This document shows, piece by piece, positions 1 through 23,730 of a stretch of 23,730 nt of DNA (the stretch's first letter is position 1; each line of letters begins with the position of its first letter). The notes beneath the pieces were generated by a model. The model ran no database searches, was not told the origin of the DNA, and saw only the letters and a list, made by a program, of their open reading frames with translations. The translations under genes and the position numbers were made by a program. The DNA is taken from assembly GCA_049424145.1 (NCBI GenBank), contig JBMSSC010000033.1:1-23730 (forward strand), written 5' to 3'. This stretch comes from Bdellovibrionia bacterium (GTDB taxonomy: Bacteria; Bdellovibrionota; UBA1018).

Positions 1-113
1 CCCCCTGGACTGGACTCATCGAGCCCGCCCAAAATCCAATAGGCCCGGTCTCTATTCTTCGAAGCAATGGTTTAAAAGGAGATTTAGGTTGGGACTATTA
101 CTCCTCGGCGCGA

Positions 114-716
114 TTGAAGTACCAGCTTGGAGATTTGATTTACGGACTCAATGAATATCGCACCCCTACGGTCAAAGCTCTCGAGAGCGCTCTGAACTCC
201 TCTCTGAATCCGGCAGTCACCATCGATTCTTTTAATGATCAACTTTTTGCATTCCTCGTGAATCCGAGTGACCAGCAAACGGATACTCGGTCCGTCCTGG
301 AGTTCACGGCTGAAGCACAAAAGCGTTTTCATGGTTACTTGAACTACCTCAAACGACATCCTGACTTTTCACCCAGCACTCGAAGGCAAGGCCGAGGAGA
401 CCCCGAGGACATCGCCATTAAAAGAGCCTGTAAGGCGGCTATTGGCTTCACTCTTTCTCAGGGAAACACCATTCACTTCATCTTAGATGGACTGGATGAA
501 CAGGCAGCCACAGGCTTGGGCAACTCCTCCCGTCCCTATGCGAGTTTTACCAACGCAGAACTGAGGTTTTTATTTAAAACCCAACTCGGAAACCCTGAAA
601 TCTTAAATCAGGTTCGATTCTATCGAAAGGGAGAGGTCCTTGAACTCCCCCCTTGGATGGAGGATTCCGAAACTTTAAACGAACTCTGGCAGCAATATAA
701 AGACGAAAAAAGCTAA
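114..716 (+). CDS. Hypothetical protein resembling the C-terminal effector domain of Tc-toxin C subunits/Rhs proteins and EspK-like effectors
   Basis: 200-aa ORF with TTG start; the frame is also open back to base 3. Motif series GDLIYGL...RACKAAI...TIHFILDGLD...SFTNAELRFLF...VRFYRKG...PPW matches my recollection of that family. Not verified by search. Confidence 0.55.
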   Translation: MKYQLGDLIYGLNEYRTPTVKALESALNSSLNPAVTIDSFNDQLFAFLVNPSDQQTDTRSVLEFTAEAQKRFHGYLNYLKRHPDFSPSTRRQGRGDPEDIAIKRACKAAIGFTLSQGNTIHFILDGLDEQAATGLGNSSRPYASFTNAELRFLFKTQLGNPEILNQVRFYRKGEVLELPPWMEDSETLNELWQQYKDEKS

Positions 717-849
717 TCGTCCTCAGTTTTAGGCTGCCCTCACCTGAGCCACTGGCTTCTCAGAAAAGTGGGATCCCTCAGATTTTTGCCTCTGTCACGG
801 TCTCGTTTTAAAAAAAAGAGAGCTTCATTGCACCTTTTCCTAGGATTTG

Positions 850-877
850 CTTGCCAAGGTCAAAACCATCCCCATTA
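850..877 (+). promoter_or_regulatory. Putative sigma32 (RpoH)-type heat-shock promoter of lon
   Basis: CTTGCCA (850-856), 13-nt spacer, CCCCATTA (870-877), versus consensus CTTGAAA-N13/14-CCCCATNT. lon is a classic RpoH-regulon gene. Confidence 0.55.
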
Positions 878-933
878 AAAAGGAATCACGTGCAATAAGG
901 GTGATAGGACTTCAAGAATTGAGGCACAAAAGC

Positions 934-3417
934 ATGTTAGAAAAAGATCACACGAACGAATCGAAAAATGGATTGGACTCCGATCGCACCGCACCGGCAG
1001 ACCCCTCCAACCCCGATTCTTCTCGATCCGGCAGCGTGGCTCTGACGGATCAACTGATGCCCACCAATCTGTTTATCCTCCCCACCAACAGCCCGATTGT
1101 ATTTCCTACCTTGCTCGCTCCGCTTTTAGTGACTCATCCTCGATTAGTGGCCATGATTGAAGAGGCGATTAACCGTCAGCGGATGATCGGATTAGTGTTG
1201 GTCAAAGAGGGTGACATCAAAGAAGACATCAAGCCTGAGCACCTCTACCCCGTGGGCGTTGCCGTAAAGATCATTAAGCGGCTGAAGATGCCGGATGGCT
1301 CGGTGAACCTCTTGGTTCACAGCATGAAGCGGTTTCGAAGCAAAAGAATCCTCTCCGAGCAGCCCTACATTGTTGTTGAAACGGAGTACTTAGACGACCG
1401 AGTGGAGAAGACCACGGAGACGGATGCCCTGACGCGCTCGATTGTCAACCATGTGAAAAAACTCTCGGAGATCAACCCGTTTTTCACGGAAGAAATGAAG
1501 CTTGCCATGATCAACGCTCCGGGCCCAGGAACCGTGGCTGATCTGGTGGCCTTTGCCCTCACCCTTCCTAAATCCGATGCCCAGGATTACCTGGAAACGC
1601 TCTCGGTGAAAGCCCGATTTGAAAAACTCCTTCTGCACCTCAAACGAGAGCAAGACGTTGCGGACTTACAAAAGAAAATCAACGAGGACGTCAACAGTAA
1701 GTTAGGCAAGCTCCAAAGAGAGTTCTTTTTAAAAGAGCAGCTGAAATCGATTAAAAAAGAGCTCGGCATGGAGATTGACGGTAAGGACAAGTCGAGCCAA
1801 AAGTTTAGAGCCCGCATTGAGTCAGCAGGGATGCCTGAGGAAGCCAAAAAGATCGCCTTAGAAGAGCTGGAGAAGTTTGAATCCATTTCAGAGACGTCGC
1901 CCGAGTACAACCTGACGCGAAACTACCTGGAGACCCTTTGCTCACTGCCTTGGAGCACTGAATCCGTCGATCAACTCGATCTCGAGCGCGCTCAGAAGAT
2001 CCTCGATGAGAATCACTATGGGTTAGAGAAGGTCAAAGAACGAATCATTGAGTTTTTAGCCGTTCGCAAACTCAAGCAGGATCCCAAGGGATCGATGATT
2101 TGCCTCGTGGGTCCCCCGGGCGTGGGAAAAACCTCCATTGGCAAATCCATTGCAAAGACCTTAGACCGAAGCTTCTTTCGCTTCTCGCTTGGGGGCATGA
2201 GAGACGAGGCTGAGATCAAAGGCCACCGCAGGACTTACGTGGGTGCCATGCCCGGTAAAGTCCTTCAAGGCTTAAAACGAGCCGGAACGAAAAACGCCGT
2301 TCTCATGCTGGATGAAATCGATAAGCTCGGAAGCAGTTTTCAAGGGGATCCTGCCTCAGCTCTTTTAGAAGTGCTTGATCCGGAGCAAAACAGCACTTTT
2401 TTAGATCACTACTTAGACATCCCCTTTGATCTATCCCGCGTCCTGTTCATCACAACAGCCAATACGGTGAGTTCCATTCCAGGCCCCCTCTTAGATCGCA
2501 TGGAGGTCATTGAACTCCCTGGCTACACGCTTGAGGAAAAAGAACAGATTGCCCAACAGTATGTGATCCCCCGGGAATTAGAAGCCAACGGTGTGAGCCC
2601 CTCTCAGCTAAAGATTGAGAAAAAAGCGCTCCGCCAAATGATGACCGACTATGCTCGCGAGCCAGGCTTAAGGTCCTTACAAAAACTCATTAACCAGATT
2701 GCCCGCAAATCCGCCACGCAAATTGTAAAAAATGAGCAGGCCCTCAGGAAAGCCAAAAAACCAACGCCTCCTTCCAAAAAAGGGGCTCCCATTGTGATTC
2801 GAGAAGGAGACCTTCAAAAGTGGTTAGGACCAAAGCGATTTTACAATGAGGCCGCTAGCCGAATTGTGGCTCCAGGCGTGGTGATCGGTCTGGCTTGGAC
2901 GGCCTTAGGTGGCGACATCCTGTTCATTGAAGCAGCTGAAGTGCCCGGCTCAGGCCTTTTAAAGCTGACAGGACAAATGGGAGGCGTCATGACGGAAAGC
3001 GCGAACATTGCCTGGAGTTACATTAAGAAGAAGATCATCTTAGAGGGCATCCAAGAGCGAAAGTACTTTAAGTCCTATGACTACCATCTGCATATCCCTG
3101 CAGGAGCGATCCCCAAAGATGGCCCATCTGCTGGGATCACGATGGCCACAGCGCTCTACTCGCTTCTCACCGGACGGAAGGTTAAAAACAAGATCGCCAT
3201 GACGGGCGAGCTCTCGTTGATTGGGAAAGTCCTTCCCGTGGGAGGAATTAAAGAGAAAGTCCTTGCCGCTCGACGCTCTGGGATTCACACTCTGATTCTG
3301 CCCAAACTCAATGAAAAAGACGTCACTGAAATTCCAGCGTATGCTCTTTCAGGGATGACGATTCATTACGTCAACCACATTGAGGAAGTTTTACCCTTGG
3401 CTCTAAAACTGTCTTAA
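934..3417 (+). CDS. lon: ATP-dependent Lon protease (LonA)
   Basis: LON N-domain, Walker A GPPGVGKT, HRRTYVGAMPG, Walker B MLDEIDK, catalytic PKDGPSAG and GGIKEK (Ser-Lys dyad). ATG 934 preferred over TTG 847 because GAGG lies at 921-924 and the promoter-like motif lies at 850-877. Confidence 0.97.
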   Translation: MLEKDHTNESKNGLDSDRTAPADPSNPDSSRSGSVALTDQLMPTNLFILPTNSPIVFPTLLAPLLVTHPRLVAMIEEAINRQRMIGLVLVKEGDIKEDIKPEHLYPVGVAVKIIKRLKMPDGSVNLLVHSMKRFRSKRILSEQPYIVVETEYLDDRVEKTTETDALTRSIVNHVKKLSEINPFFTEEMKLAMINAPGPGTVADLVAFALTLPKSDAQDYLETLSVKARFEKLLLHLKREQDVADLQKKINEDVNSKLGKLQREFFLKEQLKSIKKELGMEIDGKDKSSQKFRARIESAGMPEEAKKIALEELEKFESISETSPEYNLTRNYLETLCSLPWSTESVDQLDLERAQKILDENHYGLEKVKERIIEFLAVRKLKQDPKGSMICLVGPPGVGKTSIGKSIAKTLDRSFFRFSLGGMRDEAEIKGHRRTYVGAMPGKVLQGLKRAGTKNAVLMLDEIDKLGSSFQGDPASALLEVLDPEQNSTFLDHYLDIPFDLSRVLFITTANTVSSIPGPLLDRMEVIELPGYTLEEKEQIAQQYVIPRELEANGVSPSQLKIEKKALRQMMTDYAREPGLRSLQKLINQIARKSATQIVKNEQALRKAKKPTPPSKKGAPIVIREGDLQKWLGPKRFYNEAASRIVAPGVVIGLAWTALGGDILFIEAAEVPGSGLLKLTGQMGGVMTESANIAWSYIKKKIILEGIQERKYFKSYDYHLHIPAGAIPKDGPSAGITMATALYSLLTGRKVKNKIAMTGELSLIGKVLPVGGIKEKVLAARRSGIHTLILPKLNEKDVTEIPAYALSGMTIHYVNHIEEVLPLALKLS

Positions 3418-4281
3418 ATCTTTGGACCAAAGGACTTCCCCTGAGATGCCATCCACCATCATCTCGCGACCCTCGATGAAGATTCGATAGGCAATGTGCC
3501 CCTCAGTGGCATTGATCATAGAAATCACCTGAGAGACGCCTTGGGGCTCCATCCGCGTAGCATTCGTCACGGACTCCTGTGCATGAGAGGCCCTCCAAGC
3601 CGAAGTCCAAGCCACACTTTCCTGAATCTGCGGCTCACCCAAAATCCTGGGACGAAGCACATAATCGGACTCCACCGAGAGGATCTCTCCGTGCTTGCCC
3701 AGATCCACTCGCACGCTGCCGTCAGGATAAAACGGAATCCCCCGATAAGTTTGCCTAAAACTCACCTGGGCGGACATTGGACCGCAGTGCGGCTCCGAGG
3801 CCATGAGAGGAAACTCGGGATCCACGCCCATCAGACTTGCCAATGCGTTTTGAATCTCTTGGCTGCGCTGAATCACCTCCTTGGGGTCCGATGGATCAAA
3901 CCCCTGCAACGCGCGCGTGCTCCGGTCAAGAGGCGAGGGAAGCGGAGCACCCTGAATGGAAACTAAGACGCCCTGTTTGCTAAAGCGAGGAACCAGGTGA
4001 GCCCCAAACCTTTGTGTGAACTGCTCCCACTGTTGAGAGGAGGAGGACTTTTGCGCGGGCACGACTGAGGAGGACACCCCAGAATCAGCTCCGGTGGCCA
4101 GAGGTGATCCTAACGAACGAGCCTTGGAATCGGAATGAGAAGGGGCTTTCCCCGAATTTCCTGCCACCTGGGCAGGGACCCTTCCCTCCTGCGTTTGAGT
4201 CCCTGATTGGAACCAATGGATGCCACCCCAAAGCAGCATCAAAACCGCACCAAGCGCTAAAATCCACCGTTGAGCCTTCAT
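3403..4281 (-). CDS. Stand-alone metalloprotease propeptide-like protein (signal anchor + Ser/Gly linker + FTP-like + PepSY-like domains), no catalytic domain
   Basis: Hydrophobic N-terminus WILALGAVLMLLWGG; FTP-like VSFRQTYRGIPFYPDGSVRVDLGKHGEILSVESDY; PepSY-like PQIQESVAW...IAYRIFI...VDGISGEVLW at the very C-terminus; no HEXXH; GGAGG RBS 5 nt before the ATG. Confidence 0.75.
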   Translation of the reverse strand: MKAQRWILALGAVLMLLWGGIHWFQSGTQTQEGRVPAQVAGNSGKAPSHSDSKARSLGSPLATGADSGVSSSVVPAQKSSSSQQWEQFTQRFGAHLVPRFSKQGVLVSIQGAPLPSPLDRSTRALQGFDPSDPKEVIQRSQEIQNALASLMGVDPEFPLMASEPHCGPMSAQVSFRQTYRGIPFYPDGSVRVDLGKHGEILSVESDYVLRPRILGEPQIQESVAWTSAWRASHAQESVTNATRMEPQGVSQVISMINATEGHIAYRIFIEGREMMVDGISGEVLWSKDLRQF

Positions 4282-4298
4282 GAAGTCCTCCGAGCGTT

Positions 4299-6287
4299 TT
4301 ATTCGATGGTGAGTTCAACGGTTCTCTTGGAGGCCACTGCATTGGACGGCGCAGCTTCAATCTCAAGCTCCACTGTTTTTCCATGTGAAGCCCCCTCCGC
4401 CACCTTCACCCAAACGGCTGTCCTTAAACTCCGATTAAAAAATGGATTGGTTTTAAAATAACTATTTCCTATTGGAATACTCGACCGCCCCAATCCTGAT
4501 CCTAAAGCTGTGACAATGGAATTTCCATTAATTTTTTCATACATGACTTGCGTTTGATTCAGCCCTGATCGAGTCATATAACCCACATTGATCCGCTGAT
4601 CGAGGATCTCAAGATCGGGATCCAAGGAGCTCACCGTTACAAGAACTCCGCCCACCGTGGGATCCGCTTGATTCTGAAGATCAAACCAAAGGGTGGCGAT
4701 CTCACCGGGATTCAGCGTGTGATTGACTTGAGGGGTAAATCGACGAAACACGGCTTGAGAATCCACCCCCAGCTGATCCAACCACCCGGAGAGCACCTCG
4801 GGATTATCCTCAATATACACCCCCGGAGTCAGGGCAGTTGAGCCACCCACAGTGGCACCACTGCCTAAGCCCAGCCAATCCTCACGATCCACAAAGGGAG
4901 CATCAAATAAACCTCGAGCTCGAAGAGCGGCTTGGATGCGACTTTGGTCCACGGAGTTCAGGCCAGAAATCCAGGGAGCATAATTCACCAAGTTCTGAGC
5001 AAAAAGAAGAAAGGTCACAGGCGAGTGATTCGTAGTGGTGTTCGGCTTTGGCAAATGCCTGAGAGACTCAAGAATCAGTTGAGAAACCATCTTCTTTGCC
5101 GATGCCTCATCCTCGGAATGCCCTGAAAGCACTGCTGAGTAAACATCCCACAACGCCCCCAGCATCACCATCCCCGCATTATGAATCTCCTCTTGAGACG
5201 GATAACCCAGGAAGATTTTCTGAGCCGCTTGACTGCCTTTCACATTGGCAGGATAAGGCCAGCCTAAACCGTCTGGATAAACATAACTGATGGTCGTCTG
5301 ATACCCATTCTCCTGACGGGGAAGAGAAAACCCGGGAAACCCGTCACACGAGGGATACCGAGAATCGTATACGGGGCATAGATGGGCGCCTCGGACATGA
5401 CTACTTTTCGGATCAAAGGTTCCCAGCGCCCAGCGACTAAACACGCGGGGGTCTAGATTTCTTGAGGAAACTTGAGGTGCCGTAAAAATCAAACTCATCA
5501 CATCGGAGATCGCCTCATTTAAAGCGCCTGCTTCGTCATAGAAGAGCTGACTTAAGTCATGCTCACTGGAATACTGCTCGGAAGTGGTTGCATGCTGAAG
5601 CTCATGGAGAGTGACCACAGCATCATCCCCATAAAACGCCCCAGGGGTTCTTACGGAATCCCCCAAGCACACTCGCTTGACTGGATTTCCCCGTGAATCC
5701 ATGCCTCGAATAAAGTAGGCATTATCATTTAATTCACAATGAGCGATGATCTGAACAGGCCCCCCAGCTGAGCTTCGACTTCTACCGCCGGTTGCCCCTG
5801 ATGGCTGAAGGTACCCAATGCTGTCTAAAAAGGACTGATAGGAATCCCCGAAGTAATACGTCATGGCTTCACCAAAACGCCAGTCTCGATGACTGTAGAT
5901 AAACTGATTGGCAGGATCGTAAGCGCCATACTTTTCCTGACACTTAAGCCCATTTAAGACTTGAATGTAGGAGCCTGAAAGCACTCCATTGCCCCGCAAA
6001 TGCGCTAACTCCACCGTTTGAAGGAGTTGATCCAAAGGACCCACTCTGGGCGTCAGTCCTCGATTTCCAGAGCGCACAATGGGGTCTGGGTTAAACACTT
6101 GAGCAAGACCCACGGAACCTAACCCGGAGGGCAAGCGCTTGGGAGCGCAAGAGGCCTGATCCGCAGGCTCAAGTCCAGTGGAGCTAGGGGAGTCTCCCAA
6201 GCCCAGACACCCAGAGAGGCCCAAAAAAAGCAACAAGAGCACAGACGTTCGAACCAGAGCTAACTGAGAAGTGCGTTTTTTAATCAT
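4299..6287 (-). CDS. Thermolysin-like (M4/M36-type) zinc metalloprotease lipoprotein with C-terminal Ig/CARDB-like domain
   Basis: Lipobox LSG-C27; NAYF (thermolysin NAFW); HELQH (5592-5606); GALNEAISD with the third Zn ligand Glu (about 5502-5528); EEIHNAG (thermolysin VHINSG); C-terminal LNPGE...LQNQ...GVLVTVSSLDP beta-sandwich pattern. Confidence 0.88.
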   Translation of the reverse strand: MIKKRTSQLALVRTSVLLLLFLGLSGCLGLGDSPSSTGLEPADQASCAPKRLPSGLGSVGLAQVFNPDPIVRSGNRGLTPRVGPLDQLLQTVELAHLRGNGVLSGSYIQVLNGLKCQEKYGAYDPANQFIYSHRDWRFGEAMTYYFGDSYQSFLDSIGYLQPSGATGGRSRSSAGGPVQIIAHCELNDNAYFIRGMDSRGNPVKRVCLGDSVRTPGAFYGDDAVVTLHELQHATTSEQYSSEHDLSQLFYDEAGALNEAISDVMSLIFTAPQVSSRNLDPRVFSRWALGTFDPKSSHVRGAHLCPVYDSRYPSCDGFPGFSLPRQENGYQTTISYVYPDGLGWPYPANVKGSQAAQKIFLGYPSQEEIHNAGMVMLGALWDVYSAVLSGHSEDEASAKKMVSQLILESLRHLPKPNTTTNHSPVTFLLFAQNLVNYAPWISGLNSVDQSRIQAALRARGLFDAPFVDREDWLGLGSGATVGGSTALTPGVYIEDNPEVLSGWLDQLGVDSQAVFRRFTPQVNHTLNPGEIATLWFDLQNQADPTVGGVLVTVSSLDPDLEILDQRINVGYMTRSGLNQTQVMYEKINGNSIVTALGSGLGRSSIPIGNSYFKTNPFFNRSLRTAVWVKVAEGASHGKTVELEIEAAPSNAVASKRTVELTIE

Positions 6288-6303
6288 TCACCTTCCATTC
6301 TAC

Positions 6304-6321
6304 TTCAACCCTCGGGTTGAA
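6304..6321. promoter_or_regulatory. Perfect inverted repeat upstream of the protease RBS (possible operator or RNA hairpin)
   Basis: TTCAACCC-TC-GGGTTGAA in the 65-nt ilvA-protease spacer, 16 nt from the protease ATG. Confidence 0.35.
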
Positions 6322-6352
6322 ACGGAGTGACAACTCACGAGATGCAACTCCG

Positions 6353-7585
6353 CTAACGCACAACTTCAAGCCTGAGAACTATTTTTCTTAACTCTTTTAA
6401 TAACTCCTGCGTATGCTGCACGCCTCGCGTTTCAAGCGTCAAGGCCACATCCGTCTGATCAATCTGAACGGAGGGCTCGTTTCGATCATGAATAGCTTGC
6501 AGGATATTGGCTCCCTGCTGAGCAATGACGCTCGTCAACTTGGCCAATGACCCAGGACGATCCGCCAGTAAGACGTTTAAACGAACCCTGCGACCCGTGC
6601 ACACTAACCCTCGGTCAATAATGCGCGATAACAGGTTCACATCAATGTTTCCGCCACTGATGATCAGAACAACTTTTTTCCCACGGATTTTTTTCTTCAA
6701 CTGCTCAAGAGCGGCCAAAGGAACGGCACACGAGCCCTCAGCAATGATCTTAGCTTTCTCAATGAGCATCAGCACGGACGCCGCAATCGCATCCTCCTCC
6801 ACCTCGACCCATTCATCGATCTTTCCACTCAGAAAACGCCGAATCCGATCACTGGCTTTCATCACCGCAATGCCATCGGCAAACGTATCGACCGACTCCA
6901 AGGTAATGGATCTTCCTTTGCGAATGGATTGAATCATGGAGGATGCTCGCGCTGCCTGACAGGCCACCACCTGTGTCTTAGGACTGAGCCCCTCAAACAC
7001 GGTTGCCACCCCAGACATGAGCCCCCCTCCTCCCACGCTTCCCACCACATAATCCACTTGGGGAAGCTGCTCTAGGATTTCAAGAGCCACCGTACCTTGA
7101 CCCGCAATGATCTCCGGATCATCAAAGGCATGAATCAAGATTCGACCCTGTTTTCGGCTCACCTTCTTGGCATACGCACAGGCCTGATCATAATTCTGCC
7201 CCTGCAAAATCACCTGGGCCCCTAAGCTTTGAGTGTTTTGAATCTTCATGATCGAAGCTGACTTGGACATCACAATGCAGGCATGAGTGCCAAGCTTAGC
7301 TGAGGCCCAGGCAACTCCCTGCGCATGATTCCCCGCACTTGCAGCAATCACCCCTTGACTCTTCTGCTTCCGACTCAGTTGGGAGATTTTATACGTGGCC
7401 CCCCGAATCTTAAACGACCCAATGGGTTGCATGTTCTCGAGCTTCAAATACACCCGACACTCCAGGGCATCACTTAACCACGGGTTGTAGAGCAAAGGCG
7501 ACGGGGGTAAATGCTTTTGAATCTCTTTTCTAGCCTCTTGGATATCCGCAAGCGTCACATTCAACGCCGGTTTCACTCGACTCAT
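6353..7585 (-). CDS. ilvA: Threonine ammonia-lyase (PLP-dependent, single C-terminal ACT domain; IlvA/TdcB-type)
   Basis: LKLENMQPIGSFKIRG (PLP lysine), ASAGNHAQGVA, GGGGL, ISGGNID, ACT domain starting DRPGSL. Confidence 0.93.
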   Translation of the reverse strand: MSRVKPALNVTLADIQEARKEIQKHLPPSPLLYNPWLSDALECRVYLKLENMQPIGSFKIRGATYKISQLSRKQKSQGVIAASAGNHAQGVAWASAKLGTHACIVMSKSASIMKIQNTQSLGAQVILQGQNYDQACAYAKKVSRKQGRILIHAFDDPEIIAGQGTVALEILEQLPQVDYVVGSVGGGGLMSGVATVFEGLSPKTQVVACQAARASSMIQSIRKGRSITLESVDTFADGIAVMKASDRIRRFLSGKIDEWVEVEEDAIAASVLMLIEKAKIIAEGSCAVPLAALEQLKKKIRGKKVVLIISGGNIDVNLLSRIIDRGLVCTGRRVRLNVLLADRPGSLAKLTSVIAQQGANILQAIHDRNEPSVQIDQTDVALTLETRGVQHTQELLKELRKIVLRLEVVR

Positions 7586-7615
7586 CTTTCCCCCCCCCCA
7601 ATCAATTTTCCCGGC

Positions 7616-8296
7616 TTAAAGACGACCTGAAACTGGAATCAACGCTCCATGCATGACCTGACCCTGAGGACTCGTTAAATCAAAAATGATCTGCGCTAAA
7701 TCCTCAGGAGAAACCCACCGGGAGAAATCCTCCTTGGGCATGGCCTTTCGATTGGCCTCCGTATCGAGGACAGTGGGTAACACCGCATTCACGCAAATGT
7801 TCCATCCCTTCGTCTCCTCTGCCAAAGATTCGGTCAAAATATTGAGCCCCGCTTTGGACGCTGCATAAGCCGACATCCCTACCGTTGGTCTTAAAGTGGC
7901 TTTCGAACTCACGAGCACAATCCGACCCCAGTTCCGCTTCTTCATCCCCGGCAGTATCTCCCGAGCCAGGTAAAAAGCCGACCTCAAGTTTAAGTTGATC
8001 AAAAAGTCCAAATCCTCATCCGTCACCTGCTCCACGGTACTGAAGCGAAATCCTCCAGCGCAATGCACCCAGGCATCAAAATGAGCCTCTGAAAACGTCT
8101 TACGCACCCAGCGAGAATCACAGAGGTCCACGGTGACCCACTCCAAGGCCTCATGCTCCACCCCTGCCGCCTTGGGATCCGGGTAAATCGTCCCGGTGAC
8201 TCGACAACCTGCCTTTAAATACTTTTGAACCACCACCCGACCCAATGATCCTTGAGCACCCGTGATGAGAACTTTTTTGGGTAACTGGAATTTCAT
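7616..8296 (-). CDS. Short-chain dehydrogenase/reductase (SDR)
   Basis: ITGAQGSLG Rossmann motif, catalytic S...YAASK, VNAVLP. Confidence 0.92.
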   Translation of the reverse strand: MKFQLPKKVLITGAQGSLGRVVVQKYLKAGCRVTGTIYPDPKAAGVEHEALEWVTVDLCDSRWVRKTFSEAHFDAWVHCAGGFRFSTVEQVTDEDLDFLINLNLRSAFYLAREILPGMKKRNWGRIVLVSSKATLRPTVGMSAYAASKAGLNILTESLAEETKGWNICVNAVLPTVLDTEANRKAMPKEDFSRWVSPEDLAQIIFDLTSPQGQVMHGALIPVSGRL

Positions 8297-8396
8297 TTTA
8301 AGAATAATACCAATTTTTCAGAAGGATCACCGCCTAAAATTGCCTAAATTCAATCATTCTATGGCGGATTACTGATGTTTCAAGTAGACTCAAGAA

Positions 8397-9662
8397 GTGA
8401 AAACTGATAAAAACGGCAACCGCTTGGACAGCATCCGACCTCAAAGTGAGTCCGTTTCTTCAGAAAATCAAACCTCGCTCCTGAGCGAGCCTCAAGAAAT
8501 CCTGCTGCGCGACCCTTCCATTGAGCCGTACTCAACCTCTGAATTTCAAGCCGCTCTCGCCCGCGTGGTTCAGCACCCTTCTTTAACCCGGATTGTGAAC
8601 CGATTCTTCCCCGGAGACGATCCACGGTCCCGAATTGAGAAAATCCGTCAAATTCAATCCGTTGAGCAATTTCAGAAAGAGGTCATCTCTCCGATCCTCG
8701 ATGCCATCGTGCAACAATCCTCTTTGGGACTGCAGGTGACAGGCATGGATCAGTTGGACCCAAAGAAGTGCTACCTCTACCTATCCAACCATCGCGACAT
8801 TCTATGTGACCCCTCCTTCTTCACCAACGCCCTGCACCACGAAGGCTACCCCACCCCACACATTTGCCTAGGCGATAATCTTTTAAAAAACCCCCTGGTG
8901 GCTGACCTTATCAAGATGAACCAGGGCATTACCGTAAGACGAAACCTAAGCCCCCGGGAACTGCTTAAGTCCTCTAAGATTCTCTCTGCCACTCTCACCT
9001 CCCTGATCACAGACGGCCGAAGTTCCGTTTGGCTTGCTCAACGCGAAGGCCGGGCAAAAACCGGAATTGACGAAACCCAAAGTGGGGTCCTAAAAATGCT
9101 CCTGATCTCAGGGCAAGGCTCCCTCTTGGAGCGCCTTTGTGCCCTCCATCTGGTGCCTGTGGCCATCTCCTATGAGTTCGATCCGTGCGATGCCCTGAAG
9201 GCCCGTGAGATTTACCTCACTGAACTTCAGGGAACTTACCAAAAAGGCCCAGAAGAAGATTTGATCAGTATGATGAAAGGCTTAGAAGGGTTTAAGGGTC
9301 GAATCCACTTAAGCTTAGGCGCTGAGATGAGCTCTCAGATCCTGGCTTCGGCCCCTATTTTTTTAAAGCTCGAGAATAAGAAAAAGCAAATCCAATGGAT
9401 CACCCAACTCATCGACGAGCAGATCCGAAAGCTTTTTCAACTCTGGCCCACCCACTTCATTGCTCACGACCTCCTCCATCAATCCCATGCCATGAATGCT
9501 CACTACACGAAGGAAGAAAAACACCAATTCATGGATCGCATGGAAGCCCAACTGAAGACTCTGAACTTCAAGCAGGGGACTCCCCCTCGAGTGCGAGAGA
9601 TTTTTTTAGAAAACTACGCCAACGCCTTGCGCCTAGGAGCCCTCTCCCCTCAGGCGTCTTAA
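8397..9662 (+). CDS. Glycerolipid acyltransferase (PlsC/PlsB-like acyltransferase domain)
   Basis: NHRDILCD (NHX4D catalytic motif), GDNLL, WLAQREGRAKTG, VPVAISYEFDPCD. GTG start; exact start uncertain. Confidence 0.85.
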   Translation: MKTDKNGNRLDSIRPQSESVSSENQTSLLSEPQEILLRDPSIEPYSTSEFQAALARVVQHPSLTRIVNRFFPGDDPRSRIEKIRQIQSVEQFQKEVISPILDAIVQQSSLGLQVTGMDQLDPKKCYLYLSNHRDILCDPSFFTNALHHEGYPTPHICLGDNLLKNPLVADLIKMNQGITVRRNLSPRELLKSSKILSATLTSLITDGRSSVWLAQREGRAKTGIDETQSGVLKMLLISGQGSLLERLCALHLVPVAISYEFDPCDALKAREIYLTELQGTYQKGPEEDLISMMKGLEGFKGRIHLSLGAEMSSQILASAPIFLKLENKKKQIQWITQLIDEQIRKLFQLWPTHFIAHDLLHQSHAMNAHYTKEEKHQFMDRMEAQLKTLNFKQGTPPRVREIFLENYANALRLGALSPQAS

Positions 9663-10943
9663 ATCCTCAAAAAAACCGGGATACGAAATGGCAACGCAAT
9701 CCGTGTCGTGAATTTCAGTGACTGACTCCGCGCGCAGTGCAGCAATACTGAAGGCCATTGCAATTCGATGATCACCCCGAGACTCTAAAACAGCCCCCTG
9801 CAGACGCTGGGGTCCCTGAATCTGAAACCCATCCTCAAACACCTCCATGCTCCCCCCCATGGCTCGGATGTGATGCTCAACAGCGGAAAGACGGTCGGTC
9901 TCTTTAACCCGCAGCTCCTGGGCACCACGAACCTGAGTCACCCCCTGAGCCAAGGCTCCAAGCACCGCCAAAAGTGGCACTTCATCCACCAAAGATGCAA
10001 TCTCATGAGGCTCCACCTCCGTCCCTTGAAGCGACGAGAACTGAATCCGAATATCACCTATGGGCTCAGGACGCATGCGGTGCATTTGAAGATCAAACCG
10101 AGCGCCCATCCGCTGAAGGACGTTTAAAAAACCCATCCGAGTGGGATTGAGAGAAACCCCTTGAAGCTCAAGCTGAGAGCCCGGAACCAGCGCTGCCGCT
10201 GCCAACCAAAACGCGGCACTGGAGAAATCACCAGGGACCTCCACACAGGCGGGCTTAAATCTCTGCCCCCCTTGAATCCTCAGCTCATCTTCCCGCTCTT
10301 CCATCTGAACCCCAAACTGGGGCAACATCCGCTCGGTGTGATCACGACTGAGTAACGCCCCTCGCAAACAGGTGGATCCATTGGCCAACGCTCCCGCCAA
10401 AAGAAGAGCACTTTTGAGTTGCGCACTGGCCACAGGAAGTGAAAAATCAAGCCCTCTGAGCGGCCCCGAGGCCGGATCGATAAAAACGGGTGCGGTTCCA
10501 GCCTGAGATAGACGAATTTGAGCCCCCATTTGACGCAAAGGGTCAGCCACCCGTTTCATCGGCCTGCGCATTAAGGAATCATCCCCCGTCAATTCGACAC
10601 CAAACGGAGCGGCAGAGAGCACGCCCATCAAAAGCCGCATCGTGGTGCCGGAGTTTCCGCAATTCAAGGCGCTCTGGGGCCGAGTCCAGCTCCTCAGATC
10701 CCGACCCAAAACCCGAACTCGCGTGGGATCCTGCTGACTTTCTTGGATGGAAATCCCCAACGCTTCCAGAGCATTCCACGTTGAATGAACATCGCCTCCC
10801 CGGAGAAGATTTCTCACCTCCGTCTCCCCCTCAGCCAAAGCCCCAAAAATAAGAGCACGATGAGAGATGGATTTATCGCCCGGAACTTGAAGACTGCCCC
10901 TCAACGAGAAAGAGGAACCCATGGGATGAATGGTTTGGATCAC
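9633..10943 (-). CDS. aroA: 3-phosphoshikimate 1-carboxyvinyltransferase (EPSP synthase)
   Basis: PGDKSISHRA, CGNSGTTMRL, SAQLKS, RDHTERML, ELRVKETDRL, DHRIAMAF. Start is GTG 10943 or ATG 10922. Confidence 0.97.
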   Translation of the reverse strand: MIQTIHPMGSSFSLRGSLQVPGDKSISHRALIFGALAEGETEVRNLLRGGDVHSTWNALEALGISIQESQQDPTRVRVLGRDLRSWTRPQSALNCGNSGTTMRLLMGVLSAAPFGVELTGDDSLMRRPMKRVADPLRQMGAQIRLSQAGTAPVFIDPASGPLRGLDFSLPVASAQLKSALLLAGALANGSTCLRGALLSRDHTERMLPQFGVQMEEREDELRIQGGQRFKPACVEVPGDFSSAAFWLAAAALVPGSQLELQGVSLNPTRMGFLNVLQRMGARFDLQMHRMRPEPIGDIRIQFSSLQGTEVEPHEIASLVDEVPLLAVLGALAQGVTQVRGAQELRVKETDRLSAVEHHIRAMGGSMEVFEDGFQIQGPQRLQGAVLESRGDHRIAMAFSIAALRAESVTEIHDTDCVAISYPGFFEDLRRLRGEGS

Positions 10944-11144
10944 AGATTTATTTTTCTTAGGAACCCATGCGCTTCAGTCCAAAGCTGAAACACTCAGAGG
11001 ATCCTCAAGAGAGCTCCTTTTAAAATCAGGGGGAAAGAAACTTCTTTCTCCAAATCAAGATTCCGTGTAGATATTTATTGAGTACACATAAAAAACTCAA
11101 GATTTTTTTGCATTCTTTGGCCTGGTGAGGAGGAACACTATCTT

Positions 11145-11654
11145 ATGATGATTACTGCACGAACGATTCGTCCATTCGCTTGGATGGCATTATCTGCATT
11201 ACTGGTTTATGGCTCTGGTTGCGCAAGTGGCCAAAAGAAGTCCATGGAAGACTCGCCCATTTCTATTGCCAATGCCGATGAGAATTCCGGCATGGGCGAC
11301 TCCGACTCTGGAAACGCCATGGGACTTCAAACCGTTCACTTTGCTTACGATGATTCGGCTTTAGACGACCAAGCAAAGTCCATCTTAGATGCCAATGCGG
11401 AGATCCTAAAAAACAATCCATCCGTTCGGGTTCAAATCGAAGGACACTGTGACCAACGAGGGGGCGTTCAATACAACATTGCTCTCGGCGAAAAACGCGC
11501 CAAGGTCTCCTTGAAGTACCTCAAAGGCTTGGGCATCTCCGATGATCGCCTATCGATCATCAGCTTGGGCAAAGAAAAACCCGTAGACCCTTCGACCTCT
11601 GAAGAGGCCTACGCCCGCAATCGACGAGATAACTTTGTGATCACTTCAAAATAA
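11145..11654 (+). CDS. pal: Peptidoglycan-associated lipoprotein (Pal / OmpA-C family)
   Basis: Lipobox GSG-C; VHFAYDDS, IEGHCDQRG, YNIALGEKRA, NRR; strong GAGGAGG RBS; cpoB downstream. Confidence 0.88.
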   Translation: MMITARTIRPFAWMALSALLVYGSGCASGQKKSMEDSPISIANADENSGMGDSDSGNAMGLQTVHFAYDDSALDDQAKSILDANAEILKNNPSVRVQIEGHCDQRGGVQYNIALGEKRAKVSLKYLKGLGISDDRLSIISLGKEKPVDPSTSEEAYARNRRDNFVITSK

Positions 11655-11707
11655 CGATTGAGATCTGATCATTGAATCCTTGGTTGAATTCTTGTTCTTC
11701 TTGTTCA

Positions 11708-12289
11708 ATGAAACCATTCATGATCCAAATCCTTAAAAAAGGAGGAAAGTCTTTTGAGACTTCCTCCTTTTTTCTTCCAAAGCAGCTCTGGTTTTCCCTC
11801 TCGCTACTGCTGATTTCAGGGTGCTCTCTGATTGCCACCCGCCCGGTCCACGAGATGTCTCAGACGGCCGCTTCCATTCGAGCTGCCAAAGAAGTGGGGG
11901 CTGACGTGCTTGCTCCCGACCTTTATCGTCAGGCCAGTGAGTATTTTTTTAAAGCCAAGCGTGAGTATAAGTTTAAAAATTTTGCCTACGCTGAGATCTA
12001 CGCCAAAAAAGCACGACGACTGGCTGAGGACGCTGAATTTGAGGCCATCAAAAACGGAGGAAACCGAACGAACGATTCCGTTCCTGATCCTCTGGCCAAT
12101 ACCCCAGTTACCCCTCCCAAAGAACTCCAAGAATCCGAGAGTCAGACTTTACCTGCTGTACCCCCTCCTCAGGGTTACGACTACCCCAAGCCCGAGGGCA
12201 CCCCGATTGAAGTGTACGAAGAGAGAAAGGCGGCAGAGGACAAAAAAAACACTCTCCCCACTCCAGAGAGTAGCGCACCTCCTCTCTAG
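11708..12289 (+). CDS. DUF4398-like helical lipoprotein with Pro/Glu-rich C-terminal tail
   Basis: Lipobox ISG-C; helical EMSQTAASIRAAKEVGADVLAPDLYRQA...AKKARRLAEDAE pattern; low-complexity tail. Start uncertain: in-frame ATG 11708 or 11720 without SD, or frameshifted TTG 11754. Confidence 0.7.
   Translation: MKPFMIQILKKGGKSFETSSFFLPKQLWFSLSLLLISGCSLIATRPVHEMSQTAASIRAAKEVGADVLAPDLYRQASEYFFKAKREYKFKNFAYAEIYAKKARRLAEDAEFEAIKNGGNRTNDSVPDPLANTPVTPPKELQESESQTLPAVPPPQGYDYPKPEGTPIEVYEERKAAEDKKNTLPTPESSAPPL
11735..11773 (+). terminator. Intrinsic terminator-like hairpin downstream of pal (potentially bidirectional)
   Basis: AAAAAAGGAGGAA-A-GTC-TTTTGA-GAC-TTCCTCCTTTTTT: long stem with a T6 tail and an A6 head. 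Confidence 0.65.
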
Positions 12290-12342
12290 TTATGTTTGGC
12301 ACCTAGCCTTGTTCGCAGGGTCATGATAAGCCTGGGTTTCAA

Positions 12343-13125
12343 ATGCAAACACCACAAACACTCACTCCATCTAGAAGACCAACCCTGTTTCACGGCTTAA
12401 ACCTCGCGCTTGGCTTGCTTCTCTGCTTTTTTATGCTGAGCGGATGCCTCAAAACTCGAGCACAGCTCAAAGAGGACTCCCGAGAACTGGCCTCCTACCC
12501 CACTCTGACCGCTCCCCCCGTTCAGGAAGTCAAAGAACAATCGGCCCTCGAGGACATCAAAGAAGCCGTCGCCTCACTGGACTCCCGGGTTCAGGAGCTG
12601 GAAAGTTCGCTGAAGGACCCGAAAAACATCCTGACTCACCCAGAGGAGCAAAAAAAATGGGAAACCCGCCTTCAGCACTTAGAACAACAACTCACCCAGC
12701 TGGAACAAACTCAAAACTCCCTAACAACGTCCCTGCAGGCTCTGGAAAACCATCCCTCGCTCTTTCAACCTGAGGAAACCTATGCTCAGGCGAAAAAAGC
12801 CTTTGAAAGTGGTCAATTCTCCAGTGCTGCTGAGACCTGGAGCCACTACTTAAAAATGACGAAGGCCAAAAAAATTGAAGAAGCCACGTTCATGAGGGCA
12901 ACGTGTTACTTCAACTTAAAGCAATTTAAAAAAGCGATCGTCGATTACTCGCAGTTTCCCGAGAAGTACCCCAAATCCCCCAGAACTCCCAAAGCCCTTT
13001 ACCAAATTGCTTTGTCTTTTGATGCCCTGGAAATGAAAGACGATGCCCGAGGTTTTTATCAGGAACTGTTGGATAAATACCCAGGCTCTCCTGAAGCAAA
13101 AAAAGCAAAAAAGAAAGCCAAATGA
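12343..13125 (+). CDS. cpoB: Tol-Pal associated coiled-coil/TPR protein (CpoB/YbgF-like), lipoprotein form
   Basis: Lipobox LSG-C, heptad coiled coil, three TPR-like repeats ending YQELLDKYPGSPEAKKA; located downstream of pal. Confidence 0.75.
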   Translation: MQTPQTLTPSRRPTLFHGLNLALGLLLCFFMLSGCLKTRAQLKEDSRELASYPTLTAPPVQEVKEQSALEDIKEAVASLDSRVQELESSLKDPKNILTHPEEQKKWETRLQHLEQQLTQLEQTQNSLTTSLQALENHPSLFQPEETYAQAKKAFESGQFSSAAETWSHYLKMTKAKKIEEATFMRATCYFNLKQFKKAIVDYSQFPEKYPKSPRTPKALYQIALSFDALEMKDDARGFYQELLDKYPGSPEAKKAKKKAK

Positions 13126-14192
13126 TTTTAGGAATTGAGACCTCATGCGATGAGTGCAGTGCTGCGGTGGTTCAATTTGAACCCCACCGTGCAGTTCATG
13201 TGCGAAGTGTAGCTACGTTTTCTCAGATTGCCATTCATCAGCCCTACGGGGGAGTGGTGCCTGAGATTGCCTCCAGAAACCACTTGGAGAGCATTCAACC
13301 CATGATCGATCAAGCGTTAAAAGACGCGCAGGTCCGTGCTGAAGACTTAACCGCCATTGCAGTCACCCATCGCCCGGGGCTTGTGGGAGCCCTTCTTGTA
13401 GGCGTCAGTGCCGCAAAGGCCATGGCTTATGCCTTAGATAAGCCCCTCATCCCCGTTCACCACTTAGAGGGCCATGCTTGCAGCCTGTTTCTCGCCGATC
13501 AGCCCGGCCCTCCCCCTGCACTCACCTATCCCCTGCTTTTAGCCATGGTCTCCGGAGGCCACACCAACCTGTATCGCATCGAAGGACCGCCTGAGCAGTG
13601 GCCGGCTGATTTTTTAAACCAGTCCTTAGTGGGGCGATCCCGGGACGATGCCGCAGGGGAGGCCTTTGATAAAATTGCCAAAATCCTAGGTTTTCCCTAC
13701 CCAGGCGGCCTATGGATTGACCGGGAGGCTAAGAAAGGCAATCCTCATGCATTTGCCTTACCCAGGGCTCTGGCTCAAAAAAATACGCTGGACTTTTCCT
13801 TTAGCGGACTGAAAACAGCCGTATCCCTTTTAGCAGCCCAACTGAAAAAGGAAGGACGCCTTGAGGAATCCCTGGCGGATGTGTGCGCCTCAGCTCAAGA
13901 GGCGATTGTGGATGCGCTTTTGGGTAAGATCCGACTTGCCGCCCAACGCATGGAGTGTCAGTCCATGGCGTTCGTCGGCGGAGTGGCAGCCAATAGCCGC
14001 CTCAGGGCTCGCTTGGATCAACAGTGGCAGTCCCTTGGATTTCGCCAGCCTGTTTTCTTCCCACCCATGAAATACTGCACCGATAATGCGGCCATGATTG
14101 CTGCAGCAGGAGCGTTTCACTGGTCACAAGGCCGATTTTTAAAATCCCCCGATTATCTCACGTTAAATGCGGCTGCTCATTTTGGAGCCTAA
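13122..14192 (+). CDS. tsaD: tRNA N6-adenosine threonylcarbamoyltransferase
   Basis: LGIETSCDE, GGVVPEIASRNH, HHLEGH, SGGHT, DDAAGEAFDK, GGVAAN, CTDNAAMI; ATGA overlap with the upstream stop. Confidence 0.97.
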   Translation: MILGIETSCDECSAAVVQFEPHRAVHVRSVATFSQIAIHQPYGGVVPEIASRNHLESIQPMIDQALKDAQVRAEDLTAIAVTHRPGLVGALLVGVSAAKAMAYALDKPLIPVHHLEGHACSLFLADQPGPPPALTYPLLLAMVSGGHTNLYRIEGPPEQWPADFLNQSLVGRSRDDAAGEAFDKIAKILGFPYPGGLWIDREAKKGNPHAFALPRALAQKNTLDFSFSGLKTAVSLLAAQLKKEGRLEESLADVCASAQEAIVDALLGKIRLAAQRMECQSMAFVGGVAANSRLRARLDQQWQSLGFRQPVFFPPMKYCTDNAAMIAAAGAFHWSQGRFLKSPDYLTLNAAAHFGA

Positions 14193-14205
14193 AGGAGCCT
14201 AATTC

Positions 14206-15087
14206 ATGGTTGCACACGGAAAACGTCGAGCTTTAGGTCAGCATTTTTTAAAGGACCAGGCTCTCTGCTTGGCCATTGCCCAAAAGGCATTAAAAGAGGC
14301 CCAAGAAAGCGGATGCACAAGCCTCCTGGAGATTGGCCCCGGCAAAGGAGCCATCACCCGGGAAATCTTAAATGAACTGAAGCACTATCCCGGCCTCCAG
14401 CGCTTCTTGCTTGTGGAAAAGGACCAAAAGCTAGGACAATCCTGGAGCCAATCCCTGACCGAGCAAGCGCAAACCCACTTCAGTTCAACTCAACTGAGCG
14501 TACGCGTGAGTGATTTTCTCTGCCTCCCTCAGTCGGAGTGGCTCCAAAACCCTCCGCTTGCAGTGGTCTCAAACCTTCCCTATTCCTCGGGCACGGCCAT
14601 CTTCACCCGCTTGGCTGCTCATCCTGAGGCGATCGCAACGCTCGTTCTCATGTTTCAGGCCGAGGTGGCTCAAAGGCTACGAGCGGAGCCCAACACCAAG
14701 GCTCAGGGAAGCCTTTCGGTGTGGACCCAGAACCGCTGGACGGTGGAGAAACTCTGGAGTGTTCCCCCTGGGGCCTTCTCGCCTCCTCCTTTGGTTCAAT
14801 CTGAGGTCGTGGTTCTCAGACGCCGCACCACGCCCAGAATCCCGTTCACCACGGCTCCTGAGGATCAAAAAGTCTGGCAATCCTTTTTAAAAGTGTGCTT
14901 TTCCCAGAAACGAAAGATGCTCCGCTCCCTGCTTCCCTGGAAGCGGGCTCTGGAACGATCCCAGGTGAAGGAAACGCTGCGAGCCGAAGCCTTAAGCTGG
15001 GAAGACTGGGAAAAACTCTATCTCGCTGTTCGAGACGAACTCAACTTAAGCACCGACCATCATCCATCGACTCGGAGAGACCCATGA
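14206..15087 (+). CDS. rsmA: 16S rRNA m6,2A dimethyltransferase (KsgA)
   Basis: LGQHFL, EIGPGKG, NLPY, MFQAEVAQR, AFSPPPLVQS, FSQKRKML; AAGGAG RBS. Confidence 0.95.
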   Translation: MVAHGKRRALGQHFLKDQALCLAIAQKALKEAQESGCTSLLEIGPGKGAITREILNELKHYPGLQRFLLVEKDQKLGQSWSQSLTEQAQTHFSSTQLSVRVSDFLCLPQSEWLQNPPLAVVSNLPYSSGTAIFTRLAAHPEAIATLVLMFQAEVAQRLRAEPNTKAQGSLSVWTQNRWTVEKLWSVPPGAFSPPPLVQSEVVVLRRRTTPRIPFTTAPEDQKVWQSFLKVCFSQKRKMLRSLLPWKRALERSQVKETLRAEALSWEDWEKLYLAVRDELNLSTDHHPSTRRDP

Positions 15088-16508
15088 CCCTCGTCCACCT
15101 GCAAAAGGATCCCCAGCGTTCCCCCTTTCAATCCCCTTGGCTTGGGCTCAGTCTTCTGACTCTGGCAGGGATCACTCCCCCGGCCTTAGCCAACGTGGGT
15201 GATGCCTTTGGCTTTGGATCCAAAAGCCGCTCCTTTTCTGGAGCCACTGTCAGTGGTGGGGCTGAGGCCTTTTCAGCCTACCACAACCCGGCATCCATTG
15301 GCGCTTTCAGCTCAGCTCGGCTGCAGTTCAGCTACGGGATGGTCTTTGTTCAGCCCAATTTTCTTCCCATCAAAAACGTCGTAATTCAAAACCGCCACAG
15401 CGGGGACCAAACGGAGGGTAACCCTTTATATGGCGAGATTGACATGTCGTATCGCCCCACGTTTGGACAGGAAATTGGCCTGACCTATCGGCTTTTTGCC
15501 GACCGCTCCACCCTCAACTTAGGGCTCGTGAGTTTTATCCCCATCCAACAGATTGCCATGTTTGACACGGGGGAACGCCTTCAACCGGAGTATGTTCTGT
15601 ATCGTGCTCGAACGCAGCGTCCGCAGGTGAATCTAGGCGTGGGCTCAGAGATTCTGCCAGGCTTTCACTTAGGAGCAGGCGTTGGCTTTGATTTTTCCAT
15701 CACCTCCCATGGGGAGGCCTTCATCACCGGGAATGCTGGGACGAGCTCTTCCATGAAGTTCTCCTCAAGCGTGAAACCAAAACTCACACCCTACGTTGGA
15801 CTCCTGTATGCGCCTCAAACCGGAAGTCAGTCCGTGAATTGGGGTGCCGTGGTGCGGTTGGCTTCCGCCACGGAAAACATCATGACGCTGAAGACAAGAG
15901 CTCGAGTTTTAGGAGAGGCGGCCGTGGACTTAGATTTCAACGGCACCTCGGCTCTTTACTATGACCCTCTCACACTTGAACTGGGAGGCTCGTTTCCCAT
16001 CACCTCCTCCAGTCGGCTCTACACGCAACTGGATTGGCAGATGTGGAATGCCTATCAACCCCCAGCCCTCTTCCTGGAGGAGCCGACCCAAAATCACAAC
16101 TTTTTTCGCATCATGCCTGGAAAAGCTCCCGATCAAAGCTACACCAACATCCTCATTCCTAAGGTCGGTCAGGAAATCCGCTTCACCGACACCACGGCTC
16201 TTCGCTTAGGATACGCCTATCGACCGAGCTTTTTATCCACTCCCACCACGGGGGCCGGTAACTACCTCGACCCCCCCAAACACGTCCTCAATCTTGGAAT
16301 GGGCATTCAGAGCCCTCGTTTTCTTGGCCTGGAAGTGCCCATGAGCCTGGATTTTCATCTGACGTATCATGCGCTCGTTCGTCAGACGATTGTGAAAACA
16401 GCCGCCAATGAATCGGGAAATGCGCAGGACCCCAAGATTGGCTCCCCGGGCTATGATGCGGGAGGAAACCTCTGGGGAGCAGGCATGAACTTATCGCTTG
16501 CCCTCTAG
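15084..16508 (+). CDS. Outer-membrane beta-barrel of the FadL/TodX (long-chain fatty acid/hydrophobic compound) family
   Basis: Signal peptide ending PPALA; hatch-like GFGSKSRSFSGA...SAYHNPA; alternating amphipathic beta-strands; ALRLGYAY near the C-terminus. ATG 15084 overlaps the rsmA TGA. Confidence 0.75.
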   Translation: MTLVHLQKDPQRSPFQSPWLGLSLLTLAGITPPALANVGDAFGFGSKSRSFSGATVSGGAEAFSAYHNPASIGAFSSARLQFSYGMVFVQPNFLPIKNVVIQNRHSGDQTEGNPLYGEIDMSYRPTFGQEIGLTYRLFADRSTLNLGLVSFIPIQQIAMFDTGERLQPEYVLYRARTQRPQVNLGVGSEILPGFHLGAGVGFDFSITSHGEAFITGNAGTSSSMKFSSSVKPKLTPYVGLLYAPQTGSQSVNWGAVVRLASATENIMTLKTRARVLGEAAVDLDFNGTSALYYDPLTLELGGSFPITSSSRLYTQLDWQMWNAYQPPALFLEEPTQNHNFFRIMPGKAPDQSYTNILIPKVGQEIRFTDTTALRLGYAYRPSFLSTPTTGAGNYLDPPKHVLNLGMGIQSPRFLGLEVPMSLDFHLTYHALVRQTIVKTAANESGNAQDPKIGSPGYDAGGNLWGAGMNLSLAL

Positions 16509-16560
16509 GGTGATTCCGATCCGAGCGCTGGGCTGGATTGAACCTCATTTTTGAGCCCAC

Positions 16561-16582
16561 CCTCCTCCGCTTGAGGAGGAGG
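16561..16582 (+). terminator. GC-rich hairpin after the FadL-like gene (possible terminator or stabilising stem)
   Basis: CCTCCTCC-GCTTGA-GGAGGAGG, 8-bp perfect stem; only TT follows, so weak as an intrinsic terminator. Confidence 0.35.
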
Positions 16583-16939
16583 TTAACGCTTGCCTTCCGG
16601 ATTTGAGATCGCTAAAAAGAAGAGGGTTCTTTGATCCAGCCATGACAAGCTTCCCCCATGGGCGAGAGATCGCGCCAAACGGATGTGGGGTAAACTCTAT
16701 AAAAACACGAAGAGAGTTGAGGCTGACTTGCCGCTTCGTGAGTTTAAGAGGATCGGTTTCTAAAAACTTCACCCACGGAAGGTGGGAAAGTGCGCGCAGA
16801 GGGCAGGATCAGACCAGATGAGGATGGAAGATTCCGAAAATTTCGCGCCCGAAGAACCGCGAACCGGGCTAATCCCCGGAAAGCTCTGGTGTTTATGCCA
16901 GAGAGCCCTTCACATAAAAAACTCCGGTAAGGTACCCTG

Positions 16940-17473
16940 GTGATGAAGACTCATGAAAAACAGAGCGGAAAATCAAACGGACGACGACAAGAAGGGGAAA
17001 AGCTCATTGCTTCCAACCCCAGTGCACGAGCCAATTACTTCATTACTGAAGTCGTAGAAGCAGGGCTAGTCCTCTGCGGAACGGAAGTCAAAAGCTTAAG
17101 ATTGGCCTCTCCGAACTTAAAGGAGGCCTTCGTTGAGGTCAGGCCCCAGGGGCGCTCGCTTGAAGCCTGGCTGTTAAATGCCACGGTCTCTCCTTATTCT
17201 CATGGAAATATCTGGAATCACGATCCCTCGCGACGCAGAAAACTTCTCCTCCATGCTCACCAATTGAAGCACTTGTGGATCAGCGTCACTCAAAAAGGCC
17301 AGAGTGTGATTCCTCTTCGGATGTACTTTAAGAAAGGCTTGGCTAAAGTCGAGTTGGGCATCGGGAAGGGAAAAAAGAAATACGATAAACGCGAGACTTT
17401 AAAAAAGAAATCCGCTGAACGGGAAATGGACATCGAACGCAAGGCCTCACGCCTGAAGTCTCAGGCCGATTAA
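16940..17473 (+). CDS. smpB: SsrA-binding protein
   Basis: EAGLVLCGTEVKSLR, HDPSRRRKLLLH, IPLRMYFK, GKGKKKYDKR. Start is GTG 16940 or ATG 16943. Confidence 0.96.
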   Translation: MMKTHEKQSGKSNGRRQEGEKLIASNPSARANYFITEVVEAGLVLCGTEVKSLRLASPNLKEAFVEVRPQGRSLEAWLLNATVSPYSHGNIWNHDPSRRRKLLLHAHQLKHLWISVTQKGQSVIPLRMYFKKGLAKVELGIGKGKKKYDKRETLKKKSAEREMDIERKASRLKSQAD

Positions 17474-17538
17474 AGTCTGAGTTTAAGACAAGACGCCCGA
17501 GTTCCCCGCACTTCAGGACTGGAGAACACCTTTTTTTC

Positions 17539-17554
17539 TGGCACAACACTGGCA
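17539..17554 (+). promoter_or_regulatory. Putative sigma54 (-24/-12) promoter of ssb
   Basis: TGGCACAACACTGGCA: perfect TGGCAC box and exact GG-N10-GC spacing, ending 29 nt before the ssb ATG; the -12 box is TGGCA rather than TTGCA. Confidence 0.5.
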
Positions 17555-17583
17555 GTTCTCCCCTGTCAAAAGAGGGCTTCAGT

Positions 17584-18018
17584 ATGAAAGATGTCAATAA
17601 GGTAATCTTAGTGGGACGACTCGGTGGAGATCCCATTCAACGGCAGACCAAAAACGGATATCCCGTCACCCATTTTTCCCTGGCTACTTCACGGAAAATC
17701 CCCCGAACCGGAGACTCAGACCCAAGCAACCTTGAGGCGCTCCAAGCTCCCACACCTCCCTGCCTCTCTCAGGAAACCCAGTGGCACAAGATTGTGGTTT
17801 GGGGAAAACAAGCCCAAGCCTGCGCCCAGTTTCTGCGCAAGGGCCACTCAGTCTACGTGGAAGGCATGATTCGCAGCCACAGCTATGAAAACAAGGAAGG
17901 GAGCAAGCAAACGAGTTTTGAAATCCATTCAGAGACCGTCAGCTTCTTAAGCACTCCTCCTCTGCCTGAGAAAATGCCCGACGAGCGGAGAACTCCAGCC
18001 GAATCCGGGGTTCTCTAG
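17584..18018 (+). CDS. ssb: Single-stranded DNA-binding protein, short form lacking the acidic C-terminal tip
   Basis: VNKVILVGRLGGDP, FSLAT, TQWHKIVVWGKQA, LRKGHSVYVEG (OB fold); ends AESGVL rather than DDDIPF. Confidence 0.9.
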   Translation: MKDVNKVILVGRLGGDPIQRQTKNGYPVTHFSLATSRKIPRTGDSDPSNLEALQAPTPPCLSQETQWHKIVVWGKQAQACAQFLRKGHSVYVEGMIRSHSYENKEGSKQTSFEIHSETVSFLSTPPLPEKMPDERRTPAESGVL

Positions 18019-18758
18019 GACTTGCCGTTTAAGCCTGCCAGGGGAGTCTTCCCCTCCACTTGGAGGGGCGGTGTTGAGGGAGAATTCGGTGGCGACGACT
18101 GTTGGGATCCCAAGGAGAGCGCCTGTGCACCGTCCTGAGTCGGAGCCACCCCCTTCAGCTCGGACTGAGCCTGGGGCTTTTGCCCAGAATCGGCCGCAGC
18201 AGGGGCCGCTTTTAACAGAGACGACGCGTTGATGAGGAGAGCTGAATTCTGAACTGCCCCTGATTTCTCCGGCGCACTGATCACCGAAGCCGAGGCGTTT
18301 TCCCTAAGCGTCTTCTTCTGCTCCGACTCCAGTCTCACAAGGTCCCCGACCATGATGGCCTGAGGAGAAATGGAAACATGATCGTCGGGTGATAAAAAAG
18401 CCTCCAAGCGAGCAACGGACGTCTCGGACTCCACATGAACCACTCGAATCACGGCAATGGGAAAAGTGACCGCCCGATCCATTTGATCTTTGAAGAGATC
18501 AAACGTCGCCACGTGCCGAAACACTCGTAGTCGACTGCCTCGCCTCACCCCTTGAGACGTGCCCAGTGTCAGGTAGTAATCTTTCGCAGGCGGCTCTGCG
18601 GAGCCCCCAAGACCCAGGGCCTGAGACACGCTATACACATAAGGGATCTCATCGGCAGCCGCCTGAGGCAACCCCACTGCCAACATGCCGAGAACCACTC
18701 CCCAGCATTGGAATCCCCACTTCACCTGAAACGCTAAATTTTTGACGCCATTGAGCAA
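18015..18758 (-). CDS. Exported protein with FlgT C-terminal-like beta domain and disordered Ala/Pro/Ser/Gln tail
   Basis: TTG start with a purine-rich GAGGGG SD; signal peptide ending PQAAA; YLTLGTSQGVRRGSRLRVFR...IRVVHVESETSVAR...IMVGDLV pattern. Confidence 0.55.
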   Translation of the reverse strand: MLNGVKNLAFQVKWGFQCWGVVLGMLAVGLPQAAADEIPYVYSVSQALGLGGSAEPPAKDYYLTLGTSQGVRRGSRLRVFRHVATFDLFKDQMDRAVTFPIAVIRVVHVESETSVARLEAFLSPDDHVSISPQAIMVGDLVRLESEQKKTLRENASASVISAPEKSGAVQNSALLINASSLLKAAPAAADSGQKPQAQSELKGVAPTQDGAQALSLGSQQSSPPNSPSTPPLQVEGKTPLAGLNGKS

Positions 18759-18888
18759 GTGCCAATCCCCCTCTGATTTCCCTCTCTGACTCGCATCCCT
18801 GCGTCTTTCTCTGCTCTTGTCGGCAAAATTTTCTCAAAACGTGAGGCCCCCAGTGCCAACGGATCGTCCCCCGCCCCTGAAAATCCGA

Positions 18889-20691
18889 TTAATCGCTCCG
18901 TTCGTTTTCATATCGCACTTGGATCTCTCGCTGAACCTTGAGGTACTTATACGGGCTCAGCGTCCAGGAACTGCCGTGAGCATTGAAAAGCCACGGTTGA
19001 GCCAAGACCACGGGGCTTTGTTGCACCCCGTAAACCCAGGGAACCTCGTCTTGAATCAGGGCATCCATTTTTAAAATAAGACTTAATCGCTCAGCTTTTG
19101 ATTTGGAAAACGCCACTTGCTCCAGCCAAGCATCAAAACTGGGGTTCTGATAATGCGTAGCATCCAGAGGACTGGATAAGCGCTCCAGCAGGTTCAACCC
19201 CTCTGCACTCTCAGGCGACACTCGCAGTAAACTCAACTGGAGCTCTCCCCGCTCAGCTTTCTGCCTCTGCGTTTCGCTCGAGTTCAAGTTCAACTGACAT
19301 TGAATCCCGACTGCTTTGAACTGCCCCACTAAGAACTCCCCTAGCTTCCGATCCCAGGGATCCATCGACTCCAAATCGAGCTGAAACACGGGCAAGCCCT
19401 TTCCGTTGGGAAAACCCTCTTTTTTCAGCCACTGACGAGCAAGTTCGGGATTATAATCCCACCTCAGTCGCCCGGGTTGAACCTGCTGCAAGCCCATCCC
19501 CTCAGGAAGGATTGACTTCATCTTCTTGGCCACTCCTGAGGTGAATTTTTTAATCCAAAGCTCCCGATTCACAGACGCAGAAATGGCTTTTCTCACGCCG
19601 GGATGCGATCCCAGAACAGGATCTCTCATGTTCATCGCCAGAACCTGCATCACCGGAGCTCCCTGAAGCTCCAAATGAAGCCCCTTTTGAACAAAAGGAG
19701 GAGATAGATTACTTTTCTGAATCAGCACCTGGGAGAGTTCTTGAGCTGGAACCGCAAGCTCCTCAAGCTCCCCTTTTAAAAAACTCAGCCACCGGAGCGA
19801 GGAATCAGGCTCAATCTGAAACTCCAGGCGATCTAAAAAGGGAATACTCTTACCGGCATCCTCCATCAGTCCCAAAGTAAAGAACTGAGAGGCGCCCCGC
19901 GTAGGGTAGCGCTCTTTTCGGAACTGTGGGTTTCGGTCCAATCGGATCTTCTGATTTCTCACCCACTGCGAGACCCGAAACGCCCCTGTGCCGGACCAAG
20001 GTCGCAAGACACGCCCCTGAGCATCGGTGGCGCATTGGAGCAGCTCACTGGGGAGGGGAGCCAACCAGGGCTGAGTTAAGGCGTGGAGCAACTGGGGATC
20101 CTCTCGAAGTAAACGAATCTGCAGCACATGAGACCCCACAGCACTGACCCCTGAGAGCCCTTCGGCCAAACGCTTCGCCCACTCAACGTTTCCTCCTGAA
20201 GCCAAGTGTGCCTGAAACGCCTCAAACCCCATGAGCCTCTGACTCCAGAGCGTTCGAGAAGGGGAGTTCACCCAAGGCAGGGCAAGACGCTTAAAGCTGG
20301 TGACAAAATCCTGAGCCACGAGTTCGCGTGGAGAGTTGGATTTTTTCTTCCAACAGGGGTCGGGCTGAAAATAAATTCCTTTTTGAATCGGTATGGTCAC
20401 CGTCAGAGCGTCTGAGGAGTACTGGGGCATGCCGGCAGCTAACAGGGGCTCAATGCGATGATCGTCTTCCAAGTAGGCCGACTGATACAACGACTCATGG
20501 GTGGCTGAGAGGATCTGACGCGTGAACGGATCGGTTGCCAACAGAGGATCCCAAGACTGCACATCGTGGGCTGAAGCCGTGCGGTAGGTACTGATGCCCT
20601 CAGGCTTGGAGCCTCCCGATTGACACGCCGTGAGCAGCCAAAGACACCCCAACCCTAATCCACGCCACCCACCCATCCTGCCTCCCCTCAT
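18889..20691 (-). CDS. ABC transporter substrate-binding lipoprotein, family 5 (OppA/DppA-like)
   Basis: Lipobox LTA-C; SWDP, EPLLAAGMPQYSSDA, RELVAQDFVTSFKR, GTGAF, VRKAIS, YNPELARQWLKKEGF; GAGGGAG RBS, 18 nt after the alaS stop. Confidence 0.85.
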   Translation of the reverse strand: MRGGRMGGWRGLGLGCLWLLTACQSGGSKPEGISTYRTASAHDVQSWDPLLATDPFTRQILSATHESLYQSAYLEDDHRIEPLLAAGMPQYSSDALTVTIPIQKGIYFQPDPCWKKKSNSPRELVAQDFVTSFKRLALPWVNSPSRTLWSQRLMGFEAFQAHLASGGNVEWAKRLAEGLSGVSAVGSHVLQIRLLREDPQLLHALTQPWLAPLPSELLQCATDAQGRVLRPWSGTGAFRVSQWVRNQKIRLDRNPQFRKERYPTRGASQFFTLGLMEDAGKSIPFLDRLEFQIEPDSSLRWLSFLKGELEELAVPAQELSQVLIQKSNLSPPFVQKGLHLELQGAPVMQVLAMNMRDPVLGSHPGVRKAISASVNRELWIKKFTSGVAKKMKSILPEGMGLQQVQPGRLRWDYNPELARQWLKKEGFPNGKGLPVFQLDLESMDPWDRKLGEFLVGQFKAVGIQCQLNLNSSETQRQKAERGELQLSLLRVSPESAEGLNLLERLSSPLDATHYQNPSFDAWLEQVAFSKSKAERLSLILKMDALIQDEVPWVYGVQQSPVVLAQPWLFNAHGSSWTLSPYKYLKVQREIQVRYENERSD

Positions 20692-20709
20692 CCGCTCCCT
20701 CAGATGATC

Positions 20710-23445
20710 TTACCCTGAGCGCGATCCAGAGGCCCTCAGGTGGTTTTCAATCCACGCTTGCGCTTTTTTCAAAGCCTCGGGAATTCCAGCGGCCTTCACC
20801 CCTCCTGCCTGCGCAAAATCAGGTTTCCCCCCACCTTTGCCCTCAATCAACGGAGCAATGGTTTGGAGGATTTCATTTGAGTTCAGGCTCTGAGGCGCTT
20901 GTGGACCCGTGGTGACAATCAGAAACACTTTTCCACTCTCTGGATCTTTCATCCCCAAGGTCATCACCGAATTGGGATACTTCTGCTTCATTCGATCCGA
21001 AAGCTCTCTTAAGTGCTTGAGTCCCAACGCATTGGGCGCACACTCAGCCAGCACCAACTGCGTGCCCTGCTCCACGTGGGATCGACTGAGGATCTCTTGC
21101 ACCTCGCCACTTGCGTTTTTTGCCTGCAAGGTTTCAATCTGCTTCTTCAGCTCCTTTTCAGAGGCGTAAAGCTTATCAATCTTCCCTAAAATCTCAGCAC
21201 TCGAGGAGGCTTTCAGGCGATCGCGAATGGTTTTGACTTCCATCTCTTTGTTTCGCAAATAAGCAAAAGCAGGCCTCGAGGTGTAAGCCACAATGCGCCT
21301 CACCCCTGCTGCAATTCCACTCTCGCTGACGAGTTTAAATAAGTGCAACTCCCCTGCATGATTCACATGAGTGCCCCCACACAGTTCCGTGGAAAAATCC
21401 CCAACTCGAATCACACGGACCCGATCCCCGTACTTCTCCCCGAAAAATGCAATGGCTCCCGCTTCAATCGCCTCGTCTTTATTCATTTCCATCTTCTGCA
21501 CCGGATGGGAGGCCCAAATCTTCTCATTCACCAGGTCCTCCACCTGCTGAAGTTCCCCTTCGCTCATGGCCTGAAAATGAGAGAAGTCGAATCGAAGTAA
21601 ATCAGGTCCAACCAAGGACCCCGCTTGCTTCACGTGTTTTCCTAAAACTTCCCTTAATGCCCAATGAAGCATATGGGTTGCCGTGTGGTGACACGCCGTT
21701 AAGGCTCGAATCTCACGGTCGGTTTGCTGAGTGTATTTTTTTCCCACATGCAAGGTGCCGCTCTTGATCCTGAGGTGAGCCACAATCAATCCTGCAACTG
21801 GATTTTGAACATCAATCACTTCGGCTTCAAAATTCCCCTCTCCCAACACACGACCGCGATCCCCTAATTGACCGCCACTTTCTCCATAAAACGGAGTCTC
21901 AGCAAACACCGCTTCAATCAGCGATGAGCCCTCCGTGGAGTCTGCCGTCATGGCAAGAGCTGGAGCGTCATAAAATGAAACACTCTCTAAGCCCTGCTCA
22001 TGGGGAACTAAAATCGCAAGACAAGGCGAGTGACTCTCCAGCCTTTCATAGCCCACAAACTGAGGCAATCCGCCTTTTGATTTCAGCTGCTGCGCCAAGT
22101 GCAAGTAGACACTATTGATGCTCTGCTCACCAGAACCTTTCCAATGCTTGCGAGATTCGGATCGCTGACGATCCATGCATCGCTCAAAGCCCACCTCATC
22201 GACTCCAATGCCCTGCTCTGCGCAAATCACATGCGTGAGATCGAGGGGAAACCCATAGGTATCATAGAGCTTAAAGGCAACCTCTCCGCTCAGCGTTCTG
22301 GAGGTTCCCAGCTTTTGCACCTCTTCATCTAAAAGCGCCAACCCTCGCTCCACAGTCCTAAAAAACTGCTCTTCTTCAGCTTGCACGGCTTTTTCAATAA
22401 AAGCCCGCTTCTCCATTAAGTCCGGATAAGCGTCCTTCATCTCCTCCATCACAAACCCCACCGTCTGATAGAGGAACGGTTGATTAAAACCCAATTTCTT
22501 CCCATGGCGGATCGCCCGACGCATGATGCGCCTTAGGACATACCCCCGTCCTTCATTTGAAGGAAGCACGCCATCGCCCATTAAAAACGCCGTTGCCCGG
22601 GAGTGATCCGCAATAACCCGATAAGAAACGGCAGCCTCCGATTGAGGACTCAACGGTGAGCCCAGAAGCCCAGCCGTTTTTTGAATGATCGCCTGAAAAA
22701 GATCAGCATCGTAATTGGTGTCCACCTGCTGAAGAATGGCCGCTAAACGCTCTAAGCCTGCTCCGGTATCCACCGAAGGCTTGGGCAGTGGCGTCAGGGT
22801 TCCATCCGCTGCTCGATTAAACTGCATGAACACGAGGTTCCAAAACTCCATGTAGCGATCACAATCACAGCCCATGGCGCACGTGGATTTTTTACAGCCG
22901 TACTTTTCTCCCCGGTCAATGAACAACTCGCTACACGGACCACAGGGCCCCGTCTCACCCATCGACCAGAAATTATCTTTGTCCCCAAAGCGATAGATCC
23001 GATCCAGGGGCACTCCCTCTTGGTGATGCCAAATCTGAGCCGCTTCGTCGTCTTTTTCATAAACCGTGACATAGAGTCGGTCCTGGGGCAGCTTTAAAAC
23101 TTGAGTCACAAACTCCCAGGCATAGTGAATGGCTTCTTTTTTGAAATAATCCCCAAAAGAAAAGTTCCCCAGCATTTCAAAAAAAGTGTGATGCCGAGCG
23201 GTAAACCCCACGTTCTCCAAATCATTGTGCTTGCCGCCTGCTCGCACGCATTTTTGAGCACTGGCTGCCCTCGTGTAGGCTCGCTTTTCATGACCCAAAA
23301 ACACATCTTTGAATTGGTTCATCCCAGCGTTGGCGAACAAGAGAGTGGGATCATTTTGAGGCACCAATGAGGAACTCTCCACAATCGTGTGACCTTTTTG
23401 GGAAAAATACTCTAAAAAACGGGCTCTAATTTCAGCTGCTTTCAT
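20710..23445 (-). CDS. alaS: Alanine--tRNA ligase
   Basis: DPTLLFANAGMNQFK, HHTFFEMLGNFSFGDYFK, GPCGPCSE, DTGAGLER, editing HTATH and ELCGGTH, GGGK. ATG 23445 (MKAAEIR) with AGGA RBS preferred over TTG 23547. Confidence 0.98.
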   Translation of the reverse strand: MKAAEIRARFLEYFSQKGHTIVESSSLVPQNDPTLLFANAGMNQFKDVFLGHEKRAYTRAASAQKCVRAGGKHNDLENVGFTARHHTFFEMLGNFSFGDYFKKEAIHYAWEFVTQVLKLPQDRLYVTVYEKDDEAAQIWHHQEGVPLDRIYRFGDKDNFWSMGETGPCGPCSELFIDRGEKYGCKKSTCAMGCDCDRYMEFWNLVFMQFNRAADGTLTPLPKPSVDTGAGLERLAAILQQVDTNYDADLFQAIIQKTAGLLGSPLSPQSEAAVSYRVIADHSRATAFLMGDGVLPSNEGRGYVLRRIMRRAIRHGKKLGFNQPFLYQTVGFVMEEMKDAYPDLMEKRAFIEKAVQAEEEQFFRTVERGLALLDEEVQKLGTSRTLSGEVAFKLYDTYGFPLDLTHVICAEQGIGVDEVGFERCMDRQRSESRKHWKGSGEQSINSVYLHLAQQLKSKGGLPQFVGYERLESHSPCLAILVPHEQGLESVSFYDAPALAMTADSTEGSSLIEAVFAETPFYGESGGQLGDRGRVLGEGNFEAEVIDVQNPVAGLIVAHLRIKSGTLHVGKKYTQQTDREIRALTACHHTATHMLHWALREVLGKHVKQAGSLVGPDLLRFDFSHFQAMSEGELQQVEDLVNEKIWASHPVQKMEMNKDEAIEAGAIAFFGEKYGDRVRVIRVGDFSTELCGGTHVNHAGELHLFKLVSESGIAAGVRRIVAYTSRPAFAYLRNKEMEVKTIRDRLKASSSAEILGKIDKLYASEKELKKQIETLQAKNASGEVQEILSRSHVEQGTQLVLAECAPNALGLKHLRELSDRMKQKYPNSVMTLGMKDPESGKVFLIVTTGPQAPQSLNSNEILQTIAPLIEGKGGGKPDFAQAGGVKAAGIPEALKKAQAWIENHLRASGSRSG

Positions 23446-23730
23446 GTGAATTCCTGTCCTATCCAATTGACGACCCCACTTAAAGAGTCTCGGTCTCTTT
23501 TTTCCCTGCCCACTCATCCAAGCCAACTCGGGTTGAAGAAACGGCAAATCCTAGGCCGCAACAAAACCCCTGAAACCCCACCGATCTTTTGGCTCCCTCA
23601 AGCCGACCGGAGGTGGCTTAAGTTTTCTTCAGTCTTTTAAGAGGATTTCTTTTTAGCCTAAATTAGGGGTTTCTGATCTTAGGCTTCTTCTTTTAAAATG
23701 CTTTTCAGAATGTCACTTCATTCTGAGTTT

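Follow-up and report, generated by a model that had tools for sequence, protein, structure and literature searches.

A likely naturally split zymogen in Bdellovibrionota: a lipoprotein metalloprotease without a propeptide and its separately encoded FTP-PepSY partner

The window analysed here, a stretch of 23,730 nucleotides taken at its full length, contains two consecutive minus-strand genes that are predicted to encode a lipoprotein zinc metalloprotease (gene 1, 6287-4299) and a stand-alone propeptide protein (gene 2, 4281-3403; Table 1). A sequence-only reading of this DNA had described both open reading frames, a 17-nt gap between the gene 1 stop and the gene 2 start, the GGAGG sequence, lipobox Cys27 and a set of protease motifs, and all of these are present. 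The 3′ end of gene 2 shares 15 nt with that of the convergent lon gene, lon ending at 3417. Scans for promoters and terminators gave results near the level of shuffled sequence (6 versus 3.5 and 9 versus 6.3, respectively).

Table 1. Positions of the two genes and their features in the window.
Feature	Position	Strand	Basis
Gene 1, lipoprotein zinc metalloprotease, 662 aa, bacterial M36-like family, without propeptide	4299..6287	-	ORF, motifs, profiles, fold
Lipoprotein signal peptide and lipobox LSG-C27, +2 residue Leu	6207..6287	-	Cys aligned in 92/94 homologues
Catalytic domain, residues about 58-463, beginning where mature LasB begins	4899..6116	-	structure alignment
Zinc-binding HELQH, residues 228-232 (H228, E229, H232)	5592..5606	-	invariant, 94/94 aligned homologues
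E258, predicted third zinc ligand, in NEAISD (257-262)	5514..5516	-	invariant; aligned with neutral-protease NEAISD motif
H369, predicted transition-state His equivalent, in EIHNAG (367-372)	5181..5183	-	invariant
C-terminal Ig-like beta-sandwich, residues about 468-662	4302..4886	-	Z about 7-8 to sandwich domains
Gene 2 ribosome-binding site GGAGGA	4286..4291	-	inside the 17-nt intergenic gap; GGAGG core at 4291-4287
Gene 2, stand-alone FTP-PepSY propeptide protein, 292 aa	3403..4281	-	profiles and fold
N-terminal hydrophobic helix, likely uncleaved inner-membrane anchor	4210..4263	-	helix 2-27 in model
Disordered Ser/Gly/Pro linker	4051..4203	-	pLDDT below 50 for the greater part of residues 31-76
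Propeptide fold, residues 78-292; FTP motif 173-204, PepSY about 215-289	3406..4050	-	Foldseek and hhalign
Gene 2 C-terminus DLRQF and stop codon	3403..3420	-	at predicted autoprocessing position of fused relatives

Gene 1 is predicted to encode a zinc-dependent protease with intact catalytic residues. The HExxH and downstream ExxxD zinc motif is present, and H228, E229, H232, E258 and D262 are invariant in 94 homologues; H369 is presumably the counterpart of the thermolysin transition-state His. The chain also carries VFNPDP, NAYF and the M4-type GxxNExxSD motif (as GALNEAISD). In structure alignments with VIA-align, the modelled catalytic domain matched both the M36 structure 7qp3 (Z 31.4, rmsd 3.0, 326 aligned) and thermolysin (Z 25.4, rmsd 3.8, 293 aligned); LasB 1-298 aligned to residues 58-463, and the best four Foldseek matches of gene 1 were M36. 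The M4/M36-like domain proposed from the letters was borne out at the level of the predicted fold, which is closer to M36 than to M4. The Pfam profiles, however, remained sub-threshold: M36 (PF02128) scored 18.1 bits (gathering score 23.3) and M4_C 15.1 bits (gathering score 24.4), and M4 gave no match at E 1. PF02128 is carried by 28% of gene 1's Atlas cluster. The Ig-like domain is an addition to the sequence-only reading and resembles transglutaminase, alpha-2-macroglobulin and cohesin-type sandwiches, a likeness of common fold only. We found no FTP-PepSY prodomain in the gene 1 chain, just as had been claimed: from the lipobox Cys to the catalytic start motif there are 27-43 residues in 37 of 37 cases.

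Such a prodomain is predicted instead in gene 2. Foldseek matched its model to 3nqz_A (E 1.8e-8) and 4k90_B (E 3.4e-6), and the Atlas structure rows matching it were M4/M36 precursors. A profile of the partner aligned to fused FTP-PepSY-M36 propeptides (hhalign 98.8%, E 1e-16), and its best three matches among PDB sequences were the propeptides of thermolysin, MCP-02 and Aspergillus fumigatus fungalysin. Taken with the structure alignment, these matches uphold the FTP-PepSY fold suspected at first reading. A single-sequence search with gene 2 returned only itself, and gene context and profiles were needed to find homologues; Pfam FTP scored 15.6 bits on gene 2 alone (cut-off 21), and FTP and PepSY were each matched in 9 of 26 family members at E 0.5. 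The family assignment of both genes comes from profiles and predicted folds, the Pfam scores being sub-threshold. An NCBIfam search gave nothing useful, and matches to BamB were discarded as chance resemblance to the C-terminal hairpin. The linker is 38-71 residues long among homologues. An AxA-type signal-peptidase site was seen in 4 of 37 partners versus 37 of 42 secreted controls, suggesting that the N-terminal helix likely stays as an uncleaved inner-membrane anchor.

Gene 2 had been said to stop where a catalytic domain would begin, and structure alignment and a register test agree on this point. Residue 292 of the model aligns with the final residue of each of two solved propeptide chains, 204 in 3nqz_A and 245 in 4k90_B. 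When 37 partners were compared with 30 fused junctions, mean BLOSUM62 formed a single peak (+0.51 at offset 7, against -0.73 to -1.27 at the remaining 15 offsets). The distance from the DAxTG Asp to the partner end is 16 residues in 29 of 30 parsed sequences, and class-level clade C partners end at the same distance. The last residue itself is mostly F, Y, H or R, with 11 different last residues among the 37 clade A partners. Gene 2 ends at the predicted autoprocessing position of its closest fused zymogens, the cut site of the bacterial fused relatives being deduced from MCP-02 and fungalysin. A free C-terminus does not fit all clades, because in a Bacteriovoracaceae-type clade the partner retains the PepSY part only (hhalign 41%) and has a longer and variable tail, and clade D partners have tails of 1-7 residues.

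Of 47 close relatives whose downstream DNA is available, 46 have the partner directly after the protease; the opposite pattern, homologues mostly without the partner, was not what this clade showed. Among 61 genomes surveyed, the protease was found in 29, a partner match in 31 and both in 27, and the two protease-only genomes carry shortened partners. The split layout occurs in further Bdellovibrionota families, and in family f22, 53 of 57 genomes have a relative of locus L080, whose protease had no plasmid match. One step further out, the relatives nearest to the gene 1 catalytic domain are for the most part zymogens of the fused FTP-PepSY-M36 type; a FastTree tree (92 catalytic domains, 302 columns) is compatible with a single origin or several origins of the split. 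No partner was detected for two more propeptide-less Bdellovibrionota proteases (L234, L238). In the P0259 family of secreted propeptide-less relatives (about 340 aa), an adjacent co-oriented propeptide gene was found in 0 of 80 loci, 45 of which have at least 900 bp downstream, using a profile that recovers 3 of 30 clade-B partners and could miss divergent ones; two annotated Streptomyces loci of this family likewise had no adjacent propeptide gene. This result suggests that the present type of catalytic domain may do without a propeptide.

No natural split FTP-PepSY/M4-M36 pair was found in the literature searched (main texts, most subscription journals lying outside coverage). The closest known systems are the fused M4/M36 zymogens after autoprocessing (vibriolysin MCP-02, 3NQY/3NQZ; A. 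fumigatus fungalysin, 4K90; thermolysin; LasB), which have the FTP-PepSY fold, the catalytic fold and the register of the propeptide C-terminus in common with the present pair. Propeptides of M4/M36 enzymes are textbook intramolecular chaperones, used once and then destroyed. The present pair, in contrast, consists of two genes in reverse order with separate export signals and would need no cleavage; its protease is predicted to be lipid-anchored and its propeptide is likely membrane-anchored. The M4/M36 propeptide acts as chaperone and inhibitor, according to three reports (PMC6490944, PMC5078317, PMC6117016). For layout, SleB-YpeB of Bacillus spores is a closer precedent than Lif. It too joins an exported enzyme and a membrane-anchored PepSY protein in one operon, and YpeB is proposed to keep SleB inactive until YpeB is degraded (PMC13393411). 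Gene 2 shares the PepSY-repeat fold of YpeB and, in all likelihood, its membrane anchor; SleB, however, is a lytic transglycosylase, whereas the present enzyme is a predicted zinc protease whose partner is recognisable as a propeptide of its own family. In protealysin-emfourin (Serratia) and RhpP-RhpC (Pseudomonas), as here, one operon contains an M4-type protease gene and, after it, the gene of an inhibitor or chaperone. In the source excerpts available, protealysin is described as intracellular, RhpP as without a Sec signal and RhpC as an 11-kDa cytoplasmic protein, and neither emfourin nor RhpC is described as FTP-PepSY; the present pair differs in the lipobox of gene 1 and in its 292-aa anchored FTP-PepSY partner. 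In lipase-Lif pairs the gene after that of the enzyme encodes a periplasmic helper, which a flexible linker joins to its inner-membrane anchor. This layout resembles ours, but the enzyme differs; no Lif chain was among the gene 2 fold matches listed, which were led by PepSY proteins, and no sequence or profile link was seen.

We consider it likely that the two genes form a naturally split zymogen, in which the detached propeptide blocks protease activity at the inner membrane and possibly also aids folding. Protease and partner would be exported separately; in the periplasm the partner is predicted to bind the protease and hold it inactive, docking in the manner of the vibriolysin and fungalysin complexes after autoprocessing, so that its free C-terminal residue lies in the active site. 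In such complexes the zinc is contacted by the propeptide C-terminus. The partner would probably also help the protease to fold. The protease could be switched on by Lol sorting, which would carry it off to the outer membrane and part it from its tethered partner, or, alternatively, by degradation of the partner. LolA is encoded in the genome, and Asp stands at +2 of the lipobox in 1 of 92 proteases, a count to be read with the reserve that this phylum may not follow the +2 sorting rules of E. coli. It is possible, and we put it forward tentatively, that in much of Bdellovibrionota a 'pre-cleaved' complex, laid down in the genes themselves, has taken the place of the zymogen. Its propeptide would sit in the inner membrane, stop exactly where the scissile bond used to be and be used repeatedly, folding and blocking one lipoprotein protease or several; activation would come from lipoprotein trafficking away from the tether and not from proteolysis.

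An explanation that we regard as unlikely is that gene 2 behaves as YpeB and YycI do, stabilising, positioning or regulating the protease at the membrane, or acting on another envelope protein, with the cleft unplugged. YpeB, YycI and YycH are indeed among the best fold matches of gene 2, YpeB tying with the propeptides (Z 11.5, 11.1 and 10.6 for this group as a whole; YpeB itself Z 11.5, rmsd 5.4, 184 aligned); SleB-YpeB shares the layout and shows mutual stabilisation (PMC13393411), genome G025 has an orphan partner, and clade-B partners are PepSY-only. Sequence profiles, however, tie the partner to fused propeptides of the same protease family, and the junction register also speaks against this explanation. 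Distinctly unlikely, in our view, is a Lif-like foldase only, which would fold the protease at the inner membrane, let go and be reused without lasting inhibition. The likely membrane anchor and the long linker of gene 2 would suit that role, as would locus L232, where two tandem proteases have one partner in common, and propeptides assist folding (PMC6490944). The stop codon held at the scissile-bond register nevertheless points to active-site occupancy, and propeptide-less relatives without a partner exist. Because related secreted proteases lacked an adjacent partner in 80 loci, an obligate foldase role is doubtful, and folding help is no likelier than inhibition; the 'reusable foldase' is the weakest part of the sequence-only reading. 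That the pair is a fused gene in decay, or one broken by a frameshift or by mis-assembly, can be dismissed: although locus L079 has both genes in pieces and Pfam scores are sub-threshold, the gene order is reversed with two export signals, 37 distinct complete protease-partner pairs were counted, of the 12 strain differences listed for gene 2, 9 are at third codon positions, and the pair is not an assembly split, since it is conserved in dozens of genomes and an independent contig of a second study (run X2) spans the junction (4218-4442) with zero differences.

An old proposal has stand-alone PepSY proteins acting in trans as regulators of proteases (Yeats et al. 2004, cited in PMC4282423), and the present pair offers it a concrete target. 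In a two-gene form that is natural and conserved, folding help, inhibition and cleavage come apart and can each be tested separately; the arrangement further points to activation by location. The pair is widespread but unannotated in a phylum with predatory bacteria among its members, and the reading given here would assign it a function.

Both open reading frames of the sequence-only reading are present in the window, 17 nt apart, along with the ribosome-binding site and all the motifs it claimed. Although scoring below the Pfam threshold, the protease (gene 1) has 123 homologues at E 0.001, the best 120 of which, query excluded, are 36-59% identical to it; H228, E229, H232, E258, D262, R299 and H369 are invariant across 94 aligned homologues. 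Its AlphaFold model (pLDDT 91.7) is closest to M36 fungalysins (Z 31.4), with M4 enzymes next (Z 25.4), and residues 468-662 form an Ig-like sandwich in the predicted structure. In all 37 complete pairs collected, only 27-43 residues separate the lipobox Cys from the start of the catalytic domain, which leaves no space for a propeptide, as had been proposed.

The FTP-PepSY propeptide fold assigned to the partner (gene 2) also held. In a search of PDB sequences with a profile of 26 partners, the top ranks went to the propeptides of thermolysin, MCP-02 (a vibriolysin) and fungalysin (E 0.0015, 0.029 and 0.1). The gene 2 model (pLDDT 84.4) starts with a helix, followed by a disordered linker and then a folded region, for which Foldseek gave four matches at E 0.001: the MCP-02 propeptide (twice), YpeB (the SleB partner of Bacillus spores) and the fungalysin propeptide. 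By VIA-align, YpeB, fungalysin and MCP-02 were tied (Z 11.5, 11.1 and 10.6), and gene 2 residue 292 was placed at the final residue of both the MCP-02 and fungalysin propeptide chains. By a crude regex criterion, an AxA-type cleavage motif came after the hydrophobic stretch in just 4 of 37 partners but in 37 of 42 secreted controls, suggesting that the partner N-terminus is an anchor that stays uncleaved.

Conservation of the pair, for which a gene-neighbourhood survey had been suggested, was evident in 51 loci from named genomes. After two distant relatives and two loci ending at the protease were set aside, the partner lay downstream of the protease in 46 of 47 loci, in one of them in pieces; this set overlaps a separate 30-locus set, and 37 distinct complete pairs were found in all. 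Among 61 related genomes, 29 had the protease, 31 a partner match and 27 both, counts given without a P value because kin are not independent. The two protease-only genomes carry shortened partners (78 and 178 aa). Three of the four partner-only genomes contain fused zymogens (propeptide and catalytic domain in one chain), and the fourth has a genuine orphan whose tail is degraded; no protease was found in that genome with the gene 1 query. The split pair is real and conserved. Close relatives that carry a name come from MAGs assigned to Oligoflexia, Bacteriovoracaceae or Bdellovibrionota, and the host probably belongs to the last-named phylum.

A profile search over 1.84 billion representatives gave 1321 matches; outside the clade itself, many full-length proteins among the best 150, which we examined, are fused FTP-PepSY-M36 zymogens, whose propeptides score 98.8% against the partner profile (hhalign). 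In one of these, DLRQF immediately precedes the catalytic start; gene 2 terminates DLRQF-stop. When the final 16 residues of 37 partners were slid along 30 fused junctions, a single peak appeared, 7 residues ahead of the F that opens the FxPxP start motif (mean BLOSUM62 +0.51, versus -0.73 to -1.27 elsewhere). At this register the fused residue is Y or F in 11/30 and the next is A or V in 19/30; the last partner residue is F, Y, H or R in 29/37. The stop codon of the partner marks the cut site that we infer for its fused relatives.

Beyond what was observed (both folds, the motifs, the coupled genes and the register of the junction), we propose that the partner is probably a propeptide that inhibits in trans, whether or not it also aids folding. 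The two proteins would be exported separately, the partner remaining in the inner membrane on a 38-71-residue tether and docking on the protease like the cleaved propeptide in MCP-02 and fungalysin, in whose complexes the propeptide C-terminus contacts the zinc. Artificially expressed M4 propeptides are able to act in trans. The protease would travel to the outer membrane, thereby parting from its inhibitor; Asp at +2 of the lipobox Cys occurs in just 1 of 92 protease homologues, and the query genome has a LolA gene.

The structural tie with YpeB would also suit a YpeB-like stabiliser, a role we consider unlikely. Propeptides of M4/M36-type enzymes are known as chaperones as well as inhibitors (PMC6490944, PMC5078317 and PMC6117016). 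A partner that is purely a foldase is slightly less probable still. A profile search of adjacent DNA found no co-oriented propeptide ORF in 80 loci of secreted, propeptide-less ~340-aa relatives (the top 80 of 573 metagenome loci), at least 900 bp of downstream DNA being present in 45; the profile recovers 34/37, 6/6 and 10/11 known partners but only 3/30 in the Bacteriovoracaceae-type clade B. One of the 80 has a fused-looking ORF on the opposite strand, and two annotated Streptomyces loci of such proteases likewise have no adjacent partner. The family (L141-L222) is large and M36-like, and its members include proteases on Streptomyces plasmids. This partnerless family is evidence against an obligate foldase role. 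That the pair is an artefact is scarcely credible: the junction is unchanged in a contig from a second study. The pair lies in a housekeeping region of ordinary GC, with a threonine dehydratase gene upstream and a convergent lon gene on the other side.

Features of the window and of related loci
Feature	Location	Remark
Gene 1	window 6287-4299 (-)	662 aa, protease lipoprotein
Gene 2	window 4281-3403 (-)	292 aa, partner
Threonine dehydratase gene	window 6353-7585	same strand as pair, upstream; likewise in 15/30 related loci, probably synteny, not function
Overlap of gene 2 with end of convergent lon	window 3403-3417	15 nt; lon not seen as downstream neighbour among related loci listed
ORF	window 114-716	200 aa; no useful Pfam match; IHFILDG...ELRFLF pattern, which we take to resemble C-terminal domains of Rhs-type proteins
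Orphan partner	L132:2264-3046	genome G025; C-terminus degraded
Second split pair	L137:1382-3933	clade C, in genome G033 in addition to its clade-A pair
Tandem proteases	L232:1183-5208	two propeptide-less lipoproteins, then a single partner
Convergent pair	L237:1157-3255	propeptide-less protease, partner on opposite strand; stops overlap
Fused M4-type zymogen	G000:C7:32673-34337	query genome; ordinary, 554 aa

Split forms extend beyond the close relatives (clade A), which hold together in a FastTree tree (99) and adjoin clade B (93), a topology compatible with one or several origins of the split. An 811-aa relative from a named Bacteriovoracaceae record has matches in 53 of the 57 family f22 genomes, and a 161-225-aa anchored ORF follows the protease in 30/30 f22-type loci with a called protease (L104, with no ORF called, left out). 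These clade B partners match the PepSY part only (hhalign 41%, E 0.0003), and their tails are longer; partners of clades C and D, wider Bdellovibrionota split pairs, score 99.1% and 97.4% against fused propeptides. Among regions hand-picked from search tables, so that fractions are not frequencies, 20 weaker matches comprised 18 split pairs and 2 fused forms, and 20 further regions comprised 7 split (the tandem L232 and convergent L237 forms among them), 11 apparently fused (judged by HExxH position; 5/11 with a propeptide profile match) and 2 propeptide-less proteases for which no partner was detected. The ~455-aa lipoprotein proteases of families f21 and f24 (L223-L229) apparently retain a short fused propeptide. 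In the ESM Atlas, gene 2 led to clusters of partner-like 221-271-aa proteins, commonest in Acidobacteriota, Thermodesulfobacteriota and Bacillota, which could be fragments or else free-standing propeptides from other phyla. Since the query genome also encodes a fused M4 zymogen, the host does not dictate the split form.

The literature searched yielded no natural split FTP-PepSY/M4-M36 pair, and the present one is apparently undescribed. M4-type proteases followed in their operon by a gene for an inhibitor or chaperone are described in Serratia (protealysin-emfourin) and Pseudomonas (RhpP-RhpC) (PMC6490944, PMC9505478), and regulation of proteases in trans by free-standing PepSY proteins was proposed by Yeats et al. 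2004 (cited in PMC4282423). SleB-YpeB, which the gene 1-gene 2 pair resembles in layout, is a known precedent for that layout (PMC13393411). The split pair combines familiar components and a familiar logic: propeptide chemistry in a SleB-YpeB-like layout.
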